From assembly GCA_964537315.1 (NCBI GenBank), contig CAZIAP010000001.1, positions 314,888 through 378,887 on the forward strand: a stretch of DNA of 64,000 nucleotides, in the 5' to 3' direction. Shown piece by piece: positions 1-64,000 of the stretch. Every line of letters starts with the position of its first letter. Within the stretch, counting starts at the first letter, position 1. This stretch comes from an uncultured Gammaproteobacteria bacterium (lineage in GTDB: Bacteria; Patescibacteriota; Microgenomatia; Levybacterales; GWA1-39-11). Made by a program: the position numbers and the translations under genes. The notes beneath the pieces were generated by a model that saw only the letters and a list, made by a program, of their open reading frames with translations, was not told the DNA's origin and ran no database searches.

Positions 1-716
1 ATTTGTGAGTAGAACGAATATATGTTTGGAAGTAATAACAATACATATAGTGTTATATAGAGAACGAATTTTTTAATACTCACTTTATTTTTCAAAATAA
101 AATAAATCATATACGGAAGAATAAGTATCGTGCCAATTTGAATAAAGCGGATATAGGAAACCCACAAGTACACACTAAAAATATTTACAAGAAGATAGAT
201 AACTTTTTCGTTTCTGGTACTGTAAAAAAACTTATAAAATGAAAAAAGGAAAAGTGGAATGATAGCATTATAAAATACAGTCGTCTGTTGAGAAACTGCT
301 AAAGGAGAAAATGTATAAATCATTGAGAGTATAAAACGCACTTTTGCATTTTTAAAAAACATTGTGGTAAAGAGATAAAACGATATGAAAGTAAGAACAT
401 ATCCTGAAAGAGAAAATATCACCTGTGAGAAATCTAAGCCAAAAATATAGTACAAAGCTGATATATAGCCTACCGGAAGTACTCTAGAAAAAGATAACAA
501 ACCTTGATCGTACCCAAGATAATAACCTAAATTTGTAAATGAATGCAGTTGTTGTAAGAACATCACTAATGCTTCACTAGAAGATTTAGGCCAAAAAGCA
601 GTATCAACATAAAACCAAAATCCATCTCTCAGTAAGTATAAATGAGCTAATGTGAGTACAGCTAAAAATATTATTGATTTTAAAATTTTATTTTTTTGAG
701 TTTTTATGTAATCCAT
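1..716 (-). CDS. polytopic membrane protein, 3'-truncated by the window edge (start ATG at 716; overlaps the stop of the neighbouring gene by 29 nt)
   Basis: Manual minus-strand translation is uninterrupted from 716 down to position 1 (MDYIKTQKNKILKSIIFLAVLTLAHLYLLRDGFWFYVD...). Several hydrophobic helices. Missing from the ORF track because the stop lies outside the window. Confidence 0.5.
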   Translation of the reverse strand, partial: MDYIKTQKNKILKSIIFLAVLTLAHLYLLRDGFWFYVDTAFWPKSSSEALVMFLQQLHSFTNLGYYLGYDQGLLSFSRVLPVGYISALYYIFGLDFSQVIFSLSGYVLTFISFYLFTTMFFKNAKVRFILSMIYTFSPLAVSQQTTVFYNAIIPLFLFSFYKFFYSTRNEKVIYLLVNIFSVYLWVSYIRFIQIGTILILPYMIYFILKNKVSIKKFVLYITLYVLLLLPNIYSFYSQ

Positions 717-2757
717 ATAGCATAAAAATTATAATGCTCAAAATAGTTAATGAAATAATAGCTGTTATATAAAATATTTTTTGTGGCCAAAAATACATCT
801 CAATATTAACTTCATCCTCATTATTTGAATTGATGCTTATGTTCCATTTATTTCCAAACCCATTATTTAGGCTATGTTCATGAATTGTAATATCCTCATT
901 TGATTTCAGCTTCCAATCTTTGTGAAAGCTACTATTAAAATAAATTGATATATTCCTGTCCGGAATATTCGATAATTGAATATTATACTTGGTTGGGTTT
1001 ATTTTTTTAACTTTTAAATTCTTGTACTCTTCACCGCTGTATTCTAACGTAATATAACCTTTTACATACTTATCTGGAACCTTGAAAAGCGTTCCCAATT
1101 CAGACTGATAAATGAGCTCCAACTGTTTACTTGTCAATATATTGATTTTTTGAGGGATAGTGTTAATTTTATTTACATCGTTTCTGATATAAACATATCT
1201 GATAGATGCGTCTCCTAAATTTATAGGATTAAACTCATTTGTTAACTTATGATACTGATCTTCAGATTGTTTCATAATGAATCCATCTGAGTATACTTTT
1301 GGTCTATCTATCATTTTCCCTAAAATATCCTGACCAGTAATTCCATATCCATTCATGAAGTCATAATTTGTGTAACTTAGCCCCGGGTAAAACAGAATTC
1401 TCCCTTCTGCTTCATCGTTGTTTACAATTTTTGCTACTTCCTTATACTCGCTTGGGATTTTTACAATCCTTTGATAACTATCACCTATCTTAACTTCTAG
1501 AATTGGAACCATTGAAAAAAAAATCCACGTTTGAAGAATAACACAAGTAACAATTAGTATATTTATAATCTTATTTCTTTGAACTGTTATTGAATACGTT
1601 ATAAGAAATGAAAGTACTAATATTATAGGTAAACCAAATTTCGTATCGGGTGTACGAAAAATGCCAAACAAGGGAACGTAACTATAAAAAAAATCATTGA
1701 TTATCCCAAACGGTTGCTGATTAGCTTTCGCAATAAATATACTTATCAGTAACGATATAATAAGAAATATCTGAATATTTTTTTTATTTTTTTTAAATTT
1801 TATTAATGATATGAATGATATTATCCAAATAAGAAATATGGTTATTATTGCAATTGGTGATGCAAAATAAGGATAATATGAGTGAAAGTATCTTCCCCCC
1901 CATGATTCACTGATGGTCCACTCAAAGAATAGCCTAAACATTCCGATTATCCCATTCGAAGAAAATGCATAATTACTAAGCCCAGTAGATACAGCATAAA
2001 AATCATTACGTACAATTTGCATTCCAAGTGGGACGATAAAAACAAGTGATAGTAATAATGCAATTAAAGTTGCTCTTAATATTTGAGGCATCCTTTTGGG
2101 AAGTAAATCTTTCCTAAAGCTAATTAATAGCCAAGGAAGAAACAATGATAAATAAAGAGCAATTGCATATGGTCCAGTATTAATTGTAAAAAAAATGCAC
2201 AAAATAATTATTAATGTTTTCTGTAAATTTAGTTTTTCTATTAAACTTGAAATAATGATGTATAAAATTAACGGCGCTATACAAAACACAAAAAATGTTC
2301 CATCAATAACTCCTCCATGCCAGAAAGTTATAGTGTATAAGTTAAAAGAGTAAAAACATGCGCCGATTAATGAAGCGATTCCTGAGTTCGGAAATTTTAA
2401 TAAATTTATTGCTTTATAAAAGAAATACCAAGCAGAGTAAAATATTAACGATGAAATCAAAATATAAAATATTAATTGCATAATTTTAGTTGATATACCA
2501 AGAGATAAAAAAATGTAGCTAAATGTTATTGCATAAAATCCTGCTATAACATTTAAATATGAAGTAACACCAAAATTTAAATCGTTCCAAAAAAATAACA
2601 GACCGTTTTGCAATTCACTTTTCAGAAGCAGTAGTGAACTGTCATGCACTGACAAAAAATCACCGTTCGCTACATATACTAGGGTGGTAAAAAAAAATAT
2701 TAGAACTATGAAAGGTATAAAAAGTAAGATGTTTTTTTTGCCCATAACAATAAACAT
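688..2757 (-). CDS. large polytopic membrane protein with a C-terminal soluble domain; GT-C-like or YfhO-like putative glycosyltransferase (HDSS motif after TM1)
   Basis: 689 aa, about 12 or more predicted TM helices and a hydrophilic C-terminal third. N-terminal VHDSS motif shared with 15595..17124, 37934..39637 and 39624..41294. Confidence 0.55.
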   Translation of the reverse strand: MFIVMGKKNILLFIPFIVLIFFFTTLVYVANGDFLSVHDSSLLLLKSELQNGLLFFWNDLNFGVTSYLNVIAGFYAITFSYIFLSLGISTKIMQLIFYILISSLIFYSAWYFFYKAINLLKFPNSGIASLIGACFYSFNLYTITFWHGGVIDGTFFVFCIAPLILYIIISSLIEKLNLQKTLIIILCIFFTINTGPYAIALYLSLFLPWLLISFRKDLLPKRMPQILRATLIALLLSLVFIVPLGMQIVRNDFYAVSTGLSNYAFSSNGIIGMFRLFFEWTISESWGGRYFHSYYPYFASPIAIITIFLIWIISFISLIKFKKNKKNIQIFLIISLLISIFIAKANQQPFGIINDFFYSYVPLFGIFRTPDTKFGLPIILVLSFLITYSITVQRNKIINILIVTCVILQTWIFFSMVPILEVKIGDSYQRIVKIPSEYKEVAKIVNNDEAEGRILFYPGLSYTNYDFMNGYGITGQDILGKMIDRPKVYSDGFIMKQSEDQYHKLTNEFNPINLGDASIRYVYIRNDVNKINTIPQKINILTSKQLELIYQSELGTLFKVPDKYVKGYITLEYSGEEYKNLKVKKINPTKYNIQLSNIPDRNISIYFNSSFHKDWKLKSNEDITIHEHSLNNGFGNKWNISINSNNEDEVNIEMYFWPQKIFYITAIISLTILSIIIFMLYGLHKNSKK

Positions 2758-3800
2758 TACTTTTTGTTCAAGTAAAATTTCAAAACCATTCTATGTATTG
2801 CATTACGCATAGTTCGAGGAAGCAATATATTTCCTATGAACACGAAGTAAAATTTAGGATTAATTAATATTCTTTTATTCATCGAAATAACTTTTTGTGC
2901 AGTAAATATCATTGCTCTGACCTTATCTATATATGTGCCTTTAAATCTTAATGATATCCAGCTAAACGGGCCATTTATTGCAATCGCGTCATTAGAAAAC
3001 TTTTCATAAATTTTATTTTTATTTTTTATATACCTATATTTATTTTTACTTTCAGCAAATTTAATAAAATTATTAATTACGCCTAGCTCTGCAAAAAGTA
3101 CGTTACCTCTCTCTGATGATTTAGTCCTCCCTGATAAGCCATACCAAATTTTATTTATATAAAGAGGTCTATTAATAAAAAGAACCTTATTTGATACCAG
3201 TAATATTTTTAGCAAAAAATCAGTGTCACAATGAGTATCAACGTTGGCATCAAATCCACCTACTGCATCGAATATTTCTTTTCTAAAAACTAGCCCAGGT
3301 GTGTTAATATAAACTCTATAATTATTTATTTTTTTCCCTAGTACCATATAGTCTAATATATCTCGTGCATTATATATGAACGAAGTCTTATCACTATTTA
3401 TAACCTGTCTTGCAAGCTCTAGATTATTTTGATCCACCATTATTCTTCCTGTGTATGCTAAATCTATTTGTGGATTCTTATCCATATATTCAATTATTTG
3501 ATTGAAGTATTCCTTTTCAAATTTATCATCATCATGAAATAAACAAACATATTTAGTTTTTGCAAGAGAAATGCACTTATTCGTATTTAATATCTCACCA
3601 AGTGCAGGAGAATTTCTATAATATTTCGCAGTGGGGATTATTTTTTTTGAGATGGATTCAGAAACATTGTTATTACTATCATCCCCAATTATTACAGAAA
3701 ATTTAGGATATTGAAGACTTTTGATACTATTAATTGCATCCAGAAATTCGTTCGGACGATTAGCAGTAACTGTAGCTATTGTAAGAAGATTACTAATCAT
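2757..3800 (-). CDS. glycosyltransferase family 2 (GT-A fold)
   Basis: N-terminal Rossmann-like segment TVTANRPNEFLDAINSIKSLQYPKFSVIIGDDSNNN and acidic DXD-type motif FHDDDD. Confidence 0.8.
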   Translation of the reverse strand: MISNLLTIATVTANRPNEFLDAINSIKSLQYPKFSVIIGDDSNNNVSESISKKIIPTAKYYRNSPALGEILNTNKCISLAKTKYVCLFHDDDKFEKEYFNQIIEYMDKNPQIDLAYTGRIMVDQNNLELARQVINSDKTSFIYNARDILDYMVLGKKINNYRVYINTPGLVFRKEIFDAVGGFDANVDTHCDTDFLLKILLVSNKVLFINRPLYINKIWYGLSGRTKSSERGNVLFAELGVINNFIKFAESKNKYRYIKNKNKIYEKFSNDAIAINGPFSWISLRFKGTYIDKVRAMIFTAQKVISMNKRILINPKFYFVFIGNILLPRTMRNAIHRMVLKFYLNKK

Positions 3801-4378
3801 TTTTTAAGTGTTACAACAATCTCAGTGGCCCCACCTACCCAATAACACCAGATTCTTTCAAAAAATGTAGGTGACGCATTTATACATTTATCCATAAGTC
3901 TCACAAAAGGTCTAGCTACCAAGGGACATGAATTAGGATGGATATATTTTTCATATAAACCACTATTTGGATATAAGCCGAGATACTTAATCTCTTTCTT
4001 GAGGATAGAATAAGATTTTTTTGTATAAAAGTGTTGATAATGATTTTTTTCAAAGCAATCAAAGCTTGTTATGCCAAAAGGTCTTTTATGAGTAATATCA
4101 CTAAACGATCCCATTGATGAAAAATGTGGAACACGAATATTTATTATTCCTCCTGGTTTCAGAATTCTGTGAATCTCTTCAAGCACCTGTAATGGGTTAT
4201 CCAAGTGTTCAAGTACATGGTACATATGTACTTCCTTAATACTCGATGACTTAAATGGGTAAGGTAGAATGTTTAGATCATGAACAACATCAACAACCCC
4301 TTTTATATTCACTAAATCAACGCCGATAGAATTCGGTATTTTTGTTTTTCCACACCCTAAATGAAGAATATCTTTCAT
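3797..4378 (-). CDS. class I SAM-dependent methyltransferase
   Basis: Motif I ILHLGCGKTKIP, VLEHLDNP and LKPGGII resemble the Methyltransf_11/25 family. 4-nt overlap with neighbours. Confidence 0.75.
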   Translation of the reverse strand: MKDILHLGCGKTKIPNSIGVDLVNIKGVVDVVHDLNILPYPFKSSSIKEVHMYHVLEHLDNPLQVLEEIHRILKPGGIINIRVPHFSSMGSFSDITHKRPFGITSFDCFEKNHYQHFYTKKSYSILKKEIKYLGLYPNSGLYEKYIHPNSCPLVARPFVRLMDKCINASPTFFERIWCYWVGGATEIVVTLKK

Positions 4379-5037
4379 TAACTGTATTTTTTAATAAAAT
4401 TCTCGATAGAGATATTTTGTTTTATATCTTTAACCATTTCTACATTGTCCTGATTCCACCACTTTAACTTTAAAAGCTTTTTCACAATATCGTCAGAAAA
4501 TCGATATTTTATAATTCTCGCTGGATTTCCAACAACAATAGCATAAGGTGGTACGTCTTTAGTCACCACAGAACCAGCGCCTATAACAACACCATCACCA
4601 ATATTTACACCACCTAATATTATAACATTTGACCCTATATAGACATCATTGCCAATCTTAATCGGACGAGTAATACTATCGTCTCCTGATAGAGATAGAT
4701 TATTAAACGGATATGTCGAAACTGTACTGTACTTATGCGATTGAGGTAGAGTTATGAAATTTTGGGCGATAGACGTATATTTACCTATAGATGTGAAATT
4801 TATTTTTGTACAGCTTAGACCCAAATTATCTCCCGAAATGTAACTATAATCTCCTATTTTAGAATTTTCATCAACATATACTCCTCCCATAATTACAACA
4901 CCTTTTCCAATATCCTTTGTTAATATAAATGAATGAAAGGATATGTTTTTTCCAATATATCTTATACCATTTACAATAATATAGATTGGGTACAGACTAT
5001 ATATAATATAAGCAAATTTTATTATTTTAAATTTCAT
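4378..5037 (-). CDS. hexapeptide-repeat (left-handed beta-helix) sugar O-acetyltransferase
   Basis: Repeated [LIV]-G-x-x-x-x hexapeptides, e.g. IGSNVIILGGVNIGDGVVIGAGSVVTKDVPPYAIVVGNPARII. Confidence 0.8.
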   Translation of the reverse strand: MKFKIIKFAYIIYSLYPIYIIVNGIRYIGKNISFHSFILTKDIGKGVVIMGGVYVDENSKIGDYSYISGDNLGLSCTKINFTSIGKYTSIAQNFITLPQSHKYSTVSTYPFNNLSLSGDDSITRPIKIGNDVYIGSNVIILGGVNIGDGVVIGAGSVVTKDVPPYAIVVGNPARIIKYRFSDDIVKKLLKLKWWNQDNVEMVKDIKQNISIENFIKKYS

Positions 5038-6166
5038 TAGGTTTCATTTTATTAAAATATTCCTTATAAAAAAACGTAAAAGTCATGAGTAAAATGGACA
5101 ACCAAGTTAGTATACTAAATATTTGTATGTATAATGAAAAATCTGCTTTTGTAATCCAAGAAAAATAAGTGATTCCAATATATGACGTTGCAAGCAAAAT
5201 AAATATTCTACTAAAATTTACATGCATAAGAATCAGAAATGGTATTAACCATAAAAACCACTGGACACCAAACCCAAGTGTTAAAGCAAAAAACAAGAGG
5301 CATATTCCAATTACTTCTTTATTAATTGTAATTTTTTGCTTAACAAAAATAAATATTATCCCTAGCAACAACAATCCATATGAGAATCCTTTAATGTAAT
5401 ATCCAAACTCAGTAGGTATTTTTTGGATAATCAACCCCAACCCATAGTTTCCTGATATGCCTCGATATGAATAAATAGTCCACAATATTGATTGAATAGA
5501 TGATGCAAAAAACATATGGTATACCAATACAGACAAAATTGGAAACAGTAGAAGTAAAGGAACATAATAGATCTTGATTCTCTTAATTACAGGAATTGCA
5601 AACAAAATTGGCCAAGTCTTAGTGACTATTGCCAAAGAAGCAAAGATTGCACTATAAAAATTTTTTGAGTTTTCAGTTAAAAAATATGATAGTAAAATTA
5701 GAAATATTGGTATTGAATCAAACTGACCATGAAATGCAACGATAGATGCGCTTATAGGATTAATAGCGTATAAAAATGCTTTTTGTAGATTCTTATAACT
5801 CAATATATATAACATATAAACTACTCCCACATCGAAAATAATGAAAATAGTCTTTAAAAATAGTACATATGAAATATTCAGTTTTTGAATATACATAGCT
5901 ATCGCTTCTAGATATAGAAATACTGGAAAATACGGATGATGTAATGGTGCTACAGTTGGATAGATGTTATATTTCTGAAGTGTCAATTCACCTATTAAAT
6001 GATAAGAATCTAAATCAAAATTCGATATTCCATTTGACAAGAAAACAAATATAAGTCTAACAATAAATGCAAAAATAATTATTTCAATAATGGTTATTTT
6101 AACCTGATGTTTATAGTAATATAAAAACGCAACAAGCAAAAGTGATATAAAAATTATAAACATCAT
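5027..6166 (-). CDS. polytopic membrane protein, GT87/DUF2029-like putative mannosyltransferase
   Basis: 379 aa, about 10 TM helices. The loop motif DSYHLIGELTLQKYNIYP resembles the DUF2029 Y..G.nPY loop. Confidence 0.45.
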   Translation of the reverse strand: MMFIIFISLLLVAFLYYYKHQVKITIIEIIIFAFIVRLIFVFLSNGISNFDLDSYHLIGELTLQKYNIYPTVAPLHHPYFPVFLYLEAIAMYIQKLNISYVLFLKTIFIIFDVGVVYMLYILSYKNLQKAFLYAINPISASIVAFHGQFDSIPIFLILLSYFLTENSKNFYSAIFASLAIVTKTWPILFAIPVIKRIKIYYVPLLLLFPILSVLVYHMFFASSIQSILWTIYSYRGISGNYGLGLIIQKIPTEFGYYIKGFSYGLLLLGIIFIFVKQKITINKEVIGICLLFFALTLGFGVQWFLWLIPFLILMHVNFSRIFILLATSYIGITYFSWITKADFSLYIQIFSILTWLSILLMTFTFFYKEYFNKMKPNEI

Positions 6167-7215
6167 AATAACTCTTTATATATGGCAATTATCTGCTTAA
6201 CTCGATTGTGGTAAGTGTGTTCTTGCATTACCTTCCTTCTTCCTGCTTTTATAATTGGCTCTCTTTTTTCAGGATTTTTTATATAATAATCAATTTTGTC
6301 GAACCAATCCTGTTTATTTTTAGCTATTATAATCTCTTTTTCTGGAACGAAAAGATCCCTAATACAGGCAACATCATCAGTAATTTCAAATCCACCACAC
6401 AATGGTATTTTAAATGTCCGTTCATTACAATCCCCACCTAGTTTCTTTTGATATGCCTCATGAATATTAATTGATATTAGTGACGAATTGTATATCTTCC
6501 GTTCATCTTCTAATGCAAGTTTTGCTTTTTGGATTGAACGAAGAAAGGGTAAATTAAAATATTGCCCACCACGTTGTATCGTACCAAGTAAGCGTTGCCA
6601 GTATGTCCAATCTTGACCGTAGAGACAAAGGTTATATCTCTTCCGTAGAGGGTAAACATATTCTTCAATAAATTTTCTTTTTTCAGGTAAATACGTACCA
6701 ATGAACGAGACATCCGACCTGAACCGCTCATCGTATTCTGGAAAGTGCATCGTTTTGTCAGCAGCTAAACGAATGGTTGTATGTGGAAACCCTGTAGTCT
6801 TACTAAATCCTTCCATTCTAAAATCTCCCTGCTCATATGGGTTATGAAAAACATCACCAAGTTCATTTTTTTTTATCATTTTTACTAGATTAATTTGATT
6901 CTTAAGAGATTGTGGTTCGTTGATTCTAGTCCGAGAAAATGCTGAATTCCATGCGTGTGTGCTCATGAAAGCTTTCATGCCTTTTTTTCGTGATAAGTTA
7001 AATTGTTCAATGTTTAAAAATTTTAAATTATAATGTGAAAGAGATGACATAAATATGTGAGGTTTTATTCTCTGAAAAACTTCTTCCTGATCGTCATCTG
7101 CTGTTAGAACATAAAATTTGTGTCCCAGATCTTCAAAAGCATTCTTATATCCAAAAAATATGGTCCTACCCGCATAAATTGTGGCTAATGACGGAATGTG
7201 ATATAGAATTCTCAT
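6163..7215 (-). CDS. CgeB-like glycosyltransferase (Glyco_trans_1_2 C-terminal domain)
   Basis: C-terminal segment GGFEITDDVACIRDLFVPEKEIIIAKNKQDWFDKIDYYIKNPEKREPIIKAGRRKVMQEHTYHNR matches the CgeB-type domain pattern. Confidence 0.55.
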   Translation of the reverse strand: MRILYHIPSLATIYAGRTIFFGYKNAFEDLGHKFYVLTADDDQEEVFQRIKPHIFMSSLSHYNLKFLNIEQFNLSRKKGMKAFMSTHAWNSAFSRTRINEPQSLKNQINLVKMIKKNELGDVFHNPYEQGDFRMEGFSKTTGFPHTTIRLAADKTMHFPEYDERFRSDVSFIGTYLPEKRKFIEEYVYPLRKRYNLCLYGQDWTYWQRLLGTIQRGGQYFNLPFLRSIQKAKLALEDERKIYNSSLISINIHEAYQKKLGGDCNERTFKIPLCGGFEITDDVACIRDLFVPEKEIIIAKNKQDWFDKIDYYIKNPEKREPIIKAGRRKVMQEHTYHNRVKQIIAIYKELL

Positions 7216-7220
7216 GTCAG

Positions 7221-8372
7221 TTATATTTCTAGATTTTCAAAAATTACTGTGTAATTAAATTTTCTTGCATAATTAATCGCATTTTTACGAAACTCATTAT
7301 TAAACTTGGGTTTCATTGCATTAAGAATGTACTTTGCTATAATATTGGGATTTTCATTTATAATAACTCCACATTTATAGTTAACAATGTCTCGCGCATT
7401 CCATGGTAACTCTGTAAGTAGTACTGGTACACCACATGCAAGATAAGTTTTAACTTTTCCGGGATCTGCATAGTATGTCCATTTATCTAAACTTTTAATG
7501 TATGGAGCAACTGCGATAGACGATCTAGCAATTTCACTTTCTACTTCTCTATGATCTGATATTTTTCCTTTAAAATCACACCATTCATAAATTTTTAATT
7601 TCTTTGCATACTTTATTAGCTCATCCCTATAGGGACCAGTACCAATTACTTTAAATCGTAACTTTGGGTTTCTTTTTATTACTTCAGGCATAGCTTCTAG
7701 AATAAGTTGAACCCCCTGACTTTCTATAAGCCTACCCATAAATACAAGGGTATTCTTATCACAGTCTTTATAGTCATATTTCTTAATTCTATCCACCCAC
7801 ATTCCATACTGAACCACTCTTAAACTCTTATAGTCAGATTTCTTAATACCCAGAAACTTATCTCGAGCTTCTGCCATTCTTGGTGATAAATCCCACATTT
7901 CATCAGAATTTTTATAGCCATGAATATTAACCCTATGATAGAGTATATTTACAATATTTGATGTAAACCTGTTTGTTGGAACAAAGTCTATTGCCCAATA
8001 TATAGTTCTCCGTACACTACCTAAACTTTTTAAGATATTTCCCGCTAGGACGCATAAACCATCCATTCCTATAAAATTATCCCATCTAATCCTAGATGAA
8101 AACACCCACCAAATAGTAAAAAAGATCTCTTTTGCATATAATAACGGTGAAGGCAGGAAACTATAATCAAGTGTTCTTTTTTCTTTATACTTCAATCCAT
8201 TTTTGTACCAAACGTAATAGCTTCTACGATCTGGTGCTTCATAAAAACTATGCCCAATATGTAGTAAATTGCTAATTTTATTTTTATTTAAATAAGCTAC
8301 AAGCTCATCATCTGGGTGTGTTACAAATTTATGAGCTACAATAACTACATTATTACTCTTAATTTTTTTCAT
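7221..8372 (-). CDS. glycosyltransferase family 4 (GT-B fold, Glycos_transf_1)
   Basis: FMGRLIESQGVQLILEAM...KFKVIGTGPYRDELIKYAKKLKI is a typical GT4 C-terminal domain. Confidence 0.8.
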   Translation of the reverse strand: MKKIKSNNVVIVAHKFVTHPDDELVAYLNKNKISNLLHIGHSFYEAPDRRSYYVWYKNGLKYKEKRTLDYSFLPSPLLYAKEIFFTIWWVFSSRIRWDNFIGMDGLCVLAGNILKSLGSVRRTIYWAIDFVPTNRFTSNIVNILYHRVNIHGYKNSDEMWDLSPRMAEARDKFLGIKKSDYKSLRVVQYGMWVDRIKKYDYKDCDKNTLVFMGRLIESQGVQLILEAMPEVIKRNPKLRFKVIGTGPYRDELIKYAKKLKIYEWCDFKGKISDHREVESEIARSSIAVAPYIKSLDKWTYYADPGKVKTYLACGVPVLLTELPWNARDIVNYKCGVIINENPNIIAKYILNAMKPKFNNEFRKNAINYARKFNYTVIFENLEI

Positions 8373-9201
8373 TTCTTATTTTTTTAAATATCTGAATCTT
8401 AAGCTTAGTAGGAATTAAATATACTGAAAAAAATTGAAGGAGATTATATATTAAATCAAGAATTGTCCAAGAGTAAGCAGGGTGTAAAAAATATTTACTT
8501 CTTACTTCCAATGTGCTCAACTCCATTTTTCTTAACTTTTTATATGTTGCAGATGATTCAGATTCCCTATATTTCAATAAAACTTGCTGTAGATTTGCAA
8601 ACTTATATTTGGTTCCAATCCTAAAACTAATATCAATATCTTCTGCAGGAGGGTATTTAAGATTATATAATCCAATTTGATCAAAGCACTCTTTTCTTAT
8701 CATTGCAGTTGGTTGTGCGACAGGTGAAAACTTAAAAACATTTTTTCTTATTTTTCTATCTTCCTTCTCGTAAGTTCTAAGACTCTTATTCCCTTTTTCA
8801 TCAAAGAATTCAATATATCCACCTACTATTCCTACATCAGGATTATGTTCCATGTAGTCTACTTGTACTTTAAGACGATCAGGCATTGATATATCATCAG
8901 CATCTTGCCACGCAATATATTTTGTTTTAGCTGATAATATCAGGGTATTTCTACAAGCAGCAATATAACTATTTTTCTTATTTTGGATTACTCTTATCCG
9001 ATTATCTGCTTTTTCATATTTTTTAATTATATTTAACGTACCGTCTGTGCTTGCATCATCTAGAATGATAAATATAAATTCTTTATAACTTTGGTTAAGT
9101 ATGCTCTCTATTGATTGAGAAATATATCTTTCAGCATTATACGCGGGCATAAGCACTGAAACCAGAGGAGATTTCATTTTTAGCGATTTTGATAATACCA
9201 T
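8359..9201 (-). CDS. glycosyltransferase family 2
   Basis: [42 protein letters not shown]. Confidence 0.85.
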
Positions 9202-10115
9202 TCTACTGTTTTTGTAAGCCCTTCTTTGAAGTCAGTTTGGGATTTAAACCCAAAATTTTTATACGCTTTCTCTGTGTCTAACTTTCTTCTCGGCTGTCCA
9301 TCCGGCTTTGTGATATCCCAAATAATATTTCCATCAAACCCCACGATATCTTTTATTAAATTAGCAAGCTCTTTTATACTAATCTCAAAAGATGATCCTA
9401 AGTTAATCGGATCTCTGCCATCGTATTTTTCTGTTGCAAGCACTATTCCTTCTGCCGCATCCTCAACATACAGGAATTCTCTTGTTGCCTTTCCTGTTCC
9501 CCAAACTTCTACTTCTAAAACTCCTTTTTCTTTAGCTTCGATAAATTTCCTAATTAACGCAGGGATAACGTGAGAAGAGCGAGGATCAAAATTGTCTTTA
9601 GGGCCATATAGGTTAACAGGAAGCAAAAAAATAGAATTTAGATTATACTGATCTCTGTATGCCTGAGCTTGTACTAATAGCATTTTCTTTGCAATTCCGT
9701 ATGGCGCATTAGTCTCTTCTGGATAACCATTCCACAAATCTTCTTCTTTAAAAGGAACTGGTGTATGCTTTGGGTAAGCGCAAACTGTCCCTATAGCAAC
9801 AAATTTTTGTACATTGGCTTTTCTTGCCTCTTCCATCAAATTCACTCCCATCGTTAAGTTATCGTAGAACAAGGAGCCTGGGTATTGTTGGTTATATCCT
9901 ATTCCACCAACGTTCGCGGCCAAATGAATCACTATATCTACTCCCTTAACTACCTCTCTAGCATTTTCTTTTTCTCTTAAATCAACTTCACTTGACCTAG
10001 GAATAACAAGGGATGAGTCGTCACATCCTCTTTCACGTAATTTTTGTACAACGTGAGAACCAAGAAACCCTGAACCGCCCGTAACTAGAATTTTTTTATC
10101 TTGAAGATCAATCAT
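9180..10115 (-). CDS. fcl: GDP-L-fucose synthase (GDP-4-keto-6-deoxymannose 3,5-epimerase/4-reductase), SDR family
   Basis: [17 protein letters not shown]-binding motif. [15 protein letters not shown] (YxxxK) and [12 protein letters not shown] closely match the Fcl signature NSHVIPALLRRF. Confidence 0.8.
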
Positions 10116-10180
10116 ACTGTTTCAATAGTATAGTCATCAATTACAGAATCTGCAATGTTTTTATATGCTCTCAATTATAA

Positions 10181-10939
10181 CTATAATTTATTCTTAGTGT
10201 TATAATATTTTGTAAATTTTATTCTGTAAAATACCATAACGGTATCCATTAACATAGATAATATTATTTTCCAAAATTTCCTTGATGCAACACTACTTAC
10301 ACTACTAATCCCAGTAAAGTTAAGTTCTACTGGCGCTTCATATATACGGGTATAACCCAAGTTATGAGCTACTGCCAAAACTTCAATATCGAAAGCAAAG
10401 CTTTTAACTTGCAATCTAGGGAGAACATCTTGTAAAACTTTCCTCTTGTAAAACTTCAACCCTACCTGTGTGTCTCTTATTGAGAGTCCAAAAAGAATTT
10501 TAACTAAAATCCTATAGCAGAATGACATTACTCTCCTAACAAATGGATAGTGTATTTTAGAAACTGGATGTAGTTTACTACCTACAATAATATCAGCGTT
10601 GTACCATTCAAAATGTTCTAATAACATCGATAATCCATTAGGGTTGATATCCATTCCCGAGTCGATAAAAGCCAGAATATTTCCTTTTGCTTTTTTCATA
10701 CCATATTGAATTGCATATCCCTTACCCATGTTATCTTCATAACCTACTACTTTAATATTTGAATTCTTAACTTTTTTTGCGTTTTTACGAGTAGAATCTA
10801 ACTGGCCGTCCACAACTAGAATTATTTCATATTCATATCTCAACTGGTCCATTACTGATTTTATTCGTATCAAATCCTGCTCAATAGTTTTTTCTTGTTT
10901 GTACGCGGGTATTATTAATGAAATAAGTATTTTCTTCAT
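10181..10939 (-). CDS. glycosyltransferase family 2
   Basis: ISLIIPAYKQEKTIEQDL...EIILVVDGQLDSTRKNAK; TAG stop. Confidence 0.75.
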   Translation of the reverse strand: MKKILISLIIPAYKQEKTIEQDLIRIKSVMDQLRYEYEIILVVDGQLDSTRKNAKKVKNSNIKVVGYEDNMGKGYAIQYGMKKAKGNILAFIDSGMDINPNGLSMLLEHFEWYNADIIVGSKLHPVSKIHYPFVRRVMSFCYRILVKILFGLSIRDTQVGLKFYKRKVLQDVLPRLQVKSFAFDIEVLAVAHNLGYTRIYEAPVELNFTGISSVSSVASRKFWKIILSMLMDTVMVFYRIKFTKYYNTKNKL

Positions 10940-10949
10940 ATTTTTGGTG

Positions 10950-12227
10950 TTATTTATCTTGTGTTTTTAAATAATATAATATATAGCTAAAAAGTATAAA
11001 CATCGAGCTCACAAACAGAACCCCGATTACCTGATACAAACTATTATGAAAGAAGGAAAACAATAATATAAAAAGACCTGCTCCTAACAAATTTATTTTA
11101 TATATCCCAGTTTTTCCTATTGATAGGAAATAGTTATTAAACAGGTTAACTAGAGAAAATAAAATAATAAACAGAGAAAATGGACCTAAGTACTGTGCTA
11201 ACACTTGATACTCTGGTGAAGGAAAAAAAACGGATAACACCAAATGTGGAAAGAGGAAGTATCCAAATGATATTGCTAAGGAAATTGAAGTAACTAAAGC
11301 AAATGCTAGCATAAGAGTTTTTAATACATTTTCGTTTTTCTCACGTTTCTGCGCGATTAGTGGAAACAGAACAAACTGTAAGGGTGAAGTTAGATAAAAA
11401 ATAGCTTTTCCCATCAAGGATAAAGCTGCGTACTGACCTGAAATAATCGGCTCGAAGTAAAACCTCACAAGTAATATATCAGCATGTGAAATTATAATTA
11501 GACCTAATGTAGCAAAAAAAAATGGAATACTATAACTCTTCAATTCATTCAAGAATATCGGAGAATGCTTTGAAGTACTTTTCTCTATTCTGTGACGCTT
11601 CCGTATTATTACCATTCCAGCTACTAGCGGTAACAACGAAGATAAAAATATAGCAAATAATACACCAATTAATTTAAATCCAAGAATAATAAATACTACC
11701 GACAAGATCAATTTTAAAGTTGGTCCTAAAATAGAAAGTACGGAGAGAGTTTTAAATTGTAGTTCACCCTGTAGCATACCTGCAGGAAACGAGTAAAGAA
11801 CTGATAACCCAATTGAAAAGATAATTAAAATCAACAGAACGGGATCTTCTACCTTTAGTACAGTTGAGGTAAACGGGATGCTTACTAGTAATAAAAGAAC
11901 TAATATACCTGAGAAAATGAATACAAAACGAAACCCGGAATGAAACAATAGTGAAAATCCTTGGTTATCATTTGAAGCATGATAACGCGCGGAGAACTTT
12001 GCAAAAATCCCAAGTAGAGACATCTGAAATACTCCAAATAAAACACCTAGTGACGTTAATGCGGTTAAAAGTCCAAATTCAGAAACTTGGAGCAGTCTTC
12101 CCATAACAAGATTGAAAAGATAAGCAAACATGCTAGCACCAAATGATCCTAAAAATACAATACTACTTCCTGATATTAGTGGATGCTTTAAGACAACTTG
12201 TAAAGTTTTAAAGTTTATAAAGTTCAT
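10950..12227 (-). CDS. polysaccharide/oligosaccharide flippase (Wzx-like, MOP superfamily)
   Basis: 425 aa with about 12 TM helices evenly spaced, set among glycosyltransferases. Confidence 0.5.
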   Translation of the reverse strand: MNFINFKTLQVVLKHPLISGSSIVFLGSFGASMFAYLFNLVMGRLLQVSEFGLLTALTSLGVLFGVFQMSLLGIFAKFSARYHASNDNQGFSLLFHSGFRFVFIFSGILVLLLLVSIPFTSTVLKVEDPVLLILIIFSIGLSVLYSFPAGMLQGELQFKTLSVLSILGPTLKLILSVVFIILGFKLIGVLFAIFLSSLLPLVAGMVIIRKRHRIEKSTSKHSPIFLNELKSYSIPFFFATLGLIIISHADILLVRFYFEPIISGQYAALSLMGKAIFYLTSPLQFVLFPLIAQKREKNENVLKTLMLAFALVTSISLAISFGYFLFPHLVLSVFFPSPEYQVLAQYLGPFSLFIILFSLVNLFNNYFLSIGKTGIYKINLLGAGLFILLFSFFHNSLYQVIGVLFVSSMFILFSYILYYLKTQDK

Positions 12228-12239
12228 AAAGTTGGTTAG

Positions 12240-13298
12240 TTAAAATTTATAAACCTGCTGATATACTCGGGTTGTACCAGATATTGTTTTTTTCCAAGTA
12301 AATTTTTTTGCTTGTTGTAAACCTTTTTCTATTAAACCATCCCTGAGTTTTTTTGTAAAAAATACTTCGCCTACTCCATTCGCGATACTTGTTGTATCAT
12401 TTTCATCTACATAAAATGCCGCGTCACCGGCAATTTCAGATAGTGACCCACCTCTGGTAGTCACAACCGGACAACCTGATTGCATCGCTTCCAGTACTGG
12501 CAACCCAAAGCCTTCATATATGCTTGGCATTACAAATACATCAGCAATATTATAAAGCTTCACAAGGTCCTCCTGATCAACAAAACCTAGAGGTATAAAT
12601 CGTTTGTCTCCTTTCATCTTCTCCTGTACCAGAGCAAGATCACGGTTCCAAGGATTTGATTTATCATAGTCTGTAGATCCGATAGATTTACCAACAAGCA
12701 CTAAAGTAAGATTAATCTGTTTGATAGCATCAATCAGTCTAGGCAGATTCTTATTTGCTGTCACGTCTCCAACATAAAGTACGAAACGGTCTGGAAGACC
12801 GTATTTAGTTCTCAGTTCACGGTCCATAGTTCTTGGTATATTAAGCTGTTTAAATTCAGGACCTGCTGCTAGGTATACTGTATTTATTTTATTTTTTGAG
12901 ATTCCGGTGATTCGTGCTATGTCATTTGCAGAAGAGTTAGAATCGGTTATTATTGAGTCAGCTTGTGTAAGTAATTTCTTTTGTATTTGCCACTTTATAC
13001 TTCCTTTTACACCTGACGGAAACTGATGAGGAAACACGAGCGGAGTCAGATCATGGACTGTAACAACCAGCTTCGATTTTTTTATTAAAGGTAAGTGTAC
13101 AAAAAAAGGATCAAAGTATGGGATATGAAGTAAATCTACCTTATTATTACTATTAAGCTCGTTGATGTTATTAGAAAACACATACTCATTGTTTTTATCG
13201 TACTCAACAAGATGCTTTTTAAGGTTTTGAACATAAAAACCAACACCACGAATTTTGTGTCCAGATTGTAATGGGGATGTGTCAATTGCTATCTTCAT
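12240..13298 (-). CDS. glycosyltransferase family 4
   Basis: VFVMPSIYEGFGLPVLEAMQSGCPVVTTRGGSLSEIAGDAAFYVD contains the EX7E motif region of GT4. Confidence 0.85.
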   Translation of the reverse strand: MKIAIDTSPLQSGHKIRGVGFYVQNLKKHLVEYDKNNEYVFSNNINELNSNNKVDLLHIPYFDPFFVHLPLIKKSKLVVTVHDLTPLVFPHQFPSGVKGSIKWQIQKKLLTQADSIITDSNSSANDIARITGISKNKINTVYLAAGPEFKQLNIPRTMDRELRTKYGLPDRFVLYVGDVTANKNLPRLIDAIKQINLTLVLVGKSIGSTDYDKSNPWNRDLALVQEKMKGDKRFIPLGFVDQEDLVKLYNIADVFVMPSIYEGFGLPVLEAMQSGCPVVTTRGGSLSEIAGDAAFYVDENDTTSIANGVGEVFFTKKLRDGLIEKGLQQAKKFTWKKTISGTTRVYQQVYKF

Positions 13299-14455
13299 TG
13301 TTTAACTTTAACAGTTTTATATAAGGTCTGAATTGAATAAAACATAAGTATGTATAAGATGGGAATCAAAATCACAAAATATCGAGCTGCAACTTGTCCA
13401 AAACTGAAGAAAAGAATATAAATTATTGCCCAAAACAAAAGTGGCTCAAGTTGTCTATTATGAGACACTTTTCTAAAGAAGTGTAAAAGTACCAGTACTA
13501 CCATATTTACAGTAAGTATAGGCCAAGTAATTAACCATTGCGAATCAGATAAAATAGGTTTATTGCCCCACCACACATGCCAATGATTTAACAAAAGTAA
13601 TGGCCAAATGGTAAAAGGTTTTATTAGCTGACTTTTATGGTATTCCAAAATATATTTTTGCACACCAATAAATTCTCTTAAATCGTATCCATTAAATAAT
13701 AATTGAACATAGTTAAGAAGTAAAAATAAAACACTTATTGGTAATGTAAACGTTAAATACAGAGCCTTTTTATAATCTTTATTCCAAATTAACACACCAT
13801 ACCATGCTGCAACGATTGTTGCTCCAGTTGCATAAAATTTTGTTGATATAAACATACCAAGAAAGAGAGAGGCGAGTGAGAAAAATATTACGACTTGTTT
13901 TGTAGTGACTTTTTTTTCTAAACCTTTTATAAAAAAGAAAAAAGCCAGGAGTAAAAAAAACAACTGCATAATATCAAGCAATGGTACGTGTATTAGCTGA
14001 TTTCTAAAAATTGGCTCTAGGCTGAGTAGAAAGACTGGGATAATCGCAAATAGCCTTGACGCAAATACTTTCATTCCAATCATATACATCAAAATTAGTG
14101 AACCTACTGCAGAGATAAGAATAAACAAGTTTTCGTTTCCGGTTAATAGTGCAGAATATCCAATTAAATATCTTCCGAAAGGTGGAGTGTCTGCAGCTAT
14201 TATAATTGGTAAAACTCCCTCTTTAATATATGCTGCTCCGGCATATGAGTTAACTGTTACGTCTGGAATCCATTCTGTTGGATTTTTCACTACATATTGT
14301 GATGATCCATAGTCGTCTTTTAATAGTGGGTAACGATCCCAAAAATCGAATGATAAGTAGTTATTGCTATTCTCTAATAAAGTAAGAAATACTGTTGCAG
14401 CTATTAAACATACAATAGCAAAAAAAATAATTAACGAAAAAGATTTTCCTTTCAT
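13295..14455 (-). CDS. polytopic membrane protein, GT-C-like putative glycosyltransferase
   Basis: 386 aa, about 10 TM helices, N-terminal periplasmic loop. ATGA overlap with galE. Confidence 0.45.
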   Translation of the reverse strand: MKGKSFSLIIFFAIVCLIAATVFLTLLENSNNYLSFDFWDRYPLLKDDYGSSQYVVKNPTEWIPDVTVNSYAGAAYIKEGVLPIIIAADTPPFGRYLIGYSALLTGNENLFILISAVGSLILMYMIGMKVFASRLFAIIPVFLLSLEPIFRNQLIHVPLLDIMQLFFLLLAFFFFIKGLEKKVTTKQVVIFFSLASLFLGMFISTKFYATGATIVAAWYGVLIWNKDYKKALYLTFTLPISVLFLLLNYVQLLFNGYDLREFIGVQKYILEYHKSQLIKPFTIWPLLLLNHWHVWWGNKPILSDSQWLITWPILTVNMVVLVLLHFFRKVSHNRQLEPLLFWAIIYILFFSFGQVAARYFVILIPILYILMFYSIQTLYKTVKVKQ

Positions 14456-15423
14456 GCCTGTTTCTTATGCCAATTCCAGGCAGATCTGACAATCGTTTCC
14501 AAATCTGAGTGCTTTGGATCAAATCCCAGAACTGTTTTTGCCTTGGTGTTGTCTGCATAAATCATAGGCGGGTCTCCCGGTCTTTTTGGCTTTTCATCTA
14601 CCATGAAATCCACTCCACTTACTTTTTTGACCATATCAATGACCTCTCTGTTTGAATGTCCTTGTCCAGTTCCAAGATTGAATGAGTCGCTTTTGTTCTC
14701 CTTCATTACATAATCTAATGCCTGAATATGCCCTGTCGCCAAGTCTTCAATATGAATATAATCTCTAATACATGTCCCGTCTTCTGTCGGGTAATCATTT
14801 CCAAAAAGTGAGAAACTTTCTCTTTTTCCGAGAGCTGCTTCTATTGCTATTGGGATAATATGTGTTTCCGGATCATGCTGTTCACCCAGATCACCTTCTA
14901 AACCCGCCCCTGCCGCATTAAAATATCGAAGATTTATATGTTTGATGCCATGAATCTTGTCATACCAATCCAGGATAGTCTCAAACATCAGCTTGGATTC
15001 ACCATATGTGCTCTCCGGGTGTTTTGGTGACTCTTCAGTAACAGGTAACTGGTCAGGTGTTCCGAAAATTGCGCAAGTTGAAGAAAAGATAATGTATTTT
15101 ATCCCCTCTTTTTTCATTAGCTCCAATAGATTTAGCCCACCAGTAATATTGTTGTAAAAATACTTATATGGATCCTGCATTGACTCGCCTGCCTGAGCGT
15201 ATGCCGCAAAATGAATAACTGCGTCAAAATTTTTACCTGAGAGGGATTCAAAAAGAAAATCCTTATCTACTAAATCTCCCTGAATCAACTCGCACGACAC
15301 AGACTCTCTATGACCATAAACCAAATTATCGTAGATAGTTACTTCGTGTCCTTGTTCAAGCAACCTCTTAACCGTAGTACTACCAATATACCCCGCCCCA
15401 CCAGTGACCAAAATCTTACTCAT
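14452..15423 (-). CDS. galE: UDP-glucose 4-epimerase
   Basis: MSKILVTGGAGYIGS, YFNAAGAG and catalytic YGESK. Length and overall pattern match GalE. Confidence 0.9.
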   Translation of the reverse strand: MSKILVTGGAGYIGSTTVKRLLEQGHEVTIYDNLVYGHRESVSCELIQGDLVDKDFLFESLSGKNFDAVIHFAAYAQAGESMQDPYKYFYNNITGGLNLLELMKKEGIKYIIFSSTCAIFGTPDQLPVTEESPKHPESTYGESKLMFETILDWYDKIHGIKHINLRYFNAAGAGLEGDLGEQHDPETHIIPIAIEAALGKRESFSLFGNDYPTEDGTCIRDYIHIEDLATGHIQALDYVMKENKSDSFNLGTGQGHSNREVIDMVKKVSGVDFMVDEKPKRPGDPPMIYADNTKAKTVLGFDPKHSDLETIVRSAWNWHKKQA

Positions 15424-15465
15424 TTTAATACCTCCACATTACACCAGTATACCTTTTTTTTATCA

Positions 15466-15518
15466 GCTCGCCCGACACGCAAGACAACCTTGCATAGTCG
15501 TTGCGGGCGGGCCCCACC
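15466..15518. other. GC-rich imperfect stem-loop (CGCCCG...CGGGCG with inner GCAAG/CTTGC) preceded by a T9 run, in the galE upstream/intergenic region
   Basis: The segment gctcgcccgacacgcaagacaaccttgcatagtcgttgcgggcgggcccc stands out in a ~30% GC background. It is not a canonical terminator in either orientation. Confidence 0.35.
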
Positions 15519-15594
15519 TGTAACCAGAATATTAAGTTTATCCATAATAATATTTTACCAAAATGTACTGCTAAATATTAGATATTCATATATC

Positions 15595-17124
15595 TTATCT
15601 AAAATGTAGGTTACATATAAGATTTGGATCAGATTCAACCAATATTTCTTCAGGATCAAGAATATATTTTTCAACCAATACACCCTTTCCAAATGTTGTT
15701 ACTTTAATAGGATCCTTTTCTAAACCAACCCGTATTTTTTTCCAAAATACAGGATCAGTCTTAGCATATTCTTCAGGTGTTGGGTAGTAAATTAAATACG
15801 TAATTGGTAACTTTTTGCATAAATCTGCTCTAGAGATATAATCATCTTGCAGGTAATTCATCGCATATTTAACAGAATACCCAAATTCATCCGGAGAGTA
15901 TACATAGTAACCAATTTCTGCTTCTTCAGAATCTTGATAAATATATTCGGCAATGTTTTTATTTAAAATCCAAGATGAGCTGTCATAGTTTGATTCACTA
16001 CTCAGCCAACCTAATGCAACATTTTTGCTCTGAATAAATAATAAAGTAAAAACAATGAAATAAACTGCAAAAAAAACTTGTTTGGGAATTATTCGATAAA
16101 GTGATACAAAAACAATAATAACTAAAGGCAGAAATGCCCAGTGATAATAATCCCAAACTAATCCTTTGAACAATATGCTTAAAATCCAGAATCCAGTATA
16201 GAATCCAAAGAATATAAAATAGAAGTTCCTACTTTTAAGTCGTGTGTCAGTAATCGTTTTGAATATAATAAATACATTTAAACCTAGAAAAGCTAAACTA
16301 TTTAGAATACCTGATCCTATTAACTGAAGTCTGCTAACAAAGCCCTCCATTCTATTTAAGATTATTTCGACAATACTTAATTTCGTCCTGTCAGTAGGAG
16401 GATTTGTTAAAAAACCAATTATTGAATTAATGTGTAAGAAGTTATTTCTTATTTCAAAAACTATATAGTTTGATAAAGGTAATATCATAAGTAAGTAAAA
16501 TAAAATATATTTAAACTGCTGTCTTCTATACAGGATTATGGATGTATATACTATTGACATAAATATTGTCAGCATAGCAAAAGCAGGTTGTAGATGAAAA
16601 AGTACGCCTAAAATTAATATAAGCGCAATTAGATATTTTTTATCTGTAGACTCAGTAATTTTAAACAGCAAATACCAAATAATTGGCGATAAAATTAATG
16701 ACCCAAAACTTTGCGTAAATCCTTTCGCGGTAGGTATGACAGCAACAGAATACATGACAGCAGTAAGAATACCCGTATCGTTACCGAACAGCTTTCTTGA
16801 TACCCAATATACTGATATTATAGACAAACATACTGCCAGTAACCAAAATACCCCTATAAAAATAGGGTTTCCTTTTCCAATAACGAAAAACGGGGTTGCA
16901 GCATAATACCAAATAGGACCAAAGTATACTCCCGATATTCCTCCTGCTCTAGGTCCTATTAAGTCTGGACTACGTGTGTTTACCATATCTTCTATTAATA
17001 ACAAGTCCCTTGCTGTATCAGTGTGAAAAAGAACATCACCATGTATAAGGTGCAAACTTGAGTAATATAAACTACTTATTAACAGTGCGATTGATAAAAT
17101 GTATAACGCTATTCTTTTTTTCAT
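15595..17124 (-). CDS. polytopic membrane protein, GT-C-like (HTDTARD motif family)
   Basis: 509 aa with many TM helices. N-terminal loop FHTDTARDLLLIEDM is related to the loops of 37934..39637 and 39624..41294. Confidence 0.5.
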   Translation of the reverse strand: MKKRIALYILSIALLISSLYYSSLHLIHGDVLFHTDTARDLLLIEDMVNTRSPDLIGPRAGGISGVYFGPIWYYAATPFFVIGKGNPIFIGVFWLLAVCLSIISVYWVSRKLFGNDTGILTAVMYSVAVIPTAKGFTQSFGSLILSPIIWYLLFKITESTDKKYLIALILILGVLFHLQPAFAMLTIFMSIVYTSIILYRRQQFKYILFYLLMILPLSNYIVFEIRNNFLHINSIIGFLTNPPTDRTKLSIVEIILNRMEGFVSRLQLIGSGILNSLAFLGLNVFIIFKTITDTRLKSRNFYFIFFGFYTGFWILSILFKGLVWDYYHWAFLPLVIIVFVSLYRIIPKQVFFAVYFIVFTLLFIQSKNVALGWLSSESNYDSSSWILNKNIAEYIYQDSEEAEIGYYVYSPDEFGYSVKYAMNYLQDDYISRADLCKKLPITYLIYYPTPEEYAKTDPVFWKKIRVGLEKDPIKVTTFGKGVLVEKYILDPEEILVESDPNLICNLHFR

Positions 17125-17133
17125 CTATAAAAT

Positions 17134-17961
17134 TTATTTAAATGATTGAATATATGACACAGGGAATCTTAGTGCTGAGAACAGAGAGAATACAAAACCC
17201 GACCACCCATCCATGAATCCTTTGTGTCTACCGTACGTTGTCACAAACCAGTGTCCAGGGCGTGCGATAAGATATCCGATTGCCTGGGTAAATATCTGAA
17301 AAGAATTCATCTTTTTCCGCTCTGTTTTAATTTCGTTGGCAAATAATGCATTATATCTTTTCCATTTTTGCAGATAAGCAGAAAAATTTTTATATGGATA
17401 GTGCAAAAGAGCGTGATCTAAGTAACCTACCTTTCCTTCGATTACTGCTTGCTCGTGTACGTCCTTTTGTGGCAGTTTTCCCTTCCCTCTTTTATATAAT
17501 CTCACTGTATAGTCAGGATACTGTCCTCCTTTCATGAGGAATCTGCCAAGAAAATAATTTTTACGAGGCATCCAGTAGCCATTAGGCTCAGTTATTAGTT
17601 CATGGTTCAAAGTTTTTGGTTTTTGCTTCTTTGCTCGTGAATCTTGACTCTTGCTTCCACGTCCTAAGACTTGTTTAATTTCTTCTGCAAGTTCAGGAGA
17701 AATAACTTCATCTGCATCCATCTGAAGAATCCAATCACCTGTTGCTTTATCAATCGACTTCTGTTTGTTTATATGAAAGTTAGGAGGATTGTCAGTCACG
17801 GTAACTTTTGCACCATACTGCTTTGCAATCTCTACAGTTTTGTCTGTTGATGTTCCATCAACAATCACTATCTCATCTGCAATGTCTTTTACTGACTCAA
17901 GACATCGAGCTAAGTTTTCTTCTTCATTAAATGTGGCAAGAACTACTGATAACTTTCCCAT
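17134..17961 (-). CDS. glycosyltransferase family 2 (paralog of 34023..34772)
   Basis: LSVVLATFNEEENLARCLESVKDIADEIVIVDGTSTDKTVEIAKQYGAKV; high similarity to the 34023..34772 N-terminal domain. Confidence 0.8.
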   Translation of the reverse strand: MGKLSVVLATFNEEENLARCLESVKDIADEIVIVDGTSTDKTVEIAKQYGAKVTVTDNPPNFHINKQKSIDKATGDWILQMDADEVISPELAEEIKQVLGRGSKSQDSRAKKQKPKTLNHELITEPNGYWMPRKNYFLGRFLMKGGQYPDYTVRLYKRGKGKLPQKDVHEQAVIEGKVGYLDHALLHYPYKNFSAYLQKWKRYNALFANEIKTERKKMNSFQIFTQAIGYLIARPGHWFVTTYGRHKGFMDGWSGFVFSLFSALRFPVSYIQSFK

Positions 17962-18027
17962 TTCTTTATTATAACAATAGTATTAACTAGTTAACGAGTA
18001 ATTCTTAAATATTTAATACTAAATTGT

Positions 18028-19608
18028 TTATTCTATCGCAGACGGATCAAGACGATACCCGTACTGCTGAATTTCTTCAAGCTGCTGTTGATTTAACTGT
18101 CGTGCCCTGCTTTTTAAAATATACAGACAGCTTGATTGATCAGTAAATTGTATTGGCGCATACTCAAAACGAACTCTTTCAGGTAGGCTATTGAATAACG
18201 ACTTTGCCTCAAAACAATTGAAGTAATAAAAGGTTGGCGGATTATTCTCAAACATTGAAAGTCGCTGCTTCCTGTACTTGTCGATATCATGCATTACCGG
18301 ATAATATACCTGATACTCAAACGCAGGAGGCGTTTTTGACTGCCAGTATAAAAGGCTTTCTGAAAAATCTACATGTAGTGTGTCACCTGGAGACGCAAGC
18401 AAGTCTACAGTTTTTCCAGTTACGAGATATTTGTCATACTGAAATGCAAAAAGAGCGTTTCTATCAACAGACCTAGTAATATACGAATCAGACTGCACCG
18501 CAGTATAACCAACAAAACCAGTAATAACTAAGATTAATCCAACTGAAAGTTTTTTATTTAATTTGAATATCTCTCTGATCAATAAAAATATTGCTATTAG
18601 AAAGATTCCAATCCATTGAATCTGATAAAAAGCGCTATAGTACATCGTTCCCGGTTGAACCATTCGCACATTTGCTACACCTAAAATAATTAGAATATAA
18701 ATTATCAATTTCCAATTCTTTGTTCTGTAGAAAAAATAACTCAAAGATAGTAAAAATACTCCGCTTATCCCTATCAAAAATATCCTTAGAAAATTGCTTT
18801 CCCCTGAAAAAAATACAAATACTGGATAAAAAAACATAGAAAATAATCCTAGGTTTGACTGCGCGTTTGACTCAAGCTGATAACTAAATACAGTCTCGTA
18901 ATTTACATATACTACTTGGTATAGGTACTCCTGAATTGGCACAGTTATAAAAGTTATAAGAGAGAGAATTAAAAATACTCCAAAGGAGTACAACTGTTTT
19001 TTTGAAAGTTTTTTCTCTATCAGGAGAAATACAAACATTACAATTGCGAGCGGTACATATGGTTCTCGGCTCCAGACAACAAACCATGTGCCAAGCGAGG
19101 CAAGTATAAGATCAGTTGTTGAAATGGTCTTATGGAGAAGTTTTTTCCAACCTAAATAGAATAGAAATATATGTATATATACGATTATTCCTTCAGCTAA
19201 AAATAAGTACCCGAAAAAATAATATTTAATTAGCTCATACACAATTATCACCCCTACACCTACCCACCTTAATCGTAATATCAAAAAAACACCTGCAATA
19301 GCAGAAACTAAAAATACAAAGATACGATGGTACATAATTACCTGGTACAGAGAATCAGGCTGAGTAGCCAGCTGAATAAGAGAGCTTAGATATACCGGAA
19401 GCATCTGATGATTAAAGAACTGCTCAGAGTACAGCAATTTTCCTTGAATGAAAAAATGCCCCGCCACAATATTGGCTACCTCATCAAAAAAAATAAATGA
19501 AGTAAATTGAGAGTAGTAAAGTACGAACAGCGCCGAGTACAATCCAGCAACCGCCAAAGCAATAACTAAAGACTTTATGGTGAGATATTTTTTGATAATC
19601 TTATGCAT
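18028..19608 (-). CDS. polytopic membrane protein, GT-C fold glycosyltransferase-like (FFDE motif)
   Basis: 526 aa. First loop FIFFDEVANIVAGHF contains the DE motif typical of the ArnT/PMT superfamily. Confidence 0.55.
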   Translation of the reverse strand: MHKIIKKYLTIKSLVIALAVAGLYSALFVLYYSQFTSFIFFDEVANIVAGHFFIQGKLLYSEQFFNHQMLPVYLSSLIQLATQPDSLYQVIMYHRIFVFLVSAIAGVFLILRLRWVGVGVIIVYELIKYYFFGYLFLAEGIIVYIHIFLFYLGWKKLLHKTISTTDLILASLGTWFVVWSREPYVPLAIVMFVFLLIEKKLSKKQLYSFGVFLILSLITFITVPIQEYLYQVVYVNYETVFSYQLESNAQSNLGLFSMFFYPVFVFFSGESNFLRIFLIGISGVFLLSLSYFFYRTKNWKLIIYILIILGVANVRMVQPGTMYYSAFYQIQWIGIFLIAIFLLIREIFKLNKKLSVGLILVITGFVGYTAVQSDSYITRSVDRNALFAFQYDKYLVTGKTVDLLASPGDTLHVDFSESLLYWQSKTPPAFEYQVYYPVMHDIDKYRKQRLSMFENNPPTFYYFNCFEAKSLFNSLPERVRFEYAPIQFTDQSSCLYILKSRARQLNQQQLEEIQQYGYRLDPSAIE

Positions 19609-19610
19609 AA

Positions 19611-21086
19611 TTATGGTTTTTCCTCATACCACCACTTCAACTCACGTTTGTATACAGTTTCCGGAGAGATCGGTGTCCAACCTGCATCCGTGATTTCATC
19701 TTTTGAATACCCACCTAGATCGATAATGTTTTTATCTGAATATACACGATCATCACCATCAACCGTATAGCAGGAATCGTCGTATACACCTATCGGCACG
19801 CCGTTATCACTTAACAAATGCTCAGAATGTAGCAAGAATGCATAAGCTTGTGATCTATTCCTATCCTGCCTACCACAATCCAATATCGAGAACTCTTGAT
19901 CAGGATAGCTTGACTTTAAAAACTCAATATCAGCTTTGTAATTAACGTGCGATTCCATAGTATGTCCTACTGCAAAACTTTTCGGAATTACCACACCAAC
20001 CAGAGTAATCAGTGCTAATAATCCAAGTACTAAACCTTTTTTTAGCTGCAACACACGCCAAAAGGCATAACCAACAAACAAAAATATGAATGGATGAAGA
20101 TACAGCAAGTAATATGACTCACGTGATCCTGTATGATATCTCAGATATAAAAATTGAATAATAAAAGCAACAATGAGCAGTAACATCGACTTCTCAATTT
20201 TTTTTGTCACTATACTCCATACAATAATCCCAGCCGTCAAAACTCCAATGATGAGTCCGGGAATAACAGGAACTCCGATAACATATGCCCAAAACTCTGG
20301 CCAAAAATCTCTCAGGTAAATTGTCCAACTGTTTGGTATATATACTGAGTTTTTACCGTCTGTAAGATAAAAGAAAAATCCCCTTACTGTGTGCCAATGA
20401 TTGATAGCGTTGAAGAATATTAAAGGGATAAACGAAGTAATCAATCCTATTAAAGAAACATAAATAAATTTAAATCTCTGATGTTTTTGTGCGACAAACA
20501 AAAGTGGTAAGAATAATAAAAATGTAAGTGTTTGGAAGTGATAATTAATACCGATACCAAGTACGAGCCCAAAGAAAAATGCCCACCATAATGATATTTT
20601 CTCTTTTATAGCTTTTGCGAATACCCAGAGCACAAATGCACAACAAACAAACACCATATCAGGATTACTCAGTCCGGTTCCGGCAATAATCTGAGCAGGA
20701 GAAATCGCGGTAAGAAGTGCTAGTATTCCTCCCAGACGCCAATCACCGATAGTTTCACCAAGCTTATACATAAAAAATATTCCTAGTATAGAAAGTAGCG
20801 AAACAGAAACCCAAGGAGCATATTGATAAGGAACAAAAAATTGAAAACCGATAAGCTGATAATAATACCATGGTCCGAAGTTGAAATTTCCTAGCGCAGA
20901 TGCCGGACCATGCATCGGCAATTGAAAAACATTTGCGCCATATACAGCAATCAATGCGTCTCGTGTAGCGTCATAATCAAATCCATATCGTTGTGGAGTA
21001 TTATGAAATCTCAAAATTACCCCAACCAGCAAGATGGAAATTAATATAACCTTCGGTAATGTGAAATAGGTGCGCAGTACTTTCAA
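19611..21086 (-). CDS. polytopic membrane protein, GT-C-like
   Basis: 491 aa, about 11 TM helices. Loop YGFDYDATRDA has aromatic and acidic residues. Confidence 0.5.
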   Translation of the reverse strand: MKVLRTYFTLPKVILISILLVGVILRFHNTPQRYGFDYDATRDALIAVYGANVFQLPMHGPASALGNFNFGPWYYYQLIGFQFFVPYQYAPWVSVSLLSILGIFFMYKLGETIGDWRLGGILALLTAISPAQIIAGTGLSNPDMVFVCCAFVLWVFAKAIKEKISLWWAFFFGLVLGIGINYHFQTLTFLLFLPLLFVAQKHQRFKFIYVSLIGLITSFIPLIFFNAINHWHTVRGFFFYLTDGKNSVYIPNSWTIYLRDFWPEFWAYVIGVPVIPGLIIGVLTAGIIVWSIVTKKIEKSMLLLIVAFIIQFLYLRYHTGSRESYYLLYLHPFIFLFVGYAFWRVLQLKKGLVLGLLALITLVGVVIPKSFAVGHTMESHVNYKADIEFLKSSYPDQEFSILDCGRQDRNRSQAYAFLLHSEHLLSDNGVPIGVYDDSCYTVDGDDRVYSDKNIIDLGGYSKDEITDAGWTPISPETVYKRELKWWYEEKP

Positions 21087-21095
21087 AATATGAGA

Positions 21096-22823
21096 CTATA
21101 AATTGGTTAAGAAGCCATGTTCTGTCATTCTTTCTACAACTTCTTCAACCATATCATTTCTAATGTACAGATTTGTCTGTAAATCATAATTTTCGTGAAC
21201 AGAAATAGCTTGTAACTCTCTGTTTTCAATATCTGCGATGTTTGTATAATTTTCATCGACAAATTTATTAAACTCTGTGGCATAAGTTGCAGGACTTCGA
21301 CCATGAATAAAAAAGTTTCTATTGTAGTACATCACGACTGGCTTATTTTTATCAAAGTCTTGAATAATCTGTCTTTGAGTCTCGGAGTTAATCCCCAGAC
21401 CAGGAATTATAATTTGGAAACGTGATGGTACTTCTCGATTTGTGTAAAATAGTTCTTCAAACTCAAACGGTCCGATCCATACATACTCATCATCGTTCGT
21501 AATAGAATTTAGTATTGGAGCGGTTGTAGGTCGGTCATAAATAGCCGGTGCAAACCCCATAAATTTGTTGTATGTTTTCTCACCATATGCTCTTAAGAGG
21601 TACGCTGAGGTAAAGAAGCTATATATTCCCAACACTATAAATAGAGCTGCCACAATTATTTTCCTCACGTCAAATACTCTAGTTTTTAAGAACTGATACA
21701 TTTCGTAAAGCACAAAAACACCGTTAAAAAGTGAAAGCACAATATAGACTGCAGATTGATAATCCGTTTCTTTAGAGGTTAGAGGATTACTTCTCACATT
21801 TGAGTAAACCATGTAAAAAAAGAGGAATGCAGCCAAAACAAACTTTTTTCTTAGTATCAAATACACAATCATTACACTATTTGCCAGAGCTAAGGTTATA
21901 TTGAATGGGAATGAGAAATTGAAGCTAGATGCTTGATTGAGTAAAACAGTAAAGTTACTAAAGAAATTATAAAAAATTACAATTGCGTACCGTATCGGAT
22001 TTATGTTGTTTTGCCCTTCTTGATGTCCGGGATAGTTATACACGTAATACTTACCGTTAAACTCAATTGCTTGAAATAGATAATCAGTCAAGCTACCGGT
22101 TACAATGAAATAGAAAAATAATAAAAGATATGGAATAGCAAAAATGAGTATCGGTGACAACAAACTTTTAGAAAGTTTCCACTTAGTCTGTACAAGATAG
22201 TAATAAGCGGTATACAGATAAATGCCTGCCACTAGAAACGCGTATGTCAAAGAACTAAAGAGCGCTAAAAACGTAAAAACAGAGATGATGATTAGATCAA
22301 GACGAAGTAATGGTTTTTTGGTAACTGTTCTATAAAATAAAATCCCAAATACAGGGGTGAGTAGATAGGCAGCTATGTTGTCCGCAAGCAACATCTGTCC
22401 CCAAAAATATGTCGATGCTACTGACAGGACAACTAAAAATACCAGGTATACTCTTCCGATCTCATACCCAAAATAACGTTTAAAGTATAGATAAGTTCCG
22501 AGGAAAAAAGCAAAAAGCAAACCCGCGTAAATAAATCTAAACTTTACAAATGACTGTCCGCTAAATATTTCGATTGCAGCAGCGATCCAATAGGCTATCG
22601 GGTTATGATGAGTAAACCAATCCCGATATATTAGCTTGCCTTGTAAGGTATACCACCCACCAAGAATATTATCGAACTCGTCAGGATAACTTTCGTGCAG
22701 AGTATTGGTTAATAACAAAAAGAGAATAACACCAAAAAATATTAGTGTTACCAAAACGTTTCTTTCTTTTATGTATGAAAGAACCCTAGTAATACGCTTT
22801 CTCATATCAGAAAATAATTTCAA
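21096..22823 (-). CDS. polytopic membrane protein, GT-C-like
   Basis: 575 aa. Loop ESYPDEFDNILGGWY contains a DE motif; hydrophilic C-terminal domain. Confidence 0.5.
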   Translation of the reverse strand: MKLFSDMRKRITRVLSYIKERNVLVTLIFFGVILFLLLTNTLHESYPDEFDNILGGWYTLQGKLIYRDWFTHHNPIAYWIAAAIEIFSGQSFVKFRFIYAGLLFAFFLGTYLYFKRYFGYEIGRVYLVFLVVLSVASTYFWGQMLLADNIAAYLLTPVFGILFYRTVTKKPLLRLDLIIISVFTFLALFSSLTYAFLVAGIYLYTAYYYLVQTKWKLSKSLLSPILIFAIPYLLLFFYFIVTGSLTDYLFQAIEFNGKYYVYNYPGHQEGQNNINPIRYAIVIFYNFFSNFTVLLNQASSFNFSFPFNITLALANSVMIVYLILRKKFVLAAFLFFYMVYSNVRSNPLTSKETDYQSAVYIVLSLFNGVFVLYEMYQFLKTRVFDVRKIIVAALFIVLGIYSFFTSAYLLRAYGEKTYNKFMGFAPAIYDRPTTAPILNSITNDDEYVWIGPFEFEELFYTNREVPSRFQIIIPGLGINSETQRQIIQDFDKNKPVVMYYNRNFFIHGRSPATYATEFNKFVDENYTNIADIENRELQAISVHENYDLQTNLYIRNDMVEEVVERMTEHGFLTNL

Positions 22824-22840
22824 ATTTATTGTAACATACC

Positions 22841-24535
22841 TTACTCAACCATTTTAACTGCAACTTCACCATTTAAATACTCAACTATATATACAGGCAA
22901 AACAGATTCCAGAAAGTCCTGAGTGCGTCCGACATGCAACACATTTCCTTCGCTTCTTTCATACTCAATCGGCTTGAAAACATATGAATCAAATTCCCTA
23001 TACCCACCTTCAAGATATTTTTTGACATCTTCATGATATTTTTTAGGAGGATACTGCAAGTGATATAAAAAGAAAATATATGATTGATCAAGCGGTGACT
23101 GGTCTGCAACTACTATTTTGTCATACCTATGTTTATTTTTTTCTGTGTATTCCACTACTTGTTTATATCCATACTGCCATTCCTGTGATGAAAAGTGGTT
23201 GTACTGCGAAAAGTATTGATTGAGATAGTAAGCTCCGCTTACAGTAGTAAGAATAAAGAATAAAGTATAAAGTAACGGACTTAATACCTGATACTTCATA
23301 CCTGATACTTTATACCTTGATATAAAAAGGAATGTTTGCACCAAACCAACTGCTCCAAAGATTTGAAATAGTGGCAAAAAATTCAAGGTTCGAACACTAC
23401 TGGGAACATCCCAGGTAACTGCTGCAGGAACTGGAACCAATAAAAACCATCCGAAAATAAAAAGTTTAATGCTTCTTGATATACCGCTAAGTAATAGTGT
23501 ATAGATTCCGATAAGAATGAATGGTAGAGTCCATATGTAAAGGTTTCCCATTGAAGGCGCATGATGTCTTTCGATAGTATCCCCTGTTACGAAAAGCCAG
23601 TTCGGATTAAAGTGCGCAAGGTAATTACCAATTATTATTTTTGTGTGTACTACCCTCGCGTTATTAAATATTATTCCAAGATAGTCACCTTGCATACGGT
23701 TTTGTGCTGTACGTGCATATGCTTCTTGAACCTGAGGATACTCTCGTGCAAATACGCTTACCCCACGTGCTCTGCTCAACGAATCTGGATTGGTAAGTGT
23801 GCTTGAGACAAAAGGAAAAACAATGATAGCACCGATTACAACAGTTAAAATAAGTACTGGTCTGGAAACACTTGATAATATTTTTTTCCAAAATAAAGTG
23901 AGTAACAATATCACCATTAACGGTACAAATAGCTTCTCACTCTGGTATAGATAAAGCGCAGAACCTAGAAACACCACACTAAGTGGAAATAATTTATTTT
24001 TGCGAAGTCCTGCGAAAAAAAACAAAAAACCTAAAATATTAAATGTAACTGCCGCATTCGCTTCAAAGGCTACTCGAGAAAACTGAATATGCCAAGGAGA
24101 AATAGCCAAAAGTCCTGCAGCGACTATTGGGGTTATTGCTGCCCATTTGCCGACTAGTGGACTATCATCTGATTTGTTTTTAACCTTTAAAAATCTCAGA
24201 GACAGAAATTCTTTTACCAAGAAATAAGTAGCGATTACAGCTGTAATCCCAAGCAATGCTGATGGAAGTCTTACTGCAATGTCAGACAACCCAAATAATG
24301 CAATGAGTGGAATAATAAAATAGACATACAATGCAGGTTTAAAATCCCCAAATGACCGAATTGTTAGGGGTAAAAACTCTCCATATTCATCTCTACCTGT
24401 TTGCAAAATTGAGTATGCGTTATATCCTAGCGCTGCCTCATCCCAATCAAGAGATACAGGAATATTCCCGAGCTGCCACAATCTTAGAACCGCGGCAATC
24501 AAAATGACAAAAAATAAAATTAATTTATATTTCAT
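22841..24535 (-). CDS. GT39-family (PMT/ArnT-like) polyprenol-phosphate-sugar dependent glycosyltransferase, tandem paralog 1
   Basis: N-terminus MKYKLILFFVILIAAVLRLWQLGNIPVSLDWDEAALGYNAYSIL...GRDEYGEFLP is the canonical PMT_2 DE-motif loop. Confidence 0.75.
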   Translation of the reverse strand: MKYKLILFFVILIAAVLRLWQLGNIPVSLDWDEAALGYNAYSILQTGRDEYGEFLPLTIRSFGDFKPALYVYFIIPLIALFGLSDIAVRLPSALLGITAVIATYFLVKEFLSLRFLKVKNKSDDSPLVGKWAAITPIVAAGLLAISPWHIQFSRVAFEANAAVTFNILGFLFFFAGLRKNKLFPLSVVFLGSALYLYQSEKLFVPLMVILLLTLFWKKILSSVSRPVLILTVVIGAIIVFPFVSSTLTNPDSLSRARGVSVFAREYPQVQEAYARTAQNRMQGDYLGIIFNNARVVHTKIIIGNYLAHFNPNWLFVTGDTIERHHAPSMGNLYIWTLPFILIGIYTLLLSGISRSIKLFIFGWFLLVPVPAAVTWDVPSSVRTLNFLPLFQIFGAVGLVQTFLFISRYKVSGMKYQVLSPLLYTLFFILTTVSGAYYLNQYFSQYNHFSSQEWQYGYKQVVEYTEKNKHRYDKIVVADQSPLDQSYIFFLYHLQYPPKKYHEDVKKYLEGGYREFDSYVFKPIEYERSEGNVLHVGRTQDFLESVLPVYIVEYLNGEVAVKMVE

Positions 24536-24619
24536 ATAAATCAGTATCCAGTATAGTGTATACAGTATTTAGTTAGAAAAGAATTCCGTATCTTGAGACG
24601 GTTAAGTTTGCCCCGCTTA

Positions 24620-26248
24620 CTAAATGTCCACAGTGTATACAATAAAAACAGTTTTTCCATTCATTAATTTGATTTCTTTCTGAATATTTGCATCCTCTGG
24701 TACCAGCTCCGGGACATTGATATAAAGATTGCTGCCTTCTACTGTATGCGGTAAGTCTTTTCCAAAATGGAGATTTTCATAACGATTTACAGAGACAAAT
24801 CCAAATGAGTCTCTATGTATATCAGCATTAGTTCTAAAACTATTCGGATCTACCTGGTGATACAAGAGAAAGTAGATATATGGTCTTCCGAGCTGCGATG
24901 TTATATACACCGCGTCATAGTCATCCTTTTTTTGTTCAATATACTGGGCTGCTTCTTTATACCCATACTGCCATTCACCTGAGTATTTTTCAGCGTAGTT
25001 CTGTGAATATCCATACAAAAAGTACCAGAGATTTATTGCCAGCAATACAAGTAACATTGCTCCTATAACCCGCTGTCGCTTAAAAAACGCAAGTGCAGAT
25101 ACAAAACCATACGCTGCTATAATCTGTACTGTAGGAAGTACAGTCTCGATACGCAACGCATGAGGAGTTTCTCGAGCAGTCGCAGCCGGAATTATGCCAA
25201 CTGCAAACCAAACCGGAATCAACCACCAATGACCTTCCTTTCTACGAACCAAAAGAAATATTCCCAAACCCACAAACACAATATCCCAAAGATACAACTG
25301 CCCAACTTCTTGTGTTGAAAACCGCGGATTCACATCTCCTGAGATAAACAAAAACTGTGGATCAATATGGTCAAGATAATGTTTTATGTATTCGCGAGTA
25401 TACCCAACTCTACGGTTATTAATTATTTTTGACCACCACGCGTTGTCATCGTTTGCTATCTTTTGATTCGCCTCTTCTACGATTCTAATGTCACTAAATA
25501 TATTGACCTCCCGAAATCTTAAATTTGCTTGTGGTGAAAGAAGAAAGGGAATAAGCGGCAACACTAACAGTCCTCCTACAAGACCTGCAATAAGCGTTGA
25601 TTTTTTGTTCTCCCAAAGTTTACGCCAAAATACGATTACTAATACAAAAACTAGAAGTGGAGCAACAATGCGCGTGGTGTTAAATGTATAAAACGAGAGT
25701 GCAAATGAGATAGCTGATAAAGTTAAATACCAAGGTTTCGTGTTAACTGCTTTTATAAATGCGTAAACTCCAAATACTATGAAAAAACTCGCCACATTTG
25801 CTTCAAACGCAGCGCGTGATAGCATGATATGCCAAGGAGATACAGCTAAAAATAATGAGGAAAATAATGCAATCAACTCTATTCTCTTTGCATCTTTGTC
25901 ACGTTTAAAGTGAAAAATTTCTTTGACTAAAAAGTAAGTTGCCAGTACTGTTAGTACTCCGAACAATGCTGATGGAAGACGTACAGCAAACTCTGTAAGT
26001 CCTAAAATTTTTACCGGAACTACCGCCAAGTAAGCATATAACGGCGGCTTAAAATCACCATATGATTCAAGATATTTATATGGTAAAAACTCACCAAACT
26101 CATCTCGTCCATCAATTCCTAAAGTGTAAGCGTTATATCCCCATGCGGCTTCATCCCAATTAAGAGAAGGAGGATTTGTTCCAAGAGCATAGAATCTCAA
26201 AACTGCTGCTATGACTATTATTGCTAATAAAATTAACTTGTATTTCAT
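24620..26248 (-). CDS. GT39-family glycosyltransferase, tandem paralog 2
   Basis: MKYKLILLAIIVIAAVLRFYALGTNPPSLNWDEAAWGYNAYTLGIDGRDEFGEFLP. Confidence 0.75.
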   Translation of the reverse strand: MKYKLILLAIIVIAAVLRFYALGTNPPSLNWDEAAWGYNAYTLGIDGRDEFGEFLPYKYLESYGDFKPPLYAYLAVVPVKILGLTEFAVRLPSALFGVLTVLATYFLVKEIFHFKRDKDAKRIELIALFSSLFLAVSPWHIMLSRAAFEANVASFFIVFGVYAFIKAVNTKPWYLTLSAISFALSFYTFNTTRIVAPLLVFVLVIVFWRKLWENKKSTLIAGLVGGLLVLPLIPFLLSPQANLRFREVNIFSDIRIVEEANQKIANDDNAWWSKIINNRRVGYTREYIKHYLDHIDPQFLFISGDVNPRFSTQEVGQLYLWDIVFVGLGIFLLVRRKEGHWWLIPVWFAVGIIPAATARETPHALRIETVLPTVQIIAAYGFVSALAFFKRQRVIGAMLLVLLAINLWYFLYGYSQNYAEKYSGEWQYGYKEAAQYIEQKKDDYDAVYITSQLGRPYIYFLLYHQVDPNSFRTNADIHRDSFGFVSVNRYENLHFGKDLPHTVEGSNLYINVPELVPEDANIQKEIKLMNGKTVFIVYTVDI

Positions 26249-26287
26249 GTTTATATGTTACTTATTAACCTTCCAACTTTTTAACAT

Positions 26288-27955
26288 TTAATATTCCGTT
26301 TTTTGAACCTGTCCAACAAAGTATATGACATTATTGTTAATATCCTTAATTTCCGAAATAAGACCAGGTGGTTGCGTTTGTTCTTGGTATTCTTCCGGTG
26401 ATAGGATAACTAACGCATTTTTTGCACCCGAGTAATCAATTAAGTTTACTGATCCCAGTTCGCTCGGTCCTTCTTTTATCCACGAGGTGCCTCCAAATTT
26501 ATATTTACCAAATTGATACGGAGTGCCATTTTCTTGATACTCTTTTGGATCGTACTGAGTGTAAAATAATGTATAAATATACGGTTGCCAGTAGTGCCCT
26601 GAAATTATTACAGATTCATACTTCGAATGATTTTCTTGTACATACTCATTCAACTGTTTATACCCGTCTCCCCAATCCTTTGCGGTGAGAAAAGTACTGG
26701 TCGTAAAATAATTAAACAAATACGTACTAACCCAAAATAAGGCAATAGTCATACCTACCGCAGCAACCGGAATCCGAACGCGTGATTTTAAATGTTGAAA
26801 TAAAAATATAACTCCAATTGCGACTAAAATCTGTGGTACCGGAAGCAGATTCAGTGTACGAAGCGCGTGGGGAGCAAAAATCGAGAGAGCAGCTGGCAAC
26901 GGCGCCAATAACAACCAACCAAATATTACGTACTTAGCTTTTCCTCTTGACCTAGCAAGTATATATCCACCGTATATCAACAAAGGAAGTTCCCACAAAT
27001 ACATCACTCCCATATTCCGAGGGCTATGACGGGGATTAGGATCTCCGGAAGTAAAAAGAAAACTTGGACTGAAGTGAGATAGGTAGTTACTTACGATCTC
27101 ATTAAAATATACTACCCTCTCATTATAAAAAATATTCCCTAAATATCCATTTCCCGACTGAATTGCCCACATCTGAAATAGCGAAACTTTTTCATCAAGA
27201 TTATTAAATACGAGAACATCATTCGCTCGAGATGATCCATCAGATATATAGACTTGTTGGATGACAGGAATAGCTAATACTACAAACAGTATCGAAGCAA
27301 TTATTAACCAGGTTATATTTTTCTTGGCAAGTATTTGTTTCAAAAATACTACCCCAATTACTAGTAGTAAGAGTGGAAGAAACAAATGGATACTTCTATA
27401 AAAGTAAAGACTAACTCCCAAGAATGTAGCTGAGATTATATAGTTATACGATCCCATGCGTATAGCTCGCATCAAAAATGTAAGTCCCAGAACTACAAAA
27501 AACAATCCTCCATTTGCTTCGTATGCAGCACGCGAAAACTGAATGTGCCATGGAGAGATTGCTAAAAGCCCTGCAGATAGAAGTGAAATTGGTTCTTTTA
27601 TTTTTGAAAACTCAAAATGCCGTAGTAGTTCCCTAGTTAAAAAGAAAGTTGCTATAACTGTACCAATTCCAAATAGCGCTGAAGGGAGACGAGTGGTAAA
27701 CTCATTTAACCCAAGTAATTTTATAACTAATGCCGCCGAATATATGTAGCCGGGCATTTTGTAATCACCAAATGCCTCAAATAAAGTAGGGAGGAACACA
27801 CCATGTTCATCACGAAAAGTCTGGGCAATTGAAAAAGCATTGTATCCGATAGAAGCCTCATCCCAGTAAATCGATACCGGCACACTTCCAAGCTGCCAAA
27901 GCCTGAGAGCTGAAGCAATTATAATAATCAAGAATAAAGCCAGTTTAAGTTTCAC
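26288..27955 (-). CDS. GT39-family glycosyltransferase, tandem paralog 3 (GTG start)
   Basis: MKLKLALFLIIIIASALRLWQLGSVPVSIYWDEASIGYNAFSIAQTFRDEHGVFLP. The start is GTG at 27952-27954. Confidence 0.75.
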   Translation of the reverse strand: MKLKLALFLIIIIASALRLWQLGSVPVSIYWDEASIGYNAFSIAQTFRDEHGVFLPTLFEAFGDYKMPGYIYSAALVIKLLGLNEFTTRLPSALFGIGTVIATFFLTRELLRHFEFSKIKEPISLLSAGLLAISPWHIQFSRAAYEANGGLFFVVLGLTFLMRAIRMGSYNYIISATFLGVSLYFYRSIHLFLPLLLLVIGVVFLKQILAKKNITWLIIASILFVVLAIPVIQQVYISDGSSRANDVLVFNNLDEKVSLFQMWAIQSGNGYLGNIFYNERVVYFNEIVSNYLSHFSPSFLFTSGDPNPRHSPRNMGVMYLWELPLLIYGGYILARSRGKAKYVIFGWLLLAPLPAALSIFAPHALRTLNLLPVPQILVAIGVIFLFQHLKSRVRIPVAAVGMTIALFWVSTYLFNYFTTSTFLTAKDWGDGYKQLNEYVQENHSKYESVIISGHYWQPYIYTLFYTQYDPKEYQENGTPYQFGKYKFGGTSWIKEGPSELGSVNLIDYSGAKNALVILSPEEYQEQTQPPGLISEIKDINNNVIYFVGQVQKTEY

Positions 27956-27999
27956 AGTAATCTGTATTCAGTATTTATCTATAATCATAATTCATATAT

Positions 28000-28716
28000 C
28001 TAATCTCTAAACCGATACTTGATGAGTGTTTTTAGTGCTTCTATACCTTCAGGAATAGTCTGAAGTTTTTTTCCTTCCTCATATCCACGTGGCGTAGTAC
28101 GTATTGATATCTCGTGTATTTTATAGCCTGCTTTGATCAGTTTTGCGGTAACTTCCGGTTCAAAGTTAAATCCATTTCCCATTATCTTAGTTTTTTGAAT
28201 AAATTTTTTAGGAAAAATTTTATAACAAGTCTCCATATCTGTAACCCATTGCAAGTATAGAATACTGGTAATTAAACTCAAAAATCTGTTACCAAGATAA
28301 TGGATAAGAAATCTTGGACGTGACTCCTCTCCTCTAAGATGAGGCAAGCGCTTCAAACGTGTACCATAAACTACTTCTGCCTTTCCTTCCTGAATAGGAC
28401 GAAATAGTTTTTTCAAATCAGAAGGATTATACTCTAGATCCGCATCCTGAATTACGAAGTAGTCTCCGGTAGCTGCTCCCATACCGGTACGTACAGCAGC
28501 TCCTTTTCCTTTGTTTTTTTGATGTGTTAATACAGTCAGATTTGGGATCTTTTTTTCCAAGCTTGTTAAAATTTTTCCTGTATTGTCTGATGAGTAATCG
28601 TTTACTATTACAATTTCTTTGTCTGACGGTGAAATATCTACAGAGGAGACTTTTCTAATTACTTGCTCTACTGTTTTTTCTTCGTTAAAAACAGGAATAA
28701 TTATGGATAATTTCAT
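28000..28716 (-). CDS. GT2 polyprenol-phosphate glycosyltransferase-like (Dpm1/ArnC/GtrB-like)
   Basis: MKLSIIIPVFNEEKTVEQVI...IVIVNDYSSDNTGKIL; about 240 aa, as expected for a catalytic domain. Confidence 0.65.
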   Translation of the reverse strand: MKLSIIIPVFNEEKTVEQVIRKVSSVDISPSDKEIVIVNDYSSDNTGKILTSLEKKIPNLTVLTHQKNKGKGAAVRTGMGAATGDYFVIQDADLEYNPSDLKKLFRPIQEGKAEVVYGTRLKRLPHLRGEESRPRFLIHYLGNRFLSLITSILYLQWVTDMETCYKIFPKKFIQKTKIMGNGFNFEPEVTAKLIKAGYKIHEISIRTTPRGYEEGKKLQTIPEGIEALKTLIKYRFRD

Positions 28717-28747
28717 CTACTGATAAATTATATCAGTAAATTGCTTG

Positions 28748-29692
28748 CTATAACAGTACATTATGAAAGACTTCTTTATCTGATAAGACAAACAGCTGCT
28801 TACTTCTTTTACGTTTACTAAGAATTTCAGGTAAGCTGACTATTGCGAGAAAAAGTCCACTAAAAAACATCCAATCTCGGGAGAGTGTAAATCTTAAAAC
28901 ATAATATGGGAAGTACCATAGATGTGAAAGGAGATACATAACGTCGGTAATATTTTTCCAGACAAAAATTATTTGATTACGATACGCAATCTTTTTAACT
29001 TGATCTCTGGTAAAGTTTTGTTTAATAGCCCCCTCTTCGTGACGGTGCTCAACTACACTTTTTCTATCGAATTTTATCTTATAACCTGACTTTAAAGCTC
29101 GATAAGATAGATCGATATCCTCCCAATAAAATGGATTATATATCTCATCAAAACCCCCAAGTTTTTGAAAAATTGAAGCTCTAACTATACTACTTCCTCC
29201 GGATACCCATAATGTGTTTGTGTCGTCTACACTTCCCTTCCTGTGCATCAAAAATCCCTGTTCAAATTTACCTAGCCCTCTTCCACGCAAAACCTCTTTC
29301 CCTCCCTCTATGCTTCTATCCATACATCCGACTGCAAACAAACTTTCTTGCTCCTCAAATTGTGGAATTACTGAGTCTAAAAAGTTTTCTTCAGGAATTA
29401 CATCGCTATTTAATAAAACTAATAGATCAGCACTACTTTGCCCAGCACCAACATTAACAGTTTTAGAAAACCCGTAGTTTCTTTTATTTCTAATCAGGGA
29501 TATAGGAATTGAGTCAGTTTTTCTGAAGCGCGCAATAAATGATTCAAGAGCCTCATAATCCTCAATTTTTGAGTGATCATCAACAATGATAATTCCGGCA
29601 TCATGTTTTTTAACAGCACGGACTACCGAATTAAGATTTTTTTCGATTATTTTTGATCCGTTATAGTTAGGAATAATTACATCAATTTTCAT
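28748..29692 (-). CDS. glycosyltransferase family 2 with C-terminal membrane anchor
   Basis: MKIDVIIPNYNGSKIIEKNLNSVV...IIVDDHSKIED. Hydrophobic C-terminus. Confidence 0.75.
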   Translation of the reverse strand: MKIDVIIPNYNGSKIIEKNLNSVVRAVKKHDAGIIIVDDHSKIEDYEALESFIARFRKTDSIPISLIRNKRNYGFSKTVNVGAGQSSADLLVLLNSDVIPEENFLDSVIPQFEEQESLFAVGCMDRSIEGGKEVLRGRGLGKFEQGFLMHRKGSVDDTNTLWVSGGSSIVRASIFQKLGGFDEIYNPFYWEDIDLSYRALKSGYKIKFDRKSVVEHRHEEGAIKQNFTRDQVKKIAYRNQIIFVWKNITDVMYLLSHLWYFPYYVLRFTLSRDWMFFSGLFLAIVSLPEILSKRKRSKQLFVLSDKEVFHNVLL

Positions 29693-29738
29693 AAGTAATT
29701 AAGTTTCAGTTAAGCATTAATTCGTACGTGATTCAGTC

Positions 29739-32066
29739 TTAAAACTTAAATAGTTTATTCTCAAATATCACTGTATGTCTTCCTGCAGGAACAATTACAC
29801 CGCGGAAAGCATAGTTTGTACGATAAATTTCAGTTTCTTTTCCGTTAATACTAGCGCTCCATGTAGGATAGTATGCATCAGTAAAAACCAGGTATCCTTC
29901 ACTATCACTATTTGTTTGAATATCTACCCTATTAGTATCATACCGTATTATACGCGCTGAACCAGATGCAAATGTTTGTGTTTGTATATCTCTGCCTACT
30001 ACTGCTTCAGAAGTTAAGTCATGTGAGTATAAGGCAGACAACTCAGCTTCTTGTGTGGAATAGCTATGGATCTGGGATACAAAAAATACTCTCGGTAATG
30101 CACGACTATTTTGATAAACAATTGTTTGTCCTTCTTCTGCAACTTTTTCTAAATATTCAGGAACTGATTGGGAGGTGGCAAGAATAAATCTTGTATTCAA
30201 TAAATGCATCAGGTCGGTGTTCATACGACGAGGCGTAACGATTCGATTAAACTCAATTAATGTATTGGTCTCTCCCTCTCCTCTCTCTAGAGCTGAAACA
30301 TATTTTCCGTACCATGTAGTATATAAAGGATCGTATCCGTCAACTGATGCAAGTTTATAGGTTGTTAAAAAATTTGCAGGCATTACTTCAGAATTTAAAG
30401 ATGCAACTCTAAATGGATCATGCTGATTTTCTAAATATGAGATGGTCTGAGTATTTGGAAAAAGATATTCTGGACGTGTAAATGGCAAGAATTTATCTGA
30501 AAATCTTAGTAAGTCTAGCGCTGCAATACCAAAAAACAGGAGCGGAACCACAAGTTTTGACCGATTGCCTGAAAACACATGTGCAAAAAATGCTGAACAT
30601 ACTGCTGCTGCAAAAAGAGCTGTTGGAAGAATCAAGTTTTTTTGCGCTACAACCCAGTTCTCCAAACTCTGCGCACCAAGCCAGCCTACTTTAAAAAATA
30701 CTAATACCCAAAGAGCCAACAGAATAGCGCCCACTAAAAATAAAACAGTGTAAAACTGATAATATGTCTTTCTTCCTTTATTGAGACGTGCTGTAAAATA
30801 CTCTAAACCAAACGACGCCAATACGGAGAATGAAAATGTAGAAATAAATAATAGTCGAGTTGGCTGTGCTGTGGACAGTAGAGGAATTTCTAGCATGTAG
30901 GGAAGTCTTGCGATCATATTATCAGTCGCAAACAACAATGACATTAACAACGTTACAGTAAAAAATATAGTCCTTTTACTTTTATAGAAAATGACAGCAA
31001 TACCCGCAAACAATAATGGAACGATCCCAACATAACCAACTAACTCTCCATAATTCCACGTCCCCCAGTAATTTAGAGTTGTAGGATTTCCAAAAAAATC
31101 AGGCGCCACAAATTGTATCAAATGTTGGATGGGGATGAACCAACCCTCTTGCTGTGAATATAACTGATCTGTCTGTCGTGCTGAAAGTAAAATAAACTGT
31201 AATGTAGGAATCCATTGAATAGCAGTTAGTAATAAGTACAGTGTATAGGGTATGAAGAAAAAGAGTAATAGCTTTAAATTTTTAGCCTGAATTGCTCGAG
31301 CCAGCAAATATAACAAAGAAAATGCGACTACATAAAAGTGGGTTTGTAAGTGTCCAGCAAATAACGAAAAGGACAGAGAATAAGAAAGAATTAAACTCCA
31401 GAGAACAATTAGTTTGTAGTTTGTGACGGATGGTTTCTTACTATGTTTAGATTTTAGCCATGAACTATTAGCTAATAACCAACTACTACTTTTATCTATT
31501 GATAAAAGTATCAATGGTAGCCACAACACAGTGTGTATAATATTTCCCCACTCAAGCCAAGCAATAAAAAATCCGGAAAAAACAAAAGCTAATGCTCCAA
31601 ACGCAGATGCTGATCGAGAAAGATTTAAGTTACGGGTATATAGATAAAAGAAAACTGCCCCCAGTATCTGCTGTAGCATAATAAATGCAGTCCACCCTAA
31701 AATAAAATTCTTTCCTATCAATAAAATGTTTAATGGATAAAATGCTCCTGACTGAAAATTGGCAAGCAGTGGTTTTCCAGTCATTTCATAAGGATTCCAC
31801 AATGGAAGTTCTAGTGCACGCCAAGAATCCATAACTAGCATCTTCCAAGGAATTATCTGTCGAACAGGGTCAGTGATTAAAAAATTTTTAAATGGAATTC
31901 CGTTAGGATAATCGGCAGCATACAGATCACGGTATGGGTGATATAGACCGATAATTGTATCCGCAGGAACAGGGATAAGACCGTGTAGGATTGTTTGATG
32001 AAAGAGTGCAAGTACTGTGCAGACTAAAAGAAAAGGATAAAAATACTTGGTAATAACTTCTCTCAT
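29739..32066 (-). CDS. very large polytopic membrane protein (775 aa), YfhO-like putative glycosyltransferase
   Basis: About 14 TM helices followed by a ~200-aa beta-rich C-terminal domain, an architecture typical of the YfhO family. Confidence 0.45.
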   Translation of the reverse strand: MREVITKYFYPFLLVCTVLALFHQTILHGLIPVPADTIIGLYHPYRDLYAADYPNGIPFKNFLITDPVRQIIPWKMLVMDSWRALELPLWNPYEMTGKPLLANFQSGAFYPLNILLIGKNFILGWTAFIMLQQILGAVFFYLYTRNLNLSRSASAFGALAFVFSGFFIAWLEWGNIIHTVLWLPLILLSIDKSSSWLLANSSWLKSKHSKKPSVTNYKLIVLWSLILSYSLSFSLFAGHLQTHFYVVAFSLLYLLARAIQAKNLKLLLFFFIPYTLYLLLTAIQWIPTLQFILLSARQTDQLYSQQEGWFIPIQHLIQFVAPDFFGNPTTLNYWGTWNYGELVGYVGIVPLLFAGIAVIFYKSKRTIFFTVTLLMSLLFATDNMIARLPYMLEIPLLSTAQPTRLLFISTFSFSVLASFGLEYFTARLNKGRKTYYQFYTVLFLVGAILLALWVLVFFKVGWLGAQSLENWVVAQKNLILPTALFAAAVCSAFFAHVFSGNRSKLVVPLLFFGIAALDLLRFSDKFLPFTRPEYLFPNTQTISYLENQHDPFRVASLNSEVMPANFLTTYKLASVDGYDPLYTTWYGKYVSALERGEGETNTLIEFNRIVTPRRMNTDLMHLLNTRFILATSQSVPEYLEKVAEEGQTIVYQNSRALPRVFFVSQIHSYSTQEAELSALYSHDLTSEAVVGRDIQTQTFASGSARIIRYDTNRVDIQTNSDSEGYLVFTDAYYPTWSASINGKETEIYRTNYAFRGVIVPAGRHTVIFENKLFKF

Positions 32067-33130
32067 GATATCAATAGTTGGTTAATCCTTTTGCAAAATT
32101 CCTCTATACTAAATCTATCTGAGGACTTTATAGCCGAGGCAGAATAATCTTTCAGTTTCATTTCATTTTTTATCAGAAGATTTGTGTAACTCATCAGTTC
32201 TTCTTGAGTATTCCATAATAATCCATTTTTTTCATGTTCGACTATCTCAACCTGACCTCCTGCATTAATTACTACTGGCACTGCGCCTGCCCCCATTGCC
32301 TCAACAGTTGAGATACCGAAGTGCTCTGCTCGCTCAGGATGTTTCTCAAGATCCTCTCCAAACCCTGATGCATGCCAGTATATTTTTGCCTTATTGTACT
32401 CTTTCCACAAATCTTTATTTATTGCATTTATGATAAATGAGATCGGATAACCTGCTGCCGTTGCTTGCATTTTTTGAAAATCAGCTAGGTCATGAGTACG
32501 AACACTTGCTGCAATAACAAGTTTCCAGTCTTTTAATCCTGCATCCACAAGCTTTTTGAAAGTATCGATCATGAAGTACTGCTTTTTGTAATCTGATCCC
32601 TCAACACCTGATTTCATAAATCTTCCCACATGAAGAATCACATTTTCTTTTTGAGCACTTTCTTTTTGTATATTGACCGGAGGATATAATATCTGGCTGT
32701 TTATACTCAGCTTCTTGTCTATTAACTCTTTTGTAAATTGAGAATTACAGATAACACCTGATACTTTTCGTAATTTAATTTTTGTTTTTAGATCTACCCG
32801 TACCCATTCAACCGGAAATTGCATATGAAGATATAGTTTTTTAGAAAACACAACAGGTATGCTTCCATCACTTAAATAAAAAATTACATCATATTTTCGA
32901 CTTGCAGATATTCGTTGGGTAAATGAGACACCTGGGCCAAAAATGTTTTTTTCACAACGAACCTTGGATAAATCTAATCCAAAGCGTTCTTCATTTTTTT
33001 CAATATCCTTCTCATCATCCCACAACATTATTACCTCGTGGTTTTTTGACAGACACTCGGCAGCCGTTAGCATGTACTTTTCTCCCCCACCTAATGTATC
33101 TAAGTAAGGGTCATATATAGCTATTTTCAT
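32063..33130 (-). CDS. glycosyltransferase family 4
   Basis: MKIAIYDPYLDTLGGGEKYMLTAAECL...ISTVEAMGAGAVPVVINAGGQVEIVEHEKNGLLW. Confidence 0.85.
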   Translation of the reverse strand: MKIAIYDPYLDTLGGGEKYMLTAAECLSKNHEVIMLWDDEKDIEKNEERFGLDLSKVRCEKNIFGPGVSFTQRISASRKYDVIFYLSDGSIPVVFSKKLYLHMQFPVEWVRVDLKTKIKLRKVSGVICNSQFTKELIDKKLSINSQILYPPVNIQKESAQKENVILHVGRFMKSGVEGSDYKKQYFMIDTFKKLVDAGLKDWKLVIAASVRTHDLADFQKMQATAAGYPISFIINAINKDLWKEYNKAKIYWHASGFGEDLEKHPERAEHFGISTVEAMGAGAVPVVINAGGQVEIVEHEKNGLLWNTQEELMSYTNLLIKNEMKLKDYSASAIKSSDRFSIEEFCKRINQLLIS

Positions 33131-33132
33131 AT

Positions 33133-33225
33133 TTCAGTATGCAGTATTCTGTATTCGGTATTCAGATATTATTTCACATACTGTATACTCGATTCTCGAT
33201 ACTTTATACTGTCTTGATTCTATCA
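33133..33225. repeat. tandem period-7 repeats (plus CAGTATT-like, minus GAATACN) immediately 5' of the start codon of the GT4 gene at 33130
   Basis: ttcagtatgcagtattctgtattcggtattcagatatt... followed by actgtatactcgattctcgatactttatactgtc. The same heptad family recurs at 24542..24576, 27954..27985 and 47033..47083. Confidence 0.6.
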
Positions 33226-33229
33226 GAGC

Positions 33230-33511
33230 TTGCATATGAAAAAAAGCTGTGGGATAATGAGAGTAATGAGCCCACTTGTAAATTCGCCTATTTTTCTTGC
33301 GCTAGTGATTTGGACTACTCTATGGAGAGCTCTTGCTTCGTGGAGAGCTGCCAGAAGCGGTCAAAGAAATTGGTTCATCGCGTTCTTTATTCCGATTAAT
33401 ACAGCAGGTATTCTTGAAATAATTTATCTGGTAAAGTTTGCTAAAAACCCACTTACCCTCGATGAAATTCGCAGCTGGGTACAAAGCAAACCCACCTCGA
33501 AGAAAAAGTAA
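33230..33511 (+). CDS. small two-TM membrane protein, DUF5652-like
   Basis: LWRALASWRAARSGQRNWFIAFFIPINTAGILEIIYLV matches, from memory, the ALWKAAR...WFI...NT.GILEI.YL signature of this small-protein family. Confidence 0.45.
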   Translation: MHMKKSCGIMRVMSPLVNSPIFLALVIWTTLWRALASWRAARSGQRNWFIAFFIPINTAGILEIIYLVKFAKNPLTLDEIRSWVQSKPTSKKK

Positions 33512-33648
33512 GTTAGTTATTGGTTAATAGTTCGTGGTTCACAGTTCATGGTTATTGGTTCACAGTAAAGCTTCAATAAATTGTTCGCGGTTATTGGTTC
33601 ATGGTTCGTGGTACATGGTTAATTCAAAGAAAGCTTCAAAGCATTAAT
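33512..33648. repeat. degenerate tandem/inverted short repeats (GTTATTGGTTCA, GGTTCACAG, AAAGCTTCAA) between convergent gene ends
   Basis: gttattggtt occurs 3 times, gttcgtggt 2 times and ggttcacag 2 times. Related motifs recur in inverse orientation at 34789..34861. Confidence 0.55.
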
Positions 33649-33981
33649 CATTTTCGTAAGTGACAAACATTTCATATATATACGCTTATATTTCTCTTCT
33701 GATAAATACTTTTGATTATTAGCTATAGTAAGTATTGCCACACATTCAAAGCAAGATCCTTTTGCTATATCCAGGAAATGCCGAAAATCTTTCTTTGTTC
33801 TACTAGTTCCCTCTGCTATATTAAGTGTGATAGATACTGCAGCTCTCTGAAGTTGATTTGTTAACCCAAACTGTTCTTCTTTTGGAAATTTTTTTGTAAT
33901 CTGATATATTTCATTACAAATTTTTAATGCATCTTGATACACTCTTAGGTCTTCAAATTTAAATTTTTCTTTTGAGTCCAT
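33619..33981 (-). CDS. four-helix-bundle protein (TIGR02436, the family also found in 23S rRNA intervening sequences)
   Basis: FEDLRVYQDALKICNEIYQITKKFPKEEQFGLTNQLQRAAVSITLNIAEGTSRTKKDFRHFLDIAKGSCFECVAILTIA reproduces the conserved QLRRAAvSi.NIAEG...FL.iA.GS..E pattern. Confidence 0.8.
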   Translation of the reverse strand: MDSKEKFKFEDLRVYQDALKICNEIYQITKKFPKEEQFGLTNQLQRAAVSITLNIAEGTSRTKKDFRHFLDIAKGSCFECVAILTIANNQKYLSEEKYKRIYMKCLSLTKMINALKLSLN

Positions 33982-34022
33982 ACTATGAACAATGAACTAT
34001 TAACTATTAACAACAAAAAGAA

Positions 34023-34772
34023 CTAGTTCTTTTTGTTTTGTAATTCCCAAAGCTTCGCGTAGGTAATAAACATTGAGTAGGTTTGGTAAATTGCTTCTAT
34101 AAATCCTTCCGTTCCATTTCTATACCCGTGGTCTTTTATATACGAGCTGAAAAAACCTGTAATCATTACTCTGATAAAACGAAGCGGCGTCATCGGTGGA
34201 TGTTTTGCGTCATACCTCAACTGCGCTTCATAATCTGACCACTCTATAGTTTTGTATAGCATCTGTGACAGATTCTGATGGGTAAAGTGATGTACCGGAC
34301 TTTCGATATGTCCGTACATACCATTAATTTCAGGAGTCTCGTGAACTGTTCCGTACCACTTAATAAATCGCTTTCTAACAAACAATCGCTGCACCTGATC
34401 CGTCATTCCCCAGTCTTTACCGTAATAATATGTTTTTCTTTTTATGTAGTATCCGCCGATATCAGAACTTGGATCATATTCAGATATTATCTTTTTTACT
34501 TCTGCGCAAAATCGCTTAGTTGCGAACTCATCTGAATCCAAATACAGTACCCAATCTCCTTTTGCTTGTCTAAAAGCAAAGTCTCTTTGATCTGCAAAAT
34601 TTTTCAAGCCGCGTCTGATAACTTTTGCTCCTGCAATTTTTGCTACTTCAACTGTCCTGTCAGTAGACTCTGAATCAACAACAATAACCTCGTCTGCAAT
34701 AGGTTTTATATTTCCGATACAATCGGCTAAAGTAAATTCTGAGTTTTTGGTTAAGATGATTACAGATAACAT
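34023..34772 (-). CDS. glycosyltransferase family 2 (paralog of 17134..17961)
   Basis: LSVIILTKNSEFTLADCIGNIKPIADEVIVVDSESTDRTVEVAKIAGAKV. Confidence 0.8.
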   Translation of the reverse strand: MLSVIILTKNSEFTLADCIGNIKPIADEVIVVDSESTDRTVEVAKIAGAKVIRRGLKNFADQRDFAFRQAKGDWVLYLDSDEFATKRFCAEVKKIISEYDPSSDIGGYYIKRKTYYYGKDWGMTDQVQRLFVRKRFIKWYGTVHETPEINGMYGHIESPVHHFTHQNLSQMLYKTIEWSDYEAQLRYDAKHPPMTPLRFIRVMITGFFSSYIKDHGYRNGTEGFIEAIYQTYSMFITYAKLWELQNKKN

Positions 34773-34788
34773 AATTTTCGTTCACAGT

Positions 34789-34861
34789 TCACCGTTCTCT
34801 GTTCACAGACTTCTTTTTTTGCTTTTACTGCGAACCGTGAACCAATAACAGTGAACCAACC
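34789..34861. repeat. GTTCACAG and GTGAACCAATAAC repeats, inverted copies of motifs at 33512..33648
   Basis: cgttcacagttcaccgttctctgttcacag and cgaaccgtgaaccaataacagtgaaccaacc. The latter is the reverse complement of ggttggttcactgttattggttcacggttcg. Confidence 0.5.
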
Positions 34862-35781
34862 TAATCCGATACAGGATAGCTTCCTCTTCCAAATTTTCTG
34901 AGATAGAAATCTTTGACCCCAAGCTTTTGCCATTTACGTCCGTTTCGTAAAATTCTCAAACTTTCCCGTATAAGTGCAACTTTTGTTCTAACACTTGCAT
35001 ACCGCATACCAAATAGCATCCTATTACGAGAGATATAATAATCTTGTAGATCAGATCCTGATCCGCCGGTTGACCCAGCGTTATCGTGCCATAAAATCGC
35101 AGATGGAACAAAATAAATGTTCCCGTAGTCTTTAAGTTTCATACATAGATCATTGTCCTCATAATACAGAAAATAGTTCTCATCAAAGTTGCCGGATTTA
35201 CCCAGTATGTCGGTACGAATTAATAAGCATGCTCCGGTTCCAAACTCTGTTTTTTCAGTTTTGTCGTACTGACCCTTATCAACTTCGTCGACTCCTCTAT
35301 GATGACCGACAATATTTTTCCAATCCATTTTACCACCAGCGTACCAGATTACTTTTCCCTGCTCAGACTTTTTATATCTATCGCTATGGAACTCTTGCCC
35401 GGCAGTAAAATATATTTTTGGTGCGACAGCAACAGCATCTTCCAGTTTTTTAATTTCATTTACAAGATTAGTAACTAAGTTTTTATCAGCCGTCGTATCA
35501 TTGTTTAGTATCAGTACATAATCAGCATTTTGTTCTTTCGCAAAAACTATCCCACGATTATGACCACCTGAAAATCCGAGGTTCTTAGATGAATGATCAA
35601 TCGACAGATTAAGCTTTTCATATTTTTTAGTTGATACCTCAAAAGGTATTTTTGAATGATTATCAACTACTCTTACAATTAAATTAACCCCTTCTTGTTT
35701 CATCTCAAGCAGTGAATCCAGACAGCGAACTGTCTTTTCAGATGAGTTATAGTTAATAATTGAAATAGCTACTTTCTTCAT
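34861..35781 (-). CDS. glycosyltransferase family 2 (rhamnosyltransferase-like)
   Basis: MKKVAISIINYNSSEKTVRCLDSLL...VVDNHSKI. Confidence 0.8.
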   Translation of the reverse strand: MKKVAISIINYNSSEKTVRCLDSLLEMKQEGVNLIVRVVDNHSKIPFEVSTKKYEKLNLSIDHSSKNLGFSGGHNRGIVFAKEQNADYVLILNNDTTADKNLVTNLVNEIKKLEDAVAVAPKIYFTAGQEFHSDRYKKSEQGKVIWYAGGKMDWKNIVGHHRGVDEVDKGQYDKTEKTEFGTGACLLIRTDILGKSGNFDENYFLYYEDNDLCMKLKDYGNIYFVPSAILWHDNAGSTGGSGSDLQDYYISRNRMLFGMRYASVRTKVALIRESLRILRNGRKWQKLGVKDFYLRKFGRGSYPVSD

Positions 35782-37238
35782 GATCGTTCTCGTATTGACT
35801 GGTATACAAAACGTACTGTTTTAAGCAAATCATCTTTTGCCAACGCAAATACAAACAAAACATACACAACTCCTGATAATAAACCAATTAAAATAACCAT
35901 AGTAAGTGATGTCATGAAAGGAGAAGAAATCAAAATGAATGCACCCATCAAAATTGCTGCAATAAGCTGTTTATATACTTGTCGAATGAAAGAAAACTCA
36001 ATATATTTCTTTACAAAATATACTACTCCCAATCCGCTTGCTGCGACAAGAAATGACGCTGCTGCCACACCATTATACCCAAACGGATTAATTAACAAGA
36101 GTGTCAACATCCACGTGAGCGCAGTCATGTAAATCATTACGTATAAAGTAGTTTTTATTTTTCCTATAGCGTTCAAGAAATTAGTTAACGGCACACTTAC
36201 ACTAGCAACTAACGCGTTAAGACTGTAGAGAGTAAGAGCAAGAATCGCAGGCTCCCATTTTTGGTAACGCGGAATATACTCAACCAGTGGAGGCGCAAGC
36301 GTAATGATTCCGGCTACAACCGGAAAAATAAATAATGAAATTAGAAACAATGTTTTCTCTACTCCTCGCGCAAGTGCTTTCTTATCGTGTTGTAATCTGC
36401 TAAATGAAGGGAAAGTTACTTTTATAACATTATCCATCACAAGTCTCAGTGGTAAGAACGCCCATTTCTGTGCAAAACCTATGTATCCTACCGCGGTCAA
36501 AGGTAAAATCTTTGCAATAAACACAGCCAAAAGATCATCTTTAAGCAGCGCAAGAATACTATTCATCTGAAAAGGAACTCCAAACCGCATTAAAGATTTA
36601 ACTACCGGAAGCGAAAATGCAAAACCTACTTTCCAAGGATGTACATAGTAGGTTGCGATCAATCCAACGATTCCCCTAAGTAGGACAGCGACGGTAAAGC
36701 TATTTACTCCCCATCCTGATACTACCAGTACAATAAGCGCAACATTGTACACTACGTTTTCAATAATCTGAGGAATAACCAAACGCTCAAATTTTAGATG
36801 CCGTTCAAGCATCACAGTTGGAATTGTTTTTAAAGACGAAAGCAAAAAAGATATAAAAAATGCGTAAAGTAAATAAAGCCCAGGTGCATCAAGATTATAG
36901 AAATCGGCTATACGAGGAGCAAAAATCATTGCCGGAACAATTAGACACAAAACAAGTATTTGTTGTGTCGTAAATACATTGCGGTACTCCTCAAGGGTAG
37001 GTTCTTGTTTTTTCTGTATCAAAGAAGCTGCAAGACCAATATCAGAAAAATAATTAAAAAATACTATGATTGATGAAACAAGGAAAAAAATTCCAAAACT
37101 TTCTGGATCAAGGTAAACAGTTAGGATAAAACTGGCAATTATTCCCAGAACCTGCACTAAAAACGTACGTGAGATAAGTGCAGAGACTCCTTTGATTGAC
37201 CGCTTTGCGATCATTTGAATGTCAAGCTGTTCATCCAT
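35778..37238 (-). CDS. Wzx-type polysaccharide flippase (MOP/oligosaccharidyl-lipid flippase family)
   Basis: 486 aa, about 14 TM helices. Typical size and hydropathy profile. Sits between GT2 genes. Confidence 0.65.
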   Translation of the reverse strand: MDEQLDIQMIAKRSIKGVSALISRTFLVQVLGIIASFILTVYLDPESFGIFFLVSSIIVFFNYFSDIGLAASLIQKKQEPTLEEYRNVFTTQQILVLCLIVPAMIFAPRIADFYNLDAPGLYLLYAFFISFLLSSLKTIPTVMLERHLKFERLVIPQIIENVVYNVALIVLVVSGWGVNSFTVAVLLRGIVGLIATYYVHPWKVGFAFSLPVVKSLMRFGVPFQMNSILALLKDDLLAVFIAKILPLTAVGYIGFAQKWAFLPLRLVMDNVIKVTFPSFSRLQHDKKALARGVEKTLFLISLFIFPVVAGIITLAPPLVEYIPRYQKWEPAILALTLYSLNALVASVSVPLTNFLNAIGKIKTTLYVMIYMTALTWMLTLLLINPFGYNGVAAASFLVAASGLGVVYFVKKYIEFSFIRQVYKQLIAAILMGAFILISSPFMTSLTMVILIGLLSGVVYVLFVFALAKDDLLKTVRFVYQSIRERS

Positions 37239-37239
37239 A

Positions 37240-37956
37240 CTAAAATCTATTATTTCGAATATCCCACCACAAAATCAAACTCTCAAATATAGCTCTCACA
37301 ACTACCTGAACATTTGCTCCACTTTGTTTGCCAAATTTTCTTGGATAATGACTCACACCTACCTGTGCGATTTTTAAATTTTTTGCTTTTGCTTTGGCTA
37401 GAATCTCAGTTGTAATCATCGCTCCTTCTGAACGCAGCGGACTAATCTGTTCTATTGAGCTTTTCTTAAACATTTTGAACCCACAATCAATATCTTTATA
37501 ATAAAATCTGAAAAATAGATAATCCCAAACTTTTAGTAAATTCATCAGCACATGTCTCCCGAAATCGTCCTTACGTTGCTGACGAAACCCGATCACAACA
37601 TCATACTCACGTATATTTTCAATAAAAACAGGGAGTTCCTTCAGGTCAAACTGTCCGTCGCCATCTGTAAACACAATATACTTGTACTTTGAATTTTCGA
37701 ATCCTTCTTTCAATGCTGCGCCATACCCTCTATTTGGAGTATGTGAAATAACTCTTACATTGCGGTACTTCCTGGCAAGCTGCTTGGCTTTTTCCAGTGT
37801 TTTATCAGTCGAGCCATCGTCTATTAGCAAAATCTCCGATTTTTTTGCATGCTGTTTCACCACAGGCAAAGCGTTACTCACAACTTTTTCTATGTTTTTT
37901 TCTTCATTCCAGAACGGAAAAAATACCGATAGCTCAGGAAGCATGTTGTCTGTCAT
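37240..37956 (-). CDS. GT2 polyprenol-phosphate glycosyltransferase-like (Dpm1/ArnC-like)
   Basis: LSVFFPFWNEEKNIEKVV...ILLIDDGSTDKTLEKAKQLARKYRNVRVISHTPNRGYGAALKEGF. Confidence 0.7.
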   Translation of the reverse strand: MTDNMLPELSVFFPFWNEEKNIEKVVSNALPVVKQHAKKSEILLIDDGSTDKTLEKAKQLARKYRNVRVISHTPNRGYGAALKEGFENSKYKYIVFTDGDGQFDLKELPVFIENIREYDVVIGFRQQRKDDFGRHVLMNLLKVWDYLFFRFYYKDIDCGFKMFKKSSIEQISPLRSEGAMITTEILAKAKAKNLKIAQVGVSHYPRKFGKQSGANVQVVVRAIFESLILWWDIRNNRF

Positions 37957-39637
37957 ATGTTTGCTTTCGTATTATACCAGCAAATAACAAAATCAACCCT
38001 AATAATGAGATATAATTGCCTGCTCGTTGTACAGGCGTTTGTATAAATTCTGCACGAATTACATACGTGCCTTCCGGAACGCGTGCGGTAAAACCTTGCG
38101 ACGTGCGCGTAACGGATACTTCCTCATTGTTAATAAATACATGCCAGGCAGGATAATACGCTATATTAAAATGCAGTCGAGCAGCACTGCTTGCAACTAT
38201 CTCAGCTTCATATAGTCCTGTCTTACTTTGCCACTCGTTGACAGTGACATATTCGGGTACGCTTATTTTTTCTTCGGGAATCTCAGTTTTTGATTCTGGA
38301 ACATTAAAATCCGGCGGTAAATATTCATCTGATCTTTTCGTTACATCAAACGAAATATACTCTCTGTTAGTATAAAAATTATCATCCCTATCAAAAATTT
38401 CCTGTGGAGCAAAATATCGATGATTTATAAGTATAGTTACGACAATGATAGTCACCGTAACTACCAATACAGCTTTCTTCGACGATATTTTTGTAGTCAC
38501 CCAAACTAAAAATCCTCCAAGAACTGCAATATATAATCCTACAAAGTTTAAAAATCTCCATGGGAACTGTAGATACTCCATGCCAGGGATAACATCCCAA
38601 ATAGGTCTAGAGATTGGTGTAACTAGCAACAGACTTAATGCCAGAAGTCCTATTGACGATACAACAAAAAATCTGTATGCAATCTTGCGCTTAATTGTCG
38701 CAAAAATTATCACAATTGCTGATAGTATCAGGATAAATATATTGCTCTTTCCCAGCATAAAACTCATTCCGTCTGTGCAACCAGGAACGGACCCTCCAAA
38801 TCCCCAATTGCTTTGCCATAACTGGGCCACACACACAAAATGATCACGGAAATCTGAACCTCCTCCAATCTGAGAGTTCACATCGGTAAACCGCATTTCG
38901 AGTAATGCAGGTAGCCAGTAAAATGCTGATAACAATACTCCGCCAACTATTCCGACTACGATAGATAGAAAATAAATTTTCTTTTTTTTACGTATCAATA
39001 GCGAAGCCAATATTAAAAGACTGGAAAGAAGTAAAGTCATATACGCACTAAGGTTATGCGAAATAATAATTAAGGCAAGAGTTAGTGCAAGAAGTACTAT
39101 GTTCCAGAAATTATCGAAAAGTTTTTTTTCTTTGGCGTAGTAAAGCGAATAAACTGAGGATAAAAAAAGTGGAATAAAAATATATGCGTATAGTTCACTT
39201 AGATTACCTCTAACATACATATTGACTGCGTGGTACGGAAAATAGGCATATAAAACTCCAGCGGTTATTCCAGCAAAAACACCAAGAAATTTTCTGACAA
39301 AATAATACATGCTTAGTCCCGCCCCAACCATCGCTATACCAAATATTAATTTTGTTGCTGTCAGAGAATTGCCTAGAATTAAAGTAAAAATACCTCCAAG
39401 ATAGTATGGAAATGGAGCATAAAAGTTAAAGATAGGGTATCCATATCCATAACCAAGATCTTCTACCCAACGCACAGGAAACAGGCCGTCTGCAAGTGAC
39501 TTTGACATCAGATAAATACGAGATACCTGTGTATCGTCGTGCATGGCAAAAAAACCTGATTGAAAAAGAGACAATACAGTTCCGAGCAAAATAGCTATTA
39601 TGACTATATACGGAAGTAAAACTTTAAGTTTTTGCAT
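37934..39637 (-). CDS. polytopic membrane protein with C-terminal extracytoplasmic domain and terminal TM anchor; GT-C-like, HD[SDGT]-motif family
   Basis: FFAMHDDTQVSRIYLMSKSLADGLFPVRWVEDLGYGYGYPIFNFYAPFPYY. Tandem paralog of the next gene. Confidence 0.5.
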   Translation of the reverse strand: MQKLKVLLPYIVIIAILLGTVLSLFQSGFFAMHDDTQVSRIYLMSKSLADGLFPVRWVEDLGYGYGYPIFNFYAPFPYYLGGIFTLILGNSLTATKLIFGIAMVGAGLSMYYFVRKFLGVFAGITAGVLYAYFPYHAVNMYVRGNLSELYAYIFIPLFLSSVYSLYYAKEKKLFDNFWNIVLLALTLALIIISHNLSAYMTLLLSSLLILASLLIRKKKKIYFLSIVVGIVGGVLLSAFYWLPALLEMRFTDVNSQIGGGSDFRDHFVCVAQLWQSNWGFGGSVPGCTDGMSFMLGKSNIFILILSAIVIIFATIKRKIAYRFFVVSSIGLLALSLLLVTPISRPIWDVIPGMEYLQFPWRFLNFVGLYIAVLGGFLVWVTTKISSKKAVLVVTVTIIVVTILINHRYFAPQEIFDRDDNFYTNREYISFDVTKRSDEYLPPDFNVPESKTEIPEEKISVPEYVTVNEWQSKTGLYEAEIVASSAARLHFNIAYYPAWHVFINNEEVSVTRTSQGFTARVPEGTYVIRAEFIQTPVQRAGNYISLLGLILLFAGIIRKQTYDRQHAS

Positions 39638-41294
39638 ATTTTTTCCTTACAACCTGAGATACGATGATCAGTACGGACGCAATTATGCTTACTAGGGTAA
39701 CTCCATTTGCAACTGCCCGCAGAGGAGTCTCTGAAAACTGAGCAGTTACTGTATGATTTCCAGAGGGAACCAATACATCCATAACTCCCTGACTATTGTC
39801 ATAGGAAAACTCAGCGACTGACCCGTCTACTGTTACCTCCCAACCGGGATAATAGATTGTGTTCATGCGTATAACTGTATCTGTTTGCGCGTTTATTAAT
39901 ACCTCAATTTTGTTTGACTGAATTTTGGCAACTTCTATACCAGCTTCTCCTGAGGCAACCTCTATCTTCTGTTCCGGACTTTTGACAGGAAGGTCTGAAA
40001 CCCATAGAGGCGTGTATTCTTGAGAAGATGTAGTTGTCGCAGCATTTGTTACATAAAAGTTGTCATCCCGATCAAGATATTCACTTGGATGTGCATACTG
40101 CAGCACCATACCGACTGACAAGAAAGCAAGAATAAGAGTAAAGTTTCTCATACGATAATTCTGAGAAGCTGCAAAACCAATGACTAGTGAGATCAGAAAT
40201 CCAACTGGGGCAATCAATGTCCAGGGATAGTTTATTTCGGATAGCAATGGAACATGCTCCCAAACAAATGACGAAAACTCAAACATCAATAACAGTGAAA
40301 TCACAGCCATGCCAATAGATGTTAAAGCGATGTATGTCTTTATGTTTCTTTTTTTAGCGTGCATAAACGCATACACCAAGAAATATATACTTAACAGAAA
40401 TCCTATAACGTGTGCCACTCCAATATGATAGGTAAATGAGTCTTGAGAGTCTGTTGGAACCCCGAAACCCCAGGAAGGAAGTAATAGCTGGTTAAGTGAA
40501 ACGAAATAAAGTCCTCGATCAGCTATCGGAACCACAGATAGCAATATGAGACTTTTTTCTGCAATTGCAGGTAGCCAAAAAAACGCAGAAATTCCAACTC
40601 CTAAAATTAGGGATAACAGTACATATAATATACTTTTTTTATCAGTTTTTAACGCGATAACTGATGTAAAAACAAAGAATATCGGTACGAAAAGCAGAGA
40701 CATTATATTATGTGTAGGTATTAATAATCCGAGTAATATTCCTGACAGTGTGGAAAAAATTAATGATTTTTTCTGTACCGCACTATATCCAGTCAAAAAA
40801 AGTAATGGAATAATTGCCAGTGCCATTACTTCTCCCAGTGAGCCTCTGACATATAAATCAACCATTCTATATGGTAGAAACAAAAATAAGATTGCCGATA
40901 CAAATCCTGCTGATGTACTTTTCCAAACCCTGCTGGAAAGAAAATACATTCCAATTATAGAAACCACCGTACTGAGGACAAATAGAAGTTTTATGCTGTT
41001 CAAAAAACCAAACTTTAAAAATACTGGAACCATTCCGATGTAATAAGGCAAAGGATAGGCAAAATTGAATAACGGATATCCGTATTGATTATTTAGATAA
41101 CCACTATATCTGGCGGGAAACTGTCCATCTCTTAGAGTCCGAAACATATCAGCAAGTCTTACTACAGTCCATTCACCATCGTGTGTAGGAAAAAAACCAT
41201 CTTTGAAAAAAGGTAGTAGTACAAGAATGGACAAGATAGCCAGAGACACTACAGGAATAATATCTCGATGTTTTTTAAAAATTTCTTTGATCAT
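39624..41294 (-). CDS. paralog of 37934..39637 (polytopic membrane GT-C-like protein)
   Basis: FFPTHDGEWTVVRLADMFRTLRDGQFPARYSGYLNNQYGYPLFNFAYPLPYY aligns with the neighbouring gene product. Confidence 0.5.
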   Translation of the reverse strand: MIKEIFKKHRDIIPVVSLAILSILVLLPFFKDGFFPTHDGEWTVVRLADMFRTLRDGQFPARYSGYLNNQYGYPLFNFAYPLPYYIGMVPVFLKFGFLNSIKLLFVLSTVVSIIGMYFLSSRVWKSTSAGFVSAILFLFLPYRMVDLYVRGSLGEVMALAIIPLLFLTGYSAVQKKSLIFSTLSGILLGLLIPTHNIMSLLFVPIFFVFTSVIALKTDKKSILYVLLSLILGVGISAFFWLPAIAEKSLILLSVVPIADRGLYFVSLNQLLLPSWGFGVPTDSQDSFTYHIGVAHVIGFLLSIYFLVYAFMHAKKRNIKTYIALTSIGMAVISLLLMFEFSSFVWEHVPLLSEINYPWTLIAPVGFLISLVIGFAASQNYRMRNFTLILAFLSVGMVLQYAHPSEYLDRDDNFYVTNAATTTSSQEYTPLWVSDLPVKSPEQKIEVASGEAGIEVAKIQSNKIEVLINAQTDTVIRMNTIYYPGWEVTVDGSVAEFSYDNSQGVMDVLVPSGNHTVTAQFSETPLRAVANGVTLVSIIASVLIIVSQVVRKKYAKT

Positions 41295-42799
41295 TGCTGC
41301 AGTTCAGTTAGCAAGAGTGGGTACTCCCCACTCGGTTTTTCAATTTTTTTTATGAGATTAAGTGGTAATTTTTCAGGAATTTCACTGTGTTCTTTAAGAA
41401 TGATTATGACCCTGCTACTTTCTTGTGCAGCAAGTATCTCGTCGTCTATAGAATCTAATGGCCACTTCGGTAGTATAGTAATTCTCGGATCATCCCAATA
41501 CTCTAACTGGAACGCGTATGGATATAGCCCAAATGTTCCCTGGGTAACAAGGGTTACGTGCTGTCCTTGAGAGATCTGATCATTTATGAAATTGTATGCC
41601 TGGTCCAGTCCATATCCTGATGGGTGAGTTCCGACCAATTGATCATAATCTGTTTGCGGCAGTGAGGCTTTTTCAGGAGAGGTCAGAAGATAGTAATCCA
41701 TGCGCAATAACGGAAATATTAATACAAGCACAGCAATGCCCACAACCCAAAATTTTTTACCTGCGTAAGTAAATGCTTGAAATATAATGTACCCAAGCGC
41801 GATCAGGAAATACGGAACTGTAAAAAGCATGTAGCGGGGAAATATTTCTCTACCGACTGTAGCCAATGCTATTATGGGAACGATCCATAACGCTACTAAT
41901 AAAACACCGATCCTAAAATGCCTGTATACTAAAGCAATAAAACCAATCAACCCAATTAATAAAATAGGCAAAGTATAGTATCCGTGAATCCAACTAATGA
42001 AACCCTGCATATTGCCGATTGTCAAAGCAAACGGATTTCTCAGCAGCTCTTCTACGGGTTGTTGAAACTGAGCATTTTTTATTCCTGCCATAAAATACAC
42101 ACTAGATACCCGCTGTAAATTGTTAATTATTTCGGCAACCACAACAGCCAATAACCCTAAACCCACAACTTTTTTCCAGTGTTTTTTAATTTTTTCAAAA
42201 GAAAACATAAGGTAACCTAATGGCAGGAGTCCCATAAATAAAATAGCTGTTGGCTTCGAAAGAAATGCTAGTCCAAGTGAAAAACCCCAAAGTAGAGCGT
42301 ATTTTACAGACAAAGTTTTTGCAGTCTTAATTGCAAAATAAGCAGAAGATAGTAAAGTTGCTTGAAGTAATGGATCAAATAAGGCCATTCTATCGTACAA
42401 AAGCGCAAATGGGAAAATAATATACAGAAGTGTCGTTACTATAGCTACTTTAACGTCTTCAAAAAGTAACTCTGTGAGTTTGAAAATTGCAACCACACTC
42501 ACTGCACCGGCAATGACAGCAGAAAGACGTCCTGCAATCAAATACCATCCATCAGGAAGAACTGTTAAAAAAAATGCAGTCATCCAGACAAGTAAAGGCG
42601 GCTTTCCATCAGTGAGCGAAATAAACCATTGAGAGTGTGTTGACTCAATAATTTTTGCCCAATATATGTAAATTGATTCATCAGTAAATATAGGAAGTAC
42701 TGTTAAGTTGACTAGACGGGTAGTACCATAAAATAATAATAGAAGAATCAGTATGGAATGGGACTTTGCAAACTTTCGCATTAATGTATTATACCTCAC
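41291..42799 (-). CDS. GT39/GT83-family (ArnT/PMT-like) glycosyltransferase
   Basis: LVNLTVLPIFTDESIYIYWAK; DE motif in the first periplasmic loop. 502 aa polytopic. Confidence 0.7.
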   Translation of the reverse strand: MRYNTLMRKFAKSHSILILLLLFYGTTRLVNLTVLPIFTDESIYIYWAKIIESTHSQWFISLTDGKPPLLVWMTAFFLTVLPDGWYLIAGRLSAVIAGAVSVVAIFKLTELLFEDVKVAIVTTLLYIIFPFALLYDRMALFDPLLQATLLSSAYFAIKTAKTLSVKYALLWGFSLGLAFLSKPTAILFMGLLPLGYLMFSFEKIKKHWKKVVGLGLLAVVVAEIINNLQRVSSVYFMAGIKNAQFQQPVEELLRNPFALTIGNMQGFISWIHGYYTLPILLIGLIGFIALVYRHFRIGVLLVALWIVPIIALATVGREIFPRYMLFTVPYFLIALGYIIFQAFTYAGKKFWVVGIAVLVLIFPLLRMDYYLLTSPEKASLPQTDYDQLVGTHPSGYGLDQAYNFINDQISQGQHVTLVTQGTFGLYPYAFQLEYWDDPRITILPKWPLDSIDDEILAAQESSRVIIILKEHSEIPEKLPLNLIKKIEKPSGEYPLLLTELQQ

Positions 42800-43958
42800 T
42801 TCGCTTTATGATTGGTCTTAAAAGATAGTATAAAAATATAATGCCTGAAATCGCTACCGCAATTATTAGTCCTGTACGGAGAATGGTAGGAATCGGTGCG
42901 TCCCAGTTTCCTATGTATAAATAAGGAACGTAATGTAATAAGGCAAATAGCGAAAGGATACCAAGTGGGACTGATATATATTTTTTATATGAGATCAGCG
43001 CACCAATAATAAACATAAATGACAAATACCATGGTTGAAAGTTACCGCTGTTTATAGAGGCTGCTACAACTGCAGCTGCCATACTGACAACTCCAATCAT
43101 TACTCCAGTTTCCCACTGCTTTGGACGAGCTAGCAAAAATAATGCCATAGGAGCTAAAAAACCCGAAGCATACTTAACACCAACAGAAAGCACGGCTAAA
43201 GGAAAGGCAAGTATTTTTTTACCAGCCACGAATAAATACATCGCTAGTACTGCCAGAAACATCATAACAATATCGTTATGTCCTGATACCAAAAACTCAA
43301 TTATCATCAATGGATTTAGAGCAAAAAAAGCAGCTGAAAATAACGCGTATTCTTTTTTCTTCATATAAACAATTTTATAAATTCCCCATGCAGTACCTAA
43401 GTAAGCAAATACTGCCAGTAACTTAAATAAGTAAAACGTAGGAAGAAAGTACTGCATGCCTATGTAGGAAAACGGTACAGTTATAGCAAGCCAGACAGGT
43501 CCGTATGGATATGTTCTATGAGTCCATTGCATAAATGAAAGCATTGGATCTCCGGTGAAGTCCAGTGCGCGAAACATATAAGGGTTTTTCTGGTACGCAG
43601 TGAAAATTTTTGCATCAAAAATATAGTTAAAGATATCGTGAGAAAATGCGTTATAAGAAAAAAGTAAAATACCGCAAACCGCAACTAATATATATTTGAA
43701 GTTCCTTGCCGAAATTTTCTTTGCGCGTATATGCTTTAGCGTTAGAAGATACAGCAAAGACAATACTAGCATTAAAATAATATACAGAGATGTAGATAAA
43801 GGTCGATTAAAGTATCCGATGTACTGAAATAATTTCTGTATATCTTGCCAAACCGATGCCTGAGTAAGTGTGAGACTAAGGCTAACCTGAGTAAATGAGT
43901 ATAAGGTTAGAACACCAGCTGCCAAAATCCAAAGAGGGAGAAGGAGTCGCTTAATCAT
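42789..43958 (-). CDS. polytopic membrane protein, GT87/DUF2029-like
   Basis: NAFSHDIFNYIFDAKIFTAYQKNPY resembles the DUF2029 loop. 389 aa with about 10 TM helices. Confidence 0.45.
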   Translation of the reverse strand: MIKRLLLPLWILAAGVLTLYSFTQVSLSLTLTQASVWQDIQKLFQYIGYFNRPLSTSLYIILMLVLSLLYLLTLKHIRAKKISARNFKYILVAVCGILLFSYNAFSHDIFNYIFDAKIFTAYQKNPYMFRALDFTGDPMLSFMQWTHRTYPYGPVWLAITVPFSYIGMQYFLPTFYLFKLLAVFAYLGTAWGIYKIVYMKKKEYALFSAAFFALNPLMIIEFLVSGHNDIVMMFLAVLAMYLFVAGKKILAFPLAVLSVGVKYASGFLAPMALFLLARPKQWETGVMIGVVSMAAAVVAASINSGNFQPWYLSFMFIIGALISYKKYISVPLGILSLFALLHYVPYLYIGNWDAPIPTILRTGLIIAVAISGIIFLYYLLRPIIKRSEV

Positions 43959-44021
43959 AGTTATAATAAGTTCATAGATTACAGATATATTAATTACTTA
44001 TTAACGGGTTAAAGAATTAAA

Positions 44022-44774
44022 TTAATTATAAATGCCCTTACTAATATTGTATCTGATTTTCAGCAGGTCCTTAACTCCGTTTATTGAATCGTTTATTGGG
44101 TTTACCCTCCTAGTTTCAACGTAAAGCCAGCGAACAGGGACTTCTTTGATAGAGTAATTTGCTTTTTTTGAAAGGTACAAAAGCTCTACATCAAAACCTG
44201 AGGTAACTGCAGACCCTTTTATCTCTTTAAATCCATTGTGTACTTTCTTTATTTTTGTGAATATGTCTTTAGCAGCTTTCTTTTTAAAAACTTTGAAACC
44301 ACACTGAGTATCTTCAATTTCAGGCAACCCCACTAATATTTTTCGAAGAAGTATAGCACTACGAGACATGATTTTTCTGGAAAGAGGTGCTCCTTTTCTT
44401 TCACTTCGCGAACCTATTACAATATCACTTCCTTCTTTTAGGTGATCAATCATTTTTTTAATCTCTTCAATCGGAGTAGCCTGATCCATATCAGTGAACA
44501 AAATATAATCACCTGATGCAGCAAGCATTCCGGCAGTTACTGCACCTGCTTTTCCGGTGTGATTATTTTCAATCAATTTAAATGGCTTGTTTGCGCTAGT
44601 AAACTTTTTAACAAATTCACGACTTCCGTCATTGGATCCGTCATCAACTACAATAACCTCATAAACATAAGATTGTTCATCCAGATATCTTTTAACCTTA
44701 TCTAGTGTTCCTTTCTGAAGATTGGCCATTTCGTTGTATGATGGGATCACTACCGATAAAGATATTTTTTGCAT
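44022..44774 (-). CDS. GT2 polyprenol-phosphate glycosyltransferase-like (Dpm1-like)
   Basis: LSVVIPSYNEMANLQKGTLDKVKRYLDEQSYVYEVIVVDDGSNDGSREFV. Confidence 0.7.
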   Translation of the reverse strand: MQKISLSVVIPSYNEMANLQKGTLDKVKRYLDEQSYVYEVIVVDDGSNDGSREFVKKFTSANKPFKLIENNHTGKAGAVTAGMLAASGDYILFTDMDQATPIEEIKKMIDHLKEGSDIVIGSRSERKGAPLSRKIMSRSAILLRKILVGLPEIEDTQCGFKVFKKKAAKDIFTKIKKVHNGFKEIKGSAVTSGFDVELLYLSKKANYSIKEVPVRWLYVETRRVNPINDSINGVKDLLKIRYNISKGIYN

Positions 44775-44853
44775 ATGACTGCTTTATTATACAAAATTCA
44801 TTAGAGGATTGAATATACTTATTGTTAGTAGAAGCTGTTCATGATAATTAGCT

Positions 44854-45831
44854 TTACTCACTGAGCAGGTTTGCAGATGCGTAGTGATCATTGACCGGTT
44901 CATAAAGCACTTTATTTTCGAAAAGAACTTTTTCAGCGCAATTTGTTATAGCTGACTGATCGATCCGTTTTATTAAATTAGACAGAACCTCACCCGGACC
45001 TACTTCAATAAATAAATCCGCTCCTTTTTCTCTGATATACTTTATACTCTCTGTCCACCTAACGCTTCCTGTCATTTGATTTGCGAGTGATCTTCTAATT
45101 TCTTCTGCTGTAAATACAAGGTCCGCGCTAACATTTGCAACTACATCAATATCTGATTCCATAAAATCTGTTTTATCTAATTCAGGTATCATCTTTTCTT
45201 TTGCTGGTTCCATAAGCACGCAGTGTGACGCAATACTTATAGGAAGTACAACTGCCTTTCCTTGTTTTTCTTTAACCCTTGATACCGCAAACAAAACATT
45301 TTCTGATTCTCCTGATATCACATGCTGCTCGGGCGAATTATAGTTTGCGATGCTCACCAAAGTCTCTTCGCAAATTTCTTGCACTTGCTCAACACTAAGT
45401 TTGAGGATTGCAGCCATTTTACCTGGATTTATTTCGCCTGCTTCTTCCATGTACTCCCCCCTTGCTTTTACTAAACGTAAAGCTTGTTCAAAACTGAGCT
45501 TATTTGCAGCTACCAACGCTGAATATTCCCCCATACTATGCCCTGCCACTATATCAGGGTAAACATCTTGATGATTCAACATCCTTAAAGCAGATATACT
45601 TGTTATAAGAAGTGCTGGCTGAGTGATACGAGTAAAGTTTAGTAACTTGTTAGGATCTTTAAAGCAAATTTCTGAGTAATCTACTTGCAGTAAATCACTC
45701 GCTTCTTCAAATGTTCTTTTAGCGATCTTTGAGAGTTGAGGGTCGGGGTGATTTACGAGGTTTTCACCCATACCAATTTTTTGGCTACCCTGTCCAGGAA
45801 ATACAAATGCTCGCAATCTCTCTTTCGACAT
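44854..45831 (-). CDS. fabD: malonyl-CoA:ACP transacylase
   Basis: AFVFPGQGSQKIGMG and the active-site serine motif GHSMGEYSALVAA. Confidence 0.85.
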   Translation of the reverse strand: MSKERLRAFVFPGQGSQKIGMGENLVNHPDPQLSKIAKRTFEEASDLLQVDYSEICFKDPNKLLNFTRITQPALLITSISALRMLNHQDVYPDIVAGHSMGEYSALVAANKLSFEQALRLVKARGEYMEEAGEINPGKMAAILKLSVEQVQEICEETLVSIANYNSPEQHVISGESENVLFAVSRVKEKQGKAVVLPISIASHCVLMEPAKEKMIPELDKTDFMESDIDVVANVSADLVFTAEEIRRSLANQMTGSVRWTESIKYIREKGADLFIEVGPGEVLSNLIKRIDQSAITNCAEKVLFENKVLYEPVNDHYASANLLSE

Positions 45832-45895
45832 ACCGTGTAGTTATCTGAATAATGTCAAAAATATTATAAAATGTCAAAGTATATATTTATAAATA

Positions 45896-46465
45896 ATGAA
45901 ATTGATACTAGGTTCCCAATCTATCGGACGAAGACAAGTGCTTGAAAAGGCTGGCTATAAATTTACTGTGATTCCAGCAGACATAGACGAAAAGAAAATC
46001 CGATCTGATGATTATAGAGAACTTCCTTTACTATTAGCTCAAGCAAAGGCAAAAATTTTAGTAGATCAAATAAAAGAAGATGCTTTACTGATTACATCAG
46101 ATCAAGTAGCAGTGTGTAATGAAGAACTAAGAGAAAAACCTGAAAATATTCAGCAAGCAAGAGAATATTTAGAAACCTCCAGCAAATTCCCTATTCATAC
46201 ATATACTGCTGTAGTCGTTACAAATCTAAAAACTAAAAAACAAGCAGAAGGACTTGATATCGTTACAGTAAACTTTCATCCAATTCCAGATAGTGTAATA
46301 GATAAGCTTCTTGATGAGGGTAAAGTACTAAATGCTGCTGGTGGAATAATTGTGGAACATCCCCTGATTAAACCGTATATAAAAAGTATTTCAGGTGATA
46401 TAGACAGCGTAACCGGACTCCCTCTAAAATTAACAGAAAAACTAATTAATTCAGTTAAATCTTAG
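45896..46465 (+). CDS. maf: Maf-family nucleoside triphosphate pyrophosphatase
   Basis: MKLILGSQSIGRRQVLEKAGYKFTVIPADIDEK is the canonical Maf N-terminus. Confidence 0.85.
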   Translation: MKLILGSQSIGRRQVLEKAGYKFTVIPADIDEKKIRSDDYRELPLLLAQAKAKILVDQIKEDALLITSDQVAVCNEELREKPENIQQAREYLETSSKFPIHTYTAVVVTNLKTKKQAEGLDIVTVNFHPIPDSVIDKLLDEGKVLNAAGGIIVEHPLIKPYIKSISGDIDSVTGLPLKLTEKLINSVKS

Positions 46466-46814
46466 GAGTAACTTTGCGTTTTTTTATTTTCTCAATTGTA
46501 TACTGTATGCGCTTATCTAAATCAATCTCTTTAATATGCGCAAAACGGATAATGGTTACTAAAATATCCCCGAGCTCCTGTTCGTATGTTTCGTCATTTT
46601 GAGCTGCAAGATTTGAACTTTTTCGACCATGTTTTGCCAGATATGCTCTGGCCATCTCACCAACTTCTTCTACTAATGATAGAATAAGTATTGATCCAAA
46701 CTCTTTTGAGTTTTTTAGATCACTGTCTACCTTATCTAACTGTTTGAAGTACTTACCAAAAGGCGAATCAAATTTTTTCTTATTTTGTTTTTCCATAATA
46801 ATTTCTCGACGCAA
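46455..46814 (-). CDS. MazG-like nucleotide pyrophosphohydrolase domain protein
   Basis: LSLVEEVGEMARAY and ELGDILVTIIRFAH match the EExGE/ELGD motifs of the MazG/all-alpha NTP-PPase family. Its 3' end overlaps maf by 11 nt, convergently. Confidence 0.75.
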   Translation of the reverse strand: MRREIIMEKQNKKKFDSPFGKYFKQLDKVDSDLKNSKEFGSILILSLVEEVGEMARAYLAKHGRKSSNLAAQNDETYEQELGDILVTIIRFAHIKEIDLDKRIQYTIEKIKKRKVTPKI

Positions 46815-47032
46815 ATATGCGGATTGAAACCATAAAACTGCTTAAATTTTAACGTAGAATGTGAATCGAATCAAAGACACGTATAAATAGGCAGGTGTCT
46901 TTATCTTTAGAGTTCAAAAATTCTCGAATATAAGCAGATGTATGATCACAATCTGCCGCGGAATATATGTATTATATGCTAACTTACGCGATTTGTCAAT
47001 ACTAGAGGATAATCCTCCAATTGGCGGAAAAT

Positions 47033-47083
47033 ACCAAGTATTCAGTATGAAGTATCAAATATCAGGTATTAAGCATTAAGTAG
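47033..47083. repeat. period-7 NNNAGTA tandem repeats (same heptad family as at 33133)
   Basis: accaagtattcagtatgaagtatcaaatatcaggtattaagcattaagta. Confidence 0.5.
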
Positions 47084-47119
47084 AGAGTCTGCAGATATCA
47101 AGCTATACTGTGTACCAAT

Positions 47120-47195
47120 ATGTCAAGAACCGATCTTGACATATATATACATTTAGAAGCTAGAAATCAATATGTGTCAAGAACCGATCTAGACA
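47120..47195. promoter_or_regulatory. two copies, about 50 bp apart, of a ~21-bp palindromic site: TGTCAAGAACCGATCTTGACA, then TGTCAAGAACCGATCTAGACA
   Basis: The first copy has perfect 8-bp inverted arms (TGTCAAGA/TCTTGACA); the second has one mismatch. Both lie in the 432-bp intergenic region upstream of the mazG-like gene. Confidence 0.35.
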
Positions 47196-47246
47196 CTTTT
47201 ACTTCAAACCGTAAACTGTTAGCGAAGAGCTACCAACTATGAACTC

Positions 47247-47906
47247 TTAACTATTAACTAAATATCCAACGATATCTCTTATTTCCTGCTCGGTAACTCC
47301 GTGTCCTGAATCGTATTCTTTGATAGTGCACTCTACACCAAGCCTTTCAAGCGTATCAACTACTTTTTTACTTTCTGAAGGTGAAATCATATGATCCTGA
47401 AGTCCGATACTCACAAATGCACGAGTGTCACTATATTTCTGATTGAATTCAGGCTCAAACGGAAGCATAGGATGTAATAGAACTAGATTTTTCATTAATT
47501 GTGGGTAGTAAAATAGCATCGCACAAAGCATATTTGCGCCATTTGAGTATCCTAAAAAAGTCAAATCTTCTGATGAAACTTTATGTTTTTCCATCCAAGA
47601 ACGTATAAATGTTCCTAACTTTCCTGCCTCTTCTTTAATATTCTCCTGATCAAAAACTCCGAATGATATTCTTCTGAAAAACCGATTCATCCCTTTTTCT
47701 TGAACATTTCCCCTCAAGCCTACTAGATTATATTTTTTGTCTAAAAACTCATCTAAAAATAATAAGTCATGCTCATCTCCGCCAGTTCCATGAAGTAAAA
47801 ATAGCGTTTTTTTCGCTCCATTATCTATTTGTGAGTATTTAAAGGTTCCTAAACTTTCTTCCATAGTAAAATTAATCTGATGAAATCTTAGGCAAATTAG
47901 CCTCAA
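47247..47906 (-). CDS. alpha/beta hydrolase, phospholipase/carboxylesterase family (MhqD-like)
   Basis: LFLLHGTGGDEHDLL and GYSNGANM (nucleophile elbow G-x-S-x-G). 219 aa. Confidence 0.75.
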   Translation of the reverse strand: MRLICLRFHQINFTMEESLGTFKYSQIDNGAKKTLFLLHGTGGDEHDLLFLDEFLDKKYNLVGLRGNVQEKGMNRFFRRISFGVFDQENIKEEAGKLGTFIRSWMEKHKVSSEDLTFLGYSNGANMLCAMLFYYPQLMKNLVLLHPMLPFEPEFNQKYSDTRAFVSIGLQDHMISPSESKKVVDTLERLGVECTIKEYDSGHGVTEQEIRDIVGYLVNS

Positions 47907-48813
47907 TCATCTCCCGTTCCGGTTCAAGAAACGGAGGTAGTGCAAGCTTTTTACCAAGATCTCCTTCTTTTTCATCTGCTGTAAAGCCAGGTCCATCAGT
48001 CGCGATTTCAAACAGAATTCCAGCAGGAGTTCTAAAATACACTGATTTAAAATAGAAGCGATCTATTACTTCGGTTGGGTACAACCCGAGGCTAGCAACT
48101 TTATCTCGCATTTTTTGTTGTTCTTCTTCATCACGAGCCCGAAAAGCTATATGGTGTACAGTTCCAGCTGCGTTATATCCCACCTCTTCGGAAGGTAGCT
48201 CGTGCACTTCCAAAAAATTAGCTCGCTTTGAGCCCGGTACGGCAAAAAGATGAATGTGATCATCTACATCCACTTTTTCATAGTTAAAAACGTGGTTCAG
48301 AATTGGCTCGACTGTGGCAAAACTTATTACTGACAAAGAAGCAGAGTAAAAGCTGCGAACTGCATTTTCTTTTGTTACCTCATCAGTAACCCACACATCA
48401 GAATCTTTGTCTAATTCCATCTTGGGTACTCCTACCAGCTCTAATTGCTGATCATCATTATCGTAAAAGAGGATTCTTTTTCTACCGAATCTTTCGATAA
48501 TCTGTTCATGTTTTACAGACAAAGATTCAAATCTTGCTTTCCAAAACTCCAGTGAATCTTCTGGAACTGTCAATGAAATATTTGTAACTAATCCATTACC
48601 TCGCCTACCCTGAACTGATGGCTGAAAAATGAAAAATGTGAGATCCATGCCTGGATGTCCTAGCTTGTCTCCAAAAAAAAGATGATAAGTTTCTACGTCA
48701 TCTTGATTTACAGTTTTTTTCACAAGTCGTAAGCCAACAGTTTTAGTATAAAAATCTATATTTTCCTGTGCGTTTGAAGCAATTGCAGTAATATGATGGA
48801 TCCCACTAGTCAT
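47872..48813 (-). CDS. VOC/glyoxalase-family ring-cleaving dioxygenase (MhqA/E/O-like)
   Basis: GIHHITAIASNAQENIDFYTKTVGLRLVKKTVNQDDVETYHLFFGD matches the conserved N-terminus of the Bacillus Mhq dioxygenases. Two-domain 313-aa length. Confidence 0.7.
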   Translation of the reverse strand: MTSGIHHITAIASNAQENIDFYTKTVGLRLVKKTVNQDDVETYHLFFGDKLGHPGMDLTFFIFQPSVQGRRGNGLVTNISLTVPEDSLEFWKARFESLSVKHEQIIERFGRKRILFYDNDDQQLELVGVPKMELDKDSDVWVTDEVTKENAVRSFYSASLSVISFATVEPILNHVFNYEKVDVDDHIHLFAVPGSKRANFLEVHELPSEEVGYNAAGTVHHIAFRARDEEEQQKMRDKVASLGLYPTEVIDRFYFKSVYFRTPAGILFEIATDGPGFTADEKEGDLGKKLALPPFLEPEREMIEANLPKISSD

Positions 48814-48869
48814 GTAGACATTCTACCACGAAATTATCACTTCTCATGATATAAAGATGTAAGATTATT

Positions 48870-49007
48870 GTTCAAGTCATGTTGACCGAACAGAATATCG
48901 TTATCAAAGGTTGAACCTTTATTAGTAATTTTTCATGCCTAGTCAAGGTTGATCCTTTATAAGTGATTTCTCGTGCTTAACAGAGGTTCAACCTTTGATA
49001 TAAACCC
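48870..49007. repeat. 3-4 tandem ~37-38-bp units, each carrying a palindromic core (AAAGGTTGAACCTTT, AAGGTTGATCCTT, AGAGGTTCAACCTTTGA), upstream of the dioxygenase start
   Basis: atcaaaggttgaacctttattagtaatttttcatgcct / agtcaaggttgatcctttataagtgatttctcgtgctt / aacagaggttcaacctttgatataaaccc. The first core is a perfect 15-bp palindrome. Confidence 0.6.
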
Positions 49008-49010
49008 TTG

Positions 49011-49934
49011 TTATTTTTTTGTTATTTTATTGACTTCGTATCCAAATGTCCAAGTTGCTTCAGGTGAGTATTCCTGAAAAACACTTACCAACTCAAGCCA
49101 AGGATGCTTAGGGTAAAACTCGTGTTCTGGATCACTATGTTCAGGTCTCCAGGGAGTAGATCTTTTCTCAATTCGCAGCAATGAACCTGATGTATTAATT
49201 TTTTGATATTGAATCATCGGATTTTCCTCACTCCAAAAACGGACAAGTCCTGAAGACGGCGGATTATAGTGGTAAAAATCGCCGGTAATATAATTACCAT
49301 CCTGAGGTGTATCAAAATCATTTAAGATATCCATAACCTGACCATCACTTTCAAGATATCTCAGGTGAGTTTTTAGTCCAAAAAAATTACCTAAAGAAAC
49401 TGATTCTATACTAGATGAGTCTTCGTGTTGTTTAACTCTAAAAGAAATCTCAGGAGAGTCTTTTGCTATATTGGCAATCACAGAAAAATGAGAACCATTT
49501 CCTTCAAAGGGATAATCTCCTACTTGGACTGTACCGTTAAACCGATCATACTCGATTTCTATTTGTTGCTCACCCTGGCTGTTAGATGAAAATTTTATAT
49601 TAGTACCTAGACTAAACATTTCTGCATTATTCATCCGGCCATTTGCTACAACCTCAGGTACTATATTGTTATATAATTCCCACTCCCCATTATCTTCATT
49701 AAAATATTTTAAATCGATGATACCCGGTAGAAATTTTGACATCTCAATCCCGATATGTTCGTTATGGAAAAAATACTTTTCAGATACTTCTCTTTCCAGT
49801 AAGTTTGAAGGCAATGCGAGACCTGCCGCGGTAAGACCGGCATATTTTAGTAAATCTCTTCTTGAAATTCTTCGTTCTAATGACATAAAAACAAGCAATT
49901 TGACTACGTAGTATAGCGAGAATATGTTGAACAT
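49011..49934 (-). CDS. secreted protein of unknown function with twin-arginine (Tat) signal peptide
   Basis: MSLERRISRRDLLKYAGLTAAGLALP is a Tat signal (S-R-R-x-L-L-K followed by a hydrophobic stretch). The true start is probably the internal Met (ORF-track codon 17). Confidence 0.55.
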   Translation of the reverse strand: MFNIFSLYYVVKLLVFMSLERRISRRDLLKYAGLTAAGLALPSNLLEREVSEKYFFHNEHIGIEMSKFLPGIIDLKYFNEDNGEWELYNNIVPEVVANGRMNNAEMFSLGTNIKFSSNSQGEQQIEIEYDRFNGTVQVGDYPFEGNGSHFSVIANIAKDSPEISFRVKQHEDSSSIESVSLGNFFGLKTHLRYLESDGQVMDILNDFDTPQDGNYITGDFYHYNPPSSGLVRFWSEENPMIQYQKINTSGSLLRIEKRSTPWRPEHSDPEHEFYPKHPWLELVSVFQEYSPEATWTFGYEVNKITKK

Positions 49935-50097
49935 TCAAGGCAACTAGTCGTAAGTGGGGGATTAACCAATTAAAGTCTTTTTAAATAAGAGTAATTACAG
50001 GCAAGATGGGGTAATTGAAAAAATTATAATAGTTACAGAAATAGCAGTTCAATGCATAATAATATCAATAAATGCTAATACTGATGATTGAAAAAAA

Positions 50098-50208
50098 GAC
50101 GGTGACAAGAGGGAAATTACTCTGAACATTTAGTCAAATTGTTTGAATACTTTATTCAAAAATTGAACCAAACGCCAGAATTGTTGTAATTACCCTCACT
50201 TCACCGTC
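50098..50208. other. ~110-bp element bounded by 23-nt imperfect inverted repeats (GACGGTGACAAGAGGGAAATTAC ... GTAATTACCCTCACTTCACCGTC) with an internal 7-bp hairpin
   Basis: Arms match at about 18 of 23 positions. Internal TTGAATActtTATTCAA hairpin. Intergenic, with no ORF. Confidence 0.4.
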
Positions 50209-50260
50209 TATATCCTCCTTTAACCAAAAGTAAGGTAAGCAAAAATCAGGTAATTGTTAA

Positions 50261-50897
50261 TTACTTCTTTGGCAAGTCATCTCTTTTCCATAACATGTCC
50301 GTAGAGATTCTCCAATCTGGGACATCTCCCATCCATGCGTTTTCCGCGTTTAGTGAGTTAAAATAAATCACACCTTCAAGCAGCGGGTAGTTACCTAAGA
50401 CACCATAAGCGTCAGCAAGCCATGCTCTTTTATGCTCTGACTCTCCGGCAACTCCATTTCATGAGCAAAACGTACTGAATCATCTGTTCCTTATAACTTT
50501 TTATCACCCTAACATTTTCCCTAATAACCTCGTCGTTTAAGCCGTCCAAGGTATCTTGAATCAGGTTGTCCGGGTTATTGGAAAAAGTAGTAAAGGGCTC
50601 TACTGATACGACAGGAACTCTCTGCTTACTTAATGAGGTATCGATGAACTCATACATACCCTCTGAATCTTCCCAGTCAAAATAATTAATCTCTGCATCA
50701 AGATCAGTTAAATCCAATCCTTTTGTCCAAACATCATAAACACCCAAAAACTGCCTGTCCTCAGGTAAACCTATAATAGGAGCTACCTCTTCCTGGTATT
50801 CAGTTGCTGTATCTGTAGGCTGAACATTCGGTGTGACAGTTGCCTCCATTGTTGAGATAGACTCTGAAGTTTCAGTTATCTCCGGACTGGCAAGCAA
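50261..50897 (-). pseudogene. hypothetical acidic protein disrupted by a +1 frameshift near 50430-50460 (155-aa N-terminal ORF plus about 60 codons of C-terminal coding sequence in the next frame)
   Basis: After the 155-aa ORF stop, the adjacent frame encodes clean protein-like sequence to a TAA at 50261-50263 (AWLADAYGVLGNYPLLEGVIYFNSLNAENAWMGDVPDWRISTDMLWKRDDLPKK) but has no start of its own. The upstream ORF begins at TTG. Confidence 0.4.
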
Positions 50898-51000
50898 TTC
50901 TGTATTCCGACTACTTTATTATGGGCTTTTTATTGATTGGTTTTCTGAGTTAATTTTTTGATATGGAGTGTATAAATAATAGGAAAATAATTTGATTCGG

Positions 51001-52122
51001 TTACATCTTTTTACTCTTTCTGGTTTTAGTTTTATTTTTAGACTTCTGAGACTGCTCAGCTCTACCCCCGAGCACACCATACATAGCACGAGTTTCGTCT
51101 GTTGTACCTGATGGGAGTGTTTCTTCAACTGCCTCGATCACAACAGCTTCAAAGTCTGGTCTGCGCTCAGCTGAACCAGTTGCCTGTTCTTGTAACTCTT
51201 GATCGGAGAGTGGCTCATTGGTAGTGTTATTTAATACCTGTTCCAGCACATCATTTTTCTTTGCCTGTTCTATTAATTGATGTGTAATCATATCTCCCCG
51301 TTTGGCTAGAATTGTGTCATTTTGGGAAACAATATTTCTAGTCACGTACTGGCCTACCACCTCTGCTTCTTTTCTCTCCTGAGCCTCCTTCTGTTCTTGG
51401 GCTATCTTACGACGGCTTTTACTCTCAACTTCGCCTGCTCTGTCTTTCACCTGCTGAACCATGTCCTGCGTCTTTTGATCATCACGAGTTTCCTCAATTC
51501 TCTCTCGAGTTTTTTGTGTCAGTTCTTGAGTTTTTTTCTTAGCAGTTTCGAGAATCGAAGGAGCTTCAGTTCGGGCTCTATTCACAGATCCTGTAACCCC
51601 TTGACCTTGTGCTTGTTTTTCAAACTCTGCGTTAACATACTCACGTACTATGATGGCGTCATCACCTACAGTTATGATGTCTTTCGTATTAAAAGTCTTT
51701 TTTCCAGAACCGACGGTTTGTAATGCCCCTTGGCTTACTTCAAATGCTTCAACCTTTCCACTTTTAGCATCAAAGATGAGATCACTAATTCTCCCAAGTT
51801 CCTCACCTTGTTCTGTAATCACTTTATCAGAGGTTAGGTAATTATCCCCTTCAGCTATACTCGCAACTTTCGCTGTTACGTCAGACGCAGTGGAAATTTT
51901 ATCTTCATTTTCAATTAAAACAGCATCTTTTCCTATACTGTGAATATCCCGTGTTAATACAATTTTTGTGTCAGAAAACCATCCACCTTCGTCTAAGACA
52001 AACCCTTCCACTTTGTTTGTCTGCGGATCATATACGACGTCCTGAATTGTTTCATCCATCTTTGTTCCCTCTTTGAGGGTAAATACCGGAAGGCCGATAA
52101 CTGTTTTTGCTTTGACTGTCAT
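51001..52122 (-). CDS. PRC-barrel domain protein with long K/E/Q-rich charged C-terminal tail
   Basis: Two PRC-barrel-like segments (VIGLPVFTLKEGTKMD..., GEELGRISDLIFDAKSGKVEAFEVSQG) followed by low-complexity charged sequence. Confidence 0.65.
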   Translation of the reverse strand: MTVKAKTVIGLPVFTLKEGTKMDETIQDVVYDPQTNKVEGFVLDEGGWFSDTKIVLTRDIHSIGKDAVLIENEDKISTASDVTAKVASIAEGDNYLTSDKVITEQGEELGRISDLIFDAKSGKVEAFEVSQGALQTVGSGKKTFNTKDIITVGDDAIIVREYVNAEFEKQAQGQGVTGSVNRARTEAPSILETAKKKTQELTQKTRERIEETRDDQKTQDMVQQVKDRAGEVESKSRRKIAQEQKEAQERKEAEVVGQYVTRNIVSQNDTILAKRGDMITHQLIEQAKKNDVLEQVLNNTTNEPLSDQELQEQATGSAERRPDFEAVVIEAVEETLPSGTTDETRAMYGVLGGRAEQSQKSKNKTKTRKSKKM

Positions 52123-52128
52123 ATTGTG

Positions 52129-52437
52129 TTACATCTTAGTTGTTGTAGTTTTAATATTGCTTCGATCTTTAAAAAGCAGTCGATATAAATATGAAAGAAG
52201 AAGTCCACCTATAACAGCTATCACTATCCCCTCAAGACTAAATCCACGATCTGCGATACCTAAAAAAGTTCGGGCAAGATAACCACCTATTAGCGCACCG
52301 GCAATCCCAAGAAGCATGGTCCCCAAAAGTCCTCCCCTGACGTTTCCTTTATCTATCGCTTGGATAATAATTCCTGCAATAATGCCAAAAACTCCCCAAA
52401 GAAGTAAGTTCTCTACCGATACTCCAAATATTTCCAT
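52129..52437 (-). CDS. GlsB/YeaQ/YmgE-family stress-response membrane protein
   Basis: LLLWGVFGIIAGIIIQAIDKGNVRGGLLGTMLLGIAGALIGGYLARTFLG is the family signature. Confidence 0.85.
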   Translation of the reverse strand: MEIFGVSVENLLLWGVFGIIAGIIIQAIDKGNVRGGLLGTMLLGIAGALIGGYLARTFLGIADRGFSLEGIVIAVIGGLLLSYLYRLLFKDRSNIKTTTTKM

Positions 52438-52571
52438 AGAATACGGATAGTATATCGCCCAACTTATAATAAAATATGAGCTCAGTAAGATTCATGGAAG
52501 AGTAGAAACGATTTGGCAAATTACCAAGACTGTATTTTGATACAAAGAGATATAACTGCTACAATTTATAT

Positions 52572-53072
52572 ATGCTAGCTATCCCTAAATCTTACGCCCA
52601 TGTTCACGAAAGAAGTGGAGACATTAGCGCGTTAATTCATATCTCGCCTGATGACAAACCAATAGCCAATGAAGAGGCAGTAATACATTTAGGAATTCAG
52701 GATAATAATGAAAATATATATGTGCCAAATTGTAGCTGCATCGTCACCATAATAAAAGACGGAGAAGAAGTACTTAAGTATAAAATTGTTGAAAATTTCG
52801 GAGAAGACGCAACTCTGTATAATGCTTATGTCCCACTTAAATTTCCTAGTGAAGGCGCCTACGATATAATTCTTTCAGGAACAGTTCATGATAACGATGA
52901 GCATAAAGAATTCTCTTTAAACTTCGCTACGTATGTTGAAGAAAGGCAAAAACCTGTAGAAGAAGTACAAAAAACTCAAGATAGCTTTCCTATCATTTTA
53001 GCTGGTTGTATCTTGGCAGTAATTTTGATAATACTATTTTATATAGGGTTTATACGCAAAAAAAAGAGATGA
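52572..53072 (+). CDS. C-terminally membrane-anchored protein of unknown function with His-rich N-terminus (possible CopC-like or copper-associated protein; no signal peptide)
   Basis: MLAIPKSYAHVHERSGD... has a beta-rich body and the C-terminal TM segment ILAGCILAVILIILFYIGFIRKKKR. The TGA stop overlaps the ATG of the next gene (ATGA). Confidence 0.4.
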   Translation: MLAIPKSYAHVHERSGDISALIHISPDDKPIANEEAVIHLGIQDNNENIYVPNCSCIVTIIKDGEEVLKYKIVENFGEDATLYNAYVPLKFPSEGAYDIILSGTVHDNDEHKEFSLNFATYVEERQKPVEEVQKTQDSFPIILAGCILAVILIILFYIGFIRKKKR

Positions 53073-53662
53073 AAAAATTTATAAAAATCTTCACATTCAT
53101 CTTCGTACTCTTCATCTTTACTATAAATCATGCTTCTGCGCATGTAACTGTAAAACCAGAATCAGTTGTGACTGCAAAATTTCAAACATTTACTGTAAGC
53201 GTCCCTGTAGAAAAGGAAATCGGGACTGTAGAAATTAGACTGGAAATTCCTAATGGATTAAAACATGTAACTCCAAACATGAAAAATGGTTGGGAAGTCA
53301 TTAGAGAATTAGATGAAGAACAAAGTTCAGTTAAAGAACTAGTTTGGAAGGGTTACATCCCACCGGGATACCGTGAAGAGTTTAACTTCAGCGCTCAAGC
53401 TCCTGCACAAGAAGGTGAAGTCGCATGGAAAGCTTATCAAACTTATGAAGATGGTAGTGTCGTAGAATGGATTTTTGATCCGAAAACCAAGGAAGGAGAA
53501 CAAACTCCATATTCTATTACAAAAATTGTAAAAAATGCAGACCCATCAGAAATGGTCGAAGAAAGTTTACTACCTCAGGTTTCTGTTCACCATGTCTTAT
53601 TAGTAAGTTTAATAGCACTCGGACTATCCATCAGTGCACACTTTAGAAAAAGAAGAAAATAA
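53069..53662 (+). CDS. YcnI-like DUF1775 copper-binding protein with signal peptide and C-terminal TM anchor
   Basis: MKKFIKIFTFIFVLFIFTINHASA followed by HVTVKPESV..., so the mature N-terminal His sits in an H-V-x-V-x-P context as in YcnI. C-terminal LLVSLIALGLSISAHFRKRRK. Start chosen at ATG 53069, not the ORF-track position 53006. Confidence 0.6.
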   Translation: MKKFIKIFTFIFVLFIFTINHASAHVTVKPESVVTAKFQTFTVSVPVEKEIGTVEIRLEIPNGLKHVTPNMKNGWEVIRELDEEQSSVKELVWKGYIPPGYREEFNFSAQAPAQEGEVAWKAYQTYEDGSVVEWIFDPKTKEGEQTPYSITKIVKNADPSEMVEESLLPQVSVHHVLLVSLIALGLSISAHFRKRRK

Positions 53663-53863
53663 AACCTCAATTTCTCGTATTTTTGTAACCTCCAACCAAT
53701 TCGCTATAATTGATTTATGCTATCAATTATAAAAAAGATCCTACCGGTATTCCTTATTACTGGAGTTCTTCTAATATCATTCTTCCAGATTTAGACTTTA
53801 ACAAAAGAGAGCACAGAAGAAAAAAACAATGAAGAAATTTTAGAGGGACTAGTTTTAAGTGAG

Positions 53864-54856
53864 TTGAAAGCAGAAATAACTAATTTTGATAACAGAGAGT
53901 ATTTATCCCAAGATCTTCAGGTTGAGATTACATCAGGATCAATTAAGAATCGTATAGTAACGGTAGAAACTTCTTATACTCCAAAATTTAGCAATACTAA
54001 GTATAAACAAGGTGACAGACTTCTTATTGGATATATCAATGGAGGCGCTAACAACGAAAATTTTTATGTAATAAGCTATAACCGATCTACCCCCCTTTTA
54101 TTGCTTATAACGATATTTCTTGTTATTTCCGTGCTAGTTGCCAAGAAAAAAAGTATTTACTCACTTTTGGGCATGTCAATGTCAATTCTTATCCTGACAC
54201 TATTTATACTTCCAGCAATTGTTAATGGTTCAAATCCTTTAGTTGTTTCAATACTTGGAATGCTAGTTATGGTTCCTATCTTGTTTTATGTCTCTCATGG
54301 TGTAAATAAAAAAACTACCTCTGCTGTTCTAGGTACAGCAATTACGTTAACACTGACAGCGTTATTGGCTGTCATTTTTGTTAAGCTCATGCGACTTACG
54401 GGACTCACAAACGGTGAGGTAGAAACATTACTCTATCTGAAGGAAGGAAACTTTGATATGCAAGGAGTTTTGCTTGCTGGAATACTTATGGGAGCATTAG
54501 GCGTAATTGATGATGTATCTATGACTCAAGCTTCTGTAGTAGAAGAGTTTCATCGACACGAAAAGACACTATCCAGAAAAGAAATATTTCATAAAGCAAT
54601 GAATGTAGGACGCGATCATATTGCCTCTGTGATTAATACGTTAATTCTTGTATATGTGGGTGGATCACTAACCACACTACTTCTATTTACTGAGTTTCCA
54701 CGCCCAATCAAAGTACTTATGAACAGTGAAGTTGTCCTCATCCCGATTGTAATAGCATTAATTGGAAGTATTGGGTTAATACTTGCAATTCCTTCAACTA
54801 CGCTTTTAGCGATAATGATGACTAAAAGACCAAAAAGACATAAAACAGAGAATTAA
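53864..54856 (+). CDS. YibE/F-family membrane protein; the listed ORF starts at TTG, and the N-terminal TM segment is encoded upstream in the same frame (53717..53791) behind an in-frame TAG
   Basis: The C-terminal 7-TM region has a YibE/F-like hydropathy profile and glycine-rich helices. Upstream, MLSIIKKILPVFLITGVLLISFFQI is followed by TAG at 53792-53794 and the same frame then continues into the ORF. Confidence 0.7.
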   Translation: MKAEITNFDNREYLSQDLQVEITSGSIKNRIVTVETSYTPKFSNTKYKQGDRLLIGYINGGANNENFYVISYNRSTPLLLLITIFLVISVLVAKKKSIYSLLGMSMSILILTLFILPAIVNGSNPLVVSILGMLVMVPILFYVSHGVNKKTTSAVLGTAITLTLTALLAVIFVKLMRLTGLTNGEVETLLYLKEGNFDMQGVLLAGILMGALGVIDDVSMTQASVVEEFHRHEKTLSRKEIFHKAMNVGRDHIASVINTLILVYVGGSLTTLLLFTEFPRPIKVLMNSEVVLIPIVIALIGSIGLILAIPSTTLLAIMMTKRPKRHKTEN

Positions 54857-55077
54857 TTTTCAGAACTCTCCAACCTTCAGTAGAGGTTTCTTGATCTGTG
54901 TCCCTCAAGTGACCCAAGGTGTCCAGATACGGAAAAGTATCATTCCTGATCTTGTAAATTATTATAGACTCTTCTCTGTTGAGCTGTCAAAGCTAAATAT
55001 TTCTACTCAAACCTACTCCGTATAGGTATTTGAATTATCAATTTATTTATTGCATGCTATTTGATACAATCAGGTAA

Positions 55078-55836
55078 ATGAAACCTGATTATTCCAGACT
55101 TCTTACAAGAGAACAGATTTCAGAGATACTTAGTAAGGCATACGAAAAATCAATAGAAAATCATCAGTCAATTCCAACAATAAAAGAAATAAGAAAATTA
55201 CTTAAAGAAGAAGATTTCTTAATTGATAATGAACTAGTAACTGGTAACCAAGTAGAAAAAAGCATAACGCATCATTTTAAGCAATTAAGAGCAGACCCAA
55301 AGTATAAAAACATCAAATACGTATTCCATATAGCTTTAATTGACTTAGGAATTGCAACAGAAGATGAAATCAATAAAAAAGGACCTCGAAGAAATGAAAG
55401 AAATGGAACTGCAGCAGAATACTATGTAATGGCAGAATTATTATTTAAGGGTTATACACCATCTAAATTACTATACGATGAAGGATTAGATATTTTTGCT
55501 GTAAGGGATGGAAGAGGTTATTACATTCAAGTAAAGCATGTTTCCCTATCAAATGGTAAATTACATGTCGACTCAATTAACTTTATGGACAACTCCTCTT
55601 TCAACCCTGCATTTCTGTTTATGGTGCTTAAATACTTTAAAGGGAAGAAAGAAGTAAAAGAATTGTATATATTCACTAAAAATGATTTGTACAATTTTGT
55701 GGGAAGAACTAGAACCGCAAACTACCATTTCAAAATTTTCCAGCGTAATGGTGAAACATATCTAAAACACGATACACGTGTAGAAGAAAATATTGAAAAA
55801 TATAAAGACTCTTGGGAGGTACTAAATTTATCCTAG
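55078..55836 (+). CDS. hypothetical protein with C-terminal YraN/Hjc-like PD-(D/E)xK nuclease-fold domain
   Basis: GTAAEYYVMAELLFKGYTPSKLLYDEGLDIFAVRDGRGYYIQVKH fits the G.AAE...L...GY...D..A..G...hhQVK pattern of UPF0102/YraN and Hjc. Confidence 0.5.
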   Translation: MKPDYSRLLTREQISEILSKAYEKSIENHQSIPTIKEIRKLLKEEDFLIDNELVTGNQVEKSITHHFKQLRADPKYKNIKYVFHIALIDLGIATEDEINKKGPRRNERNGTAAEYYVMAELLFKGYTPSKLLYDEGLDIFAVRDGRGYYIQVKHVSLSNGKLHVDSINFMDNSSFNPAFLFMVLKYFKGKKEVKELYIFTKNDLYNFVGRTRTANYHFKIFQRNGETYLKHDTRVEENIEKYKDSWEVLNLS

Positions 55837-55946
55837 AAATGTGTTGAGCTAGCTAATCACTATTGACTCTCTTTCTATGTTTAACTATCCACTTAATACT
55901 TTTAATAAAGATTGCTAAGTGCGGGTATTTGCATTAATACTGAATA

Positions 55947-57140
55947 TTAATCTTTGTTTTCATCATCTTCAAAAGACATTTGATTCATTATAGATTCTTT
56001 TATATCATCAATTACAATTACACCCGCTTTACCTTTTGCTTTAAAAATATCGCCATGGACTTCAATAATATTTTGAGATTTCAAACTATCTGCTACAAAA
56101 TTAATTCTTGCTTTAGTTAATTGATGTGAGATAGCTACAAATGGCTTCTTAACTGGTTTTTTATTTATTGCTACAACAGAAAATTGTGCTTTACCGTTAG
56201 AAGAAACTAGGTCAACTATCACATCAACTGTTGCATTACTTGCTTCAATAGTTTCATCATTCGCTTCATCCTCTTTTTTTTCTAAATATGTGATGAAATT
56301 ATCTGGAATGGTCATAACTTCATTGAGTTCAATCTTCTTAAATTTTTTTTGATGGTCAGATAAATTAAAGTCCAAAAAGGGATTACCGTGGCTTGTAATT
56401 GATATCTCATCAATACTTGATTCATATTTTCTTATATATTTTGCTATTCCTATACTTTCTGACAAAAAGCTTTTAATGATTCTTGAGTCAATTTCTTGCT
56501 CCATAGCTTCTTTAGCAAAAGCTTCTTCATTTGTGATTTTAATAGTTAACATTCTTTCAACTGTATCTAGATACTCCCGAATAACCTTGTTTGTAGGCGA
56601 TGGTTCTTCCCATAACATATCCGCTTGCTGTTCTGCTTTTATTGATATTGGAATTATAAAACTACCATTTTGTGTATGATTAAATTCAAAATGTTCAATC
56701 GGTACAAATTTACTCCTCCTAGATGAATAAAAAATTCTGAAACTATTTATATTCTTTTGTGGCACATTATTTGCTACTTCAAATGGTATGGCACTACCTT
56801 TATAGTTACCATTATTTACAATCCTATTAATTAATTTATAGTTATATCCTGAAAGCTGGTTATAGATTTCAATGAAATTTTCATCATTTTCTGGTAATTT
56901 AAGAGTATATAACAAAAGTTTTATATTCTTCTGTTGGTAATATTTATAATTATTCGAATTTTCTCCTTTAGGAAGTATCGTCCATAGGTCACTTTGCTCG
57001 TTAAAGACCCACTTTTCATATTCATTTGTAGATTCGATCCTACTCCAATTTGTCCTTCTAAATGCGTCCTTAAAACTACTTATCTTAATTGGTTCAGTTG
57101 TATTCATATTGCTAAAATAATGTTGTAATTGTATTTTCAT
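55947..57140 (-). CDS. hypothetical protein (397 aa), no recognisable domain; second gene of a two-gene overlapping operon
   Basis: Clean ORF that overlaps the upstream 166-aa gene by 29 nt. Acidic C-terminal tail. Confidence 0.5.
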   Translation of the reverse strand: MKIQLQHYFSNMNTTEPIKISSFKDAFRRTNWSRIESTNEYEKWVFNEQSDLWTILPKGENSNNYKYYQQKNIKLLLYTLKLPENDENFIEIYNQLSGYNYKLINRIVNNGNYKGSAIPFEVANNVPQKNINSFRIFYSSRRSKFVPIEHFEFNHTQNGSFIIPISIKAEQQADMLWEEPSPTNKVIREYLDTVERMLTIKITNEEAFAKEAMEQEIDSRIIKSFLSESIGIAKYIRKYESSIDEISITSHGNPFLDFNLSDHQKKFKKIELNEVMTIPDNFITYLEKKEDEANDETIEASNATVDVIVDLVSSNGKAQFSVVAINKKPVKKPFVAISHQLTKARINFVADSLKSQNIIEVHGDIFKAKGKAGVIVIDDIKESIMNQMSFEDDENKD

Positions 57141-57612
57141 TTAATATGTTCGTTTTAGGTATTTTAATCAACCCAGCTTCAATCCTTTGATCAACCTTGT
57201 AGTAATAGGCACATTTTTTGATCAGGATATGATCATGATTAAGTTCCACCCAAGTTTCATAAGATTCACTTTCAGGCAAACATATCAGGAATATATAAAA
57301 ATTTCCAAAACCTATTGGTTCAATAGACGATGATAAGCGGTATTCTATGTAACTATCTGTTTCTTTAATCATTGTACTGCTTGATACAGACACACTTTTT
57401 AATTGGACTTTTATTTCATGAGCTTCTGACGCGACTGATCGACCTTCTCCAACCACTTTATTCATTATTGCGTAATCAACTCCCAATTCGTCAAGTTCTC
57501 TTACTGATGGATTTATTGTGTAGTTAACTTTTGCGACTAGTGCATATAGATATGCTGTGGATGTTTTTTCTTTTATTCTATTAAGAATATTTGTAACAGG
57601 AACATTATTCAT
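57112..57612 (-). CDS. hypothetical protein with PD-(D/E)xK-like motifs (YraN/DUF4365-like); paralogous to the C-terminal domain of 55078..55836
   Basis: STAYLYALVAKVNY...ELGVDYAIMNKVVGEGRSVASEAHEIKVQLKS has the D...E-x-K core and resembles GTAAEYYVMAELLFKGY...GLDIFAV...YIQVKH. Confidence 0.45.
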   Translation of the reverse strand: MNNVPVTNILNRIKEKTSTAYLYALVAKVNYTINPSVRELDELGVDYAIMNKVVGEGRSVASEAHEIKVQLKSVSVSSSTMIKETDSYIEYRLSSSIEPIGFGNFYIFLICLPESESYETWVELNHDHILIKKCAYYYKVDQRIEAGLIKIPKTNILNENTITTLF

Positions 57613-58224
57613 TGAGTAGCATTATAACAGAAGATTATCTTATTTATACCATATATACAAATAAATAATAAATGAAACTACTGATTATTATTTTCGTATC
57701 AAATTGCATATTAAAACTACTACAAAAATATTCAAATCGATCAGTAACTACTGAAGAAATGACAAATTAATCAAAGGAGGAATAATTGACGAATCTCTTG
57801 TAATCGACGATTTAATCCAAGAAAAACGAATTACTAAAATAGGAATTACCAAAAGTACTACAAGGAAATAACTACTTTATCGTTAATTCACGCTATGAAA
57901 TAATATCCTTATTTGTAGGAAAAACAGCCACACAAAACTTGACACTTTTTAACAAATTTTGAGGCTAATATTTAGAAAGACTGTTAATGTCCTATTCCCA
58001 TATAACCCCACAAAACACTACATTTTTGCTTTATTCATTTGTTATAATTCTTCAGATATCTAGAACACCAGGATTAGGGGTCTGGGGCTTAGAAGGTTAA
58101 TACCTGACGCCGATAGAGGGATTCCCCGTCCTCTCTAGATATCAAATTGTATATCTATTTTCTTCTATTTTTATGAAACCCACTCTTCGGTAAACCCAGG
58201 ATAAACGGGAATGGTTCGACAAGG

Positions 58225-58563
58225 TCATAGGTTTTTATACTGTAAATTTTCTAATGTTTTCTTTAATGCTTGTTTGATATGATCACGACCGAAGCCACTT
58301 TTCAAAAATTTTTCTCTAGCTTTTGCATCACGCTGGTCAGTAAATGACTCGTAGAAAATTAACTTTAACGGTCTGCGGTGCTTTGTAGCACTGACATACC
58401 CCTTTTCATGTTCAATTATTCTTTGATTTAAATTAGTGGTATAGCCTGTATATAACTTGTGATCACGCAGACTAAAGAGAATATATACGTAAAAATTAGA
58501 AGATAAAACGTCTGACGTTTTATTCATTAATAATATAAAATGGGAGAAGAGTAATCGAGTCAA
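58225..58563 (-). CDS. GIY-YIG nuclease family protein
   Basis: YVYILFSLRDHKLYTGYTTNLNQRIIEH contains GIY-YIG motif variants (VYIL...YTGYT). The ~110-aa size is typical of standalone GIY-YIG proteins. Confidence 0.8.
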   Translation of the reverse strand: MTRLLFSHFILLMNKTSDVLSSNFYVYILFSLRDHKLYTGYTTNLNQRIIEHEKGYVSATKHRRPLKLIFYESFTDQRDAKAREKFLKSGFGRDHIKQALKKTLENLQYKNL

Positions 58564-58616
58564 ACTCGATTCACCTTCATCAAACTCTACTCCGGGCGGA
58601 GCCGAGTTTGACTCGG

Positions 58617-58689
58617 TGACCCCACGGGAATTCGAATCCCGGTTTCTGGGATGAGAACCCAGTGTCCTAGGCCTCTAGACGATGGGGCC
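58617..58689 (-). tRNA. tRNA-Glu (anticodon CUC), 73 nt, CCA not encoded
   Basis: Manual fold: acceptor GGCCCCA/TGGGGTC, D-arm GTCT-AGAGGCCTA-GGAC, anticodon arm CTGGG-TTCTCAT-CCCAG (U33, CUC, A37), variable loop AAAC, T-arm CGGGA-TTCGAAT-TCCCG, discriminator A. Confidence 0.85.
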
Positions 58690-58761
58690 GTCAAAAAACT
58701 CTAATATACAAAAGGATTAGAACTTAGAGGTACGAGAATTATATCAAATTCAAATCTTAAA

Positions 58762-58796
58762 TCAAAAAAAGATCTGCGCCGGAGGAGCTGCAGATC
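58762..58796 (-). terminator. rho-independent terminator (GATCTGCAGCTCCTCCGGCGCAGATC hairpin followed by a T7 run on the minus strand)
   Basis: Perfect 7-bp GC-rich stem GATCTGC/GCAGATC, followed on the minus strand by TTTTTTT. Confidence 0.65.
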
Positions 58797-59046
58797 CCGA
58801 CCTGCCTTACGACAGATTTGAATAACAGTTGTTCACGCGATATCTCGCGTGCCTCCGACGCAGGTTCTACCTGGATTAGGACTTATCAGACTTTCGGATT
58901 ACCTTGCGCGTGCAAGGCGCTATGATTTCCCTTCTGCGGTTAAAATACCTCCGTCGTGGACCCAAGTAGAGTATTCGAGGTGTCCTTCGAAAGACCGCAA
59001 CAGGGGAACCGTACCGAAAAGCCACTAGCTATTCCTTCCATTAGAC
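58797..59046 (-). ncRNA. candidate structured non-coding RNA of unknown class (~250-285 nt, GC-rich, between two terminators)
   Basis: No ORF of 60 aa or more on either strand. GC content far above background. A terminator follows the preceding gene at 59047..59088 and a strong terminator sits at 58762..58796. No tmRNA, RNase P or SRP consensus could be recognised by eye. Confidence 0.3.
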
Positions 59047-59088
59047 GAAAAAAGTAGGGGTAAAGCGGTGTACACCGCACTATACCCT
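59047..59088 (-). terminator. terminator-like hairpin (GGGTA..GCGGTGTACACCGC..TACCC) followed by a T6 run on the minus strand, immediately after the stop of 59080..59412
   Basis: 14-bp perfect palindrome GCGGTGTACACCGC at 59065..59078. A minus-strand T-run occupies 59047..59052. Confidence 0.45.
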
Positions 59089-59412
59089 TCTGTTTTGCCG
59101 CAAAGCTCGCTCCTTACTAAAGTCAATAATCTGACTTTGATTACTACGATCACTCGTTTGTGTGTTGCTCAATGAATGTTGAACATACCACGCGCCTGAC
59201 AGAGCGCCAAGTGAAAAGAAAGCTATGCTAACTCCCGGATTATATGCTTTGAACTTCTTTTTGCTAGATCTTTTAGGTAATCTCCTAAAGATTCCCAATC
59301 TCCAACATGTGACCATAGCCAAAAGACATACTACTGCTATAAGCTCAAGAGAGAAATAAAGAGGGAGAGCTATCGTCAAACAAACAGCAAAAACTACTAG
59401 AAACTTCAGCAT
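59080..59412 (-). CDS. small membrane protein (two TM helices), unknown function
   Basis: MLKFLVVFAVCLTIALPLYFSLELIAVVCLLAMVTCW...VSIAFFSLGALSGAWYV. Confidence 0.45.
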   Translation of the reverse strand: MLKFLVVFAVCLTIALPLYFSLELIAVVCLLAMVTCWRLGIFRRLPKRSSKKKFKAYNPGVSIAFFSLGALSGAWYVQHSLSNTQTSDRSNQSQIIDFSKERALRQNRRV

Positions 59413-60010
59413 CGTTTCTTCCCTTCCAGATAGATGTTAAAGATCTGTTGTGCACTTCACAACAAATTACAGTTCACACTCGCTTCATATGCAAGATGTG
59501 AATTGGTTGCCATAAGTATAGTTTGTTAAAAAGTGAGAGTCAATAATAATTAAATTGAGAATAAATGAGGATATTTGTATAACCGGGCGGGGTGGACCCG
59601 CCCGGTGTAAGTGGTCAGAGTCGTCAGATGACGAAGTGTTCCGCATAGATCGCGGAGATTCGTACAAATGACAACCTGTCACTCATGCATCTGCTTTCCA
59701 AGCAGAAATTGCGAAATACCAGGCTAGGCGTTGAGAAGCATACGGAGCTGGTCTCGATCACACGTTAGACAACGACATTTTCGGCAAAAAATGCCGAAAG
59801 CAATCATGTCGTTCAAAACAGAGCTATCGATCTCCAACCCGAACGGACTCTCACGAGTAAGAGAGTCCAGAGTGGTTCGCAATATGCGCGGATTGCGTTC
59901 CCACTTCTTCTCAAGCTTAGCGAAAACATCCTGCAAATCGATCTCACTGTTAATGTGAGACTTCTTCTCGCTGCTTCGTACAACGACAGAGACCTGTGCC
60001 AGCGTCTGAA

Positions 60011-60241
60011 TCATTTTTTCCCCTCCCCCGAGGTTTCAAAAGAACCAAGGCCGATAATGATTTCCTGCATGTATCGAAGGAGTTTTTCAGGATCGTCTTC
60101 GATCCTTACGTTCTCATTGCCATCTTCGGCAAAAGAGATCGTCAACTGATCAGGCTTTACCAATTCAGGCAGCTTCTCATCAGTTGAATTGCCATTTCCT
60201 AAGAAATGGTCGTTCACCGCGCGTTTCCTTTCTGGCTTCAC
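60011..60241 (-). CDS. hypothetical small acidic protein (76 aa), low confidence; lies in a GC-shifted ORF-poor region
   Basis: Protein-like composition (VKPDQLTISFAEDGNENVRIEDDPEKLLRYMQEIIIGLG) but overlapped by ORFs on the opposite strand. Confidence 0.25.
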   Translation of the reverse strand: MKPERKRAVNDHFLGNGNSTDEKLPELVKPDQLTISFAEDGNENVRIEDDPEKLLRYMQEIIIGLGSFETSGEGKK

Positions 60242-60470
60242 TATTAAATATGGATGCCAGAAAGAACCCTTTGTTTCATTACGTCACCCTTCCAGGTAAA
60301 GATGTCAGTAGAGTAAGCGAATGACACTTATTCTACTGACAACGCATAACGGATTGTAAAGACATGCGCACAACTGAACAACAACAGTTGGCACGTTTCA
60401 ACGCTATCGGCTCACGGCATATCCTTTCTCTAAGATCAATGATCTCTGCCTCATCCTGTGATTTATATCA

Positions 60471-60563
60471 CAGACAAAGACCGCCGGAAGAAAAGAGTAA
60501 CTCTCTCCTCTTTCGGCAGTCTTTATAAAGCAGTTTATTGGATTTCGCAATTTTAATGTACTA
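60471..60563. repeat. direct repeat copy A (~95 nt; the homologous copy B is at 61041..61148)
   Basis: The copies share caaagaccgc..gaaaaga..ctcctcttt..cgcag..ttttaatgtacta at about 75% identity. Confidence 0.5.
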
Positions 60564-61040
60564 GATCTCACATTTTTTTACTTTTACAAAAAGTATATTG
60601 GTGTGGGAGCGCATAAGTCGCGCCCCCACTAAAGAAAACAGGAAGTACCTTCATTTGACGATACATTGACCGCCAAGATAATACCTCCTGTCAAGCTGGA
60701 ACCTAATCGGAATGTCCTTTCAATGCATATAGCATTCTGCGTTTTCGATCAATATCACGGTCGCGTGATCTGTGAGGAGCACCATGCTTTCTCTTTAATT
60801 GGTATCGCTTCGCTCGCGACCCCTTCTCTTTTAGTGTCTGAACAGCTTGCATTCGTAACACTTCGAAAAGTGGCTCCATCTCGACGGGCCTCACACCGGA
60901 AATGGAGGTGCCAACAATTGAGAAAGCATAAGATGCTTGCATCGTACTAATCCTCCTACGTTTCGTCGAACTTATTAGGATGTATCCTCAAAAGACTTAG
61001 TTATCCTTTCTACTAGGCCTTTATACATAATCGGGACTTC

Positions 61041-61148
61041 CGACAAACAAAGACCGCGAAAAGAAAAGACAAAAACCTCCTCTTTACGCAGCCCTTGCAA
61101 AAAAACTCCGATTTGAACGGAGTAAATTCCAGTTTTTTAATGTACTAC
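61041..61148. repeat. direct repeat copy B
   Basis: See copy A. Contains the internal hairpin CTCCGatttgaaCGGAG. Confidence 0.5.
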
Positions 61149-61154
61149 TTTTAA

Positions 61155-61220
61155 AAATAAAAAAAGCAACCGTTATTAAGATACAAATTGTCTAAGATCT
61201 TAATATGGTTGCTTTTTAGT
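61155..61220. terminator. bidirectional rho-independent terminator downstream of lon (11-bp stem AAAAAGCAACC/GGTTGCTTTTT with nested TTAAGAT/ATCTTAA)
   Basis: The stem is flanked by A-runs and T-runs on both strands, giving U-tracts in either orientation. Confidence 0.55.
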
Positions 61221-61368
61221 ATACGCTTAAAATAATATCCTGTCAATATACTATAAGGATAATTATTATATGAGTGCCTCTTACAAATTTTAATAAATTT
61301 CTGTAAGTTTAACCGAGATCAAGAAGAAAATTTCTTACGAAGCTGATAAAAACTTAATTTCTTATAGG

Positions 61369-63765
61369 TTATTCTGCAGGAGTAGGCTGCATGGAGACAA
61401 AATTCTGTTTTGGTTGTTTTTCGCCTTTAATCTCTTTAAAGCCCGGAAGAGGTTTAGTAAGTGCGATTTTTAATACATCATCCATGTGGCTTACGAATAC
61501 AAACCTAAGATCATTTAATACTTCTTTTGGCACATCTTCCAGATCTTTTCTGTTTTCTTTAGGCATAATAATAGTCTTTAATCCTGCACGGTGCGCAGCA
61601 ATTACTTTTTCTTTAACTCCACCAATTTCAAGAACTCTTCCTCGAAGTGTTACTTCACCGGTCATACCGACTAAGTGGTTAGTAGGAATTTTTGTCAGTG
61701 CTGACACAATAGCTGTAGTAATAGCAGTGCCTGCTGATGGTCCGTCTTTTGGTACAGCACCTTCAGGTACGTGAATATGTACATCTAGTTTGTCATAGAA
61801 ATCTTCTGAGATTCCAAGCTTCTTTGCTCTTGATCTAATATATGACATAGCAGCCTGTGCCGACTCTTTCATTACATCTCCGAGTTTTCCCGTTAATGTA
61901 AGTCTACCCTTTCCAGGCATGAGAGCGATTTCTATGAATAAGATATCTCCTCCAACTTCTGTGTATGCAAGTCCTGTTGCAATTCCGACTTCATCTTTTT
62001 TCTCAGCGATTGTTGATGCAAATTTTGCAGGTCCGAGATACTTGGTTACAGTTCTTTCAGTTACCTCAACTTTTTTCTTCTTTCCTTCAGCTACTCCTTT
62101 TGCTACTTTTCTCATTACTGCAGCTATCTCTCTCTCAAGACTCCTTACTCCTGCTTCACGAGTATAACGTCGGATGATAAACCGTAACGCACCATCTGTA
62201 ATTGATACATTCTCTTTCTTCAAACCATGTGCTTCGCGCTGTTTTTTGATTAGAAAGTCTTTTGCGATATGGAACTTCTCGTCTTCTGTGTAACCTGCAA
62301 ACCTAATTATTTCCAATCTGTCACGAAGTGCAGGTGGGATAGTATCAAGCATGTTTGCAGTTGTGATAAACATTACATCCGAGAGATCAAAATCTACGTC
62401 AAGATAATGATCGCCAAACTTGCTGTTCTGCTCTGGATCAAGTGCTTCAAGTAATGCTGCTGTTGGATCTCCGCGGAAATCTACCCCTACTTTATCAATC
62501 TCATCAAGCATGAAGACTGGGTTTTTGGTACCTGCGTCCTTAATTCCTTGTATCATACGACCTGGCAGAGCACCTACATAGGTTCGTCTATGTCCTCTTA
62601 TCTCTGCCTCATCACGAACTCCTCCAAGTGATAGTTTCACAAATTTTCTGTTAAGTGATTTGGCGATTGATTTACAAATAGATGTTTTACCAACTCCTGG
62701 TGGACCTACAAAACATATAATTGGTCCTTTCATTTTTCCTGACAATTTGTGTACTGCCAAGTACTCGATAATTCTTTCTTTTACTTTTTCAAGTCCATAG
62801 TGATCTTCATCAAGTACAGCAGCTGCTTTTTTCATATCAAGTGAAGTCTTTGATTTTTTATTCCATGGTAGGGATACGAGCCACTCTAAATAATTGCGGA
62901 TGTATCCTGCTTCTGGATTATATGGGGTTGTTTGCTGAAGTTTGCGTAACTCTTTGCGGGCTTTGTCCTCAACATCTTTTGGCATTCCTGCCTTACGTAT
63001 TTTATCGAGAAGCTCACGTACCTCTCCTCCCTCATCTGACTCACCGAGCTCTTTTTCTATTGTCTTTAGACGCTCTCTTAGAATTGCTTCTTTTGCATTT
63101 TTCTCAAATTGCTCTTGGGTTTTTGAAGCAATCTTTCGTTCAAGTTCGAGAACTTTTACTTCACGGGAAAGAAACTCTGATACTTTTTCAAGACGTTTTT
63201 TAACATCTATGGTTTCTAAAATCTCCTGTCGTTCGCTACCTTTTATATCAAGTGTAGATGCGATCTGATCTGCCAGTTCACCTGGTGTAATTTCAGACAT
63301 TATATTCATAAACACGAGAAAGTCTGCCTGCTTTCCATAATTAAGAGCTTTTTTGAATTCACTGATTAAGTGGTTGGTGAGTGCTTTAATTTCGGCGTTA
63401 CCAGTATCTCCCTCGTCAATTTCTTCAATTTCTGCGAGTAAGTAGTTACCCTTGTCTTCGTATGAAATTATTTTAGATCGATTAAGACCTCGGACAAGTG
63501 CATTTACTTCTCCGTCAGAACGAATCATACGTTCTATATGAGATACTGTTCCCATAGAATAAAGGTCTTCAGGGCTTGGATCATTTTGTCGTGGATTTTT
63601 CTGTAGAACAAAACAAACAACACGCTCTCCTGCAAATGCTGACTCAAGAGCTGCCAAACTTTTTGGTCTTCCGAAAGTCAAAATACTTTCAGTATGGGGA
63701 AATACAATACCGTCTCTAATTGGTATTACTGGAATCAATTTTCTGTTTGATGAAGTTAGATTCAT
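61369..63765 (-). CDS. lon: ATP-dependent Lon protease (LonA)
   Basis: N-terminal LON domain, Walker A GPPGVGKTS, Walker B MLDEIDK, and protease domain with PKDGPSAGTAITTAIVSALT (catalytic Ser) and K in GGVKEKV. Confidence 0.95.
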   Translation of the reverse strand: MNLTSSNRKLIPVIPIRDGIVFPHTESILTFGRPKSLAALESAFAGERVVCFVLQKNPRQNDPSPEDLYSMGTVSHIERMIRSDGEVNALVRGLNRSKIISYEDKGNYLLAEIEEIDEGDTGNAEIKALTNHLISEFKKALNYGKQADFLVFMNIMSEITPGELADQIASTLDIKGSERQEILETIDVKKRLEKVSEFLSREVKVLELERKIASKTQEQFEKNAKEAILRERLKTIEKELGESDEGGEVRELLDKIRKAGMPKDVEDKARKELRKLQQTTPYNPEAGYIRNYLEWLVSLPWNKKSKTSLDMKKAAAVLDEDHYGLEKVKERIIEYLAVHKLSGKMKGPIICFVGPPGVGKTSICKSIAKSLNRKFVKLSLGGVRDEAEIRGHRRTYVGALPGRMIQGIKDAGTKNPVFMLDEIDKVGVDFRGDPTAALLEALDPEQNSKFGDHYLDVDFDLSDVMFITTANMLDTIPPALRDRLEIIRFAGYTEDEKFHIAKDFLIKKQREAHGLKKENVSITDGALRFIIRRYTREAGVRSLEREIAAVMRKVAKGVAEGKKKKVEVTERTVTKYLGPAKFASTIAEKKDEVGIATGLAYTEVGGDILFIEIALMPGKGRLTLTGKLGDVMKESAQAAMSYIRSRAKKLGISEDFYDKLDVHIHVPEGAVPKDGPSAGTAITTAIVSALTKIPTNHLVGMTGEVTLRGRVLEIGGVKEKVIAAHRAGLKTIIMPKENRKDLEDVPKEVLNDLRFVFVSHMDDVLKIALTKPLPGFKEIKGEKQPKQNFVSMQPTPAE

Positions 63766-64000
63766 AATTTAACTTTAGCAGTGTAACAACTTCTTTGCTA
63801 ATTGTCAACCCCGACTCACAATCGGGATTAATAGATTATGGTGTAAGAAAATATAAATATAATGATTTCGGGTATAGAGTAATTATAATACGTTTCAAAT
63901 ATAAAATACACGTAAGAGAATGAGTTGTTGACACTATTCCATTTCAGGAGTACAATTGATCGTTGTCCCTCTCATAATAGTTTTACAAAAGCGCTGTACA

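Follow-up and report, generated by a model that had tools for sequence, protein, structure and literature searches.

Several described systems resemble the locus that we consider here. Intrinsic terminators combine a G+C-rich helix with a U-run at the end of a transcription unit, and ordinary ones drift freely in sequence. The attC sites of integrons act as DNA, as folded single-strand recombination sites. Additionally, there are small unannotated bacterial proteins of ~50 aa or fewer, arginine-rich RNA-binding motifs such as that at the N-terminus of phage lambda N, and the mRNAs of type I toxin-antitoxin systems (hok/sok), in which a long-range fold-back conceals the ribosome-binding site. 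Our subject is a stretch of ~280 nt (59045-58764) on the minus strand of a Microgenomates genome (candidate phyla radiation, CPR), and by "the window" we mean the whole 64-kb stretch of DNA that was analysed. Is this an RNA gene, a protein-coding gene, or maybe something in between? We favor, with a probability of about 0.55, the reading that it makes up the distal half of a small, accessory cassette with two genes and not a free-standing non-coding RNA.

The placement and composition given in the original prediction are accurate. The stretch lies downstream of the ORF of a 110-aa membrane-type protein and upstream of the promoter of tRNA-Glu(CTC) (Table 1), and its G+C content is 50%, compared with 30-37% for the genome and 0.24-0.37 across most of the neighbourhood. 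This high G+C content is not special to the stretch, because the whole gap from lon to tRNA-Glu has a G+C content of 0.41-0.46 in all relatives, ORFs included.

Table 1. Features of the cassette and its surroundings, in window coordinates.
Feature	Coordinates	Strand	Basis
Promoter-like P1, TTGACT-17-TATACT; likely start of the cassette transcript	59515..59543	-	Consensus scan, 10/12
ORF of 110-aa membrane-type protein; orphan, first cassette gene	59080..59412	-	ORF list; gene call in Logan contigs (runs SRR7082966-82)
Intercistronic hairpin, GGGUA/UACCC around GCGGU-GUAC-ACCGC, then CUAC + U6	59048..59087	-	Predicted fold, -14.4 kcal/mol
Shine-Dalgarno-like GGAAGGA, 7 nt ahead of GTG	59033..59039	-	Read from sequence
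Candidate unannotated small ORF, GTG start, UAA stop, 49 aa	58876..59025	-	ORF list; L005 homologue
E1, three-way junction; 12-bp closing helix enclosing two hairpins	58774..58863	-	Minimum-free-energy fold; covariation
E1 closing helix, CUGCGUCGGAGG / CCUCCGGCGCAG	58863-58852 with 58785-58774	-	
E1 hairpin a	58851-58834	-	
E1 hairpin b	58828-58788	-	
Alternative local hairpin, GAUCUGC (58796-58790) / GCAGAUC (58777-58771) + U7 (58770-58764)	58764..58796	-	Predicted, -14.3 kcal/mol
Promoter-like P2 of tRNA-Glu, TTGATT-16-TG-TATAAT	58738..58765	-	Consensus scan, 10/12; extended -10
tRNA-Glu(CTC), conserved neighbour of E1	58615..58689	-	ARAGORN; Rfam tRNA, 55.8 bits

Homologues were sought in 80 species-level loci collected through Lon synteny, with twelve contig look-ups. 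Lon of the window is 92% identical to that of the metagenome-assembled genome L005 and 56-80% identical to that of the other 79 loci, which are mostly labelled Levy-, Gottesman-, Roizman- or Daviesbacteria. By nhmmer and a covariance model (R1), the full stretch was found in L005 alone (14768-15130; nhmmer E 2e-8). Together, the membrane-protein ORF, the small ORF and the folded element E1 make up an accessory cassette of ~880 bp; the corresponding segment (59574-58693 of the window) is absent from L105 (Lon 91% identical), where the upstream hairpin directly adjoins the tRNA promoter. The surroundings of P1 are homologous to that same tRNA-Glu promoter region of L105. A metagenome scan for the pattern CTGCGTNGGAGG N55-85 CCTCCNNCGCAG returned 17 hits, all on contigs of 47-73% G+C and none with an nhmmer match, and are probably due to chance. 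Viral contigs contained no instance of this pattern, blastn found nothing in phage and plasmid collections, a profile of the membrane protein matched no viral contig, and no cassette ORF matched PHROGs.

Comparison with catalogued RNAs was equally unproductive. At the gathering threshold, Rfam 15 reports only tRNA in the 64-kb window; at E<=10, there is nothing inside the stretch when 1.4 kb is searched, and there are zero hits when the 351-nt stretch or its L005 copy is searched. The families covered include RNase P, SRP, tmRNA, 6S, riboswitches, OLE/GOLLD/ROOL/HEARO and parts of group I/II introns, so the Rfam comparison that the original prediction had proposed produced no family, and its exclusion of tmRNA, RNase P and SRP RNA was correct. 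In the loci of relatives, only tRNAs reach gathering score, and in L111 no match at E<=5 falls on its E1. The weak Rfam matches nearby (RsaE, ylbH, snoRNAs and miRNA hairpins) are due to chance. A literature search on structured RNAs in CPR bacteria turned up nothing relevant.

Might the stretch instead be a divergent housekeeping RNA (RNase P RNA, SRP RNA, tmRNA or 6S RNA) overlooked by standard models in CPR genomes? Its size, G+C content and adjacency to a tRNA would fit, and GGAAGGAAUAGC, which the original prediction had likened to SRP domain IV, does bear a faint resemblance to that domain; however, GGAAGGA serves the small ORF as its ribosome-binding site, the Rfam searches came back empty for either copy even with lax filters, and ARAGORN finds no tmRNA in the window. 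Furthermore, the stretch is missing from the syntenic site of L105 and from six other lineages within the clade, and its two copies are ~60% identical between genomes whose tRNA-Glu is 92% identical, which is not the behaviour of an essential RNA. We consider the housekeeping explanation close to refuted.

What the stretch does contain, as judged from covariation, is a single strongly supported RNA structure, the Y-shaped three-way junction E1, which begins twelve bases past the stop codon of the small ORF. Nine of the 12 base pairs of its closing helix are G-C, a GGAGG/CCUCC pairing forms part of this helix, and AUC and U7 follow. E1 is the minimum-free-energy fold in both the window and L005, with identical topology, and all of its pairs (34/34) are kept between the two, eight of them with compensatory changes on both sides. 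In a comparison of six lineages, pairing of the closing helix reaches 94% and 8/12 pairs are compensatory, a result that 0/500 shuffles reach and that slid registers approach to at most 54%, with the limitation that the arms were anchored by hand and the interiors removed for this count, which favors pairing somewhat. The arms in relatives were located by an anchored regular expression and a pairing search, as the variable interiors are not alignable by MAFFT. In L102, L110, L111 and L113/114/115, a closing helix of the form GCG-NN-GRGRG / CYCYC-NN-CGC surrounds unrelated interiors; among lineages the ends read GCGYYGRG and CYCRRCGC, the centre spans 32-77 nt and the total length is 52-101 nt. 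Each locus carries one copy, and in six related lineages that copy stands just before the tRNA-Glu promoter, preceded in each by a different last ORF. Helices of the closing type are rare, with five in 64 kb. The transcribed strand is indicated by the G-U pairs and by the asymmetry of folding z-scores for the 150-nt segment 58775-58924 (-4.8 for minus vs -1.6 for plus), both of which point to minus.

The 5' part of the stretch presents a different picture. The 336 nt of the minus strand fold with a z of -4.7 (0/100 shuffles fold as well), and the 5' 187 nt alone with a z of -1.87 (10/200 shuffles fold as well; -1.97 for the L005 copy), compared with the -4.8 of 58775-58924, which locates the folding signal in the 3' third. 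The minimum-free-energy topology of the 5' part differs between the window and L005, and the covariance model built on the window fold aligned only the 3' domain of L005. The covariation that the original prediction had asked of homologous loci is evident in the 3' domain only, and its description of a structured RNA holds, as a conserved, strand-specific structure of no catalogued family, for the last ~100 nt only.

The 5' part is also not free of ORFs, as had been claimed. Most of it is spanned by the same-strand small ORF, which the gene callers behind the Logan contigs did not call. Its ribosome-binding site, start and stop lie at homologous alignment positions in the two sequences available, the window and L005; the L005 ORF (14829..14987) encodes 52 aa with 15 K+R, starts with ATG, ends with UAG and has GAAGGGA 6 nt ahead of the ATG. 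The sequence UCCAGRUAGA directly follows the stop codon in both copies. The type of ribosome-binding site is common to the neighbours, with GGAAGGG before the ORFs at 59412 and at 60217. The predicted 49-aa peptide is strongly basic (15 Lys+Arg vs 2 Asp+Glu, ~30% Arg/Lys) with a cluster RRRYFNRRRE, and searches of Pfam and of 1.84 billion representative proteins brought up no relative of it. Codon phase is the same in 72% of the columns aligned between the window and L005 (99 of 138), compared with 33% by chance, and mismatches at codon positions 1/2/3 amount to 10/32, 10/34 and 20/33 (31/29/61%; Fisher p 0.005). This periodicity has a p-value of 0.005-0.3 depending on gap penalties, its direction being the same in 6/6 alignments tried. 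Seventeen of 38 homologous codons encode the same residue, and the conserved P-R-x-L and Y-x-N-R-R-x-x-I contain synonymous differences (CGA/CGC, CUC/CUU, UAU/UAC, AAC/AAU and CGC/CGA).

How convincing is this coding signal? At the protein level, similarity is modest: BLASTP of the two peptides gives an E of 0.03 over 10 residues, and the global protein score has a z of 1.9. Their identity of 28% is the same as that of the neighbouring, clearly homologous membrane protein, a protein with about three hydrophobic segments whose L005 counterpart is 28% identical (pairwise E 9e-9; global score z 9 vs shuffles), for which a search against Pfam and PHROGs gave no match and one against 5.8 billion proteins gave only itself. 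An antisense frame that shares wobble positions scores equally (18/37 identical vs 17/38 for sense), its conservation arising from those shared positions; we prefer the sense ORF only on account of its ribosome-binding site, conserved ends and orientation. The antisense ORF (58849..59028, plus strand, 59 aa) is less likely to be a real gene, as it has no ribosome-binding site and its ends are non-homologous in L005. A pseudogene remnant of a neighbouring ORF was also considered and rejected, as tblastx of the 5' part against the gaps of all relatives gave no match. The coding signal, drawn from two copies only, is thus weak.

It is at this point that a wholly non-coding stretch must be weighed, either as a structured small RNA or as an extended, structured 3' UTR that belongs to the membrane-protein mRNA, in which the 5' domain would be a closed multi-branch fold, E1 the 3' domain and the 49-codon ORF a chance frame. 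The well-defined full-length fold of -109.6 kcal/mol (z -4.4, 0/200 shuffles as good) would be in keeping with this idea, as would a two-tier long hairpin found at corresponding positions of the two copies but built from entirely different stems (UUGCGGU-CUUUCG/CGGAGG-ACCGCAG in the window and GUCUUC-GUUCCG/CGGAAU-GAAGAC in L005). The two copies of the 5' part agree in 63% of aligned columns (alignment z 3.8), compared with 45% at fourfold-degenerate lon sites; frames of 46-59 codons are open in 3/6 frames of the stretch, so an ORF by itself means little; and the protein-level similarity is, as noted, weak. However, the 5' part folds only slightly better than shuffled sequence, its topology is unlike between the copies and the covariance model placed none of it, and the three-base periodicity, codon phase and conserved ribosome-binding site, start and stop are unexpected for a non-coding RNA. 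A promoter for an independent transcript did not appear in the consensus scan either. We think a wholly non-coding stretch unlikely, at something like one chance in a few, and conclude from the comparison of the two sequences that the 5' ~170 nt are more likely to be a short protein-coding gene than a structured RNA. The predicted folds still leave room for a structural role of this part; in the window, for example, the ribosome-binding site of the small ORF is predicted to pair with the ORF's own 3' end.

The transcription of the stretch bears on the same issue. The consensus scan found no sigma-70-like site on the minus strand between 59412 and 58765, and because there is no promoter-like site between the first hairpin and the stretch, the independent transcript between two terminators that had been proposed is unsupported. 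No sign of an independent RNA gene was found, and co-transcription with the membrane-protein ORF from the promoter-like site at 59543-59515 would be the simpler reading. The upstream terminator of the original prediction stands in part: the hairpin after the stop codon of the 110-aa ORF (stem 59087-59058) is there, with a U6 (59053-59048) that begins 4 nt past the stem, but the consensus terminator scan did not flag it, and L005 keeps the hairpin without its U-run. At most, it is a weak terminator.

The downstream terminator, which had been called strong, fares similarly. The local hairpin is GAUCUGC(A)GC-UCCUCCG-GC-GCAGAUC, with 7+2 bp and U7 directly 3' of it, and both of its arms are invariant in L005; the scan did not flag it, its loop of >8 nt exceeding what the scanner handles. 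It uses the 3' arm of E1, so that only one of the two can form at a time, and the best fold with the local hairpin (-37.0 kcal/mol) is 13.6 kcal/mol less stable than that with E1 (-50.6 kcal/mol) in the window and 17.8 kcal/mol less stable in L005. In the window, the stem and U-run of an intrinsic terminator are present in either state, as the closing helix with AUC+U7 or as the local hairpin with U7. Among relatives, the U-run after E1 is usable in the window and L111, weak in L005 (AUCACAUUUUU) and distant or absent in L110, L102 and L113, which is why termination is perhaps not the conserved role of E1.

Two mutually exclusive folds naturally raise the thought of a switch, in which a ligand, a protein (for example, the arginine-rich peptide encoded just upstream) or temperature would set the balance between E1 and the local terminator and thereby control read-through into tRNA-Glu. 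The shared segments GAUCUGCAG and CGCAGAUC are invariant between the window and L005, and the GGAGG/CCUCC pairing lies within the closing helix. The energy differences, however, strongly favor the junction in both genomes; a stem stands beside the U-run in both states, so that the outcome need not differ; tRNA-Glu has its own conserved promoter downstream; the E1 of L110, L111 and L102 has no equivalent alternative hairpin; and the unconserved interior leaves no unpaired pocket that is itself conserved. We hold such a switch, peptide trigger included, to be very improbable. A riboswitch or attenuator was rejected on the same two observations, the unconserved interior among lineages and the separate tRNA promoter.

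Returning to the two-gene cassette, we hypothesize the following course of events. Transcription would start at P1 and run through the 110-aa ORF, and the transcript would pass the leaky intercistronic hairpin into the second ORF, which would be translated from GGAAGGA and GTG to yield the 49-residue basic peptide. Past the stop codon, the RNA folds into E1, with the closing helix followed by AUC and U7, and E1 would end the transcript and shield its 3' end. The terminator proper may be the closing helix with its U-run, or a transient GAUCUGC/GCAGAUC hairpin that forms before refolding. P2, whose segment TATAATTCT is kept in L005, L105 and L110, overlaps the end of the U7 run; in other words, the tRNA-Glu promoter starts inside the U-run, and termination at E1 could insulate it. 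Covariation shows the structure of E1; its role as a terminator, translation of the second ORF and what either protein does are inferred.

The wider gap between lon and tRNA-Glu prompts a further question; could E1 act as DNA, as a folded single-strand recombination site comparable to attC, or as the target of a GIY-YIG nuclease, marking the ends of cassettes? Such a role would explain the gene turnover in the gap, where gene content differs in every lineage, even between L111 and L113 (lon 97.6% identical). The inverted ends of E1 are conserved and its centre is variable, it always lies 3' of the last orphan ORF, and GIY-YIG ORFs adjoin tRNA-Glu in the window, L005, L006 and L110. Against this idea, E1 occurs once per locus and not once per cassette, the other small ORFs of the region end with different hairpins, the attC core sites RYYYAAC/GTTRRRY are absent from E1, and the immediate surroundings of E1 in the window yielded no integrase, the serine recombinase of L005 lying beyond the tRNA. 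Starting 3 bases upstream of the tRNA, L111 and L113 share 904 nt at 100% identity, which places their breakpoint at the tRNA 5' end and not at the E1 arms, and E1 is oriented in the sense direction where a transcription unit ends, with U-runs after it in several lineages. A DNA-level role for E1 seems to us decidedly improbable. A second conserved hairpin, E2, lies farther upstream of E1, and a broader proposal, which we also consider improbable, is that E1 and E2 together form the cis-acting boundary of an undescribed cassette-exchange system in a CPR genus, one that the GIY-YIG nucleases encoded on either side of tRNA-Glu might drive. In such a system, folded sites whose ends are conserved and whose centres vary would allow small orphan genes in the lon-tRNA-Glu gap to be exchanged.

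If the two-gene cassette is real, GTG-initiated micro-genes can lie hidden in the G+C-rich, "ORF-free" gaps of A+T-rich genomes, and such gaps merit a test of codon periodicity before they are labelled as RNA. The poorly annotated CPR genomes would gain an orphan arginine-rich peptide and a structured RNA motif of narrow distribution, a terminator-proximal Y-shaped junction whose closing helix covaries. The finding itself is fairly ordinary, being confined to a few close relatives and having no bearing on a long-standing question. The wider gap may outweigh the stretch in interest; it is a place of frequent gene turnover, a hot spot with conserved RNA hairpins and GIY-YIG nuclease genes as its frame, and it could be a tractable example of how small accessory genes are gained and lost in reduced genomes.

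How, then, does the locus compare with the systems named at the outset? The hok/sok mRNAs share with it a small hydrophobic membrane protein in a strain-variable cassette and, in the predicted fold of the window, a ribosome-binding site that pairs with a distant 3' segment. In contrast to type I toxins, the membrane protein is larger, at 110 aa with about three hydrophobic segments; the consensus scan found no antisense promoter; and the hidden ribosome-binding site is that of the second ORF, in a fold that is weakly supported. The attC sites of integrons resemble E1 in their conserved inverted ends, variable centre, length of 52-101 nt, strand-specific fold and position 3' of small orphan ORFs in a region of rapid turnover, but E1 is without the R''/R' core motifs, is present in one copy per locus and not per cassette, has no integron integrase beside it, and the one mapped breakpoint is at the tRNA. 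Intrinsic terminators are like E1 in their G+C-rich helix and U-run (AUC+U7 in the window) and in their location at the end of a transcription unit, just before the next promoter, and a simple local hairpin with U7 is also available in the window; the stable fold of E1 is, however, a 90-nt three-way junction and not a single hairpin, its closing helix covaries across lineages, and several relatives have no adjacent U-run. The peptide recalls the small arginine-rich peptides exemplified by the RNA-binding N-terminal motif of lambda N in being ~30% Arg/Lys, in its RRRYFNRRRE cluster and in being encoded directly 5' of a structured RNA and terminator, but its sequence is related neither to N nor to any other family, and the suggestion that it might bind RNA and act in antitermination is pure speculation. 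Finally, the small ORF is much like those of the small unannotated bacterial proteins, short, GTG-initiated, missed by gene callers and equipped with a ribosome-binding site of its own.

We conclude that the 3' third of the stretch, the ~270-nt minus-strand region first singled out as a candidate non-coding RNA, is a genuine, conserved and uncatalogued RNA structure of ~90 nt, terminator-proximal in position, which we term E1. In the window and in L005, the related locus from the one MAG whose Lon is 92% identical, these thirds adopt the same Y-shaped three-way junction, built from a closing helix (window, CUGCGUCGGAGG/CCUCCGGCGCAG; L005, CUGCGUUGGAGGA/UCCUCCAACGCAG), on which a short hairpin stacks (CACGCGA-GAUA-UCGCGUG versus CAUGGU-AAUC-ACUAUG), and a longer interrupted hairpin. 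All 34 pairs are kept in both sequences, and in 8 of them a model-based alignment has both sides changed. Folding of 58775-58924 is specific to one strand as well: the minus strand gives z -4.8 and the plus strand -1.6.

The same architecture is present in every other clade member in which the region was compared (L102, L110, L111 and L113-L115), where GCG-NN-GRGRG / CYCYC-NN-CGC encloses one to three hairpins of unrelated sequence, beginning 5-25 nt past the last ORF. Across six distinct closing-helix sequences, counted with arms anchored by hand and interiors removed, 94% of cells are paired and 8 of 12 pairs show compensatory change; none of 500 shuffles reached these values, and slid registers gave at most 54%. 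Such helices are rare, numbering five across the 64-kb window, and an anchored search yielded a single E1 at each clade locus and nothing beyond chance-like matches in other Microgenomates loci. E1 is confined to a single clade, whose Microgenomates lineages are closely related.

What might E1 do? The original prediction placed a strong terminator here, and its hairpin, GAUCUGC(A)GC...GC-GCAGAUC followed by U7, does exist; it is formed from E1's 3' arm together with the base of E1's second hairpin, and the best fold containing it is less stable than E1 by 13.6 kcal/mol in the window and 17.8 in L005. In either fold a stem adjoins the U-run, within which the tRNA-Glu promoter starts, and E1 would end the transcript and protect its 3' end just upstream of that promoter. 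This idea is weakened by L110, L102 and L113, which have no U-run adjacent to E1, and therefore the conserved role of E1 may be other than termination. E1 lies 6-85 nt upstream of the tRNA-Glu promoter elements in L111 and L113-L115; in L110 a GIY-YIG ORF stands between those elements and the tRNA, and the L102 contig stops short of the tRNA.

tmRNA, RNase P and SRP RNA were correctly excluded at the outset, since Rfam gave no match to the stretch, either at gathering threshold or at E<=10 (1.4-kb query, stretch alone and L005 homologue), and ARAGORN found no tmRNA. The homologue search took in 80 Lon neighbourhoods (one genome per species), further contigs with Lon proteins 81-92% identical, metagenome and viral pattern scans, and phage and plasmid collections; in all of these the only homologue of the whole stretch is L005 14768-15130 (nhmmer E 2e-8). 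Metagenome pattern matches, which fell in G+C-rich contigs, are most likely chance.

The 5' two thirds tell a different story. The region had been described as ORF-free, a claim contradicted by a same-strand 49-aa ORF with a GTG start, matched in L005 by a 52-aa ORF with an ATG start. In nucleotide alignments of the two, built without protein reference, three ORF landmarks can be read: the starts coincide (AUAGCUA-GUG in the window, AUAACUC-AUG in L005); GGAAGGA or GAAGGGA stands 6-7 nt ahead, a type of site shared by neighbouring ORFs; and both stops directly abut a conserved UCCAGRUAGA. Codon phase is the same in 99 of 138 aligned columns (one third expected by chance), and in-phase mismatches rise from 10/32 and 10/34 at the first two codon positions to 20/33 at the third (Fisher p 0.005). 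Over six alignments (five pairwise gap schemes and MAFFT), mismatches peak at position 3 in all six, with p up to 0.3, and five of them place more columns in phase than the third expected by chance. Synonymous differences occur at the conserved residues P-R-x-L and Y-x-N-R-R-x-x-I, and each peptide has 15 Lys+Arg. Identity of the peptides is ~28%, the level of the adjacent membrane protein, which is clearly homologous between the two loci (E 9e-9, z 9); the small-peptide pair itself gives a BLASTP E of 0.03, and searches of Pfam and of 1.84 billion proteins gave no relative of the 49-aa peptide. An antisense frame with shared wobble positions scores as well as the sense frame; it has no ribosome-binding site and its ends are non-homologous.

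From this comparison of two sequences, we put the probability that the 5' two thirds are an overlooked micro-gene at a little over one half. That the whole stretch is instead a non-coding structured RNA or 3' UTR we put at about one quarter: the 5' 187 nt alone are barely above shuffled stability (z -1.87, 10 of 200 shuffles equally good; z -1.97 for the L005 copy), their minimum-free-energy topologies differ between window and L005, and, of L005, a covariance model of the window fold could align the 3' domain only. The first observation is partly confirmed and its reading as a structured RNA partly supported: with covariation, the check that had been proposed, the structure holds for the 3' element; for the remainder a micro-gene is the likelier reading.

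Features of the locus, in window coordinates unless a related locus is named
Feature	Position	Strand	Remark
lon	63765..61369	minus	
Lon-to-P1 interval		minus	2 kb, tiny ORFs only
E2 hairpin copies	61043-61101, 60470-60529	minus	L005 12677-12738, 14399-14452; also L105, L102, L111, L113
79-aa ORF	60703-60942	minus	very basic
68/76-aa ORF	60011-60241	minus	
96-aa ORF	59724-60014	minus	
P1	59543-59515	minus	promoter-like site
110-aa ORF	59412..59080	minus	membrane-type
The stretch	58797-59088	minus	between 110-aa ORF and P2
49-aa ORF	59025..58876	minus	GTG start
E1	58774-58863	minus	
P2	58765-58738	minus	second promoter-like site
tRNA-Glu(CTC)	58689..58615	minus	
Small GIY-YIG nuclease ORF	58225-58563	minus	next after tRNA-Glu; L005 15310-15564; L006, L007; L110 ~13500-13760, 13941-14243

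The surroundings are those of an accessory, fast-evolving cassette, which strongly opposes a housekeeping RNA. In L105 (Lon 91% identical), the tRNA promoter comes straight after the homologous upstream region of several hairpins, and window 59574-58693 is missing, and with it P1, the ORFs for the membrane protein and the small peptide, and E1; in six other clade members E1 is present and the last ORFs are different and unrelated. The lon-to-tRNA-Glu gap (window 58690-61368; also L005, L102, L105, L110, L111, L113-L115) spans 1.6-3.1 kb at 0.41-0.46 G+C, versus ~0.36 for the loci, the stretch itself having 50% against 0.24-0.37 around it, and its set of small orphan ORFs differs in every lineage. 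L111 and L113, with lon 97.6% identical, are 100% identical throughout the 904 nt that start 3 bases ahead of the tRNA, and the ~830 nt upstream of the tRNA are wholly unrelated. From such comparisons the gap looks like a recombination hot spot. Neither Pfam nor PHROG gives a convincing match to its putative 96-, 68/76- and 79-aa ORFs (a single Pfam hit falls below its cut-off), and differences between corresponding small ORFs of the close pair L113/L114 are mostly non-synonymous (3 non-synonymous and 2 synonymous; 5 and 0).

Other structured segments lie upstream. E2, a second conserved element, is a ~55-nt, ~25-bp near-perfect hairpin without U-run or Rfam match (outer stem ACAAAGACUGCNG/CNGCGGUCUUUGU, inner stem AAGAGGAG/CUCUUUUCUU). 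It occurs in one or two copies per locus, 125-300 nt past lon and upstream of small ORFs, with compensatory changes between lineages (GACUG/CGGUC, AAUCGC/GCGAUU, CAGUCUG/CAGACUG); its role may be that of an RNase III site or leader hairpin. Five hairpins in a row follow the 96-aa ORF (59525-59760, minus strand; z -7.3 for 59525-59674), the last being CCGGGCGGG-UCCA-CCCCGCCCGG; L105 retains the run at ~75% identity, and its final hairpin there (CCGAGCGGGGA-UUUAC-UUCCCCGCUCGG) carries compensatory changes. Window 60050-60424 (minus strand; z -3.4 to -4.9) and L105 3879-4358, in which no gene is called, are 69% identical over ~470 nt including the long leader of the 68/76-aa ORF, and may represent another structured leader or non-coding RNA.

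As judged from its Lon, which is 56-80% identical to those of the other 79 loci (labelled mostly Levy-, Gottesman-, Roizman- and Daviesbacteria), the genome belongs to the Microgenomates group of the candidate phyla radiation (CPR). Elsewhere in the window, 688-45831 holds a very long co-oriented block of ~40 successive, almost gapless minus-strand ORFs.

The tRNA-Glu trailer (58475-58624, minus strand) is very strongly structured (z -6.8): CCGAGUCAAACUCGG can pair locally or with CGAGUUUGACUCG 32 nt downstream, and beyond this, immediately ahead of the GIY-YIG ORF, stands a terminator-like hairpin, AAAACGUC-A-GACGUUUU. A weak Rfam match to RsaE in this trailer (22 bits against a gathering score of 79) is chance. 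Directly past tRNA-Glu, L005 carries the gene for a large serine recombinase of 495 aa (15585-17072, locus minus strand), a position consistent with tRNA-Glu as a mobile-DNA integration site in the clade. GIY-YIG ORFs adjoin tRNA-Glu, on its downstream side in the window and on its upstream side in L005, L006 and L110, and in L005 and L110 the ORF end falls in the first tRNA bases (…GP(I/V)V). Upstream of the tRNA, L005-L007 carry a partial copy of its 5' end that is split by a hairpin-rich insert of ~55 nt, and in L005 and L006 a GIY-YIG ORF sits between copy and tRNA; the arrangement suggests a selfish gene of homing-endonuclease type that travels with tRNA-Glu.

What the first reader, a model, noticed from the sequence alone, without database searches (positions are those of the whole stretch)
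59413..61160. GC-shifted ~1.75-kb ORF-poor region packed with hairpins and a pair of ~100-nt direct repeats
Base composition jumps to about 45-50% GC. Only short overlapping ORFs occur on both strands, the signature of non-coding GC-rich DNA. The 96-aa ORF's CxxCxCxxC stretch is merely the translation of a CGACATtttcggcaaaaaatgccgaa...ATGTCG palindrome. The region holds many perfect palindromes (CCGGGCGGGgtggaCCCGCCCGG, CTGTGATttatATCACAG, AGGATgtATCCT, GGGAGCGC..GCGCCCCC). Two homologous direct repeats (60471..60563 and 61041..61148, about 75% identity, both ending TTTTAATGTACTA) bracket about 480 bp. The region lies between a tRNA and lon. It could be a cluster of regulatory RNAs, an origin or iteron-like region, or the decayed core of a horizontally acquired element.
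Basis: seen in the sequence. Interest (0 to 1): 0.6.

Follow-up and report, generated by a model that had tools for sequence, protein, structure and literature searches.

The report
Small-gene island with structured RNA leaders
The flagged GC-rich stretch is not empty non-coding DNA: it is a lineage-specific island in a Levybacteria (candidate phyla radiation) genome that carries four orphan small-protein genes on the opposite strand, each wrapped in strongly folded RNA leaders and trailers, and the two "100-nt direct repeats" are two copies of a previously undescribed leader hairpin.

Summary
The GC shift, the dense hairpins and the two direct repeats are all real and exceed chance. The interpretation "ORF-poor, non-coding" does not hold.

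Read on the minus strand, the island (about 58762-61150) lies between the lon terminator and the tRNA-Glu promoter. It encodes ORF79, the overlapping pair ORF68/ORF96, and a 3-TM ORF110. ORF79 and ORF96 have syntenic homologues under purifying selection (pN/pS 0.2-0.3, and only that frame is open). Their GC3 is 0.36-0.57 against a host value of 0.28±0.04, which suggests foreign origin.

The repeats are paralogous copies of a leader RNA: a roughly 23-bp hairpin P1, a short hairpin P2 and a purine-rich tail. Ten copies from five related islands (all downstream of lon in Levybacteria) pair at 93%. Fourteen of 20 pairs show compensatory changes, and the G·U pairs fit only the sense strand. The other "palindromes" are terminators, a hairpin that sequesters the ribosome-binding site, and conserved UTR hairpins. 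A roughly 300-nt structured RNA with a covarying three-way junction follows ORF110.

Nothing matches Rfam, Pfam, PHROGs, PADLOC, phages or plasmids. Gene content between the conserved UTRs differs among relatives. The function is unknown. My best guess is coordinated post-transcriptional control of variable small-protein cassettes. The origin/iteron reading is rejected.

The parts
61160..61246 (-). Conserved promoter-like site TTGACA-17-TATACT (61246-61218), followed at once by a long hairpin GCAACC...GGTTGC and a T-run (about 61208-61160). This is the lon terminator, and possibly an attenuator or a short transcript at the entry to the island.
   Evidence: Promoter scan scores 11/12. The sequence was read. 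The same promoter plus hairpin plus T-run occurs after lon in L005 (about 1040-1120), L007 (7159-7247) and, in analogous form, L026 (7356-7440).
61005..61099 (-). It comprises P1 hairpin 61096-61049, P2 hairpin 61043-61031 and a purine-rich tail UAGUAGAAAGGA. It lies upstream of ORF79.
   Evidence: Covariance model R1 scores 79.3 bits, E=3.6e-15. An additional small terminator-like hairpin at 61123-61105 lies just upstream.
60703..60942 (-). ORF79: a small, very basic (pI 10.7), predicted all-helical protein with a strong SD (AGGAGGA) 8 nt upstream. It is an orphan family.
   Evidence: It is called as a gene in 3 assemblies. The homologue P0008 is 79-84% identical. dN/dS is 0.22, and it is the only frame both open and constrained. 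AF2 gives pLDDT 69 with two long helices, and there is no PDB fold match. No Pfam, PHROG, PADLOC or NCBIfam hit.
60603..60629 (-). GC-rich hairpin GUGGGGGCGCG-ACUUA-UGCGCUCCCAC downstream of ORF79 (terminator-like).
   Evidence: Read. The stem is conserved with a different loop in L004 (221-248) and L005 (1647-1673).
60423..60527 (-). It heads the roughly 320-nt 5' UTR of ORF68/ORF96.
   Evidence: Model R1 scores 90.2 bits, E=1.1e-17. P1 covariation is shown. P2 changes compensatorily (U-A to C-G).
60228..60341 (-). Remainder of the structured 5' UTR. It contains a 15-bp hairpin P3 (60341-60303), a small UUACCUGG/AGGGUGA hairpin, and a hairpin (60264-60228) whose 3' arm GCCAGAAAGG overlaps the SD of ORF68.
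   Evidence: Inverted repeats I12 and I6. The consensus fold of W, L004 and L005 keeps these helices, and the SD hairpin changes from UUCUGGC/GCCAGAA to UUCCGGUU/AACCGGAA in L005. z-scores here are -5 to -6.5.
60011..60217 (-). ORF68: a small acidic protein (pI 4.4) with a GTG start conserved in three taxa. Its stop overlaps the ORF96 start (ATGA).
   Evidence: It is called as a 68-aa gene. The L004 homologue is 51% identical, and L005 ORF56 shares the DDPEKLL[RK]Y motif. It is the only frame without internal stops in both taxa, but constraint is weak (pN/pS 0.69-0.75).
59724..60014 (-). ORF96: a small protein with a conserved C-x2-C/H-x-C-x2-C cluster and an SD GGGGGAGGGG. It is an orphan (2 members in 1.8 billion representatives).
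   Evidence: The homologue P0002 is 65% identical and in the same two-gene arrangement. dN/dS is 0.18, and it has the best frame of six. The exhaustive profile search found no other relative. The AF2 model is unusable (pLDDT 46).
59560..59723 (-). Conserved structured 3' UTR with several short hairpins, ending in the GC hairpin CCGGGCGGG-UCCA-CCCCGCCCGG (59607-59585).
   Evidence: z-scores are -4.6 to -5.3. It is conserved in L004 (1117-1260) and L005 (2454-2600), even though L005 carries different upstream genes. By-eye covariation: GACA/UGUC versus GACU/AGUC, and UCCGC/GCGGA versus UCCACG/CGUGGGA. L007 carries two copies of the terminator-plus-promoter unit.
59515..59543 (-). Promoter-like TTGACT-17-TATACT for ORF110.
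   Evidence: Scores 10/12. It is conserved in L004, L005 and twice in L007.
59080..59412 (-). ORF110: a small basic membrane protein (about 3 TM segments, charged C-tail).
   Evidence: It is called as a gene. Syntenic homologues occur in L005 (32% identity) and L007 (25-28%), with conserved W37, LG, WY and a KERAL tail. The frame is open in both taxa, and substitutions are saturated.
58762..59075 (-). Structured RNA 'S' after ORF110. Its 3' domain (58865-58762) is a three-way junction closed by a 12-bp helix CUGCGUCGGAGG/CCUCCGGCGCAG and followed by a U-run.
   Evidence: z=-3.8. The three-taxon consensus has 63 pairs, 20 of them covarying. The 3' domain has 34 pairs, 9 covarying, and one hairpin differs completely in sequence in each taxon. 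Model R2 finds it only in W, L005-type loci and L007. No Rfam hit.

Best explanation
The flagged region is the core of a compositionally foreign island of about 2.4 kb. The island is restricted to one lineage and sits between lon and tRNA-Glu in a Candidatus Levybacteria (CPR/Microgenomates) genome. It is read entirely on the minus strand. It is a row of small expression cassettes: ORF79; the translationally coupled pair ORF68/ORF96; the membrane protein ORF110; and then a structured RNA S. Each coding sequence is short and has no known relatives. Each is embedded in long, GC-rich, strongly folded untranslated RNA. The two '100-nt direct repeats' are paralogous copies of a cis-acting leader RNA at the head of the first two cassettes. 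The leader consists of a roughly 23-bp hairpin P1 with a conserved AGAG/CUUU core containing a near-invariant G·U, a short hairpin P2, and a purine-rich tail. The remaining palindromes are intrinsic-terminator-like hairpins, a hairpin that occludes the ORF68 ribosome-binding site, and conserved UTR hairpins. Shown: the genes are real; the hairpins are conserved by compensatory change on the sense strand; the leader occurs only in such islands; and relatives carry different genes between the same conserved UTRs. Inferred: the shared leader gives the cassettes a common post-transcriptional control. The most likely form is a 5' stabilising or processing hairpin (P1 is a near-perfect two-turn duplex, the kind of substrate RNase III cuts) or the binding site of one common factor. 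Translation of ORF68 would be gated separately by the SD-sequestering hairpin. What the proteins do is unknown.
For: Host assignment: the closest Lon C-termini in GTDB representatives are Levybacteria/Levyibacteriota MAGs at 75-91%.

Coding: gene calls come from three independent assemblies. Homologues lie in syntenic loci L004, L005 and L007. dN/dS is 0.22 for ORF79, 0.18 for ORF96 and 0.17 for ORF110. In a six-frame control only the annotated frame is open in both taxa and it has the lowest pN/pS. The plus-strand 94-aa ORF gives 2.5.

Foreign composition: GC3 is 0.42, 0.48, 0.57 and 0.36, against host 0.28±0.04 (n=43).

Structure: z-scores of -3 to -6.5 are confined to the UTR parts, and minus-strand MFEs are consistently lower than plus-strand MFEs.

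Leader: a MAFFT alignment of 6 homologous copies gives 23 pairs, 8 of them compensatory. Ten copies give 93.4% paired cells, 14 of 20 pairs with changes on both sides, 0 of 500 shuffles reaching this, and slid controls of 54-65%. There are about 28 G·U cells that would be A·C mismatches on the other strand.

Distribution: model R1 finds exactly two copies in the 64-kb window. Across about 0.9 Mb of lon loci from 80 Microgenomates it finds copies only in the lon-downstream islands of L004, L005/L087, L007 and L026.

Cassette exchange: between W and L005, lon is 81% identical, ORF79 80%, the 5' UTR 73% and the 3' UTR 63%. The genes between the UTRs are non-homologous (50%, unrelated proteins).

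SD hairpin and other 5'-UTR helices are conserved in three taxa.
Against: There are no transcript data, so transcription start sites are unknown. I could not place a convincing promoter directly upstream of leader copy 1, and P1 might not lie at the 5' end of any RNA.

Only four or five distinct islands exist, all from one narrow clade. Covariation statistics therefore rest on few, related sequences. Three of the ten P1 copies (L007_B, L007_C and L026_2, each also a weak R1 model match) had their boundaries trimmed by eye to hairpins sharing the AGAG...CUCUUUU theme, which inflates the pairing percentage.

G·T wobble is also tolerated in single-stranded DNA, so a DNA-level hairpin is not strictly excluded.

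ORF68 is only weakly constrained (pN/pS about 0.7). ORF110 is saturated, so its coding status rests on the conserved open frame and its TM pattern.

No protein has any detectable relative or a confident fold, so the biological role of the island is open.

The high GC could reflect selection for RNA structure rather than foreign origin.
Confidence: 0.7

Rival explanations
1. Pure non-coding reading: the interval has no genes and is a cluster of independent regulatory RNAs, and the ORFs are accidents of GC-rich sequence.
For: The region has a very high hairpin density. No ORF matches any protein family. AF2 models are poor. One palindrome lies inside ORF96 and keeps pairing in L004 through a change that alters an amino acid (F to C together with a synonymous R codon change; read).
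Against: ORF79 and ORF96 show three- to five-fold excess of synonymous over non-synonymous change, and only in the annotated frame. All four ORFs stay open in diverged relatives. Strong SD sequences and an ATGA stop/start overlap are conserved. z-scores inside ORF79 are about 0.
Confidence: 0.05
2. Remnant of an integrated mobile element (a small prophage, satellite or plasmid fragment) that landed next to tRNA-Glu. The repeats are leftovers of its regulatory or att regions, and ORF110 is a holin-like membrane protein.
For: Codon GC3 is 2-7 sd above the host. The island sits beside a tRNA in a slot that holds unrelated genes in other Levybacteria (L016, L018, L019). Gene content is mosaic and island divergence far exceeds that of lon. 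A GIY-YIG gene is adjacent. ORF110 has the generic holin-like layout of about 3 TM segments and a charged tail.
Against: No integrase, transposase or Rep lies within about 14 kb on one side or about 6 kb beyond lon on the other. The element lies at the 5' side of the tRNA, not the usual 3' end. There are no flanking att-like duplications above chance. There is no DNA match in 50,697 phage or 72,556 plasmid records, no leader motif in IMG/VR, and no PHROG hit. The genes are intact and constrained, and the island has been kept at the same locus through speciation.
Confidence: 0.15
3. Integron-like cassette array without integrase (CALIN-like): P1 hairpins play the role of attC recombination sites that bound exchangeable small-ORF cassettes.
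For: Imperfect-palindrome repeats about 570 nt apart bracket a single small ORF. Structure is conserved more than sequence in the outer stem. Relatives carry different ORFs between conserved flanks. Cassette GC differs from the host.
Against: There are no RYYYAAC/GTTRRRY core sites at the ends of P1 (read). The strand that folds best is the sense strand of the ORFs. The hairpin core is conserved in sequence and is followed by a conserved P2 and tail. The cassettes carry their own promoters, SDs and terminators. The exchange breakpoints between W and L005 lie inside ORF68 and after the ORF96 stop, not at P1. No IntI is nearby.
Confidence: 0.04
4. Functional guess for the middle cassette: ORF68/ORF96 (and ORF56/ORF76 in L005) is a novel type II toxin-antitoxin-like pair. 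The acidic upstream protein neutralises the downstream one, and the neighbouring Lon protease is the conventional antitoxin degrader.
For: The two small genes have a 4-nt ATGA overlap. The upstream gene is acidic (pI 4.4-4.8) and the downstream gene neutral to basic (pI 7.6-10.1). The pair is replaced as a unit in L005, with only a short motif of the first protein retained. The first gene evolves fast. The composition looks foreign.
Against: There is no similarity to any TA or defence family. A 320-nt structured leader is unusual for type II TA operons, which are usually autoregulated at a short promoter. The adjacency to lon may be coincidental. L007 and L026 cassettes do not show the same pairing.
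Confidence: 0.15
5. Replication origin or iteron region.
For: Only the general impression of repeats and palindromes in an apparently gene-poor stretch supports this.
Against: No DnaA-box match with one mismatch or fewer lies anywhere between 43.8 kb and the end of the window, and the window total (16) is below the chance expectation (20.9). There are no tandem iterons. Cumulative GC skew falls monotonically through the region. Nearly all large ORFs on both sides are on the same strand.
Confidence: 0.01

Closest known systems
Structured 5'-UTR stem-loops that stabilise or process mRNAs (the ompA 5' hairpin; the RNase III processing hairpins between phage T7 early genes)
   Same: Long, near-perfect hairpins are placed ahead of cistrons in the sense transcript and repeated ahead of several genes of one cluster. 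The duplex length of about 23 bp fits an RNase III substrate. This comparison rests on established knowledge, not on a test made here.
   Different: There is no sequence or model similarity to any Rfam family. The position relative to the 5' end is unknown. The conserved AGAG/CUUU G·U core, P2 and the purine tail have no described counterpart. No cleavage or stability data exist.
GC-rich intergenic structured RNAs of AT-rich genomes (the class found by GC-IGR searches, including large orphan RNAs that sit near tRNAs such as ROOL and GOLLD)
   Same: This is a GC-rich, strongly folded, covariation-supported RNA in a 35% GC genome next to a tRNA gene (RNA S and the UTRs).
   Different: No match to the ROOL, GOLLD, OLE, raiA or any other Rfam model at E<=10. 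S is about 300 nt and is tied to a small-protein island. Most of the GC-rich stretch is mRNA, not a free-standing RNA.
Integron gene cassettes / CALIN arrays
   Same: Small orphan ORFs of atypical composition are separated by hairpin-forming repeats, and cassette content differs between relatives.
   Different: There are no attC core sites and no integrase. The hairpin folds on the sense strand. The cassettes have their own promoters and terminators, and the breakpoints are not at the hairpin (see the membership test).
Type II toxin-antitoxin operons
   Same: The ORF68/ORF96 pair has overlapping stop/start codons, an acidic-then-basic order, small size, unit-wise replacement, and proximity to lon.
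   Different: There is no homology to any TA family, it has a long structured leader, and neither toxicity nor binding has been tested.

Membership tests
Any Rfam 15 RNA family | Covariance-model score at or near the family's gathering threshold | tested here: not met
   Over 56000-64000 only tRNA-Glu passes. Over 58690-61220 at E<=10 the five hits score 15-24 bits against thresholds of 37-208, so they are chance matches.
Integron attC site / cassette array | Inverse core R'' (RYYYAAC) and core R' (GTTRRRY) at the two ends of the imperfect palindrome | tested here: not met
   The ends of P1 read AAAGAC...GUCUUUG in all main copies. There is no AAC/GTT core pair.
Integron attC site / cassette array | IntI tyrosine recombinase nearby (complete integron), or at least two attC sites scoring with the attC model (CALIN) | tested here: inconclusive
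   No recombinase domain is found in the ORFs from 47 kb to 58.5 kb, nor in the genes beyond lon. The IntegronFinder attC model is not available here.
Type II toxin-antitoxin module | Two small co-transcribed genes with overlapping or adjacent stop/start codons | tested here: met
   The ORF68 stop overlaps the ORF96 start (ATGA at 60014-60011). The same holds in L004 (817-820), and L005 has a 14-nt overlap.
Type II toxin-antitoxin module | Homology of either partner to a known toxin or antitoxin fold or family | tested here: not met
   No Pfam, NCBIfam, PADLOC or PHROG hit. The AF2 model is too poor for a fold search.
Type II toxin-antitoxin module | Toxicity of one partner, neutralised by the other | not testable with these tools
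   This requires an expression experiment.
Chromosomal or plasmid replication origin / iteron region | Clustered DnaA boxes or tandem iterons, an AT-rich unwinding element, and a GC-skew switch | tested here: not met
Integrative element at a tRNA gene (prophage, satellite or genomic island) | An integrase plus a direct repeat of the tRNA 3' end flanking the element | tested here: not met
   There is no integrase. The island lies at the 5' side of tRNA-Glu. The only tRNA-related repeat is a 14-nt, 86% match that I take to be chance (D9).
Dispersed intergenic repeat (REP/BIME/MITE-like) | Many copies scattered over unrelated intergenic regions of the genome | tested here: not met
   Model R1 finds only the two copies in 64 kb. 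Across 970 kb of related loci it finds copies only inside lon-downstream islands. Exact and degenerate pattern scans of genome, metagenome and viral collections gave nothing beyond chance. The whole genome could not be scanned.

The most novel reading that the evidence does not exclude
The P1-P2 leader, the conserved 3' UTR and RNA S together define a new RNA-framed 'cassette holder' specific to a CPR lineage. In this reading a fixed scaffold of regulatory RNAs sits downstream of lon, and unrelated small-protein genes are swapped into it between strains. The leader would be a new class of cis-regulatory RNA (a sensor or the operator of a dedicated factor) controlling fast-evolving effector, immunity or toxin-like proteins of an episymbiotic bacterium.
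Probability: 0.12. Interest if true: 0.7.

Novelty: new variant of a known kind. Interest (0 to 1): 0.42.

Why it matters
CPR/Patescibacteria genomes are small and poorly annotated. Their lineage-specific small proteins and regulatory RNAs are largely unexplored. This locus supplies two new structured RNA motifs supported by covariation: a repeated cassette leader and a three-way-junction RNA. It also supplies at least four orphan small-protein families, arranged so that conserved RNA elements frame gene content that varies between strains. If the leader proves to be a shared control or processing signal, it would be a rare example of coordinated post-transcriptional regulation in CPR. It would also be a handle for finding further fast-evolving small-protein loci, possibly conflict or host-interaction genes. 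As it stands the locus is a well-documented curiosity of narrow distribution and unknown function.

Tried and rejected
- Rfam at gathering and permissive thresholds found only the tRNA.
- Pfam, PHROGs, PADLOC and NCBIfam on all island ORFs from four islands found nothing meaningful.
- blastn of the island against plasmids and phages gave no match.
- The word-indexed protein search (3 uses) and one exhaustive HMMER profile search found only the same-clade homologues.
- An exact 22-mer of the leader in genome and metagenome collections gave 0 hits.
- A degenerate leader pattern gave 14 metagenome hits. All lack the complementary 5' arm, so I count them as chance. It gave 0 viral hits.
- AF2 on ORF96 (pLDDT 46) and ORF79 (pLDDT 69, a helical hairpin), and a Foldseek search of ORF79 against PDB, were uninformative.
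- Looking for promoters directly upstream of the leaders gave no consistent -35/-10 across taxa, so start sites are left open.
- The idea that ORF79 is the dedicated leader-binding regulator is weakened. L026 has leaders but no ORF79-like gene.
- The idea that the short ORF beginning at the conserved GGAUGAGGCA is translated was rejected, because its length and frame are not conserved (16, 14 and 3 codons in the three taxa; read).
- One literature search found nothing on this locus.
Full report
**What is there**

The window averages 35.1% GC. A block from about 58770 to 61150 averages 43.9%, with 400-nt windows of 42-49%. It lies between tRNA-Glu(CTC) (58615-58689, minus strand) and lon (61369-63765, minus strand). 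The two direct repeats are found as two collinear blocks about 573 nt apart, at 85% and 76% identity. Folding energy in 150-nt windows is 3 to 6.5 sd below dinucleotide shuffles at 59475-59700, 60075-60675 and 60975-61275. It is near zero in lon, in the genes to the left, and inside ORF79. The minus strand consistently folds better than the plus strand, for example -58.1 against -43.7 and -49.8 against -31.0 kcal/mol. The raw observation is therefore correct and exceeds chance.

**The region is coding, on the other strand**

Reading the minus strand gives an ordered series of features:
- the lon stop codon;
- a promoter-like TTGACA-17-TATACT, followed at once by a long hairpin and a T-run;
- repeat copy 2;
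- ORF79, with an AGGAGGA ribosome-binding site;
- a GC hairpin;
- repeat copy 1, heading a folded leader of about 320 nt;
- ORF68, whose stop overlaps the start of ORF96 (ATGA);
- a folded trailer ending in the CCGGGCGGG hairpin;
- a TTGACT-17-TATACT promoter;
- the membrane protein ORF110;
- a folded RNA of about 300 nt with a U-run;
- the tRNA-Glu promoter.

Gene callers on three independent Logan assemblies called exactly these four ORFs. Homologues exist only in syntenic copies of the same island:
- L004 carries ORF68 at 51% identity and ORF96 at 65%.
- L005/L006/L087 carry ORF79 at about 80% and ORF110 at 32%.
- L007 carries ORF110 at 25-28% and a weak ORF79-like ORF50.

Nei-Gojobori estimates give dN/dS of 0.22 for ORF79, 0.18 for ORF96 and 0.17 for ORF110 (the last is saturated). 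ORF68 gives 0.69, or 0.24 against L005. In a six-frame control, the annotated frame is the only one open in both taxa and has the lowest pN/pS. The plus-strand 94-aa ORF that overlaps ORF79 scores 2.5, so it is not coding. The Cys cluster of ORF96 is conserved as C-x2-C/H-x-C-x2-C. The "ORF-poor, non-coding" reading is therefore wrong.

**Host and distribution**

The Lon C-terminus is 91% identical to a MAG contig (L007) and 75-79% identical to many Candidatus Levybacteria/Levyibacteriota MAGs. The host is therefore a CPR (Microgenomates) bacterium. Several record titles that read "uncultured Gammaproteobacteria" are evidently mislabelled.

Other Levybacteria keep lon and tRNA-Glu a few kilobases apart but hold ordinary, unrelated genes between them (L016, L018, L019). 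The slot is variable, and the island is confined to a sub-clade.

Island ORFs have GC3 of 0.36-0.57, against 0.28±0.04 for 43 host ORFs.

Between the window and L005:
- lon DNA is 81% identical, ORF79 80%, and the cassette-B leader 73%;
- RNA S is 64% identical and the trailer 63%;
- the genes between leader and trailer are non-homologous (ORF68+ORF96 versus ORF56+ORF76), with only a DDPEKLL[RK]Y motif shared;
- ORF110 is 49% identical at the DNA level.

L007 has the same lon divergence but shares almost no island DNA beyond the motifs, and it carries other ORFs.

**What the repeats are**

The two repeats align with the corresponding elements of L004, L005 (two copies) and L007. RNAalifold on the MAFFT alignment gives one 23-bp hairpin (P1), with 8 pairs changed on both sides. 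A covariance model built from these six copies finds exactly two copies in the 64-kb window. Across 970 kb of lon loci from 80 Microgenomates it finds copies only in lon-downstream islands. These include weaker copies in L007 (one directly before the ORF110 homologue) and two in a fifth island, L026, whose ORFs are again unrelated.

Ten P1 copies give 93.4% standard pairs, and 14 of 20 pairs have compensatory changes. None of 500 column shuffles reaches this, and registers slid by 1-3 columns give 54-65%. The outer stem covaries freely. The inner stem keeps an AGAG...CUUU core with a G·U pair in 9 of 10 copies. About 28 G·U cells would be A·C mismatches on the plus strand, so the selected fold is that of the sense (minus-strand) RNA. 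One caveat applies: L007_B, L007_C and L026_2 (weak R1 matches) had their hairpin boundaries set by eye.

P1 is followed by a short hairpin P2. After P2 comes a purine-rich UAGUAGAAAGGA-like tail.

**The other hairpins**

- The GGGAGCGC/GCGCCCCC and CCGGGCGGG hairpins sit just after the ORF79 and ORF96 stop codons. Their stems are conserved and their loops differ in relatives, which makes them terminator-like.
- In the cassette-B leader, a 15-bp hairpin (60341-60303) is conserved in three taxa.
- A second leader hairpin (60264-60228) has a 3' arm covering the ORF68 SD. It is also conserved in three taxa, changing from UUCUGGC/GCCAGAA to UUCCGGUU/AACCGGAA.
- AGGAT..ATCCT lies in the ORF79 leader and is kept in L005 with another loop.

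**RNA S**

The 300 nt after ORF110 fold with z=-3.8. A three-taxon alignment gives 63 pairs, 20 of them covarying. The 3' domain is a three-way junction of 34 pairs, 9 of them covarying. One of its arms has a different sequence in each taxon. A model of this domain matches only the three islands. Rfam has no match.

**What it is not**

- It is not an origin or iteron region.
- It is not a dispersed repeat.
- It is not a recognisable phage, plasmid or defence element.
- It has no integrase nearby.
- P1 lacks attC core sites.

**Mechanism**

Shown:
- the cassettes code for real proteins;
- sense-strand RNA structures are conserved;
- the leader is shared by cassettes within and between islands;
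- cassette content is exchangeable.

Inferred:
- the leader provides common post-transcriptional handling, either as a stabilising or processing hairpin (for example an RNase III substrate) or as a factor-binding site;
- the SD hairpin gates ORF68 translation;
- the ORF68/ORF96 pair may be TA-like (acidic then basic, overlapping genes);
- ORF110 has a generic holin-like or small-membrane-protein layout.

None of these functional inferences could be tested here. The proteins have no detectable relatives and no usable structural models.

**Verdict**

The feature is a new, narrowly distributed island of small orphan genes framed by new structured RNA motifs. It is of moderate interest, and its function is unresolved.

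Noticed in passing
window 58762-59075 (minus strand); L005 3084-3400; L007 9420-9739: A structured RNA of about 300 nt lies between ORF110 and the tRNA-Glu promoter, outside the flagged interval. Its 3' part is a covarying three-way junction closed by CUGCGUCGGAGG/CCUCCGGCGCAG and followed by a U-run. An alternative hairpin, GAUCUGC..GCAGAUC, overlaps the closing helix, so a terminator/antiterminator choice is conceivable. No Rfam match.
   Followed up: partly
window 61160-61246 (minus strand); L005 ~1040-1120; L007 7159-7247; L026 7356-7440: A near-consensus promoter (TTGACA-17-TATACT) sits between the lon stop codon and the lon terminator hairpin. A transcript from it would consist of little more than the terminator hairpin. 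The arrangement is conserved in four taxa while the loop sequence is not. It could be a 3'-UTR-type small RNA or an attenuator at the entry to the island.
   Followed up: partly
window 58225-58563 (minus strand); L007 9856-10255; L018 10602-10853; L087 2739-2993: A small GIY-YIG gene travels with tRNA-Glu but changes side. It is downstream of the tRNA in the window and immediately upstream, overlapping the tRNA start, in L007, L018 and L005-type loci. In L007 an extra copy of the first 11 nt of the tRNA (GGCCCCATCGT) lies just before the GIY-YIG gene, suggesting a mobile insertion.
   Followed up: no
L001, L002, L003 ends = window 58660-58666: All three independent Logan assemblies of this organism break inside the tRNA-Glu gene. 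This hints at strain heterogeneity, or a repeat, immediately beyond the island.
   Followed up: no
window 59773-59812 (inside ORF96): The palindrome that encodes part of the Cys cluster keeps its pairing in L004 through a U-A to G-C change. That change costs an amino-acid substitution (F to C) and is paired with a synonymous Arg codon change. An RNA hairpin may therefore be selected inside the coding sequence as well.
   Followed up: partly
window 55947-57612 (minus strand): An unusually AT-rich stretch (27-30% GC) left of the tRNA holds a DUF4365 protein (a domain of unknown function in Pfam) overlapping an unannotated 397-aa ORF. It may be a second variable islet.
   Followed up: no
L007, L009, L012, L014, L026 and others (record titles): Many MAG records titled 'uncultured Gammaproteobacteria bacterium' carry Lon proteins 75-91% identical to Levybacteria and the same CPR-type synteny. 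The taxonomic labels of that MAG series appear to be wrong.
   Followed up: no
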